DNA of 64,000 nucleotides, from the NCBI GenBank assembly GCA_963827165.1, contig CAWGZR010000006.1:78166-142165 (forward strand), given 5' to 3'. The notes beneath the pieces are model-generated. The model was not told where the DNA came from and did no database searches. It saw only the letters and a list, made by a program, of their open reading frames with translations. The stretch comes from Candidatus Bathyarchaeota archaeon. GTDB lineage: Archaea > Thermoproteota > Bathyarchaeia > Bathyarchaeales > Bathycorpusculaceae. Below, in pieces: positions 1 through 64,000 of the stretch; position 1 is the stretch's first letter, and every line of letters starts with the position of its first letter. The translations under genes and the position numbers were made by a program.

Positions 1-283
1 AAACTACTTTTCCAGAACAACAAAGCATTTCCCCAAATTTCTCGCGTAAGACGGCCCAATCATAACTATGCGTTAAAAGAACTACGCCATCAGCTAGAAT
101 GCAGTTTCGTCCTATTTCGACTAAACAAGGTCGTCTATTATAATCAATGGATACATGTCCAAAAAACGCTGTGCCCTCTCCAATGATAACGCCTTTCTTT
201 CTCAGAAACGTAATATATAATCTCGGATCAGACATACAAATTTTTTGAAGAATTGTCGATATTAATCTGGAAACTGTATACAT
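1..283 (-). CDS. Hexapeptide-repeat (LbH) acyltransferase, C-terminus runs off the window
   Basis: Manual translation from ATG at 283: MYTVSRL...LRKKGVIIGEGTAFFGHVSIDYNRRPCLVEIGRNCILADGVVLLTHSYDWAVLR. Typical of polysaccharide O-acetyltransferases; not in the ORF track. Confidence 0.8.
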   Translation of the reverse strand, partial: MYTVSRLISTILQKICMSDPRLYITFLRKKGVIIGEGTAFFGHVSIDYNRRPCLVEIGRNCILADGVVLLTHSYDWAVLREKFGEMLCCSGKVV

Positions 284-508
284 GCCTTTTCGCCTGTAAG
301 CTTATTCCTCAAATTTAAATTAATGACCACCAAGATAATATTGGTTCTTTCTAAGTGCTAATCACAAATATATTATTAATGAATTACAGCGTGAAAGTGG
401 AAAGAGGTTGAAGATTTGATTTTATGAATTTAGGTGCAAGTGGCATTAGCATAGCCAGTGCGTTATTAGCATCAGCACGTCCTATTGCATTTAGTCACAG
501 ATAACGCG

Positions 509-1723
509 TTAGCATGCGTGATTTAGAAGATTTCGAATAATCCGCAAGTAATTCTCAGTGTAAGCTTTCGGAGAAAAGTTTTTTTCAAAAACATTTTTTA
601 TTTTCTGCGGCGACAGGTCTTTTTTCGAAAAATGCAACAAAATATCTTTAAGTTCAGTCCAATCATTAAAAATCAAATTCGGATCGACTTTTTCGATGAT
701 TTCAGGCAGTCCGCCTTGATTTGAACTAATCACAGGAGTGCCAACGGAGAGTGCTTCTAAGGCGACTAAAGGAGCGTTTTCCGGCCAGATGGACGGAATT
801 ATTACAGCTAATGCATTTGCATATAGCGAATATTTGGTCATATTGTCGACAAAGCCTAAAAATAAAATAGAGTCGCTTAGCGAATTCTCCTCAATGTAAT
901 CACGGATATAAGGGCTAAGGCTTCCCCCACCTGCAACCACTAGTTTAGCATTAAGATTGTGCCTTTGTTCCTTAAACAGTTCTATAAGATTCAGAATGCC
1001 TTTATGCTTTTCTAACATGCCCAGAAACAAAAAATAATTTTCGTATCTGGAAGAGGGAATATTGTCAGGTGGGTGTGGCACGAAATTAGGCAATGTGACA
1101 CTTGGCACATCAATCTCTTGTACCAACCGCTTTCGAACATACTCACTGGGTGATATAAGAAGATCAATGTTCCGAACCGCCATCTTGAAGTTTCGACATG
1201 AACGCCAGATTTGAGGAATTCGGTTAGATTTAAGAGAACATGAAGAACAACTTTTTACGTTGCAAATCTCTTCCTGGTTCTTAAAGAGATTATTTGTCGG
1301 GCAGATTAACCAGTAATCGTGAGCAGTATATAAAGAAAGATAGTCTGATCTTTTTCTGAGGAGGTCATACCCCATGAGAGAAATATTGTGGTGATGAACT
1401 ACATTTGGACGAACGTCCTTTAAAATTTGCGAAAATTTGGCATCAACCCACAAGGAATTGCCAACAGTGTAAATCAATAAAGGATCCAAAGTGCCTAAAG
1501 GAGATTTGATAGCATGAACAAAGACGTTTTCTTGGCGAGAAACCACCTTGTTAGGCTGAATTTTACCCCGCTTTACCTTGTACGCATCCAAGCTATGTAT
1601 TATATGAACTTCATGACCACGATCTGCCAGTTCTTTAGACAGGTACTCGACATGAGTCGCATCTCCACCAATATGATAAGGCGGATAGAAACTTGAAGAA
1701 AACAGAAATTTTAGATGCTCCAT
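509..1723 (-). CDS. Glycosyltransferase family 4
   Basis: FYPPYHIGG N-terminus, TAHDYWLICP, FLGMLEKHKG, PSIWPENAPLVALEA (GT-B EX7E). Confidence 0.92.
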   Translation of the reverse strand: MEHLKFLFSSSFYPPYHIGGDATHVEYLSKELADRGHEVHIIHSLDAYKVKRGKIQPNKVVSRQENVFVHAIKSPLGTLDPLLIYTVGNSLWVDAKFSQILKDVRPNVVHHHNISLMGYDLLRKRSDYLSLYTAHDYWLICPTNNLFKNQEEICNVKSCSSCSLKSNRIPQIWRSCRNFKMAVRNIDLLISPSEYVRKRLVQEIDVPSVTLPNFVPHPPDNIPSSRYENYFLFLGMLEKHKGILNLIELFKEQRHNLNAKLVVAGGGSLSPYIRDYIEENSLSDSILFLGFVDNMTKYSLYANALAVIIPSIWPENAPLVALEALSVGTPVISSNQGGLPEIIEKVDPNLIFNDWTELKDILLHFSKKDLSPQKIKNVFEKNFSPKAYTENYLRIIRNLLNHAC

Positions 1724-1948
1724 CGGACAGCCTCTTCACTGAAATAGTTAAGTTAATCACGTTTCTAAAAAATGTTTGAAGACTAAAAAATAAATCGAAA
1801 ATTATGGCTAACGAAGCCCAACGTTGGGTGAATAGTTGTTTCCGCTAAAACTCGAAATTTCCAGGTTAAAATACTTTTACCTTTCTGCATGTTCACGTTT
1901 CGGCTTCTTGCTTTTTTGATGTTTTGTGTTTTTGTATTCTAAATTACG

Positions 1949-2473
1949 TTAATAGTTATATCCTGTGGTATTGCGTAATTTTTTAGCTGGGTTTCCTGCA
2001 ACTATTGTGTTGGGTTCAACGTCTTTAGTTACTATTGATCCTGCACCGACAACCGAGTTATCTCCAATTGTTACACCTTTAAGAATCATTGCTCTCATGC
2101 CAATCCATACATGGTTTCCAATCTTGATTGATTTGCTTACTGCTGGGTTTCCGTCTAATCCGTAACCGTCATGGTCTATAAGCAGAGCTTGAGCGCTTAC
2201 TACGACATCATTTCCGAGCTCTATGCTGCTTGTGCAAGTAATTGTTGACATTCGAAAGTATGTATGGCTACCAATCTTTATTGTTCCTCCGTTGAAAGCA
2301 AATAGTTTTGATTCGTTTTCAATTATTACTCCGTCACCAACAATAATTTTTCCTTCGTTGATTACTTTAATTTTACCAGTAACTAACAGTCTACCTTCTA
2401 CAGTCGTAAATTTCCTTTTGTAGAATGGAGTTATAACTCGTCTTTGAAACAAAGAAGCTATTTCTTTTTTCAT
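1949..2473 (-). CDS. Hexapeptide-repeat O-acyltransferase
   Basis: IKIGNHVWIGMRAMILKGVTIGDNSVVGAGSIVTKDV...VAGNPAK. Confidence 0.9.
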   Translation of the reverse strand: MKKEIASLFQRRVITPFYKRKFTTVEGRLLVTGKIKVINEGKIIVGDGVIIENESKLFAFNGGTIKIGSHTYFRMSTITCTSSIELGNDVVVSAQALLIDHDGYGLDGNPAVSKSIKIGNHVWIGMRAMILKGVTIGDNSVVGAGSIVTKDVEPNTIVAGNPAKKLRNTTGYNY

Positions 2474-2516
2474 GCTTCCAGTTTCACCTTTTTATGTTCA
2501 TTTTTTTCAATTATTT

Positions 2517-3644
2517 TCACTGACCATGCTGTGCCCAAATAAGCGAGGCATATATTTTCTCAATCGTATCTGTTATCTTATTCCAATCATAATACTTCTC
2601 GACTCGGTCTATCGTCTTTCTTTCCATTTTATCAACTGTCTCTGGATTTGCGAGAAGAAATTGGAGTTTTTCTTTTAGATCCTCCGAATCTCCATGTTTG
2701 AATGAAAAACCAGCATCGCCGATAGTTTCCAGATTTTCTGGAATGTCACTTACAAGTACACATTTGCCCAAAGCCATTGCTGTGAGCAAGGCAGGGGATG
2801 TGCCCTCAAGTTCAGAAGGGGTGACATAAAGGTAGGCACCTTTGCACAAATTCTCATAATCCTTTCCATATACGTACCCTAAAAACTTGGTATTTTTATT
2901 AGCGTTTTTTCTTAGAAGCCGCTCGTATTCCTTATTATACGGGTCACCTCCAACGATAACCAATTCGAAATCCGTTTCGATTTTCTTAAAAGCCTCAACC
3001 AAATAATGAACGCCTTTCTCGTGCACTAACCTGCCTACAAAAAGGATGTATTTCTTATTTTTGAGGTTTTTACTGTCGAGAATTGTTTTATCAGGTTCTG
3101 ATAGATCAATATTGGCCCCATAAGGGACATAAATTGGGGGCTTGCCGAAGTTCTTACAGTACCAAGCTTGTACTACTTTTGAGTCGACAATTGTGACATT
3201 AGGCAAATATAACGCATAACGAGCTGTAATACGTAGGATTTTTCTTACCCACAATGGATAACTCTTTCTATTCCAAACTAGACCATCAAGAGTAATTACC
3301 GTTTTTGAGGAAAACATCCTTGGAATAAGTGCAAAGGGCCAAGCATCAGAACCAAAAAGATGAACAACATCAAAATCCCTGTGTAATGTGTCAAAAGTAG
3401 AAACAAATGCGCGGAAAGGAAAATCCAGAAATTTGCTTTTTAGACAGCGGACATACAACAACTGCACACCTTTGTATGATCTCATCTGTGGTTTTAAATC
3501 CCTATATCCGCAGTATACAGTTACTTCATGCCCTTTTTTAGCAAGTCTAGTAGCAACTTCCTCGACACAGGTTTCAAATCCCCCATAGCGAGCGGGAATA
3601 CCCATTGTTCCCGCAAAAGCGATTTTCAAAATAATCAACACCAA
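2517..3644 (-). CDS. Glycosyltransferase family 4 (rhamnosyltransferase-like N-terminus)
   Basis: GTMGIPARYGGFETCVEE, FVGRLVHEKG, PSELEGTSPALLTAM. Confidence 0.9.
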   Translation of the reverse strand: MVLIILKIAFAGTMGIPARYGGFETCVEEVATRLAKKGHEVTVYCGYRDLKPQMRSYKGVQLLYVRCLKSKFLDFPFRAFVSTFDTLHRDFDVVHLFGSDAWPFALIPRMFSSKTVITLDGLVWNRKSYPLWVRKILRITARYALYLPNVTIVDSKVVQAWYCKNFGKPPIYVPYGANIDLSEPDKTILDSKNLKNKKYILFVGRLVHEKGVHYLVEAFKKIETDFELVIVGGDPYNKEYERLLRKNANKNTKFLGYVYGKDYENLCKGAYLYVTPSELEGTSPALLTAMALGKCVLVSDIPENLETIGDAGFSFKHGDSEDLKEKLQFLLANPETVDKMERKTIDRVEKYYDWNKITDTIEKIYASLIWAQHGQ

Positions 3645-3869
3645 AATCCAAGATTTCCGATATCAGAGTTTGTGGCCAAAAGCTCGCTTTTTCGTTAACA
3701 GTTTAAGTAATTTTCAATAGCGTATTTACGCGTACCTATAGATCCTTCTTTCATTAAATCCAAACAGCAATTCAAAGTGGCATTTTATATCAAAGGGTTT
3801 GGAATTGAGTTACTTTACTATATAGCGAGCAAGCTCAGTTTTTGCATTTGGCAATTATGCTTCGGACGT

Positions 3870-4754
3870 TCATGATTGTTTCCAAAAAGTGTCAATGTAT
3901 TCTTTTAAAGCGTCTTCCCAATGTCTGGTCGAATCTAGCCCAAGCAATTCAAGCTTGTAGTTCCTAGACATTTCAGACCTAGCTCTAGGTGCAGGTAAAG
4001 GGAAATACGCCGAGCTAACAGGTTCTATTGCTACATCTTTTCTTCCCATGAACTCAACAATTTTCTTTGCAACATCAAACCTCGATCCAACACCTTTGTT
4101 CGTACAATGGTAGAGTCCATAGAAACCAGTTTCAATCAGGTCAGCCATGCATCTACAAAAGTCATAAGTGTATGTGGGACTACCAATCTTATCATTGACC
4201 GCTTTCAGCGTCTTTGTTTCATTTATTTGCCTGATGATTTTTCCAATAAACTTCTTATCCTTTTTCGGTCCGCCGCCGACCATCCAACCGGCGCGCATGA
4301 TATAGAATTTTTGCAAAAGGATTTCCACAATTTTTTCGCCCTCAAGCTTGCTTCTGCCGTACACGTTAATTGGATTTGGTTCATCAAACTCAGTGTACGG
4401 TTCAGGTTTATCTCCCCAGAATACACCTAAGGTACTAATGTATACCATCTCGACGTTCCGTTTTTGACATACCAAGGCAACATTCTGAGTGCCAATAGTA
4501 TTAGTGAGAAAAGCGTGATCAGGTTCGACTTCGCATCGGTCTACATCTGTTTCGGCTGCTAAGTGCATTACCATATTGGGCTCAACTTTTTCAACCATTT
4601 CTTTTATATCATTGAAATTTCGTACATCTAATTTTTTGCTTCCTTCGTTTGATGGAGCGAGATCAGTAGCTATAACAGTGTATCCTTTCTTCTTAAGCGT
4701 AGGGCATAATGCGCTACCGAGCATTCCATCAGCGCCGGTTATAAGTACTTTCAT
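3870..4754 (-). CDS. rfbD: dTDP-4-dehydrorhamnose reductase
   Basis: ITGADGMLG, AAETDVDRCE, PINVYGRSKLEGE (YxxxK), GSPTY, PAPRA. Confidence 0.88.
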   Translation of the reverse strand: MKVLITGADGMLGSALCPTLKKKGYTVIATDLAPSNEGSKKLDVRNFNDIKEMVEKVEPNMVMHLAAETDVDRCEVEPDHAFLTNTIGTQNVALVCQKRNVEMVYISTLGVFWGDKPEPYTEFDEPNPINVYGRSKLEGEKIVEILLQKFYIMRAGWMVGGGPKKDKKFIGKIIRQINETKTLKAVNDKIGSPTYTYDFCRCMADLIETGFYGLYHCTNKGVGSRFDVAKKIVEFMGRKDVAIEPVSSAYFPLPAPRARSEMSRNYKLELLGLDSTRHWEDALKEYIDTFWKQS

Positions 4755-5086
4755 TTTAGGTCACCATTAAATGTGTGTGAGTTTTCCTTCTCATACATGC
4801 TTTGATTAATACTCAAAACACCATTCATAGATAACTCTTAAGCTTTTCTGGAAGAACTATGCAATACTCAATAGTTCAACAGAAATACTCTGATTGAAAA
4901 ATCTAAATTCCAACAGCTTTGAGCGCGCACGTCCGCCGCACTTAATATTTCCCCACTATCGCAACATGGAATTAATCGTTTCGAAAATACACCAAATTTA
5001 TGCTTTGAAAAGTAGACTCAACGTCTGCTAAACACCTAAAATCCTTCGATTCGTACGCCTTAAGAAAATGACGTAATTTTTTCGGG

Positions 5087-5701
5087 TTATGCTCTGAGCA
5101 CGGCTACTGTGGCAAAAGTGACTGTTAATCCTAGCAAACTGAGAGTAATGGGAACTATTCCAAGTCCGTATGAAGTATAATAAAAGACTAAGCCAACCAT
5201 AGGAACAAGGGCTAGGCTTAAACCGAAACTTAGGGCTATTCGTACGATGATGTCTATGTCTTTGCTGCTGGTAGACAAAGGTAATTTTGAAGGAAAAAGC
5301 ATTTTTATAAAGGCGAAACCGGGCAGAAACAATGTTAAAACTAAACCCAATATCGAGCGGACATACACAACTGGATACGCGTTATCTGGTACGGCTAACA
5401 CCGATACTGCAGTTGCAAGTGCCAAAAAAACTGTAATCCAATACCAAACTTTTTGTTTTGAGGAAAAATTGGCCGTGAGAGGTGAAGCAACCACTGTTTC
5501 GTTTTTGGCAAAGTTCACTTTATTTTCTCGCTCAAGTTGAATCAACACTTTGGTTAATTCTTTTTTGGACAAAGGGGTTTTTTCTTTAACAAGCTCGATT
5601 AATTGTTGAGTAGTTTCTGGCGACTGTTTTTCAATAGTTTCAAGTATAATTTGTCTTGATAATTCTATTGCCTGATCACTATGAACTTGCGCTTCAGTCA
5701 T
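5087..5701 (-). CDS. DUF1616-like membrane protein (transmembrane part)
   Basis: RSILGLVLTLFLPGFAFIKMLFP and RIALSFGLSLALVP match the DUF1616 N-terminal helices as recalled. Confidence 0.7.
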   Translation of the reverse strand: MTEAQVHSDQAIELSRQIILETIEKQSPETTQQLIELVKEKTPLSKKELTKVLIQLERENKVNFAKNETVVASPLTANFSSKQKVWYWITVFLALATAVSVLAVPDNAYPVVYVRSILGLVLTLFLPGFAFIKMLFPSKLPLSTSSKDIDIIVRIALSFGLSLALVPMVGLVFYYTSYGLGIVPITLSLLGLTVTFATVAVLRA

Positions 5702-6070
5702 CGCGAGACCGCCTTCAAAAGCCTAGTTTTTCTAAATTTAAGCACGGACAATACACCAATTACATCGATTGACAATTTATAAAAATAATTTGCCGCACCT
5801 ACGAAAAATAGTAAAAGATTCCATTTGCACTATACGAAAGACCAACAAAACCCAGATTTAGCAAGCAACGACCCCGGAATAAAGAAAAAAAGAGTCACAA
5901 AAAAAGCATTTCAATAATTCGGAAAAGAATCTTCAACGAGTTTTCTCTGCATCGAGTTTGCATTCAAACATATTCTTCGGATCTGCACACATTGAACTAA
6001 GATATGAATAAAGATGAACCGTCAACATAGATTATTTCAAGTGCTATATCTTCCAGAAAAACAACGATTT

Positions 6071-7586
6071 CTAAAGCGGTTCTACATCTAATGTTTCTTC
6101 GTTACTGCCTACTCGCACGTTTTTGAGAAGATACATAAGCTTATTTGAGAGTTCTCGGGAAACAGGAAGCGGTTTCTTGCCGAATTGGGAGATTTGTCTG
6201 AAAGTCTCAACTTTCCAGTAATTACGCATTATTTGTTTTCCCATGGTTGAAATCTGGTATGCACTCAACCATTTGGATCGCATCACAACAGTTTCCGATG
6301 TATAATTGGACCAATCATTACTTACAATTAGCTTTTGTTCCTGCGCTATTCTGCTAAGGCTTGTTCCCGGGTAAGGAGTTAAGTAACTCCAGTGAACTCT
6401 ATCAGGAGCTAATTCTTCCACAAAACAAGCGGTCTTTCTCATGCTTTCAATAGTTTCACTAGGCCAACCAAAAACTATGTGACCCACCGAGCTTATTTTA
6501 AATTCTTTTGTTAAATTGAAAGCTTTTCGGGTGATATCCAGATTAGATTTAGGTTTTGCAACACTGATAAGACTTTCGTCACCCGTTTCCACACCAAGTT
6601 GAATAGATTTACATCCAGCTTTTTTCATCTTCTCAAGAATGGCTCGATTGAGGTTATCGAGGCGCGCTTCACAAAACCAGGGCAATTCAATTTTTCTCTC
6701 AATTATCATATCACATATTTTGGCAGCACGTTTTTCAAAGATTGGAAAAGATTGATCTCTGAACATGAATCCTTCAACATTTCGTGAAGACAGATATTCA
6801 ATTTCACCTACAATGTCTTCAGATGAACGCCCTTCCCACTGGTTTCCGAAGCCTATCGGATAAGGACAGTAATAGCACATTGATGCGCATCCAATAGCGC
6901 CTACAATTGGTATGTAGCTGTAACGAATTCCATCTGTGTCCTTGAATCGTTCGTACCCATTCAAATCCAACTCTTCATACCGTGGAAACGGCAGACCAAC
7001 GAGACTTTTAGTGCAGCCTCCAGTACTCGCAAAGATTTGGCCACCTTTTAAGAAAGACACACAAGGAATATTGTCAAGTTCCGTTCCCTGTTCAAGGGCG
7101 TCGATGAGTTGATTAAGGTTAGCGACGTATGGATATCTACTGGTTGACAATAAGTCAACTTTGCTTTTTCCAAGAATTTCCTGTTGTAGAACATGACATG
7201 AAGTCCCAACACAAACAAGGGTCGTACTTGGAAGGGCGTCTTTGATTGCGTTAAGGAGAGTCAGGTCTCCTCGCAGCGAAGGAAGCCCTATTTGAGAGAT
7301 AATAAGGTTAGGATTCTTTTTCTCTACGATTTGAAGAGTTCCTTGTTGGTTCAGCTTGGATTTTTGTCCATCCAATATGCTGAACTCGCAATTTCGTTGA
7401 TGTAAAATTGATGAGGCGTAAGCCTAGAAATGGATAAAAGAATGGGTCACCGCTCTGGCCATACCCTTTCCTGTTGTTCGGTATTGCTGTACCAAAACCA
7501 CCTGCCCAGTCTCGACACACGTCCATATGAGAAGGACTGGGAGGATTCAATAACATGACCTTAAGCTCTTTTTTCAAATATATCAC
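6071..7586 (-). pseudogene. B12-binding radical SAM protein interrupted by a one-base insertion
   Basis: ORFs 7308-7586 (LLNPPS...YPFL) and 6071-7375 join as YPFL-AYASSILHQRNCEFSILDG when one extra base at about 7423 is removed. GCASMCYYC (CX3CX2C), LGVETG and TPYPGT are intact. Confidence 0.8.
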
Positions 7587-7638
7587 TTCACGTTGAGGAT
7601 ATTTTTAACAGTGATCAGACCCTTCATTGATATCGTTT

Positions 7639-8544
7639 CTATTGTTTTGTCTCTTTTGATGTCAAGGTTTTAACGGGATGAAATATGCCTGCTTTTTCAT
7701 TAGAGCAGATGTCTTCTTCGGACCAAATCGGTCGATATCTGAAGAATGGAAAGTTCAGCTTACTGACTTTGAATCCGAGATTAGTCAGAACAGTTGGAAG
7801 TCTCATTTCAGATTGGCAATAAAATTCTGCAGAGGATGTTTGGTCGAGTTCTCTAAGTTTTTCAAGGACGCTGCGCGAGAGCAGGTTTCCAGAGAAAATG
7901 CTGCGGTAAAGGTTTGTTGATAGCCTCCTTCGTTTTAACCATCTTTTCATAACCTGGCTGCATTTCGGAGGAAAGTTGTAAAAATACCAGTTGGGAGTTG
8001 CTTCGCTGTAGTCGACAAAACATGCGTCGTAGGATTTTGCGTAGTTTCCATATATTTCTTCTAGTGGTTTGGTTGTGAAGATATCGAACTCGTAGAAAAT
8101 CAAATAGTCAAAGTCAAGTTGCTTTCCTAAAGTGTTAAACCACCGCATAATTACGTAATCTAAGTTCCAGAGCAATAGAGGAGTGTAGTCGGCGTACAAG
8201 GTTTGAGGGCACTCTTGCTTGGTCTTATAATGTAATTCAATCTGCTTGTTGTGTCCAGTAAGATTGACCACTTTTTCGTTGATTATATTGGATAATTTGA
8301 AAACGCCTGGCGCCCCTAAGACCATGGAATTGATTGAGTGCGCGACTGGCCCAATTAGTCGTAAACTTCCCGTTGAGCCAAACATGTTCTCATCAACAAT
8401 CATAGGCAAATACAGTAGCTGTCGTGTTCCAACCGCCGGAATAAACAGGACATCGGGGTTCATAACACGGAGCCTTCGCAATCGCAACATTGCCATTGTG
8501 GATTGTGATTCAGAAAACAGGTAAAAAGCAGCAAATTTGCCCAC
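7639..8544 (-). CDS. Hypothetical protein, possible GT-A-like glycan-modifying enzyme
   Basis: 301-aa ORF inside the glycan cluster; FDYLIFYEFDIF (ExD after a beta strand) and C-terminal IFHPVK. Confidence 0.55.
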   Translation of the reverse strand: MGKFAAFYLFSESQSTMAMLRLRRLRVMNPDVLFIPAVGTRQLLYLPMIVDENMFGSTGSLRLIGPVAHSINSMVLGAPGVFKLSNIINEKVVNLTGHNKQIELHYKTKQECPQTLYADYTPLLLWNLDYVIMRWFNTLGKQLDFDYLIFYEFDIFTTKPLEEIYGNYAKSYDACFVDYSEATPNWYFYNFPPKCSQVMKRWLKRRRLSTNLYRSIFSGNLLSRSVLEKLRELDQTSSAEFYCQSEMRLPTVLTNLGFKVSKLNFPFFRYRPIWSEEDICSNEKAGIFHPVKTLTSKETKQ

Positions 8545-8648
8545 TTATAATCAACTTCCCAAATTAATGTTTTCAATTCGAGATCAGAATAATTGCGATT
8601 GAGCTCTGAAAATCCAAATGTGAGAGGACAGTAATATCAAAATACTAA

Positions 8649-9248
8649 TCAAACGGTTTGAGTTAGGTTCAGCTGAAGGCTAACGTAGCGATTGTTGTAT
8701 TGAATTGTATTGGTCTGTGCATTGTAAATCCACAGCTCGAACAAAAGCTGATATGGGAACATGGTACTATTTGAGTCCCATGCAGCGGGCTTGTTTATGG
8801 TAAATGCAACATCGTTTATCGTTAAAACGTTAACAAGAGCTTGGTTTTCAGAAAACGTGGCTGAAGAGACCGAAAAATTCATCAAGCTCTCCCAGTTGTC
8901 GCCATTATGAAGAAAAAACGCGTACTCATACAGTGGCGAAACTGAACTTGGAGTTCCTGTCGCCGGATTTGGGTAAAGATCGGTTTGATTTTTCAACTTT
9001 ACATACAATACGTAGTAGGCCGACGAACCCAACTGATTTGTGACGCCAACGTATAAGGAATTGTTGTGGCCAACGGCAATATTGAACGGGTAATTCTCCA
9101 TAGTATGTCCTGGTCCCAAAAGAGACAACTCGGAAAATTTCTCGCCCTCAGGAATGGGTATAACAATGCTGAGGGCAGGGGTGGCAATGAGTAAAACTCC
9201 AATTAAACCCATCACAACAAAAATGAGTTTATACTCTCCAATCTTCAT
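8649..9248 (-). CDS. DUF1616-like protein (extracellular part, N-terminal anchor)
   Basis: N-terminal TM, then EKFSELSLLGP...ENYP...LYVGVTN...YVLYVKL. Confidence 0.7.
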   Translation of the reverse strand: MKIGEYKLIFVVMGLIGVLLIATPALSIVIPIPEGEKFSELSLLGPGHTMENYPFNIAVGHNNSLYVGVTNQLGSSAYYVLYVKLKNQTDLYPNPATGTPSSVSPLYEYAFFLHNGDNWESLMNFSVSSATFSENQALVNVLTINDVAFTINKPAAWDSNSTMFPYQLLFELWIYNAQTNTIQYNNRYVSLQLNLTQTV

Positions 9249-9727
9249 TAGCGATGCACCTCGGGTTTTGCTTCCAATAAGCTCTTAAGGTATCTCTGCT
9301 TTAGCCTGCGCCAAACTAAAAACAGCACCAAAACGAATACTATTGCACCAATGACTGTAAATACTATAATACGCCAGAAAGCATTTTTACCGGAAACCGA
9401 AGCAGTTTGCGTGGCATCTTGGGCGGAAACGGTGACTTCTTGGGCAATCGGGAGTACGCTTTCTGCCTTGGTTGCCGCTGCATTGGAATCACCAGCCCTA
9501 TAAGAATTTTCTGCTTGAACCAAGTCGCCCGCTGCAACATTCAGTTGAGCAAGTAATCCAGTAACGTTTGCACCCGCGTTTTCAGCACCCAGAACAGCAT
9601 TGAAAGCCTGCTCAAGAGCAGTATTAGCCGCCTGCAACTTCGACGCAGTTTGATCACTTTGCGCAAAAACACAGTGCCTACCGTAGAGACAAGAGCTAAA
9701 CGCCAAGAACACAAACAGGACAATCAT
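9248..9727 (-). CDS. Secreted helical protein with C-terminal membrane anchor
   Basis: Signal-like N-terminus, Ala-rich helical core, C-terminal TM followed by WRRLK; 1-nt overlap with the next gene. Confidence 0.75.
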   Translation of the reverse strand: MIVLFVFLAFSSCLYGRHCVFAQSDQTASKLQAANTALEQAFNAVLGAENAGANVTGLLAQLNVAAGDLVQAENSYRAGDSNAAATKAESVLPIAQEVTVSAQDATQTASVSGKNAFWRIIVFTVIGAIVFVLVLFLVWRRLKQRYLKSLLEAKPEVHR

Positions 9728-10060
9728 AAAAAGTTTACAATTGGCGTTAATTTGTTGCCGCCTCCAAACTAAATGCCACTTTAAGCCAAGGTTATTTTTG
9801 CGTCCAAGTATAGGCAGAGTCTTTAGAGGGATTCAAGTTTGTCGTTAATTTTTTAGGGCGATTATATCCGTCTATCGGCCATAAACAAGTTTTTCTTGTG
9901 CCAAGAATTCTTGATAGTTGTAGTCACTTCGTAAGTGTAACCGTTAAATGCGAGAGCGATTACTCCACTTCTAACGCTGGCCGAGATTTGAGAGAATTTT
10001 GGAACTTTGGTTACTTGGACACTATTTTGGTTGGATAGCACCGGCATTTGTAGCTGACCA

Positions 10061-10696
10061 CTAGCTTATTTGTGAAAGTCTGTCAACGTATCTTATTACT
10101 TCGTAAGCCTCAGCTGCGTGAAGGTTAACTTGGCTTCCTCGGAAAGCGGATAGATTTACCATTGATTCGTAGTTAAGATACCTTTTTGATTTCTGAGTAA
10201 GATGACATTGTAGCGCTTCCCATTTAAACTGAATAAAATCTGATATATCTACAAAATAGTTTGGAGCGAAGTGCCCCATAACTCTAGGAGTCTCATATGC
10301 AAGTAACTTTGAAACATTTCTGAATGCAGATAAAGATAGCCAAGCTATTTGGCGATGGTCCTGATGAGTATCATTGGTTGTATGAGTTAAAACTGTGTCT
10401 GGTTTGTATTTGTCATAAAAGTCCTCTAAAAATTTGATTGCCTCATGCGAATTAGGAATTTCGGTATCTTTAAAGTCCCCGAAAAAAACATCTTTTACAC
10501 CAAGAATTGATAGGGCTTTTTTGCTTTCGCACATTCGTACCTTGGGATCGCCGCTTTTTTCGCCTTTCGTCAAATAGACTGCAATTACTTTTTTTCCTGT
10601 AGCCGAAGCAGCACTTATGGTTCCTCCACAGCCTAGTTCGATATCGTCAGGATGGGCGCCTACCGCAATCAAGACATTCGATCTTAAGACCACCAT
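10061..10696 (-). CDS. PIG-L/LmbE family deacetylase
   Basis: GAHPDDIELGCGG and DTHQDH metal-binding motifs. Confidence 0.92.
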   Translation of the reverse strand: MVVLRSNVLIAVGAHPDDIELGCGGTISAASATGKKVIAVYLTKGEKSGDPKVRMCESKKALSILGVKDVFFGDFKDTEIPNSHEAIKFLEDFYDKYKPDTVLTHTTNDTHQDHRQIAWLSLSAFRNVSKLLAYETPRVMGHFAPNYFVDISDFIQFKWEALQCHLTQKSKRYLNYESMVNLSAFRGSQVNLHAAEAYEVIRYVDRLSQIS

Positions 10697-10862
10697 TCAA
10701 CACCTCAGAATATTTTCACTCAATAGTTTATATATGATTCCTTTGATACTGCAAGTAAATTTCCTTATCTGATAGATATTTCACTTGTTCATAAAAAGTC
10801 ATTTTGAACTTTAAATTAACAATTGTTAACAATACTGGAAAGCACGAGCGGGTAATTCTGTG

Positions 10863-11576
10863 TCAGTTTCCTTTGATATTTGTTTCAGAAGTCCTCTGGG
10901 GCACCCAGTCTTCTCCTCCGTGACAAAAAAGATAATCAACTATAGAAAGATTGGGCACAAAGGTTCCATATAATTGGGTGTAGACGGGATAATGAAAGTC
11001 TTGAAAGACCACTTTGATTCCTGCGTTCTCCAAAAGGGGGATGTCTAAGTAGACTCGCCCACCAATTCCTGAAAGATAAGTGTCAGCTCCAACTGCTTTA
11101 CATTGGGATAGAATCATATCAGATGATTTTCCCGAAACATTTAATGTTGAAGCCATTACTAATGAAGTCTTTATCCTAAGAAAATTCATTATGCCCTTTA
11201 TGAGGTGCAGGTTTAGCTCCATAAGAGATTCCCACTTTTGGCGATAAGCCTGCTCGAAAAAATCGCAATATTGCTTCCAATAAGGCGCCGCCTCATAGTT
11301 TAATTCAAGAACCCGCCAGTGGTGCAATCCCCACTCCGACTCTAAGCGTTTAGCAATTCTAATTTCCTTAATTGGCAAGGTCTCGCCTACATGTTCGATT
11401 GGAACGCTCAACCATGTAGCGCCTTTGACCGTTTTTATTTGATTTCTATTTTGAAAATCGTGTCTTTCGTATTGAACATCATCTTGAATTACAAAGATGT
11501 CACATTGAGACATTTTATCAAAAAAACCGAGATACGGCAAATAGTTTGGTTGATGCCCAGATGTAATCATTTTCAT
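10863..11576 (-). CDS. WbqC family protein
   Basis: HQPNYLPYLGFFDK, DDVQY, NRNQI, YLSGIGG, FVPNLSIVDYLF. Start moved to MKMITSGHQ. Confidence 0.9.
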   Translation of the reverse strand: MKMITSGHQPNYLPYLGFFDKMSQCDIFVIQDDVQYERHDFQNRNQIKTVKGATWLSVPIEHVGETLPIKEIRIAKRLESEWGLHHWRVLELNYEAAPYWKQYCDFFEQAYRQKWESLMELNLHLIKGIMNFLRIKTSLVMASTLNVSGKSSDMILSQCKAVGADTYLSGIGGRVYLDIPLLENAGIKVVFQDFHYPVYTQLYGTFVPNLSIVDYLFCHGGEDWVPQRTSETNIKGN

Positions 11577-11613
11577 TACTTCCTTCTCAAGGGAACCGCA
11601 GAAAAAGAGGTGG

Positions 11614-12753
11614 TTACTTTGTTTTTGAGGCTTTAATGCAATTGTCAAGAGCCTTAGTTATGTGGGGTACGCTTTCTTTGGCTATCGCGACGTGCAATGG
11701 CAAGCAGATTACTCTTGGCAAAACATCCTCTGCAACTGGGAACATGCCTTCGCTGGTTCCAAAGTTTTCTCTGTAATAGGGGTGAAGGTGAACTGGTGGA
11801 TAGTAGAGATGCCCTGTTTCAATGTTGTATTCTTCTCTCAGCATCTTGCTGACTTTTTCTACGTTGATACCTTTGTTAAGCTTTACGGTGTATTTGTAGT
11901 AGCTATGCCTTATCCCAGATGGTTCCATGATTGGAGAAACACCATCCACTTTATGCAAACATTCATTATAAATCTGAGCAAGTTCATTTCGGCGAGTAAC
12001 AAAAAACTCCAAATTCTCCAATTGATGTTCGCCAAGTATAGCATTGATCTCACTCGTGCACCAATTGTGGCCAAAGGTCACCATGAGTGATTGCGAGTTC
12101 TGGCCATGATTTCGCATCATGCGAGCAGCTTCCGCTAAACCAGAATTATCGGTAGTTATCATTCCACCTTCACCCGTAGTCATTATCTTTGTTGGATAAA
12201 ATGAGAAACAACCTGCATCGCTCAAAGCACCAGCTTTTAGACCATCAATCATAGCGCCATGCGCGTGAGCACAATCTTCGATAAGAAACAAGCCGTGATC
12301 TTTACATAATTTGGAAAGCTGATGGATTTGGGGACACACTAAGCCAGCTATATGAACTACGATAACTCCAACGGTTTTTGGCGAAATTCGACGTTCAATG
12401 TCGACTGGATCGATGCATAATGTGTCTTCTCGCATGTCTGCAAAGACTGGCTTTCCTCCAGCGAACAAAACTGAGTTAGCAGTAGCTATGAAAGTGTTGG
12501 CGGGGACTATAACTTCAGCGTTTTTTACACCGAAATATCGGAGGGCAATTTCAAGGTTTGAAGTGCCCGAATTAACAGCAACCGCATGTTTAGTTTGTAT
12601 ATAGTCAGCAAACTTTCGCTCAAATTCTTTAACATGTGGTCCGTTTGTTAACAAGCCACTTCTCAGCGTTGACGCCATGTCAGATAGGATTTTTTGGATA
12701 CTTTCTTCATCAAAAACAGGGAAAGCTGTTCGATATACCGCATTTTCTTTCAT
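11614..12753 (-). CDS. DegT/DnrJ/EryC1/StrS sugar aminotransferase
   Basis: AVNSGT, IEDCAHAHGA, FSFYPTKIMTTGEGG (PLP lysine). Confidence 0.95.
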   Translation of the reverse strand: MKENAVYRTAFPVFDEESIQKILSDMASTLRSGLLTNGPHVKEFERKFADYIQTKHAVAVNSGTSNLEIALRYFGVKNAEVIVPANTFIATANSVLFAGGKPVFADMREDTLCIDPVDIERRISPKTVGVIVVHIAGLVCPQIHQLSKLCKDHGLFLIEDCAHAHGAMIDGLKAGALSDAGCFSFYPTKIMTTGEGGMITTDNSGLAEAARMMRNHGQNSQSLMVTFGHNWCTSEINAILGEHQLENLEFFVTRRNELAQIYNECLHKVDGVSPIMEPSGIRHSYYKYTVKLNKGINVEKVSKMLREEYNIETGHLYYPPVHLHPYYRENFGTSEGMFPVAEDVLPRVICLPLHVAIAKESVPHITKALDNCIKASKTK

Positions 12754-13266
12754 AATAAACTCCGACCATTATTTTGTAATTTTCATTGTGTAACATTATT
12801 TAATTTGAGTCTATATTATCAACAAACCATACTAAATCGGCAGAACAAGCGTGATTTGTTCTGCAACAGAGATGTGATCTTCGATAGTCACATACTTATA
12901 AAAACATTAATCTTTGATAGATATAACTCTTATTCCGAAGAAGAATACCATCATTCTTAACAACAAACGTCAATAGCTAAAATTCTTATTGTGATAAAAG
13001 GTTTCCAATAATGAATCCCTCTTTGACAAGAGCAGATAAGCAATGGCGCGCCTAATCAGTAAAGCGCACTCTTTATCACAACATCAAATACGTTCTGAAT
13101 ATTCCTTAATAAAACCTAGGTAACGAAATATAGGACAGAACTGCTATAATTGTTGAAATCCAAATAGATCTGCTTCACTTGTCAGATTAAGTCTTAATTT
13201 TTGGGTTATCTGACGTAAATTCAGGGCACTTACATTAAAATTGTCTTGCAACGCTAAGAATTACAT

Positions 13267-13968
13267 TTAATACTTTGTTTCTAAGATTATGCGCTTCAAA
13301 ATTTCAGCGCCGTTTTTAACGCCAAGCTTTTTCTCGCCTAATCTTTCTCGATACCGAATTGGAATCTCCACAATGCCAAAACCCTCCCGCTCGACATAAT
13401 GATTAAGCTCTACCTCAATATCAAAACCCTTAGACTTAACCGTCCAGTTCCGAAGAATGCTCGCACGTACCACACGCAAACCCGTCAACGGATCAGCCAA
13501 CTGGACCCCATTAAAAAAGTTGTGAGTAAACGCAATAAGCTTATTCCCAAAATAAAAAACGTTATGCAACGCCTTACCATCAACATGACCGTTAAACCTA
13601 TTACCACAAACCATGCCTATATCAGGATTCTCCTCTAGTACCTGAATCATCTCAGGAACGTATTCAGCTGGATAAGTGTAGTCTGCATCAGTAATAACAA
13701 CATAATCAACCATTGAATCCAAGTTCTTAACTGCCTTCGCCAACGCATCTCCTTTACCCAATCCATCTTGAAAAAGAACGTCTGCACCCTGGTCCTTTGC
13801 TACCTCAACAGTTCGATCACTGCTTCTGCCGTCTACTACTAGAACATGCGGATTATTGAGGGTGTCAAAAATCTCGGCTATGGTGAGCCCTATCCCCTCT
13901 TCTTCATTCAACGCAGCTATAATAATCTGCGTAGACGACACATGCTCGCTTCCTTTCTGTCCTTGCAA
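13267..13968 (-). CDS. Glycosyltransferase family 2 (Dol-P glycosyltransferase-like)
   Basis: AALNEE, VVDGRSSDRT, GKGDA, DADYTYP, GFDIEVE. Confidence 0.92.
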   Translation of the reverse strand: MQGQKGSEHVSSTQIIIAALNEEEGIGLTIAEIFDTLNNPHVLVVDGRSSDRTVEVAKDQGADVLFQDGLGKGDALAKAVKNLDSMVDYVVITDADYTYPAEYVPEMIQVLEENPDIGMVCGNRFNGHVDGKALHNVFYFGNKLIAFTHNFFNGVQLADPLTGLRVVRASILRNWTVKSKGFDIEVELNHYVEREGFGIVEIPIRYRERLGEKKLGVKNGAEILKRIILETKY

Positions 13969-14087
13969 TATTTCATCTTCTTTTTAAATTAAACCGCCCA
14001 AAAGCAGTCGTTAAAATTAACAGTTCAACGGCTATTTAAAGAAGTATAAAAAAAACCGGAATATATCAAGACTCAAGCCCTAAATCG

Positions 14088-14417
14088 TTAACAATCAATA
14101 GAACTAAGCTCACGTTTCTCACATAGGTGAGACAGCTGCTCACGCTCAGAACTCAAAGCTTCTAGCCGTTCCTGGGCAGTGGTACAGCGTTCACGAAATC
14201 CACTGTACCGTTGAAGAAACTCTTGGCCGCGGTCAGTTACATAATAGATAGAACAGTTTACTTGAATAAAACCGGCGTTAACTGCAATATCCAAATATTT
14301 CTCAAGAAGCTTAAAACTTAGTTTTGCTGCAAACATTATGCGCGTCTTGTTCGTACCTGAATTGGCGGCTTCCAGCACGGATGCAACAATACCCAATCGA
14401 TCGCGATTCTTAACCAA
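14088..14417 (-). CDS. Winged helix-turn-helix protein
   Basis: RDRLGIVASVLEAA...KTRIMFAAKLSFKLLEKYL...YYVTDRGQEFL, the archaeal wHTH pattern. Confidence 0.85.
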   Translation of the reverse strand: MVKNRDRLGIVASVLEAANSGTNKTRIMFAAKLSFKLLEKYLDIAVNAGFIQVNCSIYYVTDRGQEFLQRYSGFRERCTTAQERLEALSSEREQLSHLCEKRELSSIDC

Positions 14418-14949
14418 ACAAACCCCTCGACAAATAATGTCAGTGTATAAAAAGGCTCAAAGCACAAGCAAAAGCCTTGCTAAGCAATCCCTTCCTGACG
14501 GAAGCAGATATGAAAAAAAAGAGCCTTAACTAGACTGCGAATCCTTCGCTGTTATAATCCTCCACCTGTGAAGTAGCATTTTCAATAGAACTTCTTTTAA
14601 ACTTTTCTATTTTGCATACGATGAACCGCTTGAAAAACAAGGAACCGAAAATAAGATTGACCCAAAAAAGCGCAAGGTGCCAAATGCAAACGCCGCTTGC
14701 AGCTAGCCATCTTTTATGATTGAACAACCGCTGGATCGAAACCATTATTCTCAACTTTCTTAATTCTTGCTAAACAAGTAACTAAAAAAAGCATTTAAAC
14801 CTTATTTCAAAAAACAAAACAAATCGAAAGAATTCTGGCAACGAACTTGTTAGAGGCCACCTTGCGATAGTTGAAAAGTAAACTTTGCTAAAGTTCAAAA
14901 ACATGCATATAATCAACTCCAACTTGAAATGATATGTCAATTACATAGC

Positions 14950-15171
14950 TTAGTCTGCTACTATTTCTTTTTGAGAGGGTATTACAAATAAATCGACGTT
15001 GTCCTGCCTTACGGTTTTGTTGACTGTTTTTTGCGGTTGTTTTGTTTTGGATTGTCTTGGTCTCCCCGCCAAATAAAGGCTCCATCCAGCGATAAAGATT
15101 ATGATTATCATGGGTGCGAATAGGATTACCACGAGTTTGCTGCGCTTTTTTCTGGTCGTTGGTTTTGCCAA
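14950..15171 (-). CDS. Small single-pass membrane protein
   Basis: Basic N-terminus, TM LVVILFAPMIIIIFIAGWSLYLAG. Confidence 0.6.
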   Translation of the reverse strand: MAKPTTRKKRSKLVVILFAPMIIIIFIAGWSLYLAGRPRQSKTKQPQKTVNKTVRQDNVDLFVIPSQKEIVAD

Positions 15172-15370
15172 GCAAAGGCACTTTCCGCACTCTCATTACT
15201 TGATTCTTCAGATATAAACTTTCCTTGAATAGAGGTGAAACGCTCCCCGCAATGGATCCCGAACTATTATGTTCATTAGCAGGCTTGATTTGACAACTCT
15301 TTTGAGCACACACTTTGCAGCCTAACAATATTAAGGAAAGCTTTTATTCAAAACAAACAAACATCAATAT

Positions 15371-16357
15371 ATGCCTCAATTTCTCTCCGGCCAAGCTTTA
15401 TACGAAACAATACAAAGCAAATCAATTGATACAAAAGGAATTCTGTGGATGTGCTCTCCAAATCTTGGCTCTAACGCCCACGAAGTTTTCTCCCAAGAAA
15501 TCTCGAAGAGCCCCCCTGCCGATATCCGGTTTATTTCCAGGATAAACGAGTCTTCAGTAAAGAAAGGTGAGGTCTCTCCATATGAAGCTCAGTACATCAT
15601 TGAGCATTTCGGAAACCACAGCATCAAATCATTGGATGGCTTCAATTCAAATATCTACATCTTTGACGATTCGGCAGTAATAACCTCAGCTTGCTTGGAA
15701 AAAACATCGTTTGAAAGTGGCACAGAGGTCGGCGTGACTTTAGAAGGGCGCCAGTTTGACGAGTCTAAGGCGTTTTTTGATCAAAATCTGTGGCAACATG
15801 CAAAGCCTGTGGGCGATCTGAGGAAACTCAAGCAGATGTGGAATTCAACACAAATTAAGTCCAAGATGGAGAAAATAAAGAAAGTCAAGCCCCTTATTCA
15901 ATTCAGGAGTTGGACAGATGAATACGTTAACAGATGGTACATTGCAGTCTCTTTTCAGTTGCCTGCAAAGACCGAGCGCAAAATAAAGAAAGAAATAACA
16001 TGGCCAAATGAGTTGGCAGTCGTGGGAGATGTTGGCTACCAAACTTTTAGGGAACTTAAACTGGGTGACTTAGCTTATCTAGTTAACTTCAAGAACAAGC
16101 GTGGGAAAGTGGAAATCGAAAGGGCACGCATATTTGACAAAATCAAAGTCGAAACTGATGAGGGCGACCTTCACTTTGCATACCATGCAGACAACAAATA
16201 CCTAATGGAAAGGGAACAATTCTTTGAGATGCTAAGAAACGTAAATATTAATCCTTCAAGAACCTTCGAAACCCTACTCAACACGGAACAAGTTACCCAA
16301 CTAAACGATTGTCTTATATCAATAAGACCTAAAAGGAAAAGGAAAGCGAAATCATAG
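15371..16357 (+). CDS. Phospholipase D-like (nuclease-type) domain protein with degenerate catalytic motif
   Basis: CSP strand, then FNSNIYIFDDSAVITSACL...GTEVGV aligning with the canonical LHAKxYxxD...TSANL...NxExG; extra basic C-terminal domain. Confidence 0.7.
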   Translation: MPQFLSGQALYETIQSKSIDTKGILWMCSPNLGSNAHEVFSQEISKSPPADIRFISRINESSVKKGEVSPYEAQYIIEHFGNHSIKSLDGFNSNIYIFDDSAVITSACLEKTSFESGTEVGVTLEGRQFDESKAFFDQNLWQHAKPVGDLRKLKQMWNSTQIKSKMEKIKKVKPLIQFRSWTDEYVNRWYIAVSFQLPAKTERKIKKEITWPNELAVVGDVGYQTFRELKLGDLAYLVNFKNKRGKVEIERARIFDKIKVETDEGDLHFAYHADNKYLMEREQFFEMLRNVNINPSRTFETLLNTEQVTQLNDCLISIRPKRKRKAKS

Positions 16358-16401
16358 CTGACTAGTTTTTCGAGCCTTAAATGGTGAGCCAAGTGGTCCG
16401 T

Positions 16402-16653
16402 TTAGTGAAAACTGCTTAAACCGAAAAACCTCAAAACGTTGATTCCGCGTTCCGTTGAACTGTAACCAACAGGGATATTATTTGCACCTACTATCAGCGT
16501 AATTAAAGATGTTTTAACAAGAATTTCTAAAGAATCTCCAAGTTGGCCTTCTCCAATTTTTGTGGTTGACAGCATGTCATCAAAAGTTATTTTGTTTCTT
16601 TTTTCCACAATCCGAAGTAAAGCTAAACACTGTTCAAGTTTGCTATGTTGCAT
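16402..16653 (-). CDS. Small winged-helix protein
   Basis: SKLE...LLRIV, LEILVKTSLI, YSSTERGINVLRFF. Confidence 0.7.
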   Translation of the reverse strand: MQHSKLEQCLALLRIVEKRNKITFDDMLSTTKIGEGQLGDSLEILVKTSLITLIVGANNIPVGYSSTERGINVLRFFGLSSFH

Positions 16654-16976
16654 TTGAAATCATAATTATTAATTTCACAAGATATATAAAAAATTTTGCA
16701 GTTCTTTTTCGCGAGAACACGAGCCATTATCCATTGCCATAAGCAAATGAAAAAGGAAATTTGCAGTAGCCCATCGAAAAAAGCCGCCCCCCGAACTGAA
16801 AGGAATAAAAGCCCTTTCCTTTCTCCTCGTTTTGCTCCTTTTCCCATAAAATGCTAAGCCGGCAAAATAGCGTATAAGTCATATTCCAAGAGCGGATTAA
16901 GTCGCAAAAGAAATTGACCTTTGATCGCGCCGCTTTGAGATGTAAGATTTAATTTGTGTGATACTTTGGGGATAAA

Positions 16977-17546
16977 TCACAAAACGCCACTTCGCTTGTC
17001 AACTGAGCCTACCAAAACATTCAACTCGTTTATGTCTAATTGCTGAGATAGCCATTTTTTAAGAATTAATGAAAAACTCGGCAATGCGCCCGTATACACG
17101 ATTAATTTGTTTCCCTTAAGTGCGTTGACTTGAAAAACCGTCATATCTTCTTTATAATTGAAAGTCAAGCTTTGCGCCTTTACTGCCAATGCCTTAAAAT
17201 CGCTCCACTGTTTGCATTGAAAAGTCGCGGAAGATAGGTTATCGAACGCCTTGAAAGGTGTAGTTTGACCCGTTTGCTCCTTAATTTGGGTTGGAAGAGT
17301 TCCTTTTGGCGAGTTGTCTAATACGAAGGCGATTAGGTTTGTTACTTCTTTTTGGATTTGGCTTATTGTTTCTTCAGTTTTTTCGACTTTACTGTTTAAT
17401 CCGTTTTTTGTCTTGCCTATTTGTTCGGTGACCGTTGCAATGTCATGAAATAATTTATCCAAATGCTGTTCATGTTCTTTTAGAGCGTTGATTATGAAAT
17501 CTAACGCCTCTAGAGATTTGTCTTTCGAGTCGTGGTCGTCTGTCAT
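16977..17546 (-). CDS. Conserved hypothetical protein, paralog of 34079-34636
   Basis: SLEALDFIINALKEHE and CKQWSDF...ALKGN shared with the 34 kb copy. Start moved to MTDDHDSK to match the paralog. Confidence 0.8.
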   Translation of the reverse strand: MTDDHDSKDKSLEALDFIINALKEHEQHLDKLFHDIATVTEQIGKTKNGLNSKVEKTEETISQIQKEVTNLIAFVLDNSPKGTLPTQIKEQTGQTTPFKAFDNLSSATFQCKQWSDFKALAVKAQSLTFNYKEDMTVFQVNALKGNKLIVYTGALPSFSLILKKWLSQQLDINELNVLVGSVDKRSGVL

Positions 17547-17770
17547 GTCTTTCAATTTCCAAGTTGAAACTAAGCTATTTTTCTTTTTAAGGCATATTTC
17601 GGCAAAGAAATATTCTATCTCTTGATAGTAGCGGCCAACAAGTTGGTTACGACTGGTTTTTTCAAGGTGATCATTTTTCTTCTGGAGCGGGACAAATATT
17701 ATATAGCAATACGTCATATACATTGCAAGGTTAAACACAGCTCTTTGTAGGAGCAAGTAGGTAAGGAAGA

Positions 17771-18139
17771 ATCAAAACGCGAAAAGAAGCAACGCTAACC
17801 TGCCCTAATCAGGCATGTGGAAAAGTTATCCCTAAGCCCCTAAAAACGCTTAATCTTCAGCAAGCTTCAGGAAAGCGCTATAACGCATGCCCTTATTGTT
17901 TAGAGGAAATTAATCTCGTTGAAATCGGGCGTAAAAATCCCGATGAAAAAACAGCTACACAAACTGAGTTCGTTGATAAAAAACCCGATCAAGCCGAGAG
18001 GAAATTACCAAATTGCAATCATTACTTTGGCTATATGAATGAAAAAGACCACAAGCAGCAAATCCCAGAAGACTGCATGTTGTGCCCTCAGGTAATGGAA
18101 TGCATGAAAGAAAAAGGGTCTGCAAAACCAAAAACTTAG
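17771..18139 (+). CDS. Cys-rich metal-binding protein without a canonical start
   Basis: Open frame between TAA (17762) and TAG (18137): IKTRKEATLTCPNQACGK...ACPYCLEE...CNHYFGYMNEKDHKQQIPEDCMLCPQVMECM. Confidence 0.7.
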   Translation: MKTRKEATLTCPNQACGKVIPKPLKTLNLQQASGKRYNACPYCLEEINLVEIGRKNPDEKTATQTEFVDKKPDQAERKLPNCNHYFGYMNEKDHKQQIPEDCMLCPQVMECMKEKGSAKPKT

Positions 18140-18551
18140 ATTAAAGAAAAAACATCGGCTTCCTACCTGAAATTCTATGAGCATCTGTCTTCCCAGTGAT
18201 GCCGACTCTTTCAGCCAAGCGAATCACAATTTAATGAACTAAACTTCGCAAAAGGCTTTTTCCAAATTTTTTGACATAATCCAACTCTGGAATACGCCTT
18301 TTAAGGCATAAAAGCAACTTACTTATTGAGGAGAAAGGAGAGCTTCTCAGAAAAGGGAAAGGGGAAAACTCCCCATTATTTTAGTTCGGAAAAGTTAGCT
18401 GTTCTCTTGATCGTAAAACTTTTACATTCAAATTATAACTTACTAGTCCTAAGAGGTTATTTTGAATCATTAATTATGAAGGAACGATATGCAAGTTTGG
18501 ATTGTCTACCCCAACAACCCGACAGAGTACTTGCTAAAAAACATGAAAACT

Positions 18552-18701
18552 TTACAGAATGATTACACTACCACAGTAGTCGCCCGAATTGAAAGATGTT
18601 TTGCAATGTCCACATCTATAATGTTCAACGTGAAACCAGTTATTTGTTATCCATTTATCAGGTTTAGAAACTTCTTTTCCACATTTAGGACATTTAGCCA
18701 T
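18552..18701 (-). CDS. Cren7-like zinc-ribbon microprotein (49 aa)
   Basis: MAKCPKCGKEVSKPDKWITNNWFHVEHYRCGHCKTSFNSGDYCGSVIIL; paralog at 19710. Confidence 0.75.
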   Translation of the reverse strand: MAKCPKCGKEVSKPDKWITNNWFHVEHYRCGHCKTSFNSGDYCGSVIIL

Positions 18702-18950
18702 TCCAAAACGCACTTTTTTGCAATACTGTAACTAGTTATTGCCAAGAAGCGATTTAACTATTGCTTATTATTTGATTATGAATCAATCATACAATGCTTG
18801 AATACGAATTCAGCTTATTGGAAAGACTTTAACGCGTAAGTTAAATAGAAAAATAGGAATCTAGCAATGACATAATCCATTTCAGAAATATCCCTTTAAC
18901 CGCTGGAAACAAGTTCTCTTTCTTACTTGAGAATCGAATAGTTTCTCAAA

Positions 18951-19190
18951 ATGACGGGTTCAGAGGGTAACTTGATGATTTGCGATTGGTGCGGAAAGAA
19001 CCATTCAGGGATTAGGCAAAGTAAAGAAGTTTTCCACGTACTTGATAGTTATGCAGCAACTCCAGTCATATGCGAAGATTGTTATCGCAAATTGGAGAAA
19101 ACAAAATCATACATTTGGAAGCGAAAGAATTCAAAGGTCGTTAAACCAAGAGTTTCTGATGACTTCTGCTTGGAACTTACTGAGGTTTAA
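18951..19190 (+). CDS. Small zinc-finger protein
   Basis: CDWCGK...VICEDCY; GAGGG upstream of the internal MIC start. Confidence 0.6.
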   Translation: MTGSEGNLMICDWCGKNHSGIRQSKEVFHVLDSYAATPVICEDCYRKLEKTKSYIWKRKNSKVVKPRVSDDFCLELTEV

Positions 19191-19320
19191 TCCTTTGCTC
19201 TCCAGTGGTTAAACGTTAATCTACCCACAAGTTGCACCAAATTGCAGGTTTTGCTGGTTCTCCCAGTGTGTGCAGTCTCTTTATTTCTTGAGCTAGGCGT
19301 CTGAATTCGCGTTTTTAATA

Positions 19321-19474
19321 TTAGGATTGTCTAATATTGTATAATATTGTCTGAAAGTGTACAATACTACATTATAGTGTATATACGTGTATAATTTTGT
19401 ATTATTACGACTCAACCTGCAAACGAATTAAGCTTCCCGGCAAGAAAGCAACCCAAAACACAATCAAAAAAATT
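19321..19474 (-). repeat. Leader plus 10-bp-period array, copy C
   Basis: Leader 19409-19474 matches 56463-56528 at 52/66 ungapped positions. Units on the minus strand: gtcgtaataa tacaaaatta tacacgtata tacactataa tgtagtattg tacactttca gacaatatta tacaatatta gacaatccta. Confidence 0.85.
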
Positions 19475-19520
19475 CCCCTTCCAAAAAAACCGCGCGATCT
19501 CTATTCACAAATCTGCAATC

Positions 19521-19616
19521 TTTTTTTTACAACTTTTAGGCTATTTCAGAGGTTTTGAGAGAATCGTTGTAACTAATCCAACCTCCCTAACAAAAAAGCA
19601 AGCCAACACGAATTGT
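19521..19616 (-). repeat. Probable degenerate leader plus short array, copy D
   Basis: 19559-19616 matches copy B leader at about 31/58 ungapped positions. Followed on the minus strand by tctcaaaacc tctgaaatag cctaaaagtt gtaaaaaaaa. Confidence 0.45.
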
Positions 19617-19709
19617 GTCCGATGATTTGTTGCAACTTGCTGTGCCAACATGGTTTCATATGTTATGGTGTTGTAGTCTAAACGTAACTAACTTCAAACG
19701 GTGACTTGC

Positions 19710-19862
19710 TTGGCCATTTGTCCTAAATGCGGCAATGACGTAGTTGCGCCTAATAAGAAACTAGAGAACTCTTTGTTCTGCGTGGCTGTTTTCAAGTGTG
19801 CAAGATGTGGAAGTAATTTCAAGACTCAGCACATGAATACGTTTAATTATGAACCAAAGTAG
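19710..19862 (+). CDS. Cren7-like zinc-ribbon microprotein (50 aa)
   Basis: GGTGA SD then TTG: MAICPKCGNDVVAPNKKLENSLFCVAVFKCARCGSNFKTQHMNTFNYEPK. Confidence 0.75.
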   Translation: MAICPKCGNDVVAPNKKLENSLFCVAVFKCARCGSNFKTQHMNTFNYEPK

Positions 19863-19971
19863 TCGAGGTCAATGGATTCAGTAAATATTGTTTCTCGTTA
19901 TTCTCTTCCAAAGTCAAATTGCCAACTTGGGCTAATTCGTCTATCCATCAAATTTGCATTAAGAGAATTTT

Positions 19972-20280
19972 TTAGAGCCAGAGTGAGGGCTTCTGGCGGG
20001 CATCTGTCACGTCTGTATCAATCATGTCTGCAGCGCGCTCTAAGACTTGTTTGGTCAATTCCATGCAAATTGCTGGCGCTTTTAGGTGAACCACTGGCAC
20101 ATCGTCATTTACCAGTTTTTTGTGTGTGCTTACATGATGGTCAATTTCTTCGATCATTTCGCCCAATGTCGGAACCATAGGGATTTTTTCACCGCATTCA
20201 GGGCACCTTATGTATTTGATTTGGGTTTGTTCAGTGACGTTTTCTTTAGATTCTTCATTTTTATTTAAATTAGTTATCAT
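19972..20280 (-). CDS. Small C2H2-like zinc-finger protein
   Basis: IRCPECGEKI...IDHHVSTH; AGGTG SD upstream. Confidence 0.7.
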   Translation of the reverse strand: MITNLNKNEESKENVTEQTQIKYIRCPECGEKIPMVPTLGEMIEEIDHHVSTHKKLVNDDVPVVHLKAPAICMELTKQVLERAADMIDTDVTDARQKPSLWL

Positions 20281-20627
20281 GAATAGACACCTTGCACGTA
20301 AATGGATTAAATGAGGGTTTAAGCGCTTATAACATGCTCATGTATCGCAACTGATCATCTTTCTGCGTTCATTTAACTCTGAGTTCATCAATCAGGCATT
20401 TTTTAGAGTTACATGCAGGCCTAAATTAGAGCGATTTGCCTTTTTTATGCTAAAACGGCTAAAACCCTCCCAACAATATAGCGGAACATCATTAGAGGTC
20501 CTCTTTCATTATTTTTCTATTTTACGCATGAGACAGCCTCAATGTCAAGAGGGAATTATGAACTCCGATAGGAATAACCAGCGGATGAACCTCTTTTTCT
20601 TATCGATAGCGAATTCAAATTTTGATG

Positions 20628-20705
20628 TGGTGGACCGGGCGGGATTTGAACCCGCGGCTTCCGCGTTGCGAACGCGGCGATCATACCAGGCTGATCTACC
20701 GGCCC
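20628..20705 (-). tRNA. tRNA-Ala (anticodon CGC), intronless, CCA encoded
   Basis: GGGCCGGTAGATCAGCCTGGTATGATCGCCGCGTTCGCAACGCGGAAGCCGCGGGTTCAAATCCCGCCCGGTCCACCA; G3:U70 pair, anticodon arm CCGCG-TTCGCAA-CGCGG. Confidence 0.97.
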
Positions 20706-20763
20706 AAACGGGCGCTATTTTGAAAAAATAGCAATGTGACCGCATTTAGAGGTTTCGGTTAGT

Positions 20764-20940
20764 TTATTCCTCGCCGTAACCGTGTTCCAGTCTCCCATGG
20801 GTTTTGCGGTAAAAAGAGTCATGTTCGTCTTTGCGGTCCCCGAAACGATCCATATGTTTCTGGAGATCAGCGGTAGTTAAGAATATGCAAGCGCAGTGTG
20901 GACACTTATATAAACGGTTGTTGTTTTCCTCTTCCGCCAT
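20764..20940 (-). CDS. Small zinc-finger-like protein
   Basis: MAEEENNNRLYKCPHCACIFLTTADLQKHM..., a C2H2-like start, just after ileS. Confidence 0.7.
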   Translation of the reverse strand: MAEEENNNRLYKCPHCACIFLTTADLQKHMDRFGDRKDEHDSFYRKTHGRLEHGYGEE

Positions 20941-20966
20941 ATTATTTCCCTTGTACGATTGAACAT

Positions 20967-23900
20967 TTAATGAATGTTTATGTATATCTTTTTGCCGTCG
21001 AGTTCGGATTCGCGCCATTCTGCTTCGTGTTCTTCTGTTCGCTTAATGTGCAAGTAAACGCGTCTAGCTCTCACGAGTCCAGCCATAGGCGCAAGGTACT
21101 GTTCAAGCAAACTCATGCTTTCCTCATCTAACTCGGCGATGTGCACAGACTCCAAAACTTCTGTCGGCACAAAACCCATTTCTTTACGCAGAGCCTGCAC
21201 ACGGCGGGCCAAATCCCGCATGATGCCCTCGCCAAGCAGCTTATCGTCCCGTTGCCCGCTTACGAACACCGCTATGTCTTCTTCCTGCGAAGAAACCCAG
21301 TTTTCTCCTCCAACATAATCAGGAACCTTGGTTGCATATTCGGCGGCTTTCACGTTTGTAAGCTCCAAAAACAGCGATTCCAAACTCTTCACTGCATCCA
21401 ACGTTTTTTCGGGGGCAACCACAATTGCTTTGCTCAACGGCCATCTCCGCTTCAGCTTGCCCTGTTGCCTCGCAGCGTAACCGATTGAAACAGTCTTAAG
21501 CAATGTGTCAAATTGTTCTTCAAGGGTTTTGTTTCGGAGTTTCCCGTTTGGCGTTGGCCACGGAGCCATGTTGACTGACTCAGGTAGGGTTGGTTCAAGA
21601 GAGCGGTAGATTTTCTGGTAAAGGGCCTCGCTAAGGTATGGTGTGATGGGGTTGAAAAGAAGCGTGACGGTTTTTAGGGTGTGGTAGAGGAGAGCGTAGA
21701 TGGTTTGGCGGCGCTCAAAGGTTTCCGGTTCGTCAGTCCAAAGTTCCTTGCGAATCATTGGTACATAGAGCCTGCTCAGAGTTTCAATCACGAAGTCGTC
21801 TAAGACAGCAACTGCCGCGTTGAACTCGCAACGCCCAAGCTTTGATGTGTAATCCTCGATTTTCTCCTGCAGTTTAGAGAGCAACCACTGGTCAGCAGCT
21901 TGAAGCTTGTCTGCTTTGCAAGCCCACTCCAAGGGGTATTTGTCGGGGGTAAATTCGTCGAAGGTTGCGTTTTGCACAAAGAACCTGCTTAAATGGTAAA
22001 GTGTTGAAAGCACTTGGTAGGAACGGCGGGTAAGTTCCTGCATGTCGAAGTTCATGAAGTCAATCGACGAGCATTTCCGCAGCATGTAGAAGCGGCAGAG
22101 GTCAGCCGAGTTTTTCTCCAGTAGCTTATTGGTTTCAACCACGTTTCCGAGGCTTTTGCTCATTTTTCTTCCTTTCGCGTCCTGCGTGAGCCCCTGAAAC
22201 AGAAAAGACCGATATGGCGCCTCAGATTTCCCTGTTAGAATTACATGCTCAAGCAGCAGGCTGTTTGCCCAACCTCGAGTTTGATCGATGCCTTCAGTTA
22301 AGAAATCTGTGGGCACAAACTTCTCAACTTCCTCATCTGTGAAACGCGCAAACGGGGATGCACCGCTGTTGTGCCACGTATCCAAAACGAAATCCTCACG
22401 ACGCATAGTTCCGCCACATTTACCACATTTAAGCGTGATGCGGTCCACCCATGGCTTATGCAGCTCAAAGTTGTCGGGGATGGCTTCTTGCGCGTTGTCA
22501 AGCAGCTCTTTTTTGCTTGCGATCAAGCGCTTTTCCCGGCATTTTTCGCAGGTCCAGATTGGCAGCGGGCTGCCCCAGATCCGTTCGCGGCTGATGCACC
22601 AGGGCTTGCCTTCTTTTAGGAACCCGAAGAAACGATTTTTGGGTTCATCAAAAAAGTACTCTACTTTTTCTGCTGCTTCCAGCACGCGGCTGTTTATTTT
22701 ATCCGTGCGAAGGAAGTATTCTTTTCTTGCTAGCCAAACCAGTTTGTGGTGGCTGCGCCAGCATGTGGGGTACTCGTGCTTCACTATCGTGACCTTGACA
22801 AAGGCGTTTCGGTTGCGGAGTTCTTCAACAACTAGGGAATCTGCGTCGCGAGCGAAAATGCCTGCCCATTGCCCTGCATCTTGTGTAAATTTCACTTCGT
22901 CGTCAAAAGGTGCATAAATTGGGACGCCTCTGCGTTGTGCAGCCCAGAAATCATCTTCACCGTTCCCTGGAGAAAGGTGCACGACGCCTGTGGCTGTGTT
23001 GACCTCAACGAAGTCTTCGCCTACTACCTTGTGAACCAGGGGATGACGGCTTTCGTTTTCTGCCTGCTTTGGAATCATGTCTTTGAGTGGGTATTCGTAG
23101 GCGGTTCCTTCCAAGCTTTTGCCAGACATACTTTCGACGATTTGGTACTTGGTGATTGCAAGCTCAGCCATCACGGGTTCAACGCGTTGCTTAACCATTA
23201 TCCAGATTTCTTCGCCGACTTTGACTTTGACGTATTCGGCGCTGGGTTGGACCGCAAGCATGGTGTCGGTTATTATGGTGAAGGGCATGGTCGTCCAAAT
23301 GAGGAAAAACTCGTTTTTGCTTCCTGTAACCTTGAATTTAAAGTACAAAGATGGGTCTTCGACCTCTTTGTAGCTGCCTTCGTAACCGACTTCGGCGCTA
23401 CTAAGACTAGTTTGGCAACCTGGGCAATAAGCGACGACGTAGTGGCCTTCCTCAAGCAACCCTTGATCCCAAGCCCGCTTTAGAATTTGCCACTCTCGTT
23501 CAATGTAGCTGTCCTTATAGGTCCAATAAGCCTTCTCCTGATTGATGAATACGCCGAGGTTCGCGTCAGCCAAAAGCCACATGGCATGGTAACGCATGAT
23601 GGCTTTCTTGCATTCCTCGATGAAACGTTCCATGCCGTATTTCTCTATTGATTCTCGCTTGTTCCGCACGCCTAGAAGCTTCTCAACTTCCAGCTCAACG
23701 GGTAAGCCTTGGCAGTCCCATCCAGCCCAAAACGGCATGTAGTAGCCCTCCATGGTTTTCCATCGATAACGGACGTCTTTCATCACACGTCCACGGGCAT
23801 GCCCAATATGCGGGATACCGTTAAGTGTCGGAGGGCCTTCAACATAGCCCAACAATCCCTTAGCATTCTTTTCCAGAAGCTCAAGTTTCTCGCGAATTTG

Positions 23901-24023
23901 CCGCTTATGCCAGAATTCGCGGATTTCTTTCTCCAAAGCAAGCGGAGCGTAATTTGTTGGTAAACTTGACGAATCAGTTTGGGTTTCTTCGATGTCTGTC
24001 ACGGCGTTCATCCCGTACCGCAA
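20967..24023 (-). CDS. ileS: Isoleucine--tRNA ligase
   Basis: EGPPTLNGIPHIGH, GWDCQGLPVE, WTTMPFT, EGIDQTRGW, KMSKS. Confidence 0.97.
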   Translation of the reverse strand: MRYGMNAVTDIEETQTDSSSLPTNYAPLALEKEIREFWHKRQIREKLELLEKNAKGLLGYVEGPPTLNGIPHIGHARGRVMKDVRYRWKTMEGYYMPFWAGWDCQGLPVELEVEKLLGVRNKRESIEKYGMERFIEECKKAIMRYHAMWLLADANLGVFINQEKAYWTYKDSYIEREWQILKRAWDQGLLEEGHYVVAYCPGCQTSLSSAEVGYEGSYKEVEDPSLYFKFKVTGSKNEFFLIWTTMPFTIITDTMLAVQPSAEYVKVKVGEEIWIMVKQRVEPVMAELAITKYQIVESMSGKSLEGTAYEYPLKDMIPKQAENESRHPLVHKVVGEDFVEVNTATGVVHLSPGNGEDDFWAAQRRGVPIYAPFDDEVKFTQDAGQWAGIFARDADSLVVEELRNRNAFVKVTIVKHEYPTCWRSHHKLVWLARKEYFLRTDKINSRVLEAAEKVEYFFDEPKNRFFGFLKEGKPWCISRERIWGSPLPIWTCEKCREKRLIASKKELLDNAQEAIPDNFELHKPWVDRITLKCGKCGGTMRREDFVLDTWHNSGASPFARFTDEEVEKFVPTDFLTEGIDQTRGWANSLLLEHVILTGKSEAPYRSFLFQGLTQDAKGRKMSKSLGNVVETNKLLEKNSADLCRFYMLRKCSSIDFMNFDMQELTRRSYQVLSTLYHLSRFFVQNATFDEFTPDKYPLEWACKADKLQAADQWLLSKLQEKIEDYTSKLGRCEFNAAVAVLDDFVIETLSRLYVPMIRKELWTDEPETFERRQTIYALLYHTLKTVTLLFNPITPYLSEALYQKIYRSLEPTLPESVNMAPWPTPNGKLRNKTLEEQFDTLLKTVSIGYAARQQGKLKRRWPLSKAIVVAPEKTLDAVKSLESLFLELTNVKAAEYATKVPDYVGGENWVSSQEEDIAVFVSGQRDDKLLGEGIMRDLARRVQALRKEMGFVPTEVLESVHIAELDEESMSLLEQYLAPMAGLVRARRVYLHIKRTEEHEAEWRESELDGKKIYINIH

Positions 24024-24065
24024 AATAAGTAAAAAGACTATATAAGGATAAAACTGGGAAGATTG

Positions 24066-24635
24066 TCAGCTTAGCAGTTTGGTTACAAATTGGGCGCTTT
24101 CTGTGGTGGCGTCTTGGTTTGTGTTTATTTTCAGTGTTTCCTTAATTGTTAAGGTGTCTCCGCTGGATAATGGGGCCACATTCTGATTCGGGTAGCTAAA
24201 GCTGCCAACTCCAAAAACTCCTATTCTTGTTTCCGTCATAGGCTTTAGGTTGCCTAAGTAAGCCTTCACTGAATCCGCTGCGTTTCCGGCGTAAATGGGA
24301 CCGCCGACAACTATAACTGCGTATTGACTGATGTTAGCGGTTGCTGCGGCGCTTTTGATTCCTGCCAACTCAACATTATATCCTCCCAGATCACCTGCAA
24401 TTTTGTCAGCAATGTTCTTCGCGGCGCCCGTAATTCCTGGGTCATAGACTACGAGCGCTTTAGCCATTATAGGTGGACCAGGCAGTGTTCGCGAGCCAGT
24501 GGCAGTGTAAGCGGCAACGTCAAGGAATACAACGCTGAGCCCTGCTACGCCAAAGGTTATGATGGCTAAAAACACAGCTAAGATAATTTTGAATATTTTT
24601 CGCATTCCCTTTTTCTCCGTTCTTGCGAGGGGCAC
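24066..24635 (-). CDS. Membrane-anchored flavodoxin-like protein
   Basis: TM, then ALVVYDPGITGAAKNIADKIA and IVVGGPIYAG. Confidence 0.75.
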   Translation of the reverse strand: MPLARTEKKGMRKIFKIILAVFLAIITFGVAGLSVVFLDVAAYTATGSRTLPGPPIMAKALVVYDPGITGAAKNIADKIAGDLGGYNVELAGIKSAAATANISQYAVIVVGGPIYAGNAADSVKAYLGNLKPMTETRIGVFGVGSFSYPNQNVAPLSSGDTLTIKETLKINTNQDATTESAQFVTKLLS

Positions 24636-24813
24636 TTATTAGCAAGCAGTTTTATTGCTCTTTCCTTTTTTTTAAAGATACATTTTTTCAACTTCGGGCG
24701 ATATTTTTCGTCTTAATTTAGGAATTATCGAATCCAAACGAAATTTGAGGACTATCTAACTTATATGTAAAAATAAGTTAACATTAGCTAACTAGGCAGG
24801 AAAGATGTAGCAA

Positions 24814-26004
24814 ATGGGAAAGTTTCGGTTAGCCGTCATAAACACTCAGCCGCCGCAGCTCTACTTCGGAGGGGTGGAAAGGCGAATAATCGAAACCACA
24901 ACACGATTGACAAACGAAGCGGACATCAATGTTTACAGCGGGACCAAAGCAGGCTTCAAAGAACCCATCAAAATCGACGGAGTAAACTTTGTCCCCTCCC
25001 ATTCAACAGACAGGCTTTTCCCTCTTGACAACTGGTCTTTCAACCGAAGCCTATCCAAGAAAGCTGGCACAATAAACACCGACATTTACGAGGCACACGC
25101 GGTAAGCGGCTACGGACTTTTAAGAACGCTGAGGCGGCAAGACATCAAGACGCCGTTTATCCACACGATTCATGGAGTTCTAGCTGACGAGTACGAGCAG
25201 GCACGCAACGCGGGTTCCCAATCACTTAGGGCGCGGGCAGCCAACTATTTCATGCATCATCTCTCCAAACTGGAGATTGAAACAGCAAAAAATGCGAATC
25301 TAATTGTCACAATAAGCAACTACTCGCTGGGAAAAATAAAAGAGCATTACGGAATTGATGCGTCAAAGATTCGAATTGTACCAAACGGAGTTGACCCCGA
25401 CAAGTTCAAACCTTCTACGGATGTCGCGGAGGCCAAGCGACAGTTCGGGTTAAGGGATGAACCCTGCGTGCTCTTCGTCGGCAGCTTGATTCCACGCAAA
25501 GGACTAGCTTTCTTGGTTGCAGCAGCCGGGAAAATCGTTAAGACCTTACCAAAAACCAAGTTTGTGATTGTCGGTGAGGGGCCACTTAAGAACCGGCTGC
25601 GTGGCAAGGTGGAGTCTGCCAACCTTTCGGGCAACTTCAAGTTCATGGGCAACCTCACCGGAGACAGACTTGCCACCGCCTACGGCTGCAGTGACATTTT
25701 TGTTTTACCATCTACGCAAGAGGGCCAAGGCATAGTGCTCCTTGAAGCCGAAGCATCAGCTAAACCTGTAGTGGCCTTCAACATAGGCGGAGTCAACGAA
25801 GCCGTACGCAATGGAGAAACAGGTTTGCTTGTCCAGCGCGGCGACACAGATGAATTGGCTAATGCGGTTGTCAGGCTTTTATCGGATAGGGACTTGCGAG
25901 AAAAGATTGGGACGGAGGCTAGGAAATTTGTTTCTGAAAACTTCACGTGGAACCTGTGCGCACAGAAGATGCTTAAGGTTTATCATGAAGCGTTGGAAAT
26001 GTGA
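24814..26004 (+). CDS. Glycosyltransferase family 4
   Basis: GGVERR, IVPNGVD, FVGSLIPRKG, LPSTQEGQGIVLLEA. Confidence 0.92.
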   Translation: MGKFRLAVINTQPPQLYFGGVERRIIETTTRLTNEADINVYSGTKAGFKEPIKIDGVNFVPSHSTDRLFPLDNWSFNRSLSKKAGTINTDIYEAHAVSGYGLLRTLRRQDIKTPFIHTIHGVLADEYEQARNAGSQSLRARAANYFMHHLSKLEIETAKNANLIVTISNYSLGKIKEHYGIDASKIRIVPNGVDPDKFKPSTDVAEAKRQFGLRDEPCVLFVGSLIPRKGLAFLVAAAGKIVKTLPKTKFVIVGEGPLKNRLRGKVESANLSGNFKFMGNLTGDRLATAYGCSDIFVLPSTQEGQGIVLLEAEASAKPVVAFNIGGVNEAVRNGETGLLVQRGDTDELANAVVRLLSDRDLREKIGTEARKFVSENFTWNLCAQKMLKVYHEALEM

Positions 26005-26555
26005 ACGTCAACGGATTTGCATAACCGTGCAAATTCGGCGTCGCTCATCCACTCAGTACGCAGATAACAGCAAATCCTTTCTTCACTGAGACCCAATCGC
26101 CTGGCTTCCTTAACCGCATAACGGTAAGCCTCAATCTCCGTGGGTCTGTCAACGTAGTCATATCGAGGATCAAAAAGTTCCAGCCCATTCATGTACTGTT
26201 TCACGTGACAGAGTTCATGGATCAGATCTAGGTAAATGTCTGTTCTGTTGCCGTTGTTCAAGTAACTTTTGCTAATGACAAGGTGACCGTCACTGCCGTC
26301 CACATACATGTAACCCATTATCCAACTGAGCTCCACGATAAGGTTGCTTAGGATTTCATCGGTTTTTTCGCCGAAGATGCCTTTAACTGCTCCATTTTTT
26401 CCGAAACCTTTGAAGTACTCCGCAAAGATGACTTTTTGATTTGGCAGGCTAAGCGGGTTAAACGGGAGTTTTCGAAACAAACGCAGAATCCTAAAAACCG
26501 CGTATTCAACGGCTGTCAAAACATATACCGCTCCTACTTGAAAGCTGCCAGACAC
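25983..26555 (-). CDS. Small HEXXH zincin-like protein (start uncertain)
   Basis: LDLIHELCHVKQ followed by YVDRPTEIEAY. Confidence 0.7.
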   Translation of the reverse strand: MSGSFQVGAVYVLTAVEYAVFRILRLFRKLPFNPLSLPNQKVIFAEYFKGFGKNGAVKGIFGEKTDEILSNLIVELSWIMGYMYVDGSDGHLVISKSYLNNGNRTDIYLDLIHELCHVKQYMNGLELFDPRYDYVDRPTEIEAYRYAVKEARRLGLSEERICCYLRTEWMSDAEFARLCKSVDVHISNAS

Positions 26556-27901
26556 TCAAGCTTCATTCCGCGACGCACGAGGTCTGGAAGGTCTTCGATG
26601 CTGCCGATGCTAGCGTCGATGTTGCGGTGAATTGGGTGGCTCCACATGCCTTCGGGAGCAAGGTTAAACTGCAAGGGCACTTCGACGTTTATGCCGTATT
26701 TTGTGCCGAAATCCTTGATTAGCTGACCTTCTTTGCAGGAATGTCGGGCAGAAGTATAACTGTGCAGAAGCCCAGACGAACCAAACGCGCCGACGCCGTG
26801 CCACATCGCAGCGTTTTCAGGCGACCCGATCGAATACAGGAAAAACTGGGGGGAAGAAGGAGTTTCCTCGAAGCTGTAATCTGAAAGTTTTTCTCCTGAA
26901 ACTGTGAAGCTGTCGTCGCAGTAAGCCACCGCAACATCCGCCTCGTCCATCGCGTTTGGGTAAAGCTTGGTGGTTTTGTATTTCACAGCAACGTCGAGAA
27001 GTTTTTTGTTGTCGAAATGGATTTTGCCGCGGGCTGCCCGTTTGGAGCCGTACCCTTTTTTTGAATGAGGCACGGTGAGCAGTGTGGTGCGATTCGCCAT
27101 GCTTCTGCCCATGCATTTGTATGCTTCGTTGACTGCGTCGTAGTCTCGGTGGCTCTCGGCGATGATGTAGTGGAGTGAGCCGTCTTTGCCTTCCGACTTC
27201 AAAGTTGAAAGAGGCATCCTAAGCGAATACAATGATAAGTTCATGCCGAAAAACTTGGATAATGGCTCAAGTTGCTTATACTTAACTGAATCAACAAAAT
27301 CCAGGTATGATCCATTAGATGCCTTAAGGCAACTGGAAATAAGCTCCGTTTCACCCTTCGAAATCAAGCTGCCATCATACTTTTTTGCATAGGCTTCATC
27401 AATCTTGAGGCTGTCAGTTTTAATGAATGCTGCTGGAAAGGCGCTTTGACCGCTGTCAACGATGGATTGCTTAAGCGGGTTCATTGAGTAACGGTCAGCT
27501 TCGACATCGTCAGTGTTCAGCAAAAAAGGAACGATGCAGCCTTGAGGCGTCTTCTTTAGGAGCTCGCAAAGCTGGACAACGTCGCCGCCGTCGGGTTCTC
27601 GCAGCCCAACCTTGTTAAAGTAGTTTGCCGTCGCTTCGAGAAGTCTTGTGCCGATGAGCCCTTGGACTTCCTCAACAGTCAAGTGAGGATTTGTGTATTC
27701 AACCGAACTTCTCAAAAAGAAGTTGTTGCCAGTGAATTGCTCGCTGACTTTTTTACCGTCAACATAGCGGAATAGAGTTACCTGCCTGCCATGTGTTTCC
27801 AGTTTGAAAGTGGATAGCTTTTTGACTAGCGCTTTCACTGGTGACATGGAGCTCCTAAGAAAATCCTGAACTAAAGCTTTACAATTATCTTCCGACATCA
27901 A
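26534..27901 (-). CDS. Uncharacterised 455-aa soluble protein
   Basis: Long ORF starting 2 nt after the GNAT gene; no family recognised. Confidence 0.85.
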   Translation of the reverse strand: MMSEDNCKALVQDFLRSSMSPVKALVKKLSTFKLETHGRQVTLFRYVDGKKVSEQFTGNNFFLRSSVEYTNPHLTVEEVQGLIGTRLLEATANYFNKVGLREPDGGDVVQLCELLKKTPQGCIVPFLLNTDDVEADRYSMNPLKQSIVDSGQSAFPAAFIKTDSLKIDEAYAKKYDGSLISKGETELISSCLKASNGSYLDFVDSVKYKQLEPLSKFFGMNLSLYSLRMPLSTLKSEGKDGSLHYIIAESHRDYDAVNEAYKCMGRSMANRTTLLTVPHSKKGYGSKRAARGKIHFDNKKLLDVAVKYKTTKLYPNAMDEADVAVAYCDDSFTVSGEKLSDYSFEETPSSPQFFLYSIGSPENAAMWHGVGAFGSSGLLHSYTSARHSCKEGQLIKDFGTKYGINVEVPLQFNLAPEGMWSHPIHRNIDASIGSIEDLPDLVRRGMKLECLAAFK

Positions 27902-27903
27902 AT

Positions 27904-28743
27904 TTATCCTCGTTCTAAAGATTCAGCCAAATATATACAATTTTTCGCAACCGCTTCACCTAAAAACATCCTAGACACAGAAAAATCTTCCTTAAAGCCG
28001 GCGCCAAAAAGCATGTCGGCGACAGCTGCCTCCTTCTTCGGAAGTACCGTGTAGACGCTTTTGCCACCTAAATTGGACAAAACCGCCCTAAGAAGAGATT
28101 TTGCAACGTCGACTTCGCTACATCGACATATGAGCGGTCCAACCCAAGCCGCTTTCCCAATAACCGTCGCCGCAACGTACCCGTCAACCATGTCACCCTG
28201 AGACTTGAAGTAGCTCAAGTTGCCCTCTTCAAGGAGGATTGATTCAAGAAGCTTGCGCCTGTCGCCCCCGAAGTATTGGCTATCAAATTTCTCGATTGCA
28301 CCCATCTGCTCCTTTCCCACAGTTGGCAAGTCTTCTGAACCAAATCTATCAAGAGCGTGCGCATGCAAAACCCAGAAATCCTCATCAACCTTAAAACCTA
28401 ATTTGGCATAGAAACTATGAAGGCTCGACTCAGCATAAAGCCCGATTGTTTGGGCACCTTTGGCTTGAAGGTAAGCTATCGAATGTTTTGTAAGAATTCG
28501 TCCGGCACCCTTTTTTCGGTATTTCTCCTTAACTATCAGATTGCCAAACCAGCCTACCTCGCCAAAACTGATGCTTGTAGCAATGCCGACTCGTTCCGCG
28601 CCGTAAAACGCGACAAAGCAGCCTTCTGGTTCAAGGCGGTTCATGAACTGGAAGTCTTCTTCCGCCATGTTCCAATTCATGGTGTTCGCGAGTTTTGTCG
28701 CAAACCCAAAATCGCCTCGACTCATAAGCTTGATCGTAAGCAT
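27904..28743 (-). CDS. GNAT N-acetyltransferase (two-domain, YitH-like)
   Basis: GWFGNLIVKEKYRKKGAGR acetyl-CoA motif, FYAKLGF, VGPLI. Confidence 0.9.
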   Translation of the reverse strand: MLTIKLMSRGDFGFATKLANTMNWNMAEEDFQFMNRLEPEGCFVAFYGAERVGIATSISFGEVGWFGNLIVKEKYRKKGAGRILTKHSIAYLQAKGAQTIGLYAESSLHSFYAKLGFKVDEDFWVLHAHALDRFGSEDLPTVGKEQMGAIEKFDSQYFGGDRRKLLESILLEEGNLSYFKSQGDMVDGYVAATVIGKAAWVGPLICRCSEVDVAKSLLRAVLSNLGGKSVYTVLPKKEAAVADMLFGAGFKEDFSVSRMFLGEAVAKNCIYLAESLERG

Positions 28744-28810
28744 AAAAAATACACAGCGTCCTCAGAGAAATAAGGGTTGGCAAACTCGACATAGAAGCTT
28801 TAGCCAAGTG

Positions 28811-29353
28811 TTAAGTCGAATGGTTTTTCTTGTTCTTTACAAAAGTGTAGGTGTGCTTTTGTCTTCTTAGCAATTTGAATAGTTCTCCGTCAGTCACTGA
28901 TAAGAGGATGCCTTGCTCCTTTAGGTGGTGGTCGCTAAAAGATATAATGCCGTCCTTCTTTAGCACCCTGTGAATTTCCTCTAGAACCGCTTTTTGATCC
29001 TCCAAATCGTGGAAGACATCGTACAGCAGCGCCGCATCTACGCTTTCATTGGGTAATCCTGTTGCGCAGTCGGATTGGATTGTTTCCACGTTTTTCAAAC
29101 CGTTCTTGGAAACTATGTCTTTGACCATTTTTATGGCGAGCGGAGTGACGTCCAAAGCGTACAGTTTGCCTGTCTCGCCGATCATTTTGGATGCGGGAAG
29201 AACGTAGCCTCCTGGTCCACAGCCATAGTCGAGCACATATGAACCCTGCTTTAACTCGACTTCTTTCAATATGTCCGCTCGTGGGTGACGGGAATCTCGA
29301 ATTTTAAATTCTAAAGCCATTAGCCTAAACCAAATGTTTGACAATCTAATCAA
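28811..29353 (-). CDS. Class I SAM-dependent methyltransferase
   Basis: VLDYGCGPG, EIHRVLKKDG. Confidence 0.92.
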   Translation of the reverse strand: MIRLSNIWFRLMALEFKIRDSRHPRADILKEVELKQGSYVLDYGCGPGGYVLPASKMIGETGKLYALDVTPLAIKMVKDIVSKNGLKNVETIQSDCATGLPNESVDAALLYDVFHDLEDQKAVLEEIHRVLKKDGIISFSDHHLKEQGILLSVTDGELFKLLRRQKHTYTFVKNKKNHST

Positions 29354-29610
29354 CGACTCCTCACTGTTACTGCTTGTTTTAGGGCGCCTGTGATTTCATT
29401 TTTAAGGTCCTCGTAGGATGCGCTCAGATGCTTTGCGTTCTCTTTTGACATGCCTTGCGCGACAAGTTGTTTTTCAAAGGCGCCTCTTGTCTTACGAACG
29501 CGGTACCCCAGCGTCAAATACATCCACATCAAACTCAGCGACAAACGCGCGATGTAAGGCGTTGACTTAACTGCCGCCGTGACCATTGTTTTAGTTTCAC
29601 TCATACCCAT
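29350..29610 (-). CDS. Hypothetical protein
   Basis: Overlaps the methyltransferase start; FEKQLVAQGMSKENAKHLSASY. Confidence 0.7.
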   Translation of the reverse strand: MGMSETKTMVTAAVKSTPYIARLSLSLMWMYLTLGYRVRKTRGAFEKQLVAQGMSKENAKHLSASYEDLKNEITGALKQAVTVRSR

Positions 29611-29634
29611 CCCTCAAAGAGAAAAAGAATGAAG

Positions 29635-30012
29635 CTACTCGTCTTTCGCTCCCTTTTCTGAATGCCAATGACCGAATCTGCCGCCGCCTGCGTTTCTGAA
29701 AAGCTGGCCTATGTTGGTGAAGGTTTGCATGTATTCCTGTGTCAGCTTGACTGCGACTTCGTCCGGGAGTCCACCTGTTTTGAGTTCTTTGTAATATGCA
29801 GCTGCTGCTTTGCCCATGTTTCTTCCAGCTTCTTCTGAGAAAACACTGCTCATTATGCTTTTGATCATTGTCGGTATTTCAGTTGAAACGACGCTGAGTA
29901 GCTCCTTAACATTTTCTGGATCCATTTTTTTGTCTTTTCTTTCTTCGCGGGACATATTTTTCAGCTCTAAAACATTAATGGAGTGGTCACTAAACTTAGG
30001 TGTTCTGCGCAA
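29635..30012 (-). CDS. Hypothetical protein (real start probably MSREER)
   Basis: GKAAAAYYKELKTGGLPDEVAVKLTQEY helical motif; operonic. Confidence 0.75.
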   Translation of the reverse strand: MRRTPKFSDHSINVLELKNMSREERKDKKMDPENVKELLSVVSTEIPTMIKSIMSSVFSEEAGRNMGKAAAAYYKELKTGGLPDEVAVKLTQEYMQTFTNIGQLFRNAGGGRFGHWHSEKGAKDE

Positions 30013-30030
30013 AAGTGACCAATCAGGTGA

Positions 30031-30489
30031 TCAGCTCTTTTCCGCCAAGTCGTAGGTAGGAGGGGTCTCCGCGTTCTTTACGAGAACTCCTTGATTTTGA
30101 AGCTTAATGACTCTTTCCCGCACAATGCGTCTGCTTGCCTTGCCCCGCATCGACGTGACTTGCCGTGTAATCGCTGAGATGTTTAGGGCTCCTTTTACTG
30201 CTAAAGCCTGGATTATACATCTTGAGATTTCATCTTGCGCGATTAAGTTTTGTTTGAGATAAGCTTGGGCGCTTTGAAGGCGGGCAGCGATCTTCAGAGG
30301 TTCACCATACATGCCGATGCCTACCCTAGTAAGCTGCAATGCAGCGGTGAATCCTTCAAACTCAGGTTTCTCAACAATAAGCTCCTCAAGCAAGTCAAGA
30401 CGCCGCAGAATTTGATCTAGTTTTTTTCCCAGTTCCTCGACATTGCTTTTAGAGTATTTCTTGTTGCTGCTCAAGTAAGCCCTGCTCAA
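30031..30489 (-). CDS. Coiled-coil plus winged-helix regulator
   Basis: DEISRCIIQAL...LNISAITRQV...GKASRRIVRERVIKL. Confidence 0.7.
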   Translation of the reverse strand: MSRAYLSSNKKYSKSNVEELGKKLDQILRRLDLLEELIVEKPEFEGFTAALQLTRVGIGMYGEPLKIAARLQSAQAYLKQNLIAQDEISRCIIQALAVKGALNISAITRQVTSMRGKASRRIVRERVIKLQNQGVLVKNAETPPTYDLAEKS

Positions 30490-30667
30490 TTAATCGAAAA
30501 TGGGCTAGCTGAGTATTTAAGTTTCATTGACTGAACGTCGCTTGAAAAGGTCTAATTTACTGACAAATACTTTTATTTTGCTGCGTCTGCATAGCTTTAC
30601 TGCACATTTTTCGAGCTAGCAACGCAGCAGTTAGCAAGGGGCTAGTCGATTTTGATCGGGGGATTAT

Positions 30668-31444
30668 GTGGCAAAAAAGAAAAGATTTCCGAATCAAGCA
30701 GTTATTCTAGCTCTAATTTGGATTATGCTGTTAGTGTTGTCCCTTTCTTTTCTGTCGGCTCTGGCATCACTTTTTCAAGGTAACCCGCAAGGCGAAACCC
30801 TCTCTAGCGAAAGCTGGGCGGGATACGTAATTGGGAGAAACGCCAACCCAGACATTTCAGTCACCGGGATGAACGCTTCCTGGACTGTTCCCCGAGTTGC
30901 CACTTCGATCAGCGATGAGCACACGTCTGTGTGGATCGGGGTTGGGGGTCAATTGGATGATACGTTGATTCAGGAGGGAACCGAGCAAGACGCGAGTGGA
31001 GGGCAAGAAACCTATTATGCATGGTACGAGTTGCTCCCTAATTACGCTGTGAAAATCAACACGATAGCGATTGATCCAGGCGACATCGTTGTTGCATCTT
31101 TACGCCTCGTCGATCCATCCACAAACCGGTGGAACCTGCAGTTAAGCGATTCAACAACTGGGCAATACTTTGGCACAACAGTCTACTACAACTCCACAGG
31201 CTCTTCTGGCGAGTGGATAGTTGAACGACCCACAGTAAGTGACAAGATAAGCACACTGGCAAATTTCGGAAGCGTCACTTTCACCAGCTGCCACCTATCG
31301 ACGGCAGCCAAGTCGGGTTCAGCAAAAGCGTTCTATTTCTCAAGACTAGATATGACCAACAGCGCCAATGCACAGTTAACAACGGTTTCTAATCTTTCAG
31401 TAAGCGGAACAGAATTCACCGTAGATTACATTCCACAAAAATAG
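30668..31444 (+). CDS. Family G1 glutamic peptidase, membrane-anchored
   Basis: SESWAGY, WIGVGG, LIQEGT (catalytic Q), AWYELLP, SGEWIVERP (catalytic E). Confidence 0.9.
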   Translation: MAKKKRFPNQAVILALIWIMLLVLSLSFLSALASLFQGNPQGETLSSESWAGYVIGRNANPDISVTGMNASWTVPRVATSISDEHTSVWIGVGGQLDDTLIQEGTEQDASGGQETYYAWYELLPNYAVKINTIAIDPGDIVVASLRLVDPSTNRWNLQLSDSTTGQYFGTTVYYNSTGSSGEWIVERPTVSDKISTLANFGSVTFTSCHLSTAAKSGSAKAFYFSRLDMTNSANAQLTTVSNLSVSGTEFTVDYIPQK

Positions 31445-31450
31445 GTGGGA

Positions 31451-31984
31451 TTATTTGCCTGCTGAGAGGGCGGCGGAAAGAGCCTCGGCACTTTTCTGAA
31501 TTTCTTTTGTCACGCTGGAAAGCAGCTTGATGCGGTTTTCAAGTTTGCGTTTTTGCATGCTTGCTAATCCTTTGAATTTGGGCATGGCGTCTTCAATAAC
31601 GGCGGTCAGAATTTCACGGTTTTTTTCTTCGCGCAGGTCTTTTAGTTCTACGTGATCGTCTTCGTACCGTAGAATTAGGTGCCCCGTCTGATCCAGATGA
31701 GCTTGGACAACGTCGCCTAATTGAGAGGGAAGTGCTAATTGATCAACGACTATTGTGGGAGATAGTGGCTGCATCAATTTAAGGAGAGAAGAGAAAAACT
31801 GAGAAACCAAAATTTTTTCTTCCGAACTCAACTCGCTTATTTGTCCAATGTCATCCGCCGTGCTTTTAAGGGATTCAACGAGTTCCTGAATTGAGACTTG
31901 TCGCTTTCTTTCTGGCTGCTTAGTTGGTTGCAAAGTGTAGAGTGCCGATGGCTCTTCTTTAATTACAGCTGCTTCTTGGGTCAA
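31451..31984 (-). CDS. Hypothetical helical protein
   Basis: 177-aa ORF with coiled-coil C-terminus. Confidence 0.7.
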   Translation of the reverse strand: MTQEAAVIKEEPSALYTLQPTKQPERKRQVSIQELVESLKSTADDIGQISELSSEEKILVSQFFSSLLKLMQPLSPTIVVDQLALPSQLGDVVQAHLDQTGHLILRYEDDHVELKDLREEKNREILTAVIEDAMPKFKGLASMQKRKLENRIKLLSSVTKEIQKSAEALSAALSAGK

Positions 31985-32377
31985 GGTTCATCAAAAGGTA
32001 GATGCAACATTTAGAGACAAAAGCGCTTGTACGTCAAAAAAAATATGCACACAATGTCTCTCAGATTGCTTTCCTAATTGGCGCCTCTGGAAGCGGCTAA
32101 TAAGCACTTGGGTAGAAATTGACTTTCCCTCTGAAAAAGCAACCCGAAATAACCCCTTAAGCAGAATCCATCTGCCCTGCAAGGATACAAACATATCTAG
32201 AGTAAAATTCCAACACAAAAAACAAAACCAAGCCATCCACCAGCCGCTTACTCCCCAGGGGTACCCCATCCTACAGTCCAAAACCAACACGAATATGGAT
32301 TCTTCTAACCTCGCATGCGCCTTCTGTTTCTCCCTTGCGCGTAGCTTTTGGCAGCGTAATAAGCATTAATTTATAAA

Positions 32378-33937
32378 TTGATAAACCCATTAGAAAAGAG
32401 AACCGAAATGACATTGACAGGAAATAAGTCTCCAGACGCGCCAGTTGCCGAACATCAGCCCGAACAAGCTAAAGAGCTTCAGAAAGAAAAAACCAAGACT
32501 AAAGCGAAAGGGCTACAAGTAGGAAAATACGAGGTTTCCGACGGCAAATTGAGATTCTTCAAAGCAAAGGGATTCGGCAAGAAGAAATGGGTCCTTGTAC
32601 GCGAAATCCCCGTACTCGCGATTGAGCATGTTGAAAGTGACGGTAACGAACTCGGCTTGACCGTGAACGGGACCGCAGAATGGTTCTCCTCCAAAGATGA
32701 GACAGGCATATTCAACAACCTCACACAGCAACTTAACGCCCAACCCGTTGAAGACACATCGCCACAACTGGAGGCATTCCATTCACAACAGGAAACCCCT
32801 AAGTCCGACCAACCTCAGCAAGAAAAAGCCCAAACGCAAATAGAACCACCACAATTGCACGCGGAAACGCAACAACTTGTCCAGGAAACCCCGTCTCAAC
32901 CGCGACCTGGTCAGGTTCAGCAAGAATGCCCGCCAGTGCAGGAGCCTACGCATCAACTTGATCTCCAAGCGCAAGAGCAAACACGAAAGAAAAACAAGGA
33001 GCTTATGGGAAAGATGGAAAGCCCTATGGTCGTAAAATACGAGGTTTCTGAGGGCAGAATCAGGCTTTTGGCAGCTAGCGGATTCTTCAAGAAAAAATGG
33101 GTTTTGATCCGCGAGATACCCGTACTTGAGGTCGAAAAAATCGAAGCTGAGGAAAACAAATTAACAGTAACATGGAGAGGAACATCTGAATCCTTCAATA
33201 CAAAAGAAAAGACCGTTTCCTTCAAAGCTTTAGTTGATCAAGTAAACGGAACACTTGAGGAGCAACGAAAAAGTAAGGAGTCCGCAGAAACCAACGAGAA
33301 AGACGCCATGAGAAAAAATGAGTTGCTTGCGGTAATCAACAAGTCTGTCGACATCGTTAACCAAGCATTCAATTTACTCGTTGACTTGCAAGACAAAAGG
33401 ATAAACTGGGAGCAAATCGAAGCCTATGCAGCCGGAGTCGGAGATAACTTGAACTTCAAAGGGCAAACGCTGCCTCCGTTGAGCGTGGATTACACGAAAA
33501 TCGGTTCAGCCGCGAAGATGCAGATACCGCGTGACGCGTCGAAGGAGGCATTCGATGTTTTGAAGGGTACATATGAGTATTTTGACCTCTTAAAACCTGA
33601 AGAAGACAATAAACAAGACCCGTTGAATTTCCAAACGGCCCAAACCCTGATTTCAGCATACTTTATGATAAACGACCTATTGCTAGGCAGGTTCGTAGGG
33701 GACAAAAACAACGCGAGAGAAATAAGCGAGCTCGAAGCTGCGCTGAAAAGTCTGGCGGGGGTTGGCTTCAAAGTTGATATTGAGGCGCTTAGAGGTAGCA
33801 TTGGCGTAGAAGGCGAGAAGCAAACAGTAATAGAGGATTGCCGCGCTATTTTTAAAGAGCAGTTGAAACATCTTCCAGACCTTTCCTACGAAACGGAAAA
33901 CAAGTCGGTTCTGCCTTCAGAAGATTTGGAGGCTTAG
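32378..33937 (+). CDS. Hypothetical protein with an internally duplicated beta-rich domain
   Basis: KYEVSDGKLRFFKAKGFGKKKWVLVREIPVL and KYEVSEGRIRLLAASGFFKKKWVLIREIPVL, separated by a Q/P/E linker. Confidence 0.85.
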   Translation: MINPLEKRTEMTLTGNKSPDAPVAEHQPEQAKELQKEKTKTKAKGLQVGKYEVSDGKLRFFKAKGFGKKKWVLVREIPVLAIEHVESDGNELGLTVNGTAEWFSSKDETGIFNNLTQQLNAQPVEDTSPQLEAFHSQQETPKSDQPQQEKAQTQIEPPQLHAETQQLVQETPSQPRPGQVQQECPPVQEPTHQLDLQAQEQTRKKNKELMGKMESPMVVKYEVSEGRIRLLAASGFFKKKWVLIREIPVLEVEKIEAEENKLTVTWRGTSESFNTKEKTVSFKALVDQVNGTLEEQRKSKESAETNEKDAMRKNELLAVINKSVDIVNQAFNLLVDLQDKRINWEQIEAYAAGVGDNLNFKGQTLPPLSVDYTKIGSAAKMQIPRDASKEAFDVLKGTYEYFDLLKPEEDNKQDPLNFQTAQTLISAYFMINDLLLGRFVGDKNNAREISELEAALKSLAGVGFKVDIEALRGSIGVEGEKQTVIEDCRAIFKEQLKHLPDLSYETENKSVLPSEDLEA

Positions 33938-34078
33938 GTGTAGTAAACATTCAGATATCAGAAAAGATAATTGTCAATAAGTATAAGTGAGACTCCACTG
34001 GGATATTATTTGAAGATTCGCTAGCTTTATCTATAAAGCGCCTCAATAATGAGTCCAGACAAGTGGGGGATAATTAGA

Positions 34079-34636
34079 TTGGCGAAGAATCCACAATCAA
34101 AAGACGATTCATTAGAGGCCTTAGACTTCATCGTTAACGTTCTCAAAGAACATGAAAAAGACCTGGACAAACTCATCAATGAATTGGCAACTGTCACCGA
34201 GCAGCTAGGAGATACAGGCGACATCGGCGGCAAAGTTGAAAAAGTTGAGGAAAAAATCTCCAGCTTACAGAAAGAAGTCACGAACCTAATGAGTTACATT
34301 TCAGGAGTCGGACCCAAGGAACCATTGCCGACGGGGGCGAAAGAAATGCAGGAAGCTATGCCTACTGCTTCTCCAGTGCAGGCGGGAGGTCCTTCAGTGA
34401 TTTTAAGGTGCAAGCAATGGGAAGACTTCCAAAACTTAGCGTCTCAAGCTCAAACCTTATCTTTCAATTATAAAGAAGAAGACAAGGTTTTCCAGGCTGA
34501 CGCACTTAAAGGAAACAGGATAATTACCTACAGCGGCGCATTGCCAAAATTCTCTCAAATCGTAAAAGCATGGCTCTCAAAGGAACTCAGTGTCCCAGAC
34601 AAAAGCATCCTTGAAGGCGTCTTAACTATAAGCTAA
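34079..34636 (+). CDS. Conserved hypothetical protein, paralog of 16977-17546
   Basis: SLEALDFIVNVLKEHEKDLD; CKQWEDF. TTG start chosen after GGGGG; the ORF track starts at 34049. Confidence 0.82.
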   Translation: MAKNPQSKDDSLEALDFIVNVLKEHEKDLDKLINELATVTEQLGDTGDIGGKVEKVEEKISSLQKEVTNLMSYISGVGPKEPLPTGAKEMQEAMPTASPVQAGGPSVILRCKQWEDFQNLASQAQTLSFNYKEEDKVFQADALKGNRIITYSGALPKFSQIVKAWLSKELSVPDKSILEGVLTIS

Positions 34637-34904
34637 ATCTGAATTTTCAAATCATATTCCCAATTCTTAAAACTTATATTCATTTTGCATCAATCTCTTT
34701 TCTGTCAGTGATGGAGGGCTAGTTAAGGTTGAAGGCTATACCACCGAAGCCAAAAAGTTTTTTCCGTTTTCGAAGCCTTCTCCTTTCTCCTCGATGACGG
34801 ATGGCAATGGTAGCCAACACACAAGACGGCCCTCCACCACAAAACATTTTCTCAAAAACAACAAGAATGAACTTGATGATAAATGCGTTGCTCCAAGAAA
34901 ACTG

Positions 34905-34920
34905 CGCCAAAACTTATATC
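34905..34920 (+). promoter_or_regulatory. BRE/TATA promoter for the 25-aa ORF
   Basis: cgccaaaaCTTATATc about 25 nt before GAGGTTGA; the same aaaacttatat string occurs at 34669. Confidence 0.55.
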
Positions 34921-34954
34921 CAATTGACAACAATCATGATTGAGGTTGATTTAT

Positions 34955-35032
34955 TTGGCAGTTGACGCTTCAAGAACAAAGAAGCCGAAGCTTCCTAAAA
35001 AGCGACTCCTTAAGAAAACAAACAGAAGATGA
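34955..35032 (+). CDS. 25-aa highly basic peptide
   Basis: GAGGT SD, TTG start: MAVDASRTKKPKLPKKRLLKKTNRR. Confidence 0.6.
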   Translation: MAVDASRTKKPKLPKKRLLKKTNRR

Positions 35033-35131
35033 ACGGCCCAACAGAGCATCGCCTTCTACTAAATCCAATTAAGAGTATATAACATGCCAAAAGCCTTTCC
35101 AACCCAAGATGGATTTGAGGGTTTTCGCAGT

Positions 35132-35647
35132 TTATTTGGGAGTGGTCAAGTATTTTAGATGGAACGGTTTGATTACGATTCCAGTTTTGAGGTCAGCGTG
35201 GAAAGTTTGGCTTTCGACAACCCATTCAGACAGTTCCGAATCATGAGCTCTTATGAACTCAGCAAAATTCGAGAAATCCTCATGAAGTGAAATGCAGACG
35301 GCGTCCCAACCCATACCTCTTCCATCCAAAACCAGTATTACGCTGGGCTGTTTGAGGTACCAATCCTTCATTTTCTGCAAGGCGTCAGTTTTTTCGTCAC
35401 CTGTTTTAAATTTGAGTTTGCTCTTAAGAAAAGTGAAGGCGGCAATCTCAAACCCTATTTGCCCAAACTTGGGAATAACTGTGTACCCCTCAATAAAATT
35501 GTCTTCAAGCATCGCTCTTCTGCGAGTAACAGTGGGTTGAGAAACACCTAAAGATTTGGCAAGCTGCCTATCGCTTCTATGTGAATCCTTCATTAGTTCG
35601 AAGAGTATTTTGTAATCGATCGGTTTCAGTTCCTTCATTGCAACCAA
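35132..35647 (-). CDS. Lrp/AsnC family transcriptional regulator
   Basis: DYKILFELMKDSHRSDRQLAKSLGVSQPTVTRRR...IEGYTVIP. Confidence 0.9.
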   Translation of the reverse strand: MVAMKELKPIDYKILFELMKDSHRSDRQLAKSLGVSQPTVTRRRAMLEDNFIEGYTVIPKFGQIGFEIAAFTFLKSKLKFKTGDEKTDALQKMKDWYLKQPSVILVLDGRGMGWDAVCISLHEDFSNFAEFIRAHDSELSEWVVESQTFHADLKTGIVIKPFHLKYLTTPK

Positions 35648-35968
35648 CTTTTACCATTCATAGCCATTTTGTTATCATATATAAATCTTGACAAAATTTT
35701 CATCTAAACTTCAGGGTACAACGGATGTGCAGTTCAACATTGCGTTGAATCAATTTTAATATAATTCTTAAAATCTTTCTTTTCTATTCCACTTCCTCTA
35801 TCTTTTCTTTAGCGTTCTAAACGTGTCCCAACATGATTCTTTGATGACCAAGATGTCAAAAAGTAAAGTATAGTTAAAAATTACCCCGGGTTGAGATGGG
35901 GGCAACAGGGACAAATACTTTTAAGAGGAAAATCAGAGTATTAAACACTCTAAAGGAGCCTTAAGGGG

Positions 35969-37327
35969 ATGTCACCTCGAATTTTGAATGATGTCGAACA
36001 GGAGGTCACCCAACTTCTCAGTGACCTAATACGAATAAACACAACCAATCCGCCAGGGCATGAAACCGCATTAGCAAACTACATTGCCAAATACCTAAGC
36101 AAAGACGGTTTCAAAACCGAAGTCATCGAATCTGCTTCCGGAAGAGGCAGCGTAATCGCTAGGCTCAATGGAACGGGGCAAAAACCCAACCTTCTGTTGC
36201 TTTCGCACCTTGACGTGGTTGCAGCTAACCCGCGAGAATGGACCGTTGACCCGTTTGCTGGAGCAGTTAAAGATGGCTACGTTTACGGCAGGGGCGCCTA
36301 CGACATGAAATCCATGACAGCGGTTGAAATCATGGTTTTGAAGCTTTTAAGAAAAAACAATGTCAAACTTAAAGGTGACGTTGTTTTGGCCGGCACTGCG
36401 GGTGAGGAGCAGGGAGGCGAAGAAGGAGCGGGCTACATCCTAAGGAATCATAGAGAAAAAGTTTGGTGCCCATACGTTATCAACGAAGGCGGAGGTTTGG
36501 CTTTTCCGTCAAAACAAGCCTACGTATTCCCAATTCAAACTGCAGAGAAAGGCATTCTTTGGTTAAGGATAAAAGCCAAGGGCACCCCTGGTCACGGATC
36601 CACGCCAAACACAGCTGACAACGCGGTTATCCGAATGACTAAAGTCATCGACAAACTCATAGGCTACAAGCCGCCCACAATCTACGTTCCTACTCTGAAA
36701 AAATTTCTTGCGGAAATGGGTAAGAAAGATCCCCAATTGGAGAAAACTTTTGCTCACTTGCTCGCTAACCCAGACCAAAGCGATCAGATTTTGGATCAAC
36801 TAGCAAAAACGGACAGTGCTCTGGCAGAAGAAATTAGGCCGAGGACAAAAATGACCGTTGCGCCGACGATGATTCGGGGCGGGGTAAAAGAAAACATTAT
36901 TCCGTCTGAATGCGAGGCAGTTTTTGACTGCAGAATTCTTCCGGGGCAAACCATCGAAGAGACATTTGATTTGATCAAAGGGTTGCTTAAGGATGTGGAG
37001 TTGGATAAGTTGAGCTTCGAGTTTATTCAGGCTCACGGCGGCTCCGAATCGATTATGGATACTGATCTCTACCGAACAATCACACATGTTCTAGGGGAGT
37101 TTGAACCCGGCTGCGGAGTGACGCCGACTTTGACTACAGGTGGCACAGATTCACGTTTCTTCAGGGAAGAAGGCAGTATATGTTATGGGTTCCAGCCTAT
37201 GATTCCTGATGAACCTAACGATAAATTAGAAAAACGAATGCATGGGATTGACGAGAGAATAACTGTCAAGAACTTGGTTTACGGAACTAGCGTGCTGTAC
37301 GAAACGGTGAAGAGATTCATGACCTGA
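35969..37327 (+). CDS. M20/M25/M40 family metallohydrolase
   Basis: SHLDVV, GRGAYDMK, EE, GHGS, GGTDSR, MHGIDE. Confidence 0.93.
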   Translation: MSPRILNDVEQEVTQLLSDLIRINTTNPPGHETALANYIAKYLSKDGFKTEVIESASGRGSVIARLNGTGQKPNLLLLSHLDVVAANPREWTVDPFAGAVKDGYVYGRGAYDMKSMTAVEIMVLKLLRKNNVKLKGDVVLAGTAGEEQGGEEGAGYILRNHREKVWCPYVINEGGGLAFPSKQAYVFPIQTAEKGILWLRIKAKGTPGHGSTPNTADNAVIRMTKVIDKLIGYKPPTIYVPTLKKFLAEMGKKDPQLEKTFAHLLANPDQSDQILDQLAKTDSALAEEIRPRTKMTVAPTMIRGGVKENIIPSECEAVFDCRILPGQTIEETFDLIKGLLKDVELDKLSFEFIQAHGGSESIMDTDLYRTITHVLGEFEPGCGVTPTLTTGGTDSRFFREEGSICYGFQPMIPDEPNDKLEKRMHGIDERITVKNLVYGTSVLYETVKRFMT

Positions 37328-37563
37328 GTCTCCCAAAAAACCTCTTCGGGCCATTACATTTCTCGTTTGCAGTGAGCGGAGCTTCAGAAAGCCACATTCA
37401 AAAAATAAATAGCGCCATCGCTTTGATGCTATCGCGGTTTTAGAATTATCGTTTTTTCCAGTCCCAGAAGGCCAAACCTCATTAATTAGCCCACTAAAAT
37501 GTTTTATACTATCAGCAACCATCTAGGAAAATATAGAACGCAAGTTTCGGTGTCAACCCTTAA

Positions 37564-38106
37564 ATGACCAGCACTCAAACATTAACCAAGCCAACCGCAA
37601 AAAACTTTGAGGCATACAAAACTATTGGGTTAATTTCAGACACGCATGTGCCAATGATCGCGGCTAAAGTGCCACAGAAGGTTTTTGAAATCTTCCAGAA
37701 CGTTGACTTCATTGTTCACGCCGGCGACTTGGTAGAATTGTCAGTCATTGACGAGTTGGAGCAGGCTGCGCCTGTTTTGGCGGTTCGAGGCAATATGGAC
37801 AACGCGGAGGCATGCGACGGATTGCCCATCCTTGATTCTCTTAAGATTTTCGGGTGGAAAATTGGTGTCATGCATGATCCAGACGTCTTGAGCGGGTCAG
37901 ATAAAATGAGGTATATTGCGGCTGAAAATGGCTTTAACGTTCTTGTTTATGGGCACACTCATAGTCCAAGGATTAAGTGGGAAACTGAAACCCTTTTTGT
38001 CAATCCTGGCAGCCCAACTGACCCAGCATCTTTTCTTGATCAGCCTTCGGTGGGGTTGCTTCAGATCACGAAGAAAACGATAACGCCGCAGATCGTCAAT
38101 CTTTAA
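37564..38106 (+). CDS. YfcE-like metallophosphoesterase
   Basis: ISDTH, HAGD, VRGNMD, GHTH, NPGS. Confidence 0.92.
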   Translation: MTSTQTLTKPTAKNFEAYKTIGLISDTHVPMIAAKVPQKVFEIFQNVDFIVHAGDLVELSVIDELEQAAPVLAVRGNMDNAEACDGLPILDSLKIFGWKIGVMHDPDVLSGSDKMRYIAAENGFNVLVYGHTHSPRIKWETETLFVNPGSPTDPASFLDQPSVGLLQITKKTITPQIVNL

Positions 38107-38561
38107 CCCATCAATGCAGCCCAATAAAGAATGGCGTAGAGTATGACGCCGAAAACCAAAGCTGCAAGCCACACAGTCAAGGTTGTGAACATGATTCGTT
38201 TCCTCATGAAGCACCCACTTAGACCACTTCTTCGATATGAAATCACAAGGAAGAGCCCTAACGAAACCGCAACGGCTCCAAGTGGCACATGAACCAAAGT
38301 GACGATTGAGGTTAAGCCAGAGGCGTGGGCAACAACAAAAACTGGGATTAGGGCCAGGATTAGTGCGGGAACCATGAACACAAATATCATTGCTAAATGC
38401 AGAGTCAAAGCTGCTGTCATTGCCCGTGCATGCTGCTCATACATTGACTTGCTTTTTAACCAGTAACCGTAAAGCAGCAGAAGCAAAACGATTGCTTGAA
38501 TAGTTAGGCTAAGTGTAGCAAATATGAGGAATGGGTTGTTAAAAAGGGACATGCTGCTCAT
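38103..38561 (-). CDS. Four-helix membrane protein (DUF420-like)
   Basis: Four hydrophobic segments with His (HARAM, HL, HVPLG). Confidence 0.65.
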   Translation of the reverse strand: MSSMSLFNNPFLIFATLSLTIQAIVLLLLLYGYWLKSKSMYEQHARAMTAALTLHLAMIFVFMVPALILALIPVFVVAHASGLTSIVTLVHVPLGAVAVSLGLFLVISYRRSGLSGCFMRKRIMFTTLTVWLAALVFGVILYAILYWAALMG

Positions 38562-38686
38562 TTTACCTCAGATTTCTGGACGTATAAAGCTTCACTTTCA
38601 GTCATCCCTCCCCTGAGTCAAAAAGTCGTATGAGCAACTGCCTTAAAAGCGAAAAACGCCAAAAGACGATTCTAGAGGTAAAGAAA

Positions 38687-38824
38687 ATGGAGCATTGTAA
38701 AAACCCCTGGAAAGACAACTGCAAAAGTGAAAATATCAAACTCTATATCGAGTTAAAGGGCGAAAAACTGCCAATATGCCAGCAATGCTGGAACAAAATC
38801 GCTGACGAAGAAATCGAGTGGTGA
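38687..38824 (+). CDS. Small four-Cys zinc-finger protein
   Basis: GAGGT SD; MEHCKNPWKDNCK...LPICQQCW. Confidence 0.7.
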   Translation: MEHCKNPWKDNCKSENIKLYIELKGEKLPICQQCWNKIADEEIEW

Positions 38825-39066
38825 AATGCTTGGAGAGTTTTAGTGCTAACAGCGCCAAATCGTACCTTGGCAGAAACGTTAACTTGCATTTGAAAGACGG
38901 CGCAGTCATAGTAAACGTTCATTTAACGGGAATCAACAAAACTTCGGGAAAAAATAATCAAATCGAATTCGACGCATCTGGAAAACGCAAAACTAGCCGT
39001 ATACCTCTAAGAAACATCGCGTGGGCTGAACTTATAAACGCGAATCTTATGCAGAAAGCCTCCTAA
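38818..39066 (+). CDS. Small Sm/LSm-like fold protein
   Basis: YLGRNVNLHLKDGAVIVNV...RIPLRNIAWAE resembles Sm1/Sm2 strands. Confidence 0.55.
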   Translation: MVKCLESFSANSAKSYLGRNVNLHLKDGAVIVNVHLTGINKTSGKNNQIEFDASGKRKTSRIPLRNIAWAELINANLMQKAS

Positions 39067-39117
39067 AACAGCGCAAAGGGCATAAAAGGAAAAATAGCAG
39101 ATTGATAATTCAAATTT

Positions 39118-39498
39118 ATGCGTTGCTCAAACTGCGGGGTTTGCTGCACAGACACTGAGATGTTGCTATCAAAAAAAGACATGGAACGTCTGGCAAATCG
39201 CGGGTTCAAAGCTGATTTCTTCGCCAAAATCGACAACGAAGGTTATGTACAACTTAAGAACAACGGAGGCTACTGCGTATTTTACGACCCAAAGAACCAT
39301 CGATGCAACGTTTACATCGATAGGCCTGCCGGCTGCCGAGTCTATCCTGTTATTTTAGATGAAGAAAAAGGAATTATCCTTGATGACATTTGCCACTCAA
39401 GGTATACTATTTCGGATGAAGAAAAAAAAGTGAAGGGAAAACGGGTCGTAAAGCTTCTCGAAAGAATTGATTCTGAAGCCGAAAATAGATGTTTGTAA
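39118..39498 (+). CDS. YkgJ family cysteine-cluster protein
   Basis: CSNCGVCC, CVFY...CNVYIDRPAGCRVYP. Confidence 0.9.
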   Translation: MRCSNCGVCCTDTEMLLSKKDMERLANRGFKADFFAKIDNEGYVQLKNNGGYCVFYDPKNHRCNVYIDRPAGCRVYPVILDEEKGIILDDICHSRYTISDEEKKVKGKRVVKLLERIDSEAENRCL

Positions 39499-39681
39499 GA
39501 AGACAACGTTTTAGAGTTTCAGTTTGTTTTGCATTGACAACAGAATATTGTTTTGGTGCTTGGTTTTTGATTTCTTAGGTGGGCACTATGCTTGTTCTGA
39601 CCAGTTTGCCGCAATTGTCACAAATAGACTGTACTTGAGCCACTCGGGGTGTTACTTTACAGGATCCTTATTGGCAAAAAA

Positions 39682-39828
39682 TCAAGGTCCTTCTTTTGAA
39701 GCTTTATCCTTGGCAAGCAGGTATTCAACGTATTCCCTCATTGTGCAGTTGCTTTCCGCAGCTCGCTTCCTGATGTCTGCGTGGACTTTTTGGGTAACCG
39801 TTATGCATTTGTATCCTCTACGTGGCAA
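39682..39828 (-). CDS. Ribbon-helix-helix-like microprotein (48 aa)
   Basis: TTG start: MPRRGYKCITVTQKVHADIRKRAAESNCTMREYVEYLLAKDKASKEGP. Confidence 0.7.
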   Translation of the reverse strand: MPRRGYKCITVTQKVHADIRKRAAESNCTMREYVEYLLAKDKASKEGP

Positions 39829-39952
39829 GGCTCATAATCTCCTTTCCGTACTTTACAGTACAATGAAATATATGATTAACGGTGAATCGTGAACAGTATT
39901 AAAAGCTTATATTAATGTACGTCCGCTAACTATGGTTGAGAGGGTACAATAA

Positions 39953-40123
39953 ACGCCGAAAAAGGGCTACAAAAGCATCACTGTAAAGGCGGAAGTCTAC
40001 GACTACTTTTTTTGCGAGTGGCTCAAAGTCAAAGAGAAATATGTTATCAAGAAGGGCATTCGTAGTTTTTCAGCTTACGTAACCTTTCGTTTGGCGCAAC
40101 TCATGACTGAAGACAAGAAATAG
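39953..40123 (+). CDS. Ribbon-helix-helix-like microprotein (56 aa) with ACG first codon
   Basis: GAGGGT SD, in-frame TAA, then ACG-PKKGYKSITVKAEVYDYFFCEWLKVKEKYVIKKGIRSFSAYVTFRLAQLMTEDKK. Confidence 0.65.
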   Translation, partial: TPKKGYKSITVKAEVYDYFFCEWLKVKEKYVIKKGIRSFSAYVTFRLAQLMTEDKK

Positions 40124-40198
40124 ATTAAGTAAATGTGACTTTTGGAGCCCCTACAAGTTTAAATATGCTCGCGATGACTTGTCAAAAGGTGAATAGGC

Positions 40199-41197
40199 AT
40201 GCCCTGCACTGTAATTGTCGGCGCTTTCTGGGGAGACGAAGGCAAAGGCAAAATAATCTCTTATTTAGCGCTCAAAGACAATCTTGACTTCTGCGTCAGA
40301 ACCGGCTCTGTAAACGCGGCACATACTGTTTTGTTTGAAGGAAAAAAATATGCTTTGCATATGGTTCCCGCGGCCTTCATTAATCCTTCAACACGTCTAC
40401 TGATTGCTGCAGGAGCGAATGTTCATGTTCAGAAATTCCTCGACGAAGTTGAGCAGACAAAAGTAAGCAACAGGATCGGAGTGGATTTGAATGCTTCGAT
40501 AATCGAGGAAAAACACAGTGCGCAAGACAAGGCAAGCGTCATAAACAAGGGCATTGGAACCACAGGCTGGGGGGTAGGACCAGCTATTGAAGAAAGGGTT
40601 AGGCGTACAGCCAAGCTTGCCAAAGATATTCCAGAACTGAAACAGTATGTTGCTGACCAAGTGCAGGAAGTCAATGACGGCTTAGACACAGGCAAGAAAG
40701 TGCTTTTAGAAGGCACTCAGGGTTTCATGTTATCACTTTTCCTAAGCGGTGGATATCCATATGTGACTGGCAGAGACACAGGCGCATCAGCTATCGCTTC
40801 AGAAGCAGGCGTCGGACCAACAAGAGTCGACGATGTCCTAATAGTTTACAAGTCATTCATTACACGAGTTGGTGGCGGTCCTTTGCCTGGAGAAATTTCA
40901 AAAGAGGAAGCAGAGAGAAAAGGCTGGTTTGAAACTGCTGCGGGAACAGGAAGAGACCGGCGTTCAGCACCTTTTGACTTTGAATTAGCCAAGAAAACAG
41001 CCAAGATAAACGGAGCCACACAGGCAGCGCTAACGAAACTTGACAGCCTATTTCCAAGCTGCAGAGGTGCCAAAAAATACAGCGATTTGTCCGCAGAAGC
41101 TAAAAATTTCGTAAAGGAAGTTGAAAACAGGACTGGGGTACCCGTTGTTTTGATCGGCACGGGTCCCGAAGCGTTAGAGATCGTTGACCGAAGGTAA
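40199..41197 (+). CDS. purA: Adenylosuccinate synthetase (short archaeal type)
   Basis: GAFWGDEGKGK, GIGTTG, LEGTQG, GYPYVT, TRVGGGP, GTGP. Confidence 0.97.
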   Translation: MPCTVIVGAFWGDEGKGKIISYLALKDNLDFCVRTGSVNAAHTVLFEGKKYALHMVPAAFINPSTRLLIAAGANVHVQKFLDEVEQTKVSNRIGVDLNASIIEEKHSAQDKASVINKGIGTTGWGVGPAIEERVRRTAKLAKDIPELKQYVADQVQEVNDGLDTGKKVLLEGTQGFMLSLFLSGGYPYVTGRDTGASAIASEAGVGPTRVDDVLIVYKSFITRVGGGPLPGEISKEEAERKGWFETAAGTGRDRRSAPFDFELAKKTAKINGATQAALTKLDSLFPSCRGAKKYSDLSAEAKNFVKEVENRTGVPVVLIGTGPEALEIVDRR

Positions 41198-41230
41198 CGC
41201 CAACTTTTAATTCGCCTTGTGGCAAAACTC

Positions 41231-41538
41231 TCCTATTTGGGCGTCAGCGGAGAGGACATGAGTTACAATTTAGCGCAGCAAAGTGCATCCGGTGTAACCT
41301 GCGGCTGGAAAGCTTATATGGTGGTCAGCGGGGAACTTTCGGATTAGAAATTGAAGGCCGGCGACATCGTTATTGTGCTAAACAAAAATGCGATTGAAAA
41401 TGGCGATGATTTAGCAAGTTACTTGGAGGAGTACACTTTGCCCGACGACACATTAACTCTTACAGTAGTCAGGGAGACTCGCAAACCGCTGTAAGTATAG
41501 TCATAGAATCAAGACCCGCGCTGTCGCCCGAAGCCTAA
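41231..41538 (+). pseudogene. PDZ-domain remnant of an HtrA-like protease
   Basis: SYLGVSGEDMSYNLAQ...GVTCGW...stop...LKAGDIVIVLNKNAIENGDDLASYLEEYTLPDDTLTLTVVR, then a frameshift to VSIVIESRP. Confidence 0.75.
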
Positions 41539-41786
41539 ATATTTCTTCCTTCTTTTTTTTTGAATAAAATCTTAAACTTACACAAGTTAGCCAGCCTGAA
41601 GGACGCATTTTTAGCTTTATAGCAACTGACTATTAGTAATAATGTCAAGGGTAATGGGCAGCTACGAACGAGGCCACGCTCAGATTCTCTTAATTGAAAT
41701 ATTAATTAGGCATTTTTGTCGGGAGGGCTATCTTGCGCCATAATCAACAGGAAAGACCGAAGCTTTTTTTGAATCTAAGCCTAAAA

Positions 41787-42080
41787 TCAGTGCATTTGTG
41801 GTTTCAAGGCTTCTTTTTTGACCTTTCTATTTGCGATCTTTTCTTGTTTTAGATCGTTATGGTCTCTTTCAACTGCCATTGCGATTATTTTTCGAGAATA
41901 GCATTCTGAGCAGTAGTTCTTTTGCTCGATTTCGTACAACGTCATTGACACAACGGTGATAATCTTATGGCACTCCGAGCAACGCACAAATTTGTTTTCT
42001 TGACATGTTTTTATTGCTGCTTTTCTTTCGTCCTTAAAAACACTATTTTTTGGTTCGAAAAACTCACTATCCCAACCCAT
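41787..42080 (-). CDS. Small zinc-finger protein
   Basis: MGWDSEFF...RCSECHKII...NYCSECY. Confidence 0.7.
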   Translation of the reverse strand: MGWDSEFFEPKNSVFKDERKAAIKTCQENKFVRCSECHKIITVVSMTLYEIEQKNYCSECYSRKIIAMAVERDHNDLKQEKIANRKVKKEALKPQMH

Positions 42081-42217
42081 CTTTCCTTTCCTCCAGACTG
42101 AGACAAGATATTTACTATGTATCGCGGTAAAAAGCTTTCTAAATTCCACCCGATAAAAAATGATCCCCTGTTTGTTGCAACTGAAAAAGCAGAGCTTATT
42201 GAGTCTCTGGTACCATT

Positions 42218-43675
42218 GTGGGAAAAGTCTTATTAGCTGACGAAATTTCAATTATGTTACAAATGAGATTTAAGCATCTTACAATTTTGCTGTTTATCCT
42301 GCTGATTTCGCCTCTTTTTATAAACTGCATATTGACAGTTAAAGCTCAAACTACGGAGGCATCTCCAAATTTTTATTTTGGTGTTGATGTCGCATTTGCG
42401 AGTGTTCCTCAAACGGAACAGTTGATCGATAACATTAGTTCCTACACCAACTTCTTCATTATTGGATGCGCTCAAAAGATAGGTACCACAATTTACGGCG
42501 GCGGAATCTACAATGAAACAAGGCTTACCATCATCAGCCAATACGTTTACAACAAAGGGCTGTATTTCATAGTCTACAGCGACGACCAGAGTTATCCATC
42601 GAAGCATTGGCTTGAAAACGCCACGGAAAACTACGGCAACAAGTTTATGGGAATCTACTATTTCGACGAACCTGGAGGAAAAACTCTTGACCAAGCCAAG
42701 CCTCCTGAGTACCCCGTAATTACTTCTGCTAGCAACTTTACTGACGCTGCTATCAAATATAACATTACTTTAAGCACTTGGCTTCGCGGACGCTTTGGCA
42801 TAACCCAGAATTTTAACAGCCCAACAGAATTTCAACTGTTTACTTCAGATTACGGTTTGTACTGGAATGATTACGAAGCTGGGTACAACACGGTTTTTGC
42901 GGAGTTCGGTGTTAATAGTGGGAACGAAAACTATAGTCGGCAGGTAAGTATGTCGCTTTGTAGAGGGGCAGCCACCGCTTTTGACCAGAATTGGGGGGTT
43001 ATGATAACTTGGGCTACTCAGCAGTATCCGTACATGGAAAACGCCACGGATCTATACAATGACATGATTCTGGCATATAGCAACGGCGCGAAATACATTG
43101 TGGTGTTTGACACCAATGCAAACTGGACTGAAAACGTTCTAAACTCCCAGCAGCTTGCCGCAATTAAACAGTTTTCGCAGTATGCCCAAGCTAACCCGAG
43201 AACGGTTACTCATCCGAGTGACCGTACGGCTTATGTTCTTCCGCAGGATTTCGGCTTTGGTTTCCGTAGCCCTAACGACACAATCTTCGGTTTATGGAAA
43301 GCAAATTGGGATAGCACTACTTCCCTTGCTTTTGTCGCTGACATTTGCATGTGCACGGTCACTTACATTCAGATGATGGGCTCAAATTTGGACATAATCT
43401 ACCCCGTAAGTAACGGAACAATAGATTCGTTAGGATACAAATCCGTGATTTACTGGAATGACACTGACATAGTCCCGAATATGCCAAGCATGCCAAACGC
43501 AAGCCCTGCCGGAGGATCATATAAGCCGCCGCCTACTACTCCAATCAATAAATATCCTCTTCAAGCTAATAACACCACAGAAATCGAAATATTCGCGGTT
43601 GTAACAGTCGTCACAATTTGTCTCATCATATGTGGAGCCACCTTAATAGTTAGAAGACGCAAGTCAACCGTTTGA
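42218..43675 (+). CDS. Secreted protein with C-terminal anchor, possible glycoside-hydrolase-like barrel
   Basis: Signal peptide, FMGIYYFDEPGG, many NxS/T sequons, C-terminal TM plus RRRK. Confidence 0.75.
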   Translation: MGKVLLADEISIMLQMRFKHLTILLFILLISPLFINCILTVKAQTTEASPNFYFGVDVAFASVPQTEQLIDNISSYTNFFIIGCAQKIGTTIYGGGIYNETRLTIISQYVYNKGLYFIVYSDDQSYPSKHWLENATENYGNKFMGIYYFDEPGGKTLDQAKPPEYPVITSASNFTDAAIKYNITLSTWLRGRFGITQNFNSPTEFQLFTSDYGLYWNDYEAGYNTVFAEFGVNSGNENYSRQVSMSLCRGAATAFDQNWGVMITWATQQYPYMENATDLYNDMILAYSNGAKYIVVFDTNANWTENVLNSQQLAAIKQFSQYAQANPRTVTHPSDRTAYVLPQDFGFGFRSPNDTIFGLWKANWDSTTSLAFVADICMCTVTYIQMMGSNLDIIYPVSNGTIDSLGYKSVIYWNDTDIVPNMPSMPNASPAGGSYKPPPTTPINKYPLQANNTTEIEIFAVVTVVTICLIICGATLIVRRRKSTV

Positions 43676-43692
43676 TTGCGAAGTTCTTGGTG

Positions 43693-45021
43693 TTAGCTAA
43701 AGTGAGAAGTTTGGACCGCTGCCTGAAGGGTTGAGCATGCAAGGAATGTTGAGTTTACATTTGAGTTCAGGCTTATTGACAGGTATCTTGAGTTGCTGAA
43801 CCACAGGTTGTTTCCGTCATTTTGGGCTTGGGCGTCTTTTGCGACGGTTTGGAAAGCCGTCATGAACGCGTTGGCTGAGCTGGAGTTGTTCCATTGTATG
43901 TTCCAGATGAAAAGGTAATTGCCGCTGTTGCCGCCGCCTTGGTAATATGTGAAGTTGTCGCCTGTCCAACCGTTTGAAATGATTTGGGCTTGGCTTTGTG
44001 GTAGCCAGTTGCCGAGGAGGTCTTCAATGAAGTATTCGCCGTATGTGTTGTAGTTTTGTCCATAACTTGTCTGCATCTGAGTCCAGTTGCCTCCAGTCGG
44101 GGTTGGCAGAGTAACAGGTTTTGCGGTGACGTTTTCAAAATATTCTTGAGGGTTCAATATCTGTGCGGTGGTGCTGGGAACGTATCCTTGGGTATAGGCT
44201 TGGTTAACTGTGGCGAAGCCGCCGTTCTGATGTAGGGCGTTGACGAAGTTTTCTCCATCAGTGTAGGGGAAGTAGTCGATGTTGGAGAGCGTATCTGGGT
44301 GGACTTCACCCAGTGCAATGATGTCTGCGGGATAAGAAGATGTTGATGAGGGGGCAGGGGTGTTCAGTAGCCCTTCTTTTGTTAGGTTTGTGTAGGTATC
44401 AGCCATGAAAGTGGCGTCGCCTTCGATAAGAGCTGTGTGAGCTTTGTCTTCATCAAAAGTGGTTGCTGAAGGAATACCTGATTGCCAGATGTGGGTTAAC
44501 TCGTGCACGAAGGTGGCTTCAGCGCCGGGTAAATCCCAAGGGTCGAAGTTTTCTTTCACAACCCAAATCTTGCCTTCCCAAGTTGCCGCAACATAGTCTC
44601 CTGCCCAATCAACAGTCGCTTGGTATAGGCTTCGGTTTTGCGGTATAAGGAAAAGTCCTTGGTAGATATTCTGCTCTATGGTAATCGCTTGTACGTTCTG
44701 TTGCGCGTAGCCTTTGCCCCAGGTATTGATTGCCCACTGTTTAGTTACGACCTCGAGTTGAACTTTAGGAAGCGACCCGTTTCGGATTTGTTCCCATGCG
44801 CCATAAGCGTCATTAAAAATTTTTTGGGCCTGCGCCTTATAGGCTACCATGCTTTGGCTCGGCTGGTTAATAACGATGAATAAGGTCACAGCGACAACAG
44901 CGATAATGAGGCAGGTGGCAGTAACCATAAGTTTTCTTTTGAAGTTCAAACACGCACCCTTAGCTCGACGTTTGGTTCGGATAGAAGCCGAGCAAAAAAT
45001 AAACATTTCCCCAAATGGCAA
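43693..45021 (-). CDS. Surface protein with HEXXH motif (Hvo_1808-like putative metallopeptidase)
   Basis: TFVHELTHIWQ, ALIEGDATF, FPYTDGENFV, STTAQILNP, GWTGD. Confidence 0.75.
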   Translation of the reverse strand: MPFGEMFIFCSASIRTKRRAKGACLNFKRKLMVTATCLIIAVVAVTLFIVINQPSQSMVAYKAQAQKIFNDAYGAWEQIRNGSLPKVQLEVVTKQWAINTWGKGYAQQNVQAITIEQNIYQGLFLIPQNRSLYQATVDWAGDYVAATWEGKIWVVKENFDPWDLPGAEATFVHELTHIWQSGIPSATTFDEDKAHTALIEGDATFMADTYTNLTKEGLLNTPAPSSTSSYPADIIALGEVHPDTLSNIDYFPYTDGENFVNALHQNGGFATVNQAYTQGYVPSTTAQILNPQEYFENVTAKPVTLPTPTGGNWTQMQTSYGQNYNTYGEYFIEDLLGNWLPQSQAQIISNGWTGDNFTYYQGGGNSGNYLFIWNIQWNNSSSANAFMTAFQTVAKDAQAQNDGNNLWFSNSRYLSISLNSNVNSTFLACSTLQAAVQTSHFS

Positions 45022-45116
45022 GAACTAGAAATTTATTGAAAAACAAGGTAATTTGCAAATTCGTAACGTAAATTAAGGTACTTATCCAAGTTTTATTAGT
45101 AAGGCAGTGGAGATTT

Positions 45117-45827
45117 ATGAGCCGTAAATCAATCTATTTTCACCACAGCTTTCTATTCTTTGTTTTATTATTGGTTGTGTTGCTCGCAGTAGTTGCATTG
45201 GTTTTTTTCGGAGCCGTAAGCATAGCCTTTGCAAACGTAGGCTTTACACCATTTACTATCTTTCTGCTTTTAGTTTGTACGCTTTTGGGAAGTTTCATCA
45301 ACATTCCTCTGTTTAAAATGCGCGCAACCATCCCTATCGTGCACGATGACTACGTTAACTGGTTTGGTATACCTTACCGCATCCCACATGTAGAATACGG
45401 CACTTCAGTCACAGTTATCGCAGTTAACGTTGGAGGCGCCTTGATACCCACCGCGGTGAGCATTTACCTACTTGCCCGCTCACCATTAAACCTCATCGTG
45501 TTGAGCATCATAGCCATTCTCGCAGTTGTAATCGTGACACATTTGGTAGCTCACCCTGTAAAAGGAGTTGGAATAGCCACGCCGGCCTTTATCCCGCCAA
45601 TCGCAGCAGCTGCTGCAGCATTTATTCTTGCTGCCTATGCGCCTTCACAGTCAAGAACAACAATTGCTTATGTTGCAGGCACCATTGGGACACTCATGGG
45701 AGCTGACCTGCTTAACCTGAACAAGATCCCGAAGTTAGGGGCGCCAATGGCAAGCATCGGAGGGGCAGGCACGTTCGACGGTGTCTTCTTGACGGGGATA
45801 ATAGCGGTATTGCTTGCGGGACTTTGA
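45117..45827 (+). CDS. DUF1614 membrane protein
   Basis: LLGSFINIP, IAVNVGGALIP, SIGGAGTFDGVFLTG. Confidence 0.88.
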   Translation: MSRKSIYFHHSFLFFVLLLVVLLAVVALVFFGAVSIAFANVGFTPFTIFLLLVCTLLGSFINIPLFKMRATIPIVHDDYVNWFGIPYRIPHVEYGTSVTVIAVNVGGALIPTAVSIYLLARSPLNLIVLSIIAILAVVIVTHLVAHPVKGVGIATPAFIPPIAAAAAAFILAAYAPSQSRTTIAYVAGTIGTLMGADLLNLNKIPKLGAPMASIGGAGTFDGVFLTGIIAVLLAGL

Positions 45828-45868
45828 ATGACGCAGAACCGACGTCTGCAGCCAACTAAAATAAATTG

Positions 45869-47488
45869 TTAGCCGAGACCTTTTCGTAGCTTTGCCGATT
45901 CAAGCAGTGCTTTTTTTGCTTCGGCATCTTCTTTTTGGAGGTAACTCAGGAGAAAGTTGCTTGTGAAGTTTTCATGTTTGCGCCCGCAGACACTTCTAGG
46001 TCCGAGCTTGATGCCGAGTTTTTCTTCAACCGTTTTTAGATCGTCGGAGGTGTTCTGCAGGGCTTGTTTGGCTGTCTCTTCGCTCATATTCGCTCTCTTG
46101 GACAGAAGACTCTTCATTTCCAAAAGCAAATCTATGTTTTCCCAAGAAACATATTCGCCGATTGACTTTAGGTCGGACTCCATTTTCACATAATACTTCT
46201 TAAGAAGCTGGGTTTCATGGTCACTTAACTGGTTTAGAGCTCTTAAGCCAATGAATTCAGGCGGTAGGCCGACGCTGTACATAGCAGCTGAGAATGAGAT
46301 TGCTCGTGGTAAGCTGACCCCGGCTACGCTTCTGCTGTATCCGAAGAGTCCTATGTGCAGTTTTCGTGCTCTTCTCGGAGGAACATATGATGCAACGGTG
46401 TTTATGAAAGGCGCTAACAACTCGATTTGGTTTTCGTATTCTTGTCTGCATTTGGAAAGAATCCCCAAAAGATCCTTCTCTTCAATGGGGCTTATGGTTT
46501 CTGATTCGCCGTTTGGTAGCCGCTGGTTGAGGCATTCCACTCCCTCTTTGACCTGTGCAAGTGGGTAATCGTATCTAAAGGCTGACTGCACGGTTACAGT
46601 TGACAGGCCTTTGTATTCTTCCAGGAAGTTGTCAATGTTTTCGGGTGAAAGATGTCCCCTGAACGGTTTTGATCCAACGCCTAAAATCGGATCTATGGAT
46701 ATTTCTTGTTGTTTTTCTATTTGCTTTAATTTGCTTAGAGCTATTTTGGAGAGCAAAACCGCGCAGAGCAGTCCGTAATTTAATGCGGGGTCGGATCTTG
46801 CAATGAAAACTCGTTGCTGTGCAGGCTTGATTGCTTGCAAATAGGGCAATATTACGTTGTCGACGTGCAGCAGGCTGTCAAAGTCTTCAACGAGGGGAAT
46901 CACTTTTATTGTTTTAGGATGGAAAGAACCGAGCCAATCTTTGGTTTTCGTTGATTCATAAAGCGTCAATTCTTCATCGGCGATTATGGCTTTCTTGTAG
47001 TAGTTCAGAAGCATGATAAGTTCTTGGGCGTCGGTGGTGAAAGGCAAGATAACTTCGAAAATCGGTGTAACGGGCCTTTTGTAAACTATTGAAGCGATGT
47101 CGTAGGCGACAGGAATGTTTTGGAGAGTTTCCATGAAGAACTTTCGCTCGGCTCCCTCGATTTTAGGGTTAGGAATCCTGTAGGTTAGAAACACATCTTC
47201 GCCAATGGTGTGCGCTGAGAAGTAGTCCCAATGCTTCTGCAAAAGTTTCCTGACGACTCGTGTGTCAGTGTCTTTGCCTTCTGAGTCCCACATTACCTCT
47301 TGACAACCTAAAACGCTGAAAGAGTAGAAGGCTTCATACACTTCTGCTGTGCCGTTGATTACTTCCTCCGTACTCCATTCGGGGATTGCAGCGTTGTCAG
47401 GGTGCTGTGTAGACATCGTTGCTGGAGCCTTCAGGGTATCGCCAAATTTACCTTTCATTTTGTCCACTGCATTCTTAACCTTAAGCAA
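45869..47488 (-). CDS. ppcA: Archaeal-type phosphoenolpyruvate carboxylase
   Basis: MSTQHPDNA, MWDSEGK, RVFIARSDPALNYG, PFRGHL, LPRAISF. Confidence 0.95.
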   Translation of the reverse strand: MLKVKNAVDKMKGKFGDTLKAPATMSTQHPDNAAIPEWSTEEVINGTAEVYEAFYSFSVLGCQEVMWDSEGKDTDTRVVRKLLQKHWDYFSAHTIGEDVFLTYRIPNPKIEGAERKFFMETLQNIPVAYDIASIVYKRPVTPIFEVILPFTTDAQELIMLLNYYKKAIIADEELTLYESTKTKDWLGSFHPKTIKVIPLVEDFDSLLHVDNVILPYLQAIKPAQQRVFIARSDPALNYGLLCAVLLSKIALSKLKQIEKQQEISIDPILGVGSKPFRGHLSPENIDNFLEEYKGLSTVTVQSAFRYDYPLAQVKEGVECLNQRLPNGESETISPIEEKDLLGILSKCRQEYENQIELLAPFINTVASYVPPRRARKLHIGLFGYSRSVAGVSLPRAISFSAAMYSVGLPPEFIGLRALNQLSDHETQLLKKYYVKMESDLKSIGEYVSWENIDLLLEMKSLLSKRANMSEETAKQALQNTSDDLKTVEEKLGIKLGPRSVCGRKHENFTSNFLLSYLQKEDAEAKKALLESAKLRKGLG

Positions 47489-47689
47489 AGCCTTATGCTT
47501 TTATTTTAATTTTGCATTTCGCCCAAAGAATGTCGCCATATAAGTCGCGCATTTTTCGAGTTCGCCGCAACTGCTCAGAAGCTTCAGTTGAGAACTTTGT
47601 CTATCGAAATTTCGCCGTCGATTGAACGTATAAATTGGAGGTTTGGATAAAAATATGGCAAACTTTTAATAATAATAAATAGGAACTTA

Positions 47690-48634
47690 TTGCAACGCTT
47701 GGAGTGGGGTAATTTGAAAAAAACTTTCGCAGTTATTGTTCTAGCTGTTTTGATTTTGGCGGCATTGCCAGTTTTGACTTTGCCAAATGTTAAAGCGAGT
47801 GCTTCAGAGGCTAGGGTTTTGACTTACAGTTGGTATACTGCACCGTCACCAACTATCTTAGCGGCGGAGCCTGGTGACTTGGTTGTAGTCGGTGAAATAC
47901 AAAACGTCGGCTCAAACATCATACAGAACGTGACATTAACTGGGGCCGCTTACGACTCCAACGGAACGGAACTCGGCTCATCGCAAGGCACAGCCTTCGT
48001 ATATGAAACAACACCTGGAGAAAAAGCTCCATTCAGCATCGACTTTCCCCCTTCAAGCAGTACTTCCACAACAACCCAGAGCTGGGCATCTCAAGTTACT
48101 CGCGTAACCGTGACAGTTCTCTCCGTCACCGACACTACCGTCGGCCCTTATGCAGGCTTAGTGGTTCCTGAGGCGCCATACGGCTTCAACAACAGCGGCA
48201 CCTACACAACAGTCGGGACAATCATTAACAACGGCTCAGAAACCATCGGGAACGTTTGGGTTGTAACAACTTTTTATAACAGTGCAGGAACGGTTGTAGA
48301 TTTGAATTTCACGAATTACGTGAACACCCCTCTTTCACCTCTCGCTCCGGGCCACCCGTCAAGATGGGTTGCAACTCCAGCCGATAACACGGCTCAAATT
48401 ACAAACGAAATCGCATCATCCAGCTATACAATCGATTCTATGCCTTTTTCAAGCTCATCCCAAGGACAAGCCACACCGACACCCACCGCTTCGGGCGCAT
48501 CTTCGGCATTTCCTTTGGAAGCTGTAATCATCGTGGTAGTTATCATTATAATTGCAGTCGTCGCCTTTATGCTGTTTAGAAAGAAGCCTGAAGCAGCACA
48601 GCCTCCGCCGCCGCCTCCACCGCCAACATCTTAA
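47690..48634 (+). CDS. FxLYD-like Ig-domain surface protein
   Basis: VVGEIQNVG...AAYDSNG...TPGEKAPF with a second similar domain; C-terminal TM and poly-Pro tail. Confidence 0.8.
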   Translation: MQRLEWGNLKKTFAVIVLAVLILAALPVLTLPNVKASASEARVLTYSWYTAPSPTILAAEPGDLVVVGEIQNVGSNIIQNVTLTGAAYDSNGTELGSSQGTAFVYETTPGEKAPFSIDFPPSSSTSTTTQSWASQVTRVTVTVLSVTDTTVGPYAGLVVPEAPYGFNNSGTYTTVGTIINNGSETIGNVWVVTTFYNSAGTVVDLNFTNYVNTPLSPLAPGHPSRWVATPADNTAQITNEIASSSYTIDSMPFSSSSQGQATPTPTASGASSAFPLEAVIIVVVIIIIAVVAFMLFRKKPEAAQPPPPPPPPTS

Positions 48635-48752
48635 GCAACTTATTTTTTTATTAAAGTTTACACCCAAAAGGTCAACTCTGCAAAACTATTGTAAGCTGGT
48701 GCGGCAAGCAGCAGATTTTTTCGCTTAAATAGGATATTATAGGAACTGTTGG

Positions 48753-49562
48753 TTAGGCACCGAATCGCCGTTTTCGAAGCTGGAACGTTCTGATAGCTCG
48801 TAACAGGTCGATTCGCCGAAAGTCTGGCCAGTAAACATCTAAAAAGAGCAGTTCGCTGTATGCCGCTTGCCAGAGCAAGAATCCGCTTAGCCTTTCTTCA
48901 CCTGAAGTCCGAATGATCATGTCGGGGTCCTGCTTATCCATATGGGAAGTATAAAGGTACTTTTCAAAAGTACTTTCGGTGACGTCAGCAATCTCCAACT
49001 CGCCATTCTTAACTTTCTCAGCAATAGTCTTAGCGGCATCAACGATTTCCGCTCTTCCGCCATACGCAAAAGCAAAATTCCAAAAGTAACGGTCATAATC
49101 CGCCGTTGCTTTTTCAATGTCCGAGATCGCTTCCTGCAGGCCTTTAGGCAGAAGGTTAACTCTGCCGATGATTTTCACGTGAACTTTGTCACGGTGCAGT
49201 CGTTCATCTTTGAGCAGTTTGCGGAATCTTTCCTCTGCAATCTGCATTATCTTTTCCACTTCCTCGGATTTTCGGCTGAAATTCTCGGTGGAAAATGTGT
49301 AGAGAGTCACGTACTTGAGGTCTAAAAGGTGGGTCCAATCTAAAAGTAACTCAACAGTGTCAGCGCCGCGTCTGTGACCCCACTTATCCTGCATGAGCAT
49401 AGGATCTTCCTGACCATTTGCCCATCGCCTATTTCCATCCAAAATTATGGCGATATGTTCAGGTTTTATTCCACCCTTTACTTGGAGCCAGAGCCAACGC
49501 TCATAAATTCTGTATGCACCGATGAAAGAAAGCATTTTCTTAAGCATTAAAGCTGACTCCAC
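48753..49562 (-). CDS. uppS: cis-polyprenyl diphosphate synthase
   Basis: HIAIILDGNRRWA, FSTENFSR, YGGRAEI, IRTSGEERLSGFLLWQ. Confidence 0.96.
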   Translation of the reverse strand: MESALMLKKMLSFIGAYRIYERWLWLQVKGGIKPEHIAIILDGNRRWANGQEDPMLMQDKWGHRRGADTVELLLDWTHLLDLKYVTLYTFSTENFSRKSEEVEKIMQIAEERFRKLLKDERLHRDKVHVKIIGRVNLLPKGLQEAISDIEKATADYDRYFWNFAFAYGGRAEIVDAAKTIAEKVKNGELEIADVTESTFEKYLYTSHMDKQDPDMIIRTSGEERLSGFLLWQAAYSELLFLDVYWPDFRRIDLLRAIRTFQLRKRRFGA

Positions 49563-49673
49563 GTATTGACCTGTTTTATAAACGTCTCTTGGGAAATTTT
49601 CATTATGTTAAACCCTAAGAACCTTGAATTAAATCTTGCCCTAATCCGACCGAGGAATTTTGGGGAAAGCTTT

Positions 49674-50909
49674 TCATTTGGCAATTTCATCCTTGTCGCA
49701 TTTTTGGAAGAAGTCTTTAGAGGACCTGTTGATGATGAAAATCAACAGAACCGAAGCTATCCCAATCAAGATCCCCACCACTATTGTGTATATGAAAACT
49801 GAGAAGAACGGGTTGTTGAGAACTGAGATTGCTCCCCCGCCCCCTTTGAGTGGGTTGTATACTACGTTTGCTGTTGCGTCAAGAATCCATCGGCTCCAAG
49901 CGACTGAAACAATCAAGCCGATATTTCGCAGCATTTTTGAGTCCCTTTCAAAGTATAAACGTACGCTTCGACCAAAAAGAACTATTATTATGCCTATGAC
50001 TACCAGGGTTTCTATGCCTTTAATGAAGAAAGTAGCTATTTTCGGGGTGACGGCTACCCAGCTATCGAAAGAAGACGGAAACGGCGCAATGTTGATGTTG
50101 ACGTTTTGAACTCCTAAATAAACGCTGACTGCTATGCATAGGATTCCAGCGAAAACAGTATAATTTGAGATTTGCATTGGCAACGACGGTGGAGAATACT
50201 CTTTTACCCATGTGTACGCGTCTTTAGCTGACCGGTCAACGCCGAATCCCTTGATAAGCAGGTATCCTCCTATAACAATTACAATGGCAATCCCGAAGTA
50301 AGCAATAGCACCTGGGTAAACATAGTTGTTGATGGCCCATAAGATGCCGAAAATCAAAACGAGCAGCCCGGGCAAACCAAGCGCCAAACGGGCGTATCGT
50401 GGGTTATCCACTAGCAACCTAACGTATTTGCCGAAGACGGCTGCGGTTTCCTCGATGGATTCACTGTGCTTTATAACTATTCGTCTCACTGAGGATACGG
50501 GTACTCTGGATTCTACAAGAGGCAGTACAGCCTCATCGGAGTAACCGTCTGAAACTAGAATAACTTCATTGGCGCTGAAGGAGTCAAGCAGGCTATTTAG
50601 TTGACTGACGAGTTTTCGGTCCGCGCTAACGCCGCCAAGCTCTGAGCCTGATATGGTTGCGACTTCGAAGATTTCTTCCGGCTGCTTTTCATTCTGTAAC
50701 CTGTCATGCAGACGGATTGCCTCAAACATGGCGTTTGCGTCAGGTTCTTCAGGGTCTTTTAAAGCTAAAGTGACGGCCCCATCCAGGTTGGCTGTTCTCC
50801 CGAGAAGCGGCGTTTTGACTCCAGCTTTAACCTCCAAGTCCCCGTCTCGATCGACACATAAAATCAGGATACGCTTTTGCGTTTGATCTTGCGTTTCCTT
50901 CTTAGCCAT
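49674..50909 (-). CDS. DUF373 family membrane protein
   Basis: LILCVDRDGDL, DPEEPDANAMF, VSDGYSDE; usual position upstream of uppS. Confidence 0.9.
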   Translation of the reverse strand: MAKKETQDQTQKRILILCVDRDGDLEVKAGVKTPLLGRTANLDGAVTLALKDPEEPDANAMFEAIRLHDRLQNEKQPEEIFEVATISGSELGGVSADRKLVSQLNSLLDSFSANEVILVSDGYSDEAVLPLVESRVPVSSVRRIVIKHSESIEETAAVFGKYVRLLVDNPRYARLALGLPGLLVLIFGILWAINNYVYPGAIAYFGIAIVIVIGGYLLIKGFGVDRSAKDAYTWVKEYSPPSLPMQISNYTVFAGILCIAVSVYLGVQNVNINIAPFPSSFDSWVAVTPKIATFFIKGIETLVVIGIIIVLFGRSVRLYFERDSKMLRNIGLIVSVAWSRWILDATANVVYNPLKGGGGAISVLNNPFFSVFIYTIVVGILIGIASVLLIFIINRSSKDFFQKCDKDEIAK

Positions 50910-50944
50910 TATGGATTCAATCCAACTATATTAACGACTTAACT

Positions 50945-51919
50945 TTAATCTTGTGCTTCTGAATCGCCTTCCGCGTCGTCGCCCATCATGACCTGAAATT
51001 CATCCCAGCTCACTTCTTCGCCTTTCTGAAGTTTCTCCCTCGCCTCCGCACTAATCTTTTCTTTGATGGCTTGCTCCTTTTCCTTGTTCGCCTGCTCCCT
51101 CGCTTTGCTGACGCTTTGCTGTTCTTGACTAGACTTTTCGAACATCGCTCGATCACGCGCCCTAATTTCAGCAGCCGCCTTTGCTTCCTGAGCCATTTCA
51201 GTTTTTACCACGTTAAGTTGCCCAATTAACTGCCCAATCTTCTCGTACAATTGGGGAATAGTCTCATCTTTCGTTTTAATGAAAAGTTGATGTTGGCCGT
51301 CAGCTTGGCTCCTGCTGATCTTCATGACATTTACTCTTTCAATCATTTTTGAGTGGATTTCTTGGCTTTTGGCGGCTAAATCGGTTATTTCCTTATGAAG
51401 CACATCCGCTTGCTCGTCAAATGTTTTCCTTTGCGCAAGAAAATTTTTGATTTTGGTGTTCTGAACATCGATTTTTTTGTAGCCGCTGAGCATTATTTCA
51501 AGCTGCTTTACATTCTCTATAAGCATTTTTTCCTCTTGCAGGTCAAGAGAAGTGGTAGAAATTTTCCATTCGATAGCGTCATGATCTTCCTGCAAGTCCC
51601 GTTGGCTCTCCCGTGGGAGATTCTTTTTAAGAACAGCAATTTTTGCCCTCGCCGTCTTTATGCCTTCGTTGATGGGGTCGGACTGCGCCCTAATAGCATC
51701 CCTTTGACTTTTAAGCAGTCTGACTCGCTCATTTATTGTGTCGCGCTCGGTCTTTAGCCCGTTAATTTCATCCCTTGCTTTCGTAACTTCCTCGTTCAGC
51801 TCGTTTCTTCTGTCAATGTGGTTCTTAATTTGAACGTTCGCATTGTTCACTTCTTCTCTTAGCTTTTGGATTTGCTGGATGATATCTTGTTTTTGATTCA
51901 TGTTTTGTTCTCTTGACAC
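50945..51919 (-). CDS. Archaeal coiled-coil protein (COG1340-like)
   Basis: Long heptad pattern, IEWKISTTSLDLQEEK, EKLQKGEEVSWDE. Confidence 0.82.
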   Translation of the reverse strand: MSREQNMNQKQDIIQQIQKLREEVNNANVQIKNHIDRRNELNEEVTKARDEINGLKTERDTINERVRLLKSQRDAIRAQSDPINEGIKTARAKIAVLKKNLPRESQRDLQEDHDAIEWKISTTSLDLQEEKMLIENVKQLEIMLSGYKKIDVQNTKIKNFLAQRKTFDEQADVLHKEITDLAAKSQEIHSKMIERVNVMKISRSQADGQHQLFIKTKDETIPQLYEKIGQLIGQLNVVKTEMAQEAKAAAEIRARDRAMFEKSSQEQQSVSKAREQANKEKEQAIKEKISAEAREKLQKGEEVSWDEFQVMMGDDAEGDSEAQD

Positions 51920-52075
51920 GCGGAAGCCTCTCTCTGATAACTTCAGTATTGTGGTGGTGGTGCAATTTATAACGATTATCTATGTTAAATCGTTATTTTC
52001 ATGTAGTAAAGCATTATCAAGCTTATAATTTTTAAATACATGGTGCACCCATTGAGTCTGTGAGATGTACTCTAT

Positions 52076-52486
52076 ATGTCCTTTAATTACGATGACTTAC
52101 TAAAGAAGGCTTGTGCTCAAATGCCTGAGGTTTCTGAGAAGCGCGAACGCTTAGAATTGCCAAGGCTAATGGTTAGTATGGTGGGCATGAGGACCATAAT
52201 CTCGAATTTTAAAGAGGTTTCAGACGCCTTGGACCGCGATCCCATGCACATCCTCAAGTTCTTAACAAGAGAAATGGCCACTGCAGCAACTTTCCAAGAT
52301 TCGCGAGCAATTTTCCAAGGAAAATTCCAACGAGACAGTTTTGAACGGCTACTGCAAAGGTACATGGAGAGCTATGTTGTTTGCCCAGTTTGCAAACGTC
52401 CCGACACAAGAATTGTGAAGGAAAAACGTTTATCATTTATAGTGTGTAACGCTTGCGGCGCAAAATCATCTATAAAACAACTATAA
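52076..52486 (+). CDS. eif2b: Translation initiation factor aIF2 beta
   Basis: YDDLL, TIISNF, LDRDPMHILKFL, YVVCPVCKRPDT, CNACGA. Confidence 0.95.
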   Translation: MSFNYDDLLKKACAQMPEVSEKRERLELPRLMVSMVGMRTIISNFKEVSDALDRDPMHILKFLTREMATAATFQDSRAIFQGKFQRDSFERLLQRYMESYVVCPVCKRPDTRIVKEKRLSFIVCNACGAKSSIKQL

Positions 52487-52493
52487 GGGACCA

Positions 52494-52793
52494 TTGATGG
52501 ATGTTTACGTGAACCTTAAAAGAGCCGGCAGAAACGTCCTCTTAGCAGTCTGCGACTGCGAACTTTTAGGCAAAACACTGCAAGAAGGCAAAATCGTCTT
52601 CAAAATCAAAGAGGAATTCTATAACGGCAGAAAAGCAACAGTTGACGAAGCTATGGGAATGATAGATAACTCGACCATAGTGAACCTCGTTGGCAAAGTA
52701 TGCGTTGAAAAAGCCATAGCACACGGCTACGTACACCCCGAAGCAGTCATAAAAATCGAAGGCGTACCCCATGCACAAATCATGAAACTTTGA
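52494..52793 (+). CDS. DUF424 family protein
   Basis: LAVCDCELLGKT, EEFYNG, VNLVG, GVPHAQ. Confidence 0.9.
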   Translation: MMDVYVNLKRAGRNVLLAVCDCELLGKTLQEGKIVFKIKEEFYNGRKATVDEAMGMIDNSTIVNLVGKVCVEKAIAHGYVHPEAVIKIEGVPHAQIMKL

Positions 52794-52980
52794 AGACACC
52801 TGAGGTAAATAGTAAATTTATTATGAGATACCGCAGAAAAACAGGAGGCCTATTCGGCTAGACTTAAGCTCTAATAAAAAACTTTGAACAAGCCTTAACA
52901 CCAGAGATAGCGATTTGGGAATGTTGCCTCATTTCTTGGTTAAAAACCATTAAATACCGCGCCTGACGCTTCAGGCCGCT

Positions 52981-53712
52981 TCAGGTTTTTGCGCATGCTT
53001 TGTTGTAGGGTGTGCTTAAAACTTCTTTCACTTTGTTGGTTATCACGGGGCCCAGTCCATTAACGGATTTTGACCAATCATCGGCGTTTATCAACGCGTT
53101 CAGGGGCGTTTGGTAGGATTCAAGGATGGCTACTGCTTTTTCTCTACCGATACTTGGTAAGCTGGCCACAAGGAAGACTTGGGCGTCTGAGATTGTGTCG
53201 CATTTCTTGATGGCATGCACGATTGGGCTTCTTTTTTCCACTATCTGCTCTTGTTTGGCTGCGGTGTAGAGGAAATCAGCTGTTTCCTTCTGGTTAGAGG
53301 TGTTTACTATTGCGATGCCGTTCTTTGCCAGATTGAACATTGCTCCCCAAATCGCGCTGGGTTGAATATTGCTGAACTTGTAAATTATCGGCAAGTAGCC
53401 TTCAAGCACAATAAGTGACTTCGGGTAGGCTTCTTTTAGGGTGAATAGCTGTTCGAAAAGGTAACGCCGAGTCAAGGTGTAGACGAAATCGCGTACGGTT
53501 TTGCGTTCGACTGCGCATTGGTCAGAGAGCACATAGTCGCCTTTCTCCAGCATCTGACGCTTAACGTTGGCGCCATGCTCAACCAAGCCCGTAACGATCT
53601 TCTGCGCACTGCTGGCTTCGCGGCTATCAATTATGATAGTGGGCTCCTCGCCTGGCTTCTTCTTCTCGTTTACGTAAGGAAGCAACGTTTCTTCTCCAGA
53701 CATAACTCTCAA
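52981..53712 (-). CDS. xpf: ERCC4-domain (short XPF-type) nuclease
   Basis: IIDSRE, GDYVL, VERKT, HhH SLPSIGREKA and VNGLGP. Confidence 0.88.
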   Translation of the reverse strand: MRVMSGEETLLPYVNEKKKPGEEPTIIIDSREASSAQKIVTGLVEHGANVKRQMLEKGDYVLSDQCAVERKTVRDFVYTLTRRYLFEQLFTLKEAYPKSLIVLEGYLPIIYKFSNIQPSAIWGAMFNLAKNGIAIVNTSNQKETADFLYTAAKQEQIVEKRSPIVHAIKKCDTISDAQVFLVASLPSIGREKAVAILESYQTPLNALINADDWSKSVNGLGPVITNKVKEVLSTPYNKACAKT

Positions 53713-53804
53713 CCTAAAATACGATACCTACGACGCAGGCTTATTTCAATTACGCTCCAGCCGATGTGAACGAAAAGGAAGGGCTGTGCAGCTTTTTACT
53801 TGAC

Positions 53805-54521
53805 TTAGGGTTTTTGCGCAAGCGTCATTGTCTTTGCCGTAAACGACTCCATTTTGTAGACTTCAATCTGCGGCATCGACACCTTGACTTTCTCTTTGAA
53901 CTGTTCCTTCTGTTTGCTTGAACCATGCATGGTTATTGCAACGTCGGGTTTAACGTCAGCGGCCATTTTGTAGGCGTTTTCAGGTGAAGCGGTTGGGGAC
54001 ATTCTTCCAACGGGAACAATAGCTACCTGTGAGGGGTAATCTTTGAGGTTAACATAACCTGAGTCGCCTCCGTGGAAAACCGTTATGTCATCCATCTTAA
54101 ATTGGTAAAGCATTATTGGTCCTCGATGGATTCCCTGAATTGCCGTGACATCAACGTCCCCTAGAGTGTAGGTTTTGCCGTTTTCTGCAATTACGAGTTT
54201 TTCGTTAGTTATTTTTCCTTTAAGCTTTCTAAACACCTTAGATTCGGCGAGAACTGGCGCTGCGGTTTCTTTGAAGATTTCCTGTGTTTTTCCTGATGAA
54301 AAATGATCCAGGTGATCATGCGTTAAGAGAACTATGTTAATGCCTTTTAGCGCCTTCACCTCATCGCCTTTGAGCATGCCCGCGGGATCGATCAAAACGG
54401 AGTGCCCAACGCTTCTGATGATGAAACCTGAAACACCCAAGTAGAAAACAGAAAACTCGTTTTTCTGCAACGGAGCAGCGAAGAACGCTTGTATCTCCTT
54501 AGCCTTGCTTTCCCTAAACAA
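53805..54521 (-). CDS. Metallo-beta-lactamase fold hydrolase
   Basis: LIDP, THDHLDH, FHGGDS, MHG. Confidence 0.9.
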   Translation of the reverse strand: MFRESKAKEIQAFFAAPLQKNEFSVFYLGVSGFIIRSVGHSVLIDPAGMLKGDEVKALKGINIVLLTHDHLDHFSSGKTQEIFKETAAPVLAESKVFRKLKGKITNEKLVIAENGKTYTLGDVDVTAIQGIHRGPIMLYQFKMDDITVFHGGDSGYVNLKDYPSQVAIVPVGRMSPTASPENAYKMAADVKPDVAITMHGSSKQKEQFKEKVKVSMPQIEVYKMESFTAKTMTLAQKP

Positions 54522-55018
54522 ATCGAAGCACCTGCTTCACTGTGAAGGAATCAGGTATAAAAATTAACCGCATGCTCACTTACCGACCATGGAGTTTGGG
54601 AAATAAGGAAAGGGTTTTCCGAGCTCGAAAAGGGACCATTGGATGGGTAAAGATGATTTTATTCGTACCTGATTAAGAATAAGGGTTGTTTTGCGTCTCT
54701 GCGCCTTACTTCTAGTGGTATATCTTCTAATGTGGTAAGCTGGAGTCTTGTGGCTAGACACTCTTTTTTTGGCTTATCTTGAAAGTTTTTCTGTAATAGG
54801 ATAGAGTTTTCTGTTTGACAATCCACTAACTCTCACCTTAGTTAGCCACTTAGCATCATAGGATATACACGCTTGTGACTGTCACGATACAACAACAATG
54901 CAGAATCATCTAAAGTAAAATCAAGGGAAAACAGAATTGAAACGCTGAATGAATGATTAATTGCAAACTAAATTAAAGGAACTATGGTTTCGATTGCGAT
55001 AAAAATAAAATGGAGGGT

Positions 55019-56323
55019 TTATGGTCCCTTTTTGGTTACTTCTTTTATAACGCCGGCAGCTACGGTTGTGCCCATGTCTCTGATTGCGAAGCGTCCTAGC
55101 TCTGGAAAGTCAGTGTACTGTTCGACTGCAATTGGATGAAGCGGCTCCATTCTTACCCATGCTGCGTCTCCTGTCTTGAGGAATGCTGGTTTCTCTTCTG
55201 TCACTTGGCCTGTGCGTGGATCGATTTTCTTGACGAGTTCTGTGAATTTGACTGCGATTTGTCCTGTGTGGTAGTGAAGTACTGGTGTGTATCCTGCTGC
55301 TATGGCAGTTGGGTGATAAATGACGATGATTTGGCCGATGAATTCTTTTGCTACTGTTGGTGGGTTGTCAACGGTTCCTGCTACGTCGCCTCTGTGAATG
55401 TCAGCTTTGGCTATGCCTCTTACGTTCATGCCGATGTTGTCGCCTGGTTCAGCCATTGGAATCATTGTGTGGTGCATTTCGATTGATTTAACTTCGCCTG
55501 TCTTGTTGCTTGGCATGAAGATTATGTTTTGTCCTGGTTTTAGAATGCCTGTTTCGACTCTGCCAACTGGTACTGTGCCGATGCCTGTGATGCTGTAAAT
55601 GTCTTGGACGGGTACGCGGAGGGGTTTGTTAGTTGGTTTAGCTGGGACTTCAAGGAGGTCTAACGCTTCAATTAGGGTTGGACCAGTGTACCATGGTAAC
55701 TTGTCGGTTTTTTTGATGAGGTTTTCGCCAGTCCAGCCTGAAACGGGTATGAAGTTGATTTTTTCGATTTTGAAGCCTACCATTCGGAGCATTCTTGAAA
55801 CTTCGTTCTTTATTTCTTCGTAGCGTTCTTTGCTATAGTTTACAGAGATGTCGTCCATTTTGTTTACTGCAACGATTAGTTGGCGGATGCCCAATGTGAA
55901 TGCGAGAAAAGCGTGTTCACGGGTTTGTCCTCCTGGACCGATGCCTGCTTCGAACTCGCCTTTTTTGGCCGAGCAGAAAAGAACTGCTGCGTCTGCTTGG
56001 CTTGCACCTGTAATCATGTTCTTTACGAAGTCGCGGTGTCCTGGTGCATCGATGACTGTGTAGTTGAATTTCTTGGTTTCGAATTTGAGGAACCGTAGGT
56101 CAATTGTAACTCCTCTTTCTCGTTCTTCTTTGAGGTTGTCGAGTACCCAAGCGTACTTGAATGTGCCTTTGCCCATTTTTTCGGCTTCTTCTTCAAAGGC
56201 TTTGATTGTCCGCTCGTCGATAGCGCCTGCTAAGTAAAGAAGGTGACCTGTAGTTGTTGATTTTCCGTGGTCAACGTGCCCCATGATTATGAGGTTTAAG
56301 TGGGGTTTTTCTGATTTGCTCAT
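55019..56323 (-). CDS. tuf: Translation elongation factor EF-1 alpha
   Basis: [47 protein letters not shown]. Confidence 0.98.
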
Positions 56324-56462
56324 TTTTTCTTCCTCTGTTAATGCATACCTAATTTATGAATTCGTAATCACATCAGTTCACCCAATTATTTTAAGTTTGT
56401 GCGTCTGACTCCCCCAAAAAAGGTAAAGTTGAGGCATTAGGTTTGTGAAAGTTGCGACTTTA

Positions 56463-56625
56463 AATTTTTTTCTTTGTTTTTTGGGTTGCTTTTTGGGTTT
56501 GGGGCTTGAATCGTTTGCAGGTTGCGTCAACTAAAGTCTACTAAAGTCAACTATAGTCTATAAAAGTCAACTAAAGTCAATAAAAGTCCGCTAAAGTCAA
56601 CTAACGTCAACAGAAGTCAACAGGT
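56463..56625 (+). repeat. Leader plus 10-bp-period array, copy A
   Basis: Leader 56463-56528, then ten units from 56526: gtcaactaaa gtctactaaa gtcaactata gtctataaaa gtcaactaaa gtcaataaaa gtccgctaaa gtcaactaac gtcaacagaa gtcaacaggt. Confidence 0.92.
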
Positions 56626-56724
56626 GGCCAATAGGTTCACCTAACACAGAAGCCAAAAGTCGTGACTGAAACAAAACTCAAGAAGTGTCGGTTGACGATA
56701 GTTTGCAGCTTTTCGACCAGAGTA

Positions 56725-56850
56725 TATTTGTGTCTTGGGTCGGTTTTTTGGTTTTTGGCTTGGATTGGCTGCAGGTTAAGTCTAAAAGTCTCCTTAAATC
56801 GCCTAAAATCTCTTAAAAATTCTCGTTTTCTTTAAATTCTCTCAAAATGC
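56725..56850 (+). repeat. Leader plus degenerate array, copy B
   Basis: 56725-56782 matches 56471-56528 at 44/58 ungapped positions; then tctaaaagtc tccttaaatc gcctaaaatc tcttaaaaat tctc...tctcaaaatg. Confidence 0.78.
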
Positions 56851-57022
56851 AATCAAGGCAACGGCAAAAAGCCAAAACAAGACCAAGCAACTTCCTGTTA
56901 TTTGCCGGTCCAGGATTTTTCGGGTGCCCTTAATTGCTCGGTATTGCCGGATTTGGACGCGTCTTTTTTGGTGGCTTAGGTTTAGGTGGGCTTATTAGCC
57001 GAGGGTTGACAATGGCTTATCT

Positions 57023-57685
57023 ATGAGTACGCTTAGCGGCACATTTCAGAGGGTGTCCGTGGTTACCACCACTTGGAACGAAAGAGAAAACATTGAAGAG
57101 CTAATCCTCAGGATCAAATCCACACTTAAGGGTATCCCCCACGAAATAATAGTTGTTGATGACAGCTCTTCTGACGGAACTTTAGACGTTGCGAAGCGCA
57201 TTGCGGATGTAGCGGTATCTAAAGTTCGGGAGGGACAATCCAAAGGTTTGCTTTATGGGATGAACCTGGCCAAGTTCCCTATAATTGTCACCATTGACGC
57301 GGACTTAGAAAACAATCCCGAACTTATCCCTCCCTTGATTCAGAAACTTGAAGACGTTGATTTAGCCGTGGCCTCAAGAACAGTTGTCCCAAGGTTCTCC
57401 GAGAGATTTGCTACCAAAACTTTGGGCAAAAAAATTGGCGTTTCAGATTTTTACTCCAACTTTAGAGCCTACAAAAAAGAAACCCTCCAAGGCTTGACAT
57501 TGCAGGGCGGTGAAACCTTCGGCGGCGAGTTGCTGGTCAAGGCAAAAAAGAATGGATTCAAAATCGGTGAAATAAAATATGATGCTCCACCCAGGCGCAA
57601 TAATCCTCGCATAGGCGGTGACATTCGCGCAAACCTCAGAATATCAGCTGCGACACTCAAATGCCTAATTATCTATTTGTTTTAA
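57023..57685 (+). CDS. Glycosyltransferase family 2 (DPM synthase-like)
   Basis: TWNERENI, IVVDDSSSDGT, IDADL. Confidence 0.9.
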   Translation: MSTLSGTFQRVSVVTTTWNERENIEELILRIKSTLKGIPHEIIVVDDSSSDGTLDVAKRIADVAVSKVREGQSKGLLYGMNLAKFPIIVTIDADLENNPELIPPLIQKLEDVDLAVASRTVVPRFSERFATKTLGKKIGVSDFYSNFRAYKKETLQGLTLQGGETFGGELLVKAKKNGFKIGEIKYDAPPRRNNPRIGGDIRANLRISAATLKCLIIYLF

Positions 57686-57810
57686 GGTGCAGGCCAGCCG
57701 TTTGTTTGTATTCTAAAGATGCAGTGGTTGCTTGTTCACAGCCACAAACCGTTAAGTTCAAAGCCACCTTACTCTAATTGTTTATCAAGGCTTTTTTGGA
57801 AGGATAAATC

Positions 57811-58374
57811 ATGAGTCAACCAAACGAAATAGCAGATTTAGAGGTCGCCACGCTTGCTGCTGGCTGCTTCTGGTGTACAGAAGCTGCGTATAGCATCATT
57901 AAAGGTGTTGAGCGGATTGAGCCTGGTTACACCGGCGGATCGGTTCCCAACCCATCTTACGAAGATGTTTCCACAGGCACCACCGGACATGCGGAAGCCG
58001 CACAGATTTACTTCGATCCCAAGGAGATAAGTTACCGCGAAATTCTTGAAATTTTCTTCACGATCCATGACCCGACGTCACTTAACAGGCAGGGCGCAGA
58101 TGTTGGAACCCAGTACAGGTCAGCCATCTTCTATCACAATGAAACCCAAAAGGTTGAGGCGCAAAAACTCATCGATGAACTCAACAAGGAAGGGATATGG
58201 AATACGCCGATTGTAACCAATGTCGAACCTCTTAAAGTATTTTACAAGGCCGAAACCTACCATAAAGATTACTTCAAAAAGCACCCGAAAGAACCCTATT
58301 GCCAAGTTGTCATTGCGCCAAAAATTGCGAAGCTCCAGCACCGATTTGTGAACAAGATAAAGGCCGCACCATGA
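57811..58374 (+). CDS. msrA: Peptide-methionine (S)-S-oxide reductase
   Basis: GCFWC, GYTGG, TGHAE, HDPTSLNRQGADVGTQYRS, YH. Confidence 0.97.
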   Translation: MSQPNEIADLEVATLAAGCFWCTEAAYSIIKGVERIEPGYTGGSVPNPSYEDVSTGTTGHAEAAQIYFDPKEISYREILEIFFTIHDPTSLNRQGADVGTQYRSAIFYHNETQKVEAQKLIDELNKEGIWNTPIVTNVEPLKVFYKAETYHKDYFKKHPKEPYCQVVIAPKIAKLQHRFVNKIKAAP

Positions 58375-58942
58375 AAGAAGAAAAGCAGACAAATTGCAGG
58401 GCTGAAAAAGTTATACTGGAAATCGAGAAAGCGGCGCGGCGGGATTTTCTTCCGATTGTGGGTCCAAACAGGGGCAAAATCTTAGCTGACGAAGTTCGAA
58501 AGGCTAAACCAATCATATTTTGGAAGTTGACACACTAATCGGTTACTCAGCAATCCTCATTGGAAAGGAACTGGGCGAAGACGCCGAAATAGTGACGATT
58601 GAAATTCACCCTAACGAAGCCGAAAGGGCTGGGTCAAATATTGTCAAATCGAAAATTAAGCCTAAAGTAACAATCATAACTGGTAACGCATTAGAGGTTA
58701 TCCCAACATTAAAACCCTCTTTTGACTTCGCCTTCATTGACGCCGAAAAAACCGAGTATCTCAAGTATCTCGAGCTTATGGAACAAAAATTTCACAAGGG
58801 CATTGTTGTTGTGGCGGATAACGCTGGAATCTTCGCTGACCAAATGAGCGACTACTTGGATTACGTTCGAAATTCTGAGAACTACAGAAGCCGCTTTGCG
58901 CAGGTTGAAGAGGATGGTTTGGAAATAAGCTTCAGGATGTGA
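58371..58942 (+). pseudogene. O-methyltransferase with a one-base deletion
   Basis: LPIVGPNRGKIL...KAKP joins HILEVDTLIGYS...FDFAFIDAEK...VVADN if one base is added near 58511. The SAM-motif Gly (LEVGT) is Asp here. Confidence 0.8.
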
Positions 58943-58990
58943 TTCTCAAAATGAAGGAATTTGGCTGCAGGTCAACCTTTTGGCTGGCAG

Positions 58991-60025
58991 TTAAGCGGGT
59001 ATTTTGCATACTATTTCGGCAGACTTCCATGCGTCTTCGACTATTTGCTGAACATCTTGCATTGATGCAGCTATTTTTTCGCCTGCGCAGGTTAAACGGT
59101 AGGTTTTTAGTGTTCTTCTATGGAAAACTAGTTTCTTGCCCTTCAAGCATCGCAGATATTTATAACTTATTCTTGTTGAAAGCCCTGTTTGCTTGGCGAG
59201 TTTAGTTGCGCTGATTCCTTCGCTGGAGAGGGCATCGTAGATTTTTCGTTCGGTTTGGGTAAAGGTGTTTTTGTCGGGGTCTCGTTTTGACTTGAAGAAG
59301 AAAATGTAGTCTCTTCCTTTAGGCGTTGTTATTAGTTTGGTTGAACTTAGGCGATTTAGTACGCGTGAAACGTTTTTTTGCAGAATAAGGGGTTCGATGT
59401 CTTCAAATGTTTTGGGTCCTGAAATGAGGGCTTGCAGTAGTGTTTCTTCGTAGCATTCGGAGTGGGCGGGGAGTTTTCTGGCGAGTTCTTGCAGAGGCCC
59501 GAGCAATTGGGTAAAGCGGAGACCGAAAGCTGTCGCGTAAAAATCTTCACGTGATTGAGCGGCTAAACCAACTTCTATGAGCGGGCGCAGGTATTCTTCG
59601 CTGATTGTGCTTTGGCTGTGGTTTTGACCCGCTTCCTTAAGTTTCTTTTGCAGCTGCCCTACCGTGTACCTGCCGTTTATCATGGCTTGGAGGATTTGGA
59701 GTCTTGTCTCGTTTTTTAGGGCGTTGAAAAGTTCTTTTATGTAGGTGGGGCTTGCTAAGGCTTTTCGCAGGGTGCGCAACTCGTTCTTCAGTTTGTACGT
59801 TTGGCAACGATCTATGCATTGTAGGGGAGATATAGGCGAGCAAGCTTTGCACACCTCATCAAGAGATTTCAAAATTGAAGATAAATCACGGTTGTTTTCT
59901 GTTCTTTCAGGCGGCGAAACTAAATCAAGGACTACCAATTTGCCCATCCAATTCCTCCAGAATGGACTTGTAGATGTTGATGTAAAAGCGTTTTCGTCAA
60001 GGATTGTGGACTGAAGCTTAGTCAA
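58991..60025 (-). CDS. Multi-winged-helix protein with N-terminal four-Cys cluster
   Basis: CKACSPISPLQCIDRC; ArsR-like LFNALKNETRLQIL; second HTH ISATKLAKQTGLSTR. Confidence 0.75.
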   Translation of the reverse strand: MTKLQSTILDENAFTSTSTSPFWRNWMGKLVVLDLVSPPERTENNRDLSSILKSLDEVCKACSPISPLQCIDRCQTYKLKNELRTLRKALASPTYIKELFNALKNETRLQILQAMINGRYTVGQLQKKLKEAGQNHSQSTISEEYLRPLIEVGLAAQSREDFYATAFGLRFTQLLGPLQELARKLPAHSECYEETLLQALISGPKTFEDIEPLILQKNVSRVLNRLSSTKLITTPKGRDYIFFFKSKRDPDKNTFTQTERKIYDALSSEGISATKLAKQTGLSTRISYKYLRCLKGKKLVFHRRTLKTYRLTCAGEKIAASMQDVQQIVEDAWKSAEIVCKIPA

Positions 60026-60400
60026 ACTTTCTTGACTAACTTTTTACACTATTTTTGGCTCCTTCGGTCCAAGATGCCACATTAAACTTCCAAAAGACAA
60101 CATGCTTTTTGACTTGCGGATGAATCTCAGCGACGGCAATCTATTGTTTATCTAGCTAAAGCGCCTAAATTACCTGCATGAAGGTTAGTAGGCTATGTCT
60201 TTTTGGCTATATGCTTGCTATGTTTGCAAAGGTGCCGATAGCCGGGCATGGCATGTGTAGAAGGTTTCCAAACTTTGCGTCTACACGGCAGTCGAAAAAT
60301 TACCCTTGATTTAGCGAAGTCAAGAGGTTTCTTTATCTAAAACCCGAAAAGAATAAGGCACCTGATATTAAGCAAGCTCAACGTGGTTTTTTAGAAAGTC

Positions 60401-60928
60401 TTAATGAAGCCCTTGGTATCTGCGGCGTTTTCCGCGCTGGTTATTCCTTAGTTGTTCTCCACAAATGGGGCAGTAGGCTTTTCCTTTTGATACTGGGAGA
60501 GTGCTGCCCGCTGGGAAAAAATGTTCGTGCGGACATCTAAGGTCAAAGTCGAAGCTTTGGGTTTCGTAATCGTAGGGGTTTGTGATGATGTCTTCTTCGA
60601 GGGATAGATTGCTTTGTTTGATTTCATGTGTAGGCTCCTCGGCAGGGATAGCAAGTTTGAATTCTGGGAATGATTTAGAGGAAGTTTCTTTTTTGGCGGG
60701 AACGATGGTTTTAGCGGGTTTAGTGAGAAAATTCGGTTTGACTGAAACGGTAATTTCTGCTTTGGGAATAACGACCTGGGCAACCTTCGTTTTTAAAGGG
60801 GCTTTGTATATCTGGGCGGCGGGTCCTTTTTTTATTTTTATTATTGCGGCGGTGGTTGAGGTTCCGCAGTCGGGACAGCTTTCGCTGAATCTGGGGAGAC
60901 ATCGTCCGCATTTTCGGCAAAATGGCAT
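60401..60928 (-). CDS. Double zinc-ribbon protein
   Basis: MPFCRKCG...CPDCG at the N-terminus; CPHEH...YCPICG at the C-terminus. Confidence 0.8.
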   Translation of the reverse strand: MPFCRKCGRCLPRFSESCPDCGTSTTAAIIKIKKGPAAQIYKAPLKTKVAQVVIPKAEITVSVKPNFLTKPAKTIVPAKKETSSKSFPEFKLAIPAEEPTHEIKQSNLSLEEDIITNPYDYETQSFDFDLRCPHEHFFPAGSTLPVSKGKAYCPICGEQLRNNQRGKRRRYQGLH

Positions 60929-61039
60929 ATGCTCACTTTAACTTTTTAAAAGCAAAATAGTTTTGGCTGCCTTTAACCTTAACGGAGAATTTTAGAGATT
61001 ACCTGAATGTTTAAAGGCTATTGGATCAGTTTTTGTTTG

Positions 61040-61142
61040 GGTGGGCGATGACGAGTCTGGCCCCGAAGACGTTAGGATGATGAGGATCTTGAGTGCGAAA
61101 AGCCCGGCGTTAAAATTAGCGCTGCGGGCATAAGAGCCCACC
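61040..61142 (+). ncRNA. Candidate structured small RNA with K-turn / box C/D-like motifs
   Basis: GGTGGGC/GCCCACC terminal stem; ATGACGA, CCGA, ATGATGA boxes; GC hairpin 61102-61129; TTTAAAG at 61010, about 25 nt upstream. Confidence 0.6.
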
Positions 61143-61328
61143 TTCGGATTCGACGCACTTATTACCTATTAAAAAAGGGGAGGACGATAGCTTCTGTTAC
61201 AACTGTTATAAAAAAGAAACTGTTGCCATTTGTCAACATAAATATCGTTACAAAAAAAGGAAAAATTAACCAGTTTCAGTTGCATGCGGCTTGTTGAGCT
61301 GCGATTAGAGGCTGAACTGCTAAACCCA

Positions 61329-62429
61329 CTACGTACGTTTATTGCAGTAAGGGCAAATGTTTTGGTCTTCTCGGACAGATCGTTTACAGTGAGAGCAAGT
61401 TTTCGAGTGCATTGCCGGCCTACTGTAACCCGACTGCGGCTGTTGTCTGTAGCCTGAAGGTGGGCTTGATGGTTGGCTATAACGCGATGCATAAGAGCTT
61501 GGTCGGTAGCTTGACGACTGATTATAACGGGATTGAGAGGAACCCGATGACTGCTGCCTGGAACTGTAGGGAGTATAACGCGAGGAGCCAGCGGCACTTG
61601 ATGGAGCGGGATTATAACTGGAGGCTTGCGGACCATAACCGTAACCGGAAGGAGAACCTCCTGAACCATAGGGAGCCTGTGACGGCCCCGAACCATAAGG
61701 CATACGATCCCGGTCACGATCGCGCTCACGTTCAAGCAGCATTTTCTGCCTGCTGGACCTACTATACAGGAGCGTACCTGACACAGCAAACGCTACCAAT
61801 ACTGCCACAATTATTCCGATAACTATAGGAGAAAAGAACCCCGACGAAGAAGCAGAAGTCGGTGAAAAAGTTGGAACAACATTGCTATTTCCATTGCCGT
61901 TCCCGTTACTGTTACTATTACCGTTCCCATTGTTGTTACTATTACCGTTTCCAGAGGAACTGGTCGGTGCAGGTGAAGCTGTTACATCGCCGCCGCCAGT
62001 TACCACGAAAGTTGCGGTGGTAGTCATGCTGGAACTGTCATAAGATATAATGTGATATGTGCCTGCGGCCAAGTCGGGTACAGTGGTGCTACCACCTATT
62101 TTTCCATTAGCATCAGCAGTGAGAGCTTGGGCAAACATGTTGTTGCCGACAAGGAATGTAGCTGGTTCACCAGGAGAGTATCCAGTCCCGTTGATTAAGA
62201 CAGTCGAGCCTACTGCACCCTTCGCAGGGGTTAAAGTAAATTTAGGATTGATAATCGTCGCTTTTGCCGCTGGCGTCGCCACGACAACCATCGCTATTAT
62301 GCTCACGAATAATAATAAAGTCATAAGTTTAGCTGGTTTTTTATTCATGCCCGCGAATGGTTTTTTCAACATAGCTCTCCCCGCTACCAAAGGGTTATCT
62401 TGCTTATTTATCGATTGCTTATTTAACAC
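61329..62429 (-). CDS. Single-pass membrane protein: Ig-like ectodomain, low-complexity tail, C-terminal zinc ribbon
   Basis: LTPAKGAVGSTVLINGTGY (IPT-like), GN repeat, TM, S/Y/Q/G/P tail, CSHC...CPYC. Confidence 0.8.
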   Translation of the reverse strand: MLNKQSINKQDNPLVAGRAMLKKPFAGMNKKPAKLMTLLLFVSIIAMVVVATPAAKATIINPKFTLTPAKGAVGSTVLINGTGYSPGEPATFLVGNNMFAQALTADANGKIGGSTTVPDLAAGTYHIISYDSSSMTTTATFVVTGGGDVTASPAPTSSSGNGNSNNNGNGNSNSNGNGNGNSNVVPTFSPTSASSSGFFSPIVIGIIVAVLVAFAVSGTLLYSRSSRQKMLLERERDRDRDRMPYGSGPSQAPYGSGGSPSGYGYGPQASSYNPAPSSAAGSSRYTPYSSRQQSSGSSQSRYNQSSSYRPSSYASRYSQPSSPPSGYRQQPQSGYSRPAMHSKTCSHCKRSVREDQNICPYCNKRT

Positions 62430-62493
62430 TTTGCAAAAAGCGCTCTAAGCCGAAGACAATAAAGTTTTTGGAGCATCCGGTTTGTTAGAGGGG

Positions 62494-63078
62494 TTATTTT
62501 TTGTTAGGTTTCTCCCACAGCTCGAGCTTTTCTTTCTTCAGTTCAGTGCGTTTACGTTGCAGGTACCTGTACACTGTCTGATGCTGGCAGCCTTCGATAA
62601 TCATCTGTGCCGCGTTCCGTGCTGCATCTACCTGTGTGAAGCTCCCGATGAACCCGACTGTGTGACCGTAAACCGCCACGTTGGCTTCTGTTAATTCCTC
62701 GATTAGTCTTCTTGTTTTGCCTTCAGTACCTATTATTCTGCCTTTTACGCGTTTGATGTCAGATTCAGAGCGCCCAAAAACTTGTCGCAAGTCAATCATG
62801 TCGAAGATTTCGTCTTCGTTGCGTATTAGGCGATAAGTTGCTTCAGGTGCAAACCCTCTACCGATTGCAGTGACAACATCTTTGGCTTTCAATAACACTG
62901 ATGGATCTGGAGCTTTTTCCGTAAGGGTGATGGTTACGCTGCCTTCACTGTCCACATCGATTTTAACGGTAAGTCTTTCTTCAATGTACTGCTTGACTTT
63001 TCCTTCTTCGCCGATTAGTATGCCGACGCGGTCTTTCGGAATCCTTACAAAAGTGTCTAAACCTGACATTTCAACCAA
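62494..63078 (-). CDS. KH-domain pre-rRNA processing protein (Dim2/Pno1)
   Basis: RIPKDRVGILIGEEG, AIGRGF, RVKGRIIGTEGKTR; follows RIO1. Confidence 0.93.
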   Translation of the reverse strand: MVEMSGLDTFVRIPKDRVGILIGEEGKVKQYIEERLTVKIDVDSEGSVTITLTEKAPDPSVLLKAKDVVTAIGRGFAPEATYRLIRNEDEIFDMIDLRQVFGRSESDIKRVKGRIIGTEGKTRRLIEELTEANVAVYGHTVGFIGSFTQVDAARNAAQMIIEGCQHQTVYRYLQRKRTELKKEKLELWEKPNKK

Positions 63079-63853
63079 CTACCATTTTATGTAATTCTTC
63101 AACTGAAATAACTTCAACATTTAACCGACTAAAGAACCTATTCACATTCGTTAAATCACGCACCAGCAACTCGTCAGCCAGTGGATGTTGAATTGAAACT
63201 GACTGGGACATGTCGAAAACGACAGGTTTGCCTTTCCACATCATAATATTATATTCACTCAGGTCTCCGTGAACTATCTTTGCTTTCTGATAAAGCCGTT
63301 TAATAGAAGTGACGATTATTTTGTAGACTTTCTCGGGATTTTGTGGAGGCTGTTCCTTAAAAGAAGGTGCACTGACACCCTTTTCCCCAATAAACTCCAT
63401 AACTACAACGTTGCTTTTAACCGCCATAGGTTTTGGTACACGCACTTTTGCGTCGGTGGCTTCTTTAAGGTTGCGGAATTCTTTTTGCGCCCAAACCGTC
63501 ATTAATGAGCGGGTATCGTGTTTGACATCTTTGAACCGAGGGTCGCCTTCAATGTATTTGTGCATACCTCTCTTGAATTCGGCAGATGAGGTCAAATAAA
63601 TTTTTACTGCTAAATCTTTGCCTTCTTTGTCAGTGCCCCAATAAACCCGCGCTTCCTTCCCCGAACTTACTACCCCGTTAAGCTCGTAGAAAACGCCGCT
63701 GTTAAGCATGTCAAAGACAACCATTCGGGTGGTTTGGTCAAAAACCTCTTCCACTGTGGCGCGTTCCTTAGTCATGTCATGGATCAACATTTTATCTCTT
63801 CGTTCCACCCTTCGTTCGTTATGAGCAAGACGTTCATGAGCTTTCTTAGACAT
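63071..63853 (-). CDS. rio1: RIO1 serine/threonine kinase
   Basis: SSGKEARVY, AVKIY, WAQKEFRNL, VHGDLSEYNI, FDMSQSV. Confidence 0.95.
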   Translation of the reverse strand: MSKKAHERLAHNERRVERRDKMLIHDMTKERATVEEVFDQTTRMVVFDMLNSGVFYELNGVVSSGKEARVYWGTDKEGKDLAVKIYLTSSAEFKRGMHKYIEGDPRFKDVKHDTRSLMTVWAQKEFRNLKEATDAKVRVPKPMAVKSNVVVMEFIGEKGVSAPSFKEQPPQNPEKVYKIIVTSIKRLYQKAKIVHGDLSEYNIMMWKGKPVVFDMSQSVSIQHPLADELLVRDLTNVNRFFSRLNVEVISVEELHKMVVG

Positions 63854-64000
63854 GACAATCAGTACTTGCTAATCCTCTAAAGTATTAAAACCGCTCGGAA
63901 AACTTTAAAATTAATTAAATCATTAAACGAATTTTCGCGGACTCTTTTTTTGTAAGGGATTAAAGAACCCAGTTTTCGACATGAAAATCACAAAATTTAA

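Follow-up and report, generated by a model that had tools for sequence, protein, structure and literature searches.

Dispersed leader–array modules in a Bathyarchaeia genome: candidate multi-box operators of a family of PhS018-like proteins

Introduction

Among the uncultured archaea of soils and peat, the Bathyarchaeia form a major group, and their gene regulation is, to our knowledge, almost unstudied. The stretch of DNA analysed here (the window; 64,000 nt of a soil archaeon, Candidatus Bathyarchaeota, assembly GCA_963827165.1, contig CAWGZR010000006.1, positions 78,166 to 142,165 of the forward strand) holds three intergenic copies, A, B and C, of a conserved leader, each of which runs into an array of short direct repeats. 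The leader is shared and the period of the repeats is constant, while the repeated sequence varies from array to array. What is such an element for, and what reads it? An inspection of the letters alone (the sequence-only reading) had offered several answers: a protein-binding DNA platform, perhaps centromere-like or origin-related, a leader-directed process that makes repeats, or a family of non-coding RNAs. These are weighed here against genome-wide surveys, comparison with related genomes, protein structure prediction and RNA libraries.

Anatomy of the copies in the window

Leader A (56460-56528, plus strand; nhmmer match C6:134625-134693, E 2.7e-14) is T/G-rich, with 35 T, 19 G, 7 C and 5 A at 56463-56528. 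Its last five nucleotides, GCGTC, constitute box 0, which is in register with the array that follows. Array A (56529-56618, plus strand; class AAGTC; lag-10 identity 0.73) consists of nine units of NNNNAAAGTC / NNNNAACGTC, and a tenth unit is degenerate. The class-specific tail (56619-56724, plus strand; ...CAGGYGRCC...AGAAGCCAAAGATCGTGAC...) continues straight into leader B. Tail alignments place this sequence in other AAGTC/ACGTC modules, and in the gene-linked copy at C7:2859 its homologue is the spacer that separates array and ATG.

Leader B (56725-56782, plus strand; nhmmer match C6:134890-134947, E 7.6e-8) is diverged, and is followed by four to six degenerate ATCTC units (TAAAAGTCTC CTTAAATCGC CTAAAATCTC ...; 56783-56842, plus strand; lag-10 identity 0.50). 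As a pair, A and B are paralogous to C5:707385 and 707639. Leader C lies on the minus strand (19409-19479; nhmmer match C6:97644-97574, E 2.6e-12) and precedes an array of about eight units of the TATAC/AGAC class (19329-19408, minus strand; lag-10 identity 0.55), whose TAC/GAC kind of box also occurs before the gene at C10:79785-80060. The ungapped alignments that first joined the three copies are exact in both score and position: 52/66 between A (56463-56528) and C (19474-19409, minus strand), and 44/58 between the last 58 nt of leader A and B (56725-56782). Tandem Repeats Finder reports period 10 at 56526-56621 (9.6 copies), 56782-56818 (3.6 copies) and 19326-19402 (7.7 copies).

Just upstream of C stands a degenerate fourth module (19530-19606, minus strand), with a weak leader (nhmmer match C6:97771-97731, E 0.0075; projected leader end at window 19559) and two or three ACCTC-like units. 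It bears on a motif that had been described upstream of both A and C. The motif is indeed present at both, as AGGTTTGTGAA in the stretch 56439-56462 (plus strand) and as AGATTTGTGAA, but AGRTTTGTKA occurs at most about 70 nt upstream of the leader in only 5 of the 99 copies found genome-wide, and is not a general part of the family. The stretch before leader A resembles the tail end of ACATC-class modules, which often stand before other leaders, and the motif before C sits in the tail of the fourth module.

A genome-wide family with a fixed 10-bp phase

A leader profile made from 65 BLAST hits and applied at E<0.01 detected 99 copies across all contigs of the 3.1-Mb genome and none in the reversed genome, which served as the control; the elements thus constitute a true dispersed non-coding family, as had been proposed. 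In the 70 nt after the leader, the best autocorrelation period is exactly 10 in 88/99 copies, and lag-10 identity is at least 0.5 in 75/99; the corresponding figures for random intergenic controls are 185/3000 and 2/3000. Seen from the arrays, the association is complete: all 50 of the 50 strong period-10 arrays in the genome adjoin a leader in the correct orientation.

Each unit is composed of a box of 3-5 bp and an A/T-rich spacer, and arrays contain 3-12 units (median 7, in 85 arrays). Of 438 box-to-box spacings, 342 are exactly 10 nt and 5 are 9 or 11 nt, which bears out the earlier observation of a fixed phase with varying sequence. The boxes are in register with the leader end: the leader's final bases make up the first box and vary by array class. 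The notion that every copy has a unit of its own has to be given up: units group into approximately 12 recurring classes, here named after the last five letters of the unit consensus. The class of array A (AAGTC) comprises 13 arrays, that of array B (ATCTC) comprises 9, and the TATAC/TAGAC-type classes, which array C resembles, comprise at least 5. These classes, along with the small DNA-binding gene family and the covariation of box and loop residue described below, had gone unremarked in the sequence-only reading.

A 92-aa protein family behind the arrays

Seven or eight of the modules have a gene of one 92-aa protein family directly behind them. All seven loci of this family in the genome (five intact, one with a broken C-terminus and one, the C3 copy, frameshifted) are immediately preceded by a module, whose last box ends 18-54 nt before the ATG. 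Among them are the genes at C1:49645-49920 (box TAGTC), C10:65803-66078 (ACGTA), C10:79785-80060 (TAC/GAC) and C10:89725-90000 (TCTC). The linkage extends to related genomes, as a leader match lies upstream in 72 of 83 full-length cassettes (78, from 89 loci of related genomes, and 5 from the genome studied here). Up to 13 matches of the family occur per genome, fragments included, and intact paralogues have boxes of their own.

An AlphaFold2 (AF2) model of the protein (pLDDT 86.5) has a duplicated strand-strand-helix-strand layout. Its best match in a Foldseek search of the PDB is PhS018 of Pyrococcus horikoshii (2glw, ‘92aa long hypothetical protein’; TM 0.72 over 93 columns, 24% identity, E 5.7e-5), which matches it in length and in having an internal duplication within a single chain. 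Its structure was solved in 2006, and no function or DNA target was found for it among the literature entries listed. MraZ chains follow next in the fold search, including cryo-EM complexes with promoter DNA (probability 0.97-1.00, TMq 0.42-0.47). Profile searches agree on the order, with hmmsearch matching 2glw at E 2e-4 (residues 8-73) and MraZ chains of the PDB only at E 1.3-1.7. The two-domain Pfam MraZ family (PF02381) gave E 0.13 over residues 55-66, at 12.7 bits against a cut-off of 23. The model thus indicates that the 92-aa family is a single-chain swapped-hairpin barrel of the AbrB type, with two loops that carry basic residues.

About 90 modules, approximately 90% of the total, are orphans without such a gene. 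When the 400 nt behind every one of the 99 leaders were translated in three frames and searched with hmmsearch, nothing emerged beyond the known genes, the frameshifted copy on C3 and two matches at E 0.3-0.4, and the orphans are therefore not recent gene wrecks. Their boxes are as well preserved as those of gene-linked arrays (60 versus 8 arrays). Against the reading proposed below stands the fact that approximately 30 of the 99 arrays belong to classes (ACATC, TAAGC/TATGC/AACGC, TTGAC and AAGAA) for which the assembly, 94.5% complete, contains no cognate gene.

One loop residue tracks the box

If the protein reads the array in front of its own gene, protein and box should vary together. Among 67 non-redundant cassettes from related genomes, protein column 16 shows the strongest covariation with the box (2.24 of 3.0 bits of box entropy, z 13.9), followed by columns 35 (z 8.1) and 57 (z 7.0). 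As an internal control, the remaining columns of equal variability reach a z of about 5 or less. Counted over these related sequences, which are not independent events, glycine at position 16 goes with a GTC box in 18/19 cassettes and cysteine with the same box in 7/8, glutamine goes with GTA in 5/6, and histidine with GGT or GAT in 7/8; phenylalanine, leucine or serine go with GAC. The association persists between close relatives. Where two proteins are at least 70% identical outside the loops and have different boxes, residue 16 also differs in 25 of 29 pairs. For example, L054 and L082 are 84% identical, and differ in residue 16 (K versus S) and in box (GTT versus GAC). Written with five letters, the box of the L054 type is GCGTT, and that of the L082 and L057 types (S or F at position 16) is GCGAC.

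The spacing of the loop motifs matches that of MraZ, with E14-x-G16-N17-R18 facing D11-x-K13-N14-R15, and D57...R61 facing D82...R86. By this alignment, positions 16 and 57 would correspond to Lys13 and Asp82 of MraZ. In the MraZ study, Lys13 contacts a base and Asp82 orients Arg86 (PMC12957436).

A probable promoter–operator module

On balance, the module is probably a promoter leader joined to a MraZ-like multi-box operator of the PhS018-like protein family, and the orphans are copies that have spread. The T/G-rich leader would be a common upstream or promoter region, and the array an operator in which the 10-bp spacing would put 3-12 boxes on one face of the helix. Of the earlier suggestions, a protein-binding platform with its sites on one helix face is the one that fits best. 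The boxes would be read by the cognate 92-aa protein, a PhS018-like member of the AbrB superfamily whose gene lies directly behind one array of the class, and binding may be cooperative, as that of MraZ on GTG(G/T) boxes. The near-invariant loop arginines (R61 nearly so, R18 less) could read the near-constant G of the box, while position 16, two before the first arginine, could set which box is read. Paralogues and arrays would then have diversified together. Orphan leader–array–tail units may have arisen through duplication, insertion and recombination. The cognate paralogue may bind them in trans, whether they are additional regulated promoters, decoys or neutral passengers.

The MraZ operator consists of direct repeats with a 3-4-bp box and a 6-nt spacer (period 10) before mraZ itself, and transcription starts in box 1 (PMC12957436). 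The module is similar in placing period-10 direct-repeat boxes before the regulator's own gene, and the 92-aa family in its swapped-hairpin cradle with two pseudo-symmetric loops and D/E-x-x-N/x-R motifs. The differences are equally clear. MraZ is a bacterial protein of approximately 140-150 aa, whereas the 92-aa family is archaeal and lies below the Pfam MraZ threshold. MraZ heads the dcw cluster (mraW, fts), whereas in the 26 loci listed the 92-aa genes have no dcw gene, toxin, NTPase or other conserved partner downstream. The MraZ operator has 3-4 boxes, as against 3-12 in the arrays. Lastly, unlike MraZ, the module has a conserved leader of about 70 nt before every array, and most of its copies in this genome have no gene.

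A function and a DNA target would thereby be proposed for the archaeal PhS018 fold. The dozens of matched protein/box pairs, with their link between a single loop residue and the box sequence, offer a test bed for DNA reading of the AbrB/MraZ type and possibly a source of orthogonal repressor–operator pairs.

Promoter signal and transcripts

A BRE/TATA weight matrix derived from 36 tRNA upstream regions (RnAAAnnYTTAAW) was used to look for promoters in the leader. In relatives, the best match falls at -31/-30 from the array start in 29/67 cassettes, and a match of at least 8 bits is found there in 28/67. The match, a canonical archaeal BRE/TATA, begins 30-31 nt, and its TATA part is centred about 20 nt, before the array start. 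This position predicts a transcription start within the first array unit, much as MraZ has its start in box 1. In the genome studied here, only 4/77 modules retain a match at -30 that scores 8 bits or more, and most modules read GGGGCTTGGAT where relatives read AAAGCTTAAAT. The best sites are scattered (-71 to -67 in 28/77, -31 to -29 in 7/77, and also within the arrays themselves), and therefore do not point to one start in this genome. Orphans are not oriented in any consistent way relative to neighbouring genes: by crude ORF calls, in which 20 leaders overlapped a called ORF, 48 of the 99 leaders point the same way as the next gene and 51 the opposite way. Orphans are therefore not ordinary promoters of host genes.

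This lack of orientation, the class-wise conservation of the tails and the presence of RNA would also be expected if the orphans were ncRNA genes whose tandem 10-nt motifs worked at the RNA level, for instance by sponging up or scaffolding an RNA-binding protein. Depths of leader 31-mers (window 56465-56495), which sum over the many copies and species that have them in common, are 55-320 in RNA run X8, 60 in X9 and 190 in X11, compared with 6-30 for EF-1alpha and 0 for the next gene (X8, X11). A 151-nt RNA contig extends from the leader end of the orphan at C6:47870 through its array and 77 nt into its tail. No RNA contig covers array B or the glycosyltransferase gene (X8, X11), but contigs of this kind can show neither absence, strand nor transcript ends. 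The most abundant part of the module in the RNA libraries is the 5' half of the leader, which lies upstream of the predicted start and therefore implies another start, read-through or antisense transcription.

Despite these transcripts, an RNA-level role is unlikely. With RNAalifold, neither strand of 77 leaders or of 14 AAGTC/ACGTC tails yielded any consensus pairs (MFE 0.0), although the tail alignment is ragged and weak hairpins could escape it; the ncRNA family proposed earlier is thus not borne out as a structured RNA. Rfam 15 returned only tRNA for the whole window at gathering scores, and nothing for window 56300-57000 even at E<=1. In addition, the 10.0-nt phase and the covariation with a putative DNA-reading loop point to recognition at the DNA level. 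The RNA itself is compatible with the operator model, because operators near a start site would be transcribed.

Orphans as inserted DNA

At all four loci that can be compared cleanly, the module is absent from the matching site in relatives. The spacer between the EF-1alpha and glycosyltransferase genes measures 150-170 nt in four relatives and about 645 nt here; that at C5:684033 measures 10-37 nt in three relatives and 558 nt here; and that at C5:707385 measures about 57 nt in G013 and 668 nt here, with the 459-nt spacer of G003 left out of the comparison. At C9:283377, a gap of 4 nt separates the two neighbouring genes in three relatives, as against 596 nt here. Locus C, the clusters at C5:677608, C10:347275 and C10:353413, and the sites C9:278620 and C9:285538 are non-syntenic or rearranged in relatives, and were left out of the scoring. 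Of three clean inserts, one lies between exact copies of an 8-bp direct repeat, TAACTGAA, another retains diverged target copies on both sides, and the third, C5:707385, has no flanking repeat. Copy number is patchy within the genus, with many leaders in 8/24 genomes and none in 6/24, and paralogous modules have only 150-570 bp in common, in a mosaic pattern.

MITEs and REP/BIME elements are short, non-coding, high-copy, intergenic and variable between related genomes. The modules resemble them in copy number, intergenic place, between-genome variation and the 8-bp repeat at one insert. The orphans could accordingly be selfish or neutral MITE-like DNA that derives from the control region of the regulator gene and has no host function, an account that seems improbable. 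Unlike such elements, the modules have no terminal inverted repeats or palindromes (neither inverted nor common termini were seen at the two inserts inspected), are built internally of leader, phased array and tail, and are linked to a putative DNA-binding protein family rather than to a transposase. No transposase or integrase is consistently found beside them, with 0 TnpB, 13-14 DDE and 6-7 integrase matches, all elsewhere. The leader core has no match in IMG/VR, and window 56439-56900, the region of modules A and B, has none in plasmid or phage collections. The well-kept boxes of the orphans argue for recent origin or constraint.

Under the promoter–operator reading, the approximately 90 orphans, inserted even where relatives have a gap of only 4 nt between genes, suggest a promoter–operator cassette that multiplies like a mobile element. 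A bolder version, which we regard as rather unlikely, takes the cassette as a new type of mobile regulatory element with protein-addressable sites, distinct from ordinary autoregulated genes. It would insert intergenically, with an 8-bp target duplication at one insert and with neither inverted ends nor a transposase of its own, and its boxes would be read by co-diversifying PhS018-like proteins through a specificity switch of one residue. Such an orthogonal set of sites might serve, for example, silencing, chromosome organisation or conflict between genetic elements.

A suggested architectural role and the origin of the repeats

Phase rather than box sequence could be what matters if the arrays were bent or wrapped DNA for chromatin proteins, or centromere-like. 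The exact period of 10, the spread of the 99 sites over all contigs and the phased A-rich tracts (about 90% A/T at unit positions 4-6 in this genome) would suit such a role. It is nevertheless very improbable, as boxes keep their sequence within arrays and classes and vary with a protein residue, some arrays of relatives have C/T-rich spacers (e.g., TTTTCCCGTT, TTTCTGCGAC), and the sites are not conserved in position. The parC/ParR centromeres of plasmids, in which short helically phased direct repeats lie upstream of the binder gene and overlap its promoter, are comparable in having such repeats before the gene of a small putative binder. The modules differ in their lack of an adjacent NTPase or filament gene, their approximately 99 sites per chromosome and their lack of a plasmid match. 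No partition ATPase or other conserved partner gene adjoins them in the 26 loci listed, and with 99 copies and no partition or replication gene or conserved neighbour beside them, the proposed centromere or origin role finds no footing.

The order of units reveals how the arrays themselves are perpetuated. Paralogous arrays (C7:2859, C14:24141 and C9:75311) have the same order of unit variants and differ by gains and losses of whole units; therefore, arrays are inherited and slip. An enzyme that is directed by the leader and makes 10-nt repeats anew, in the manner of telomerase or CRISPR adaptation, would fit a leader whose last bases are the first box and vary with class, but is scarcely credible given this pattern of copying and slippage, the lack of any linked candidate enzyme gene and the match between array classes and paralogous putative binding proteins. 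CRISPR loci likewise have a conserved leader and then a tandem array, but their repeats of at least 20 nt alternate with unique spacers, whereas the module has 10-nt units with a 3-5-bp core and neither spacers nor cas genes, so that the earlier exclusion of CRISPR stands.

The leader is also found beyond arrays of this kind. In other Bathyarchaeia, where 80 loci were listed from at least 113 contig stretches, the leader core precedes non-periodic sequence in 38 of the 71 loci examined among those listed, more than half, which counts against the promoter–operator reading.

Leader and array family

The three module copies of the window, A, B and C, each combine a T/G-rich leader, a 10-bp-phased array and a tail. 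Their leaders (A, 56463-56528, plus strand; B, 56725-56782, plus; C, 19474-19409, minus) have exactly the identities of the sequence-only reading, 52/66 between A and C and 44/58 between A and B, and its AGRTTTGTGAA motif is present upstream of both A and C. Tandem Repeats Finder places the period-10 arrays at 56526-56621, 56782-56818 and 19326-19402. The genome (G000), in which the window is C6:78166-142165, is archaeal, with 3.13 Mb in 14 contigs and a G+C content of ~44%. Leader A has 43 BLAST matches in it, and an nhmmer profile made from 65 BLAST hits yields 99 hits at E<0.01, with none in the reversed genome. In the 70 nt after the leader, autocorrelation gives a best period of exactly 10 in 88 of the 99, and lag-10 identity is at least 0.5 in 75; among 3000 random intergenic windows, these counts are 185 and 2. 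The expectation that a profile would recover further leaders with phased arrays behind them was therefore borne out. Each of the genome’s 50 strong period-10 arrays adjoins a leader in the right orientation. The profile misses some degenerate copies, such as the second module behind C5:684033.

Arrays comprise 3-12 units (median 7), each with a conserved 3-5-bp core, or box. Of 438 box-to-box distances, 342 are 10 nt, 37 are 20 or 30 nt, and 5 are 9 or 11 nt. Within units, A/T accounts for ~90% at positions 4-6 and G/C predominates at position 8; conservation is highest at positions 9-10. The unit had been described as different at each copy, but units recur in ~12 classes: AAGTC (13 arrays), ACATC (10), ATCTC (9), TAGTC and ACGTC (8 each), TAAGC (6), TTGAC, CCGTC, TATGC and ACGTA (4 each), and others. 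The last bases of the leader differ between classes and, being in register with the array, serve as its ‘box 0’. The tail of ~100 nt is of its own type in each class. Same-strand runs of 2-5 modules are frequent. Between loci, arrays have unit variants in a common order, and their differences amount to whole units. This indicates that arrays arise by copying and slippage, and not by new synthesis at each leader, as a leader-directed process would have it.

A 92-aa protein family behind the modules

A gene for a 92-aa protein starting MPL(D/T/N)... lies within 18-54 nt of the last box in 7-8 of the 99 modules, and the two form a cassette. The remaining modules (~90%) are orphans, behind which no gene remnant is detectable. 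Apart from weak scraps, a family HMM detects only these genes in the genome: five are intact, one has a broken C-terminus and one is frameshifted; thus, every family gene in this genome has a module. In the genus, 61 genomes were searched and 37 hold the family; a genome has at most 13 hits, and many hits are broken. With 89 further loci fetched, 83 full-length cassettes were assembled (78 from these loci and 5 from G000); in 72 of them, a leader hit precedes the gene. Among 26 loci listed, no conserved partner gene follows it. PIN-like ORFs (e.g. ...LVVDSSILIFF... and ...LLYIDSNVFIHP...) and further small ORFs are found near several cassettes, on the downstream side of the 92-aa gene (loci L041, L055, L059 and L062), which suggests that cassettes reside in variable regions rich in toxin–antitoxin genes.

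A Pfam scan of the protein gives sub-threshold matches only (MraZ, E 0.13; DUF7864, E 0.12), and the family profile matches PDB 2glw at E 2e-4. An AF2 model (pLDDT 86.5) shows swapped hairpins in a duplicated layout. In Foldseek, PhS018 (2glw, TM 0.72) is the top match, followed by MraZ chains, among them those of the 2026 cryo-EM complexes with promoter DNA. As the article text on MraZ describes, its target consists of 3-4 GTG(G/T) boxes that have gaps of six nucleotides between them, the start site falls within box 1, and in the protein ‘cradle’ Lys13, Arg15 and Arg86 read bases while Asp11 and Asp82 hold these three residues in place (PMC12957436). The archaeal family has the same residue spacing, in E14-K15-G16-N17-R18 and D57-...-R61. 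Aligned by this motif spacing rather than by superposition, columns 16 and 57 would match MraZ Lys13 and Asp82. Nearly all boxes have G at position 8, and R61 is nearly universal as well; R18 is mostly conserved, but some subfamilies have K, T, N or A in its place.

Covariation of protein and boxes

All arrays were set in register by the leader end, and mutual information between each protein column and box positions 8-10 was calculated over 67 cassettes with pairwise identities below 92%. Column 16 has the highest value of all columns (2.24 of 3.0 bits, z 13.9), followed by columns 35 (z 8.1) and 57 (z 7.0). Other equally variable columns have z of ~5 or less, and serve as an internal control against plain shared ancestry. 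Residue 16 goes with particular boxes: G with GTC (18/19), C with GTC (7/8), Q with GTA (5/6), H with GGT/GAT (7/8), and F, L or S with GAC. Pairs at least 70% identical outside the loops are related, so that their counts are not independent; 27 have the same residue and box, 25 differ in both, 13 differ in residue only and 4 in box only. Three of the last four reflect GAT/GGT consensus ambiguity.

The system is reasonably likely to be an archaeal, PhS018-type counterpart of the MraZ–operator system. Protein loops and box arrays would have diversified together, and the promoter–operator cassette would have multiplied to give ~90 orphans per genome. Literature searches, mainly over article listings, found no description of such a system.

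Promoter position and RNA

Upstream regions of 36 tRNA genes provide a BRE/TATA motif, RnAAAnnYTTAAW, which usually starts 45-51 nt ahead of the mature tRNA end. Among 67 cassettes of relatives, 29 have their best match beginning at -31/-30 relative to the array start, and in 28 the match at this place reaches at least 8 bits. With the usual distance from TATA to start, transcription is predicted to begin in the first array unit, as in MraZ. The same place in G000 modules mostly reads GGGGCTTGGAT, reaches 8 bits in only 4 of 77, and is accompanied by weaker matches at the leader start and inside arrays.

Three metatranscriptome runs (X8, X9 and X11) and one DNA run (X2) were compared, all in the form of contigs. 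The family consensus form of a leader 31-mer (56465-56495; three mismatches to A) has depths of 55, 16.8, 320 and 3 in X8, 60 in X9 and 190 in X11, all from k-mers common to many copies and species. Depths of EF-1alpha bins in the three RNA runs are 13-30, 1-15 and 7-31, and the glycosyltransferase-like gene beside modules A and B has depth 0 in contigs of X8 and X11. In the DNA run, the leader bin has 27 vs ~6. For the orphan at C6:47870, an X8 contig of 151 nt includes the final 20 nt of the leader, the array and 77 nt of the tail. Modules are thus present in RNA, apparently at a high summed level, in contigs that carry no strand, ends or per-copy level. The abundance of the leader’s 5' half does not fit a start at the array. 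Such RNA would be expected if orphans were genes for non-coding RNAs, a reading that overlaps in part with the operator reading and is unlikely; the class-specific boxes covary with the protein in cassettes.

Insertion and spread

At four cleanly syntenic loci, relatives have no room for a module. The spacer between EF-1alpha and the glycosyltransferase-like gene is 150-170 nt in the related genomes G003, G016, G013 and G001, and ~645 nt in G000. At C5:684033, 10-37 nt in three relatives correspond to 558 nt in G000, where a two-module insert (C5:683627-684184) between a terminator and a conserved promoter is flanked on both sides by an exact 8-bp direct repeat, TAACTGAA. At C5:707385, ~57 nt in G013 correspond to 668 nt, and no flanking repeat was seen. 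At C9:283377, genes 4 nt apart (TAA..TTG) in G003, G016 and G013 are separated by 596 nt (C9:283251-283847), with two modules and diverged target copies at both junctions; in G000, the TTG start of the PHP-like gene downstream is lost. Other modules are found in segments without synteny or where synteny breaks. A three-module cluster at C10:353413-353751 sits exactly at a break against G003 and G016.

These insertions would suit orphans that are selfish mobile DNA. No transposase or integrase adjoins the modules, in agreement with the sequence-only reading, TnpB was not found, and no inverted termini were seen at the C5:684033 and C9:283377 inserts. Paralogous loci share only 150-570 bp in mosaic form, with borders at the leader start, in the array or inside the gene. 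Selfish spread, partly compatible with multiplication of an operator cassette, is likewise improbable as the main account. Orphans as architectural DNA, to which the 10-nt spacing could also belong and which again overlaps partly with the operator reading, are very improbable given boxes that follow a protein residue.

Genomic surroundings and distribution

Module orientation relative to the next ORF is even (48 same vs 51 opposite). Modules A and B lie between the divergent EF-1alpha gene (55019-56323, minus) and the glycosyltransferase-like gene (57023-57685, plus). An X8 RNA contig stops in Illumina adapter sequence at 56336, 13 nt ahead of the EF-1alpha ATG, and this position is likely the mRNA 5' end. 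A BRE/TATA-like AAACTTAAAATAAT at 56382-56399 (minus) is kept in three relatives. Segment 16500-20600, with module C, adjoins a tRNA-Ala gene (20628-20705, minus) and has no contiguous counterpart in five relatives, whereas the tRNA gene and a 1018-aa gene beyond it are syntenic. The segment appears to be a variable island next to a tRNA gene.

Of 24 same-genus genomes, 8 have numerous leader hits and 6 have none; among 16 genomes from outside the genus, only 3 have a hit, single and weak in each. At least 113 stretches of GTDB genomes, almost all of them Bathyarchaeia MAGs, contain a 19-nt leader core; no IMG/VR contig contains it. Period 10 follows the core in 33 of 71 archaeal loci (among 80 listed). 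Another conserved, non-periodic sequence, ...GGGATGGGCGG.TTGCGACTTT..ATGTTGAC..ATTGTCG..., follows it in 13 loci of other Bathyarchaeia MAGs, at position ~250-320 in each (L142, L155, L161, L164, L178, L183, L187, L188, L196, L198, L207, L210 and L220). Because the core also precedes non-periodic sequences, the leader seems to be an upstream element of wider use, with cargo of several kinds. A TTTTGGAATATTCCAAAA palindrome is present in four more loci (L176, L189, L195 and L209).
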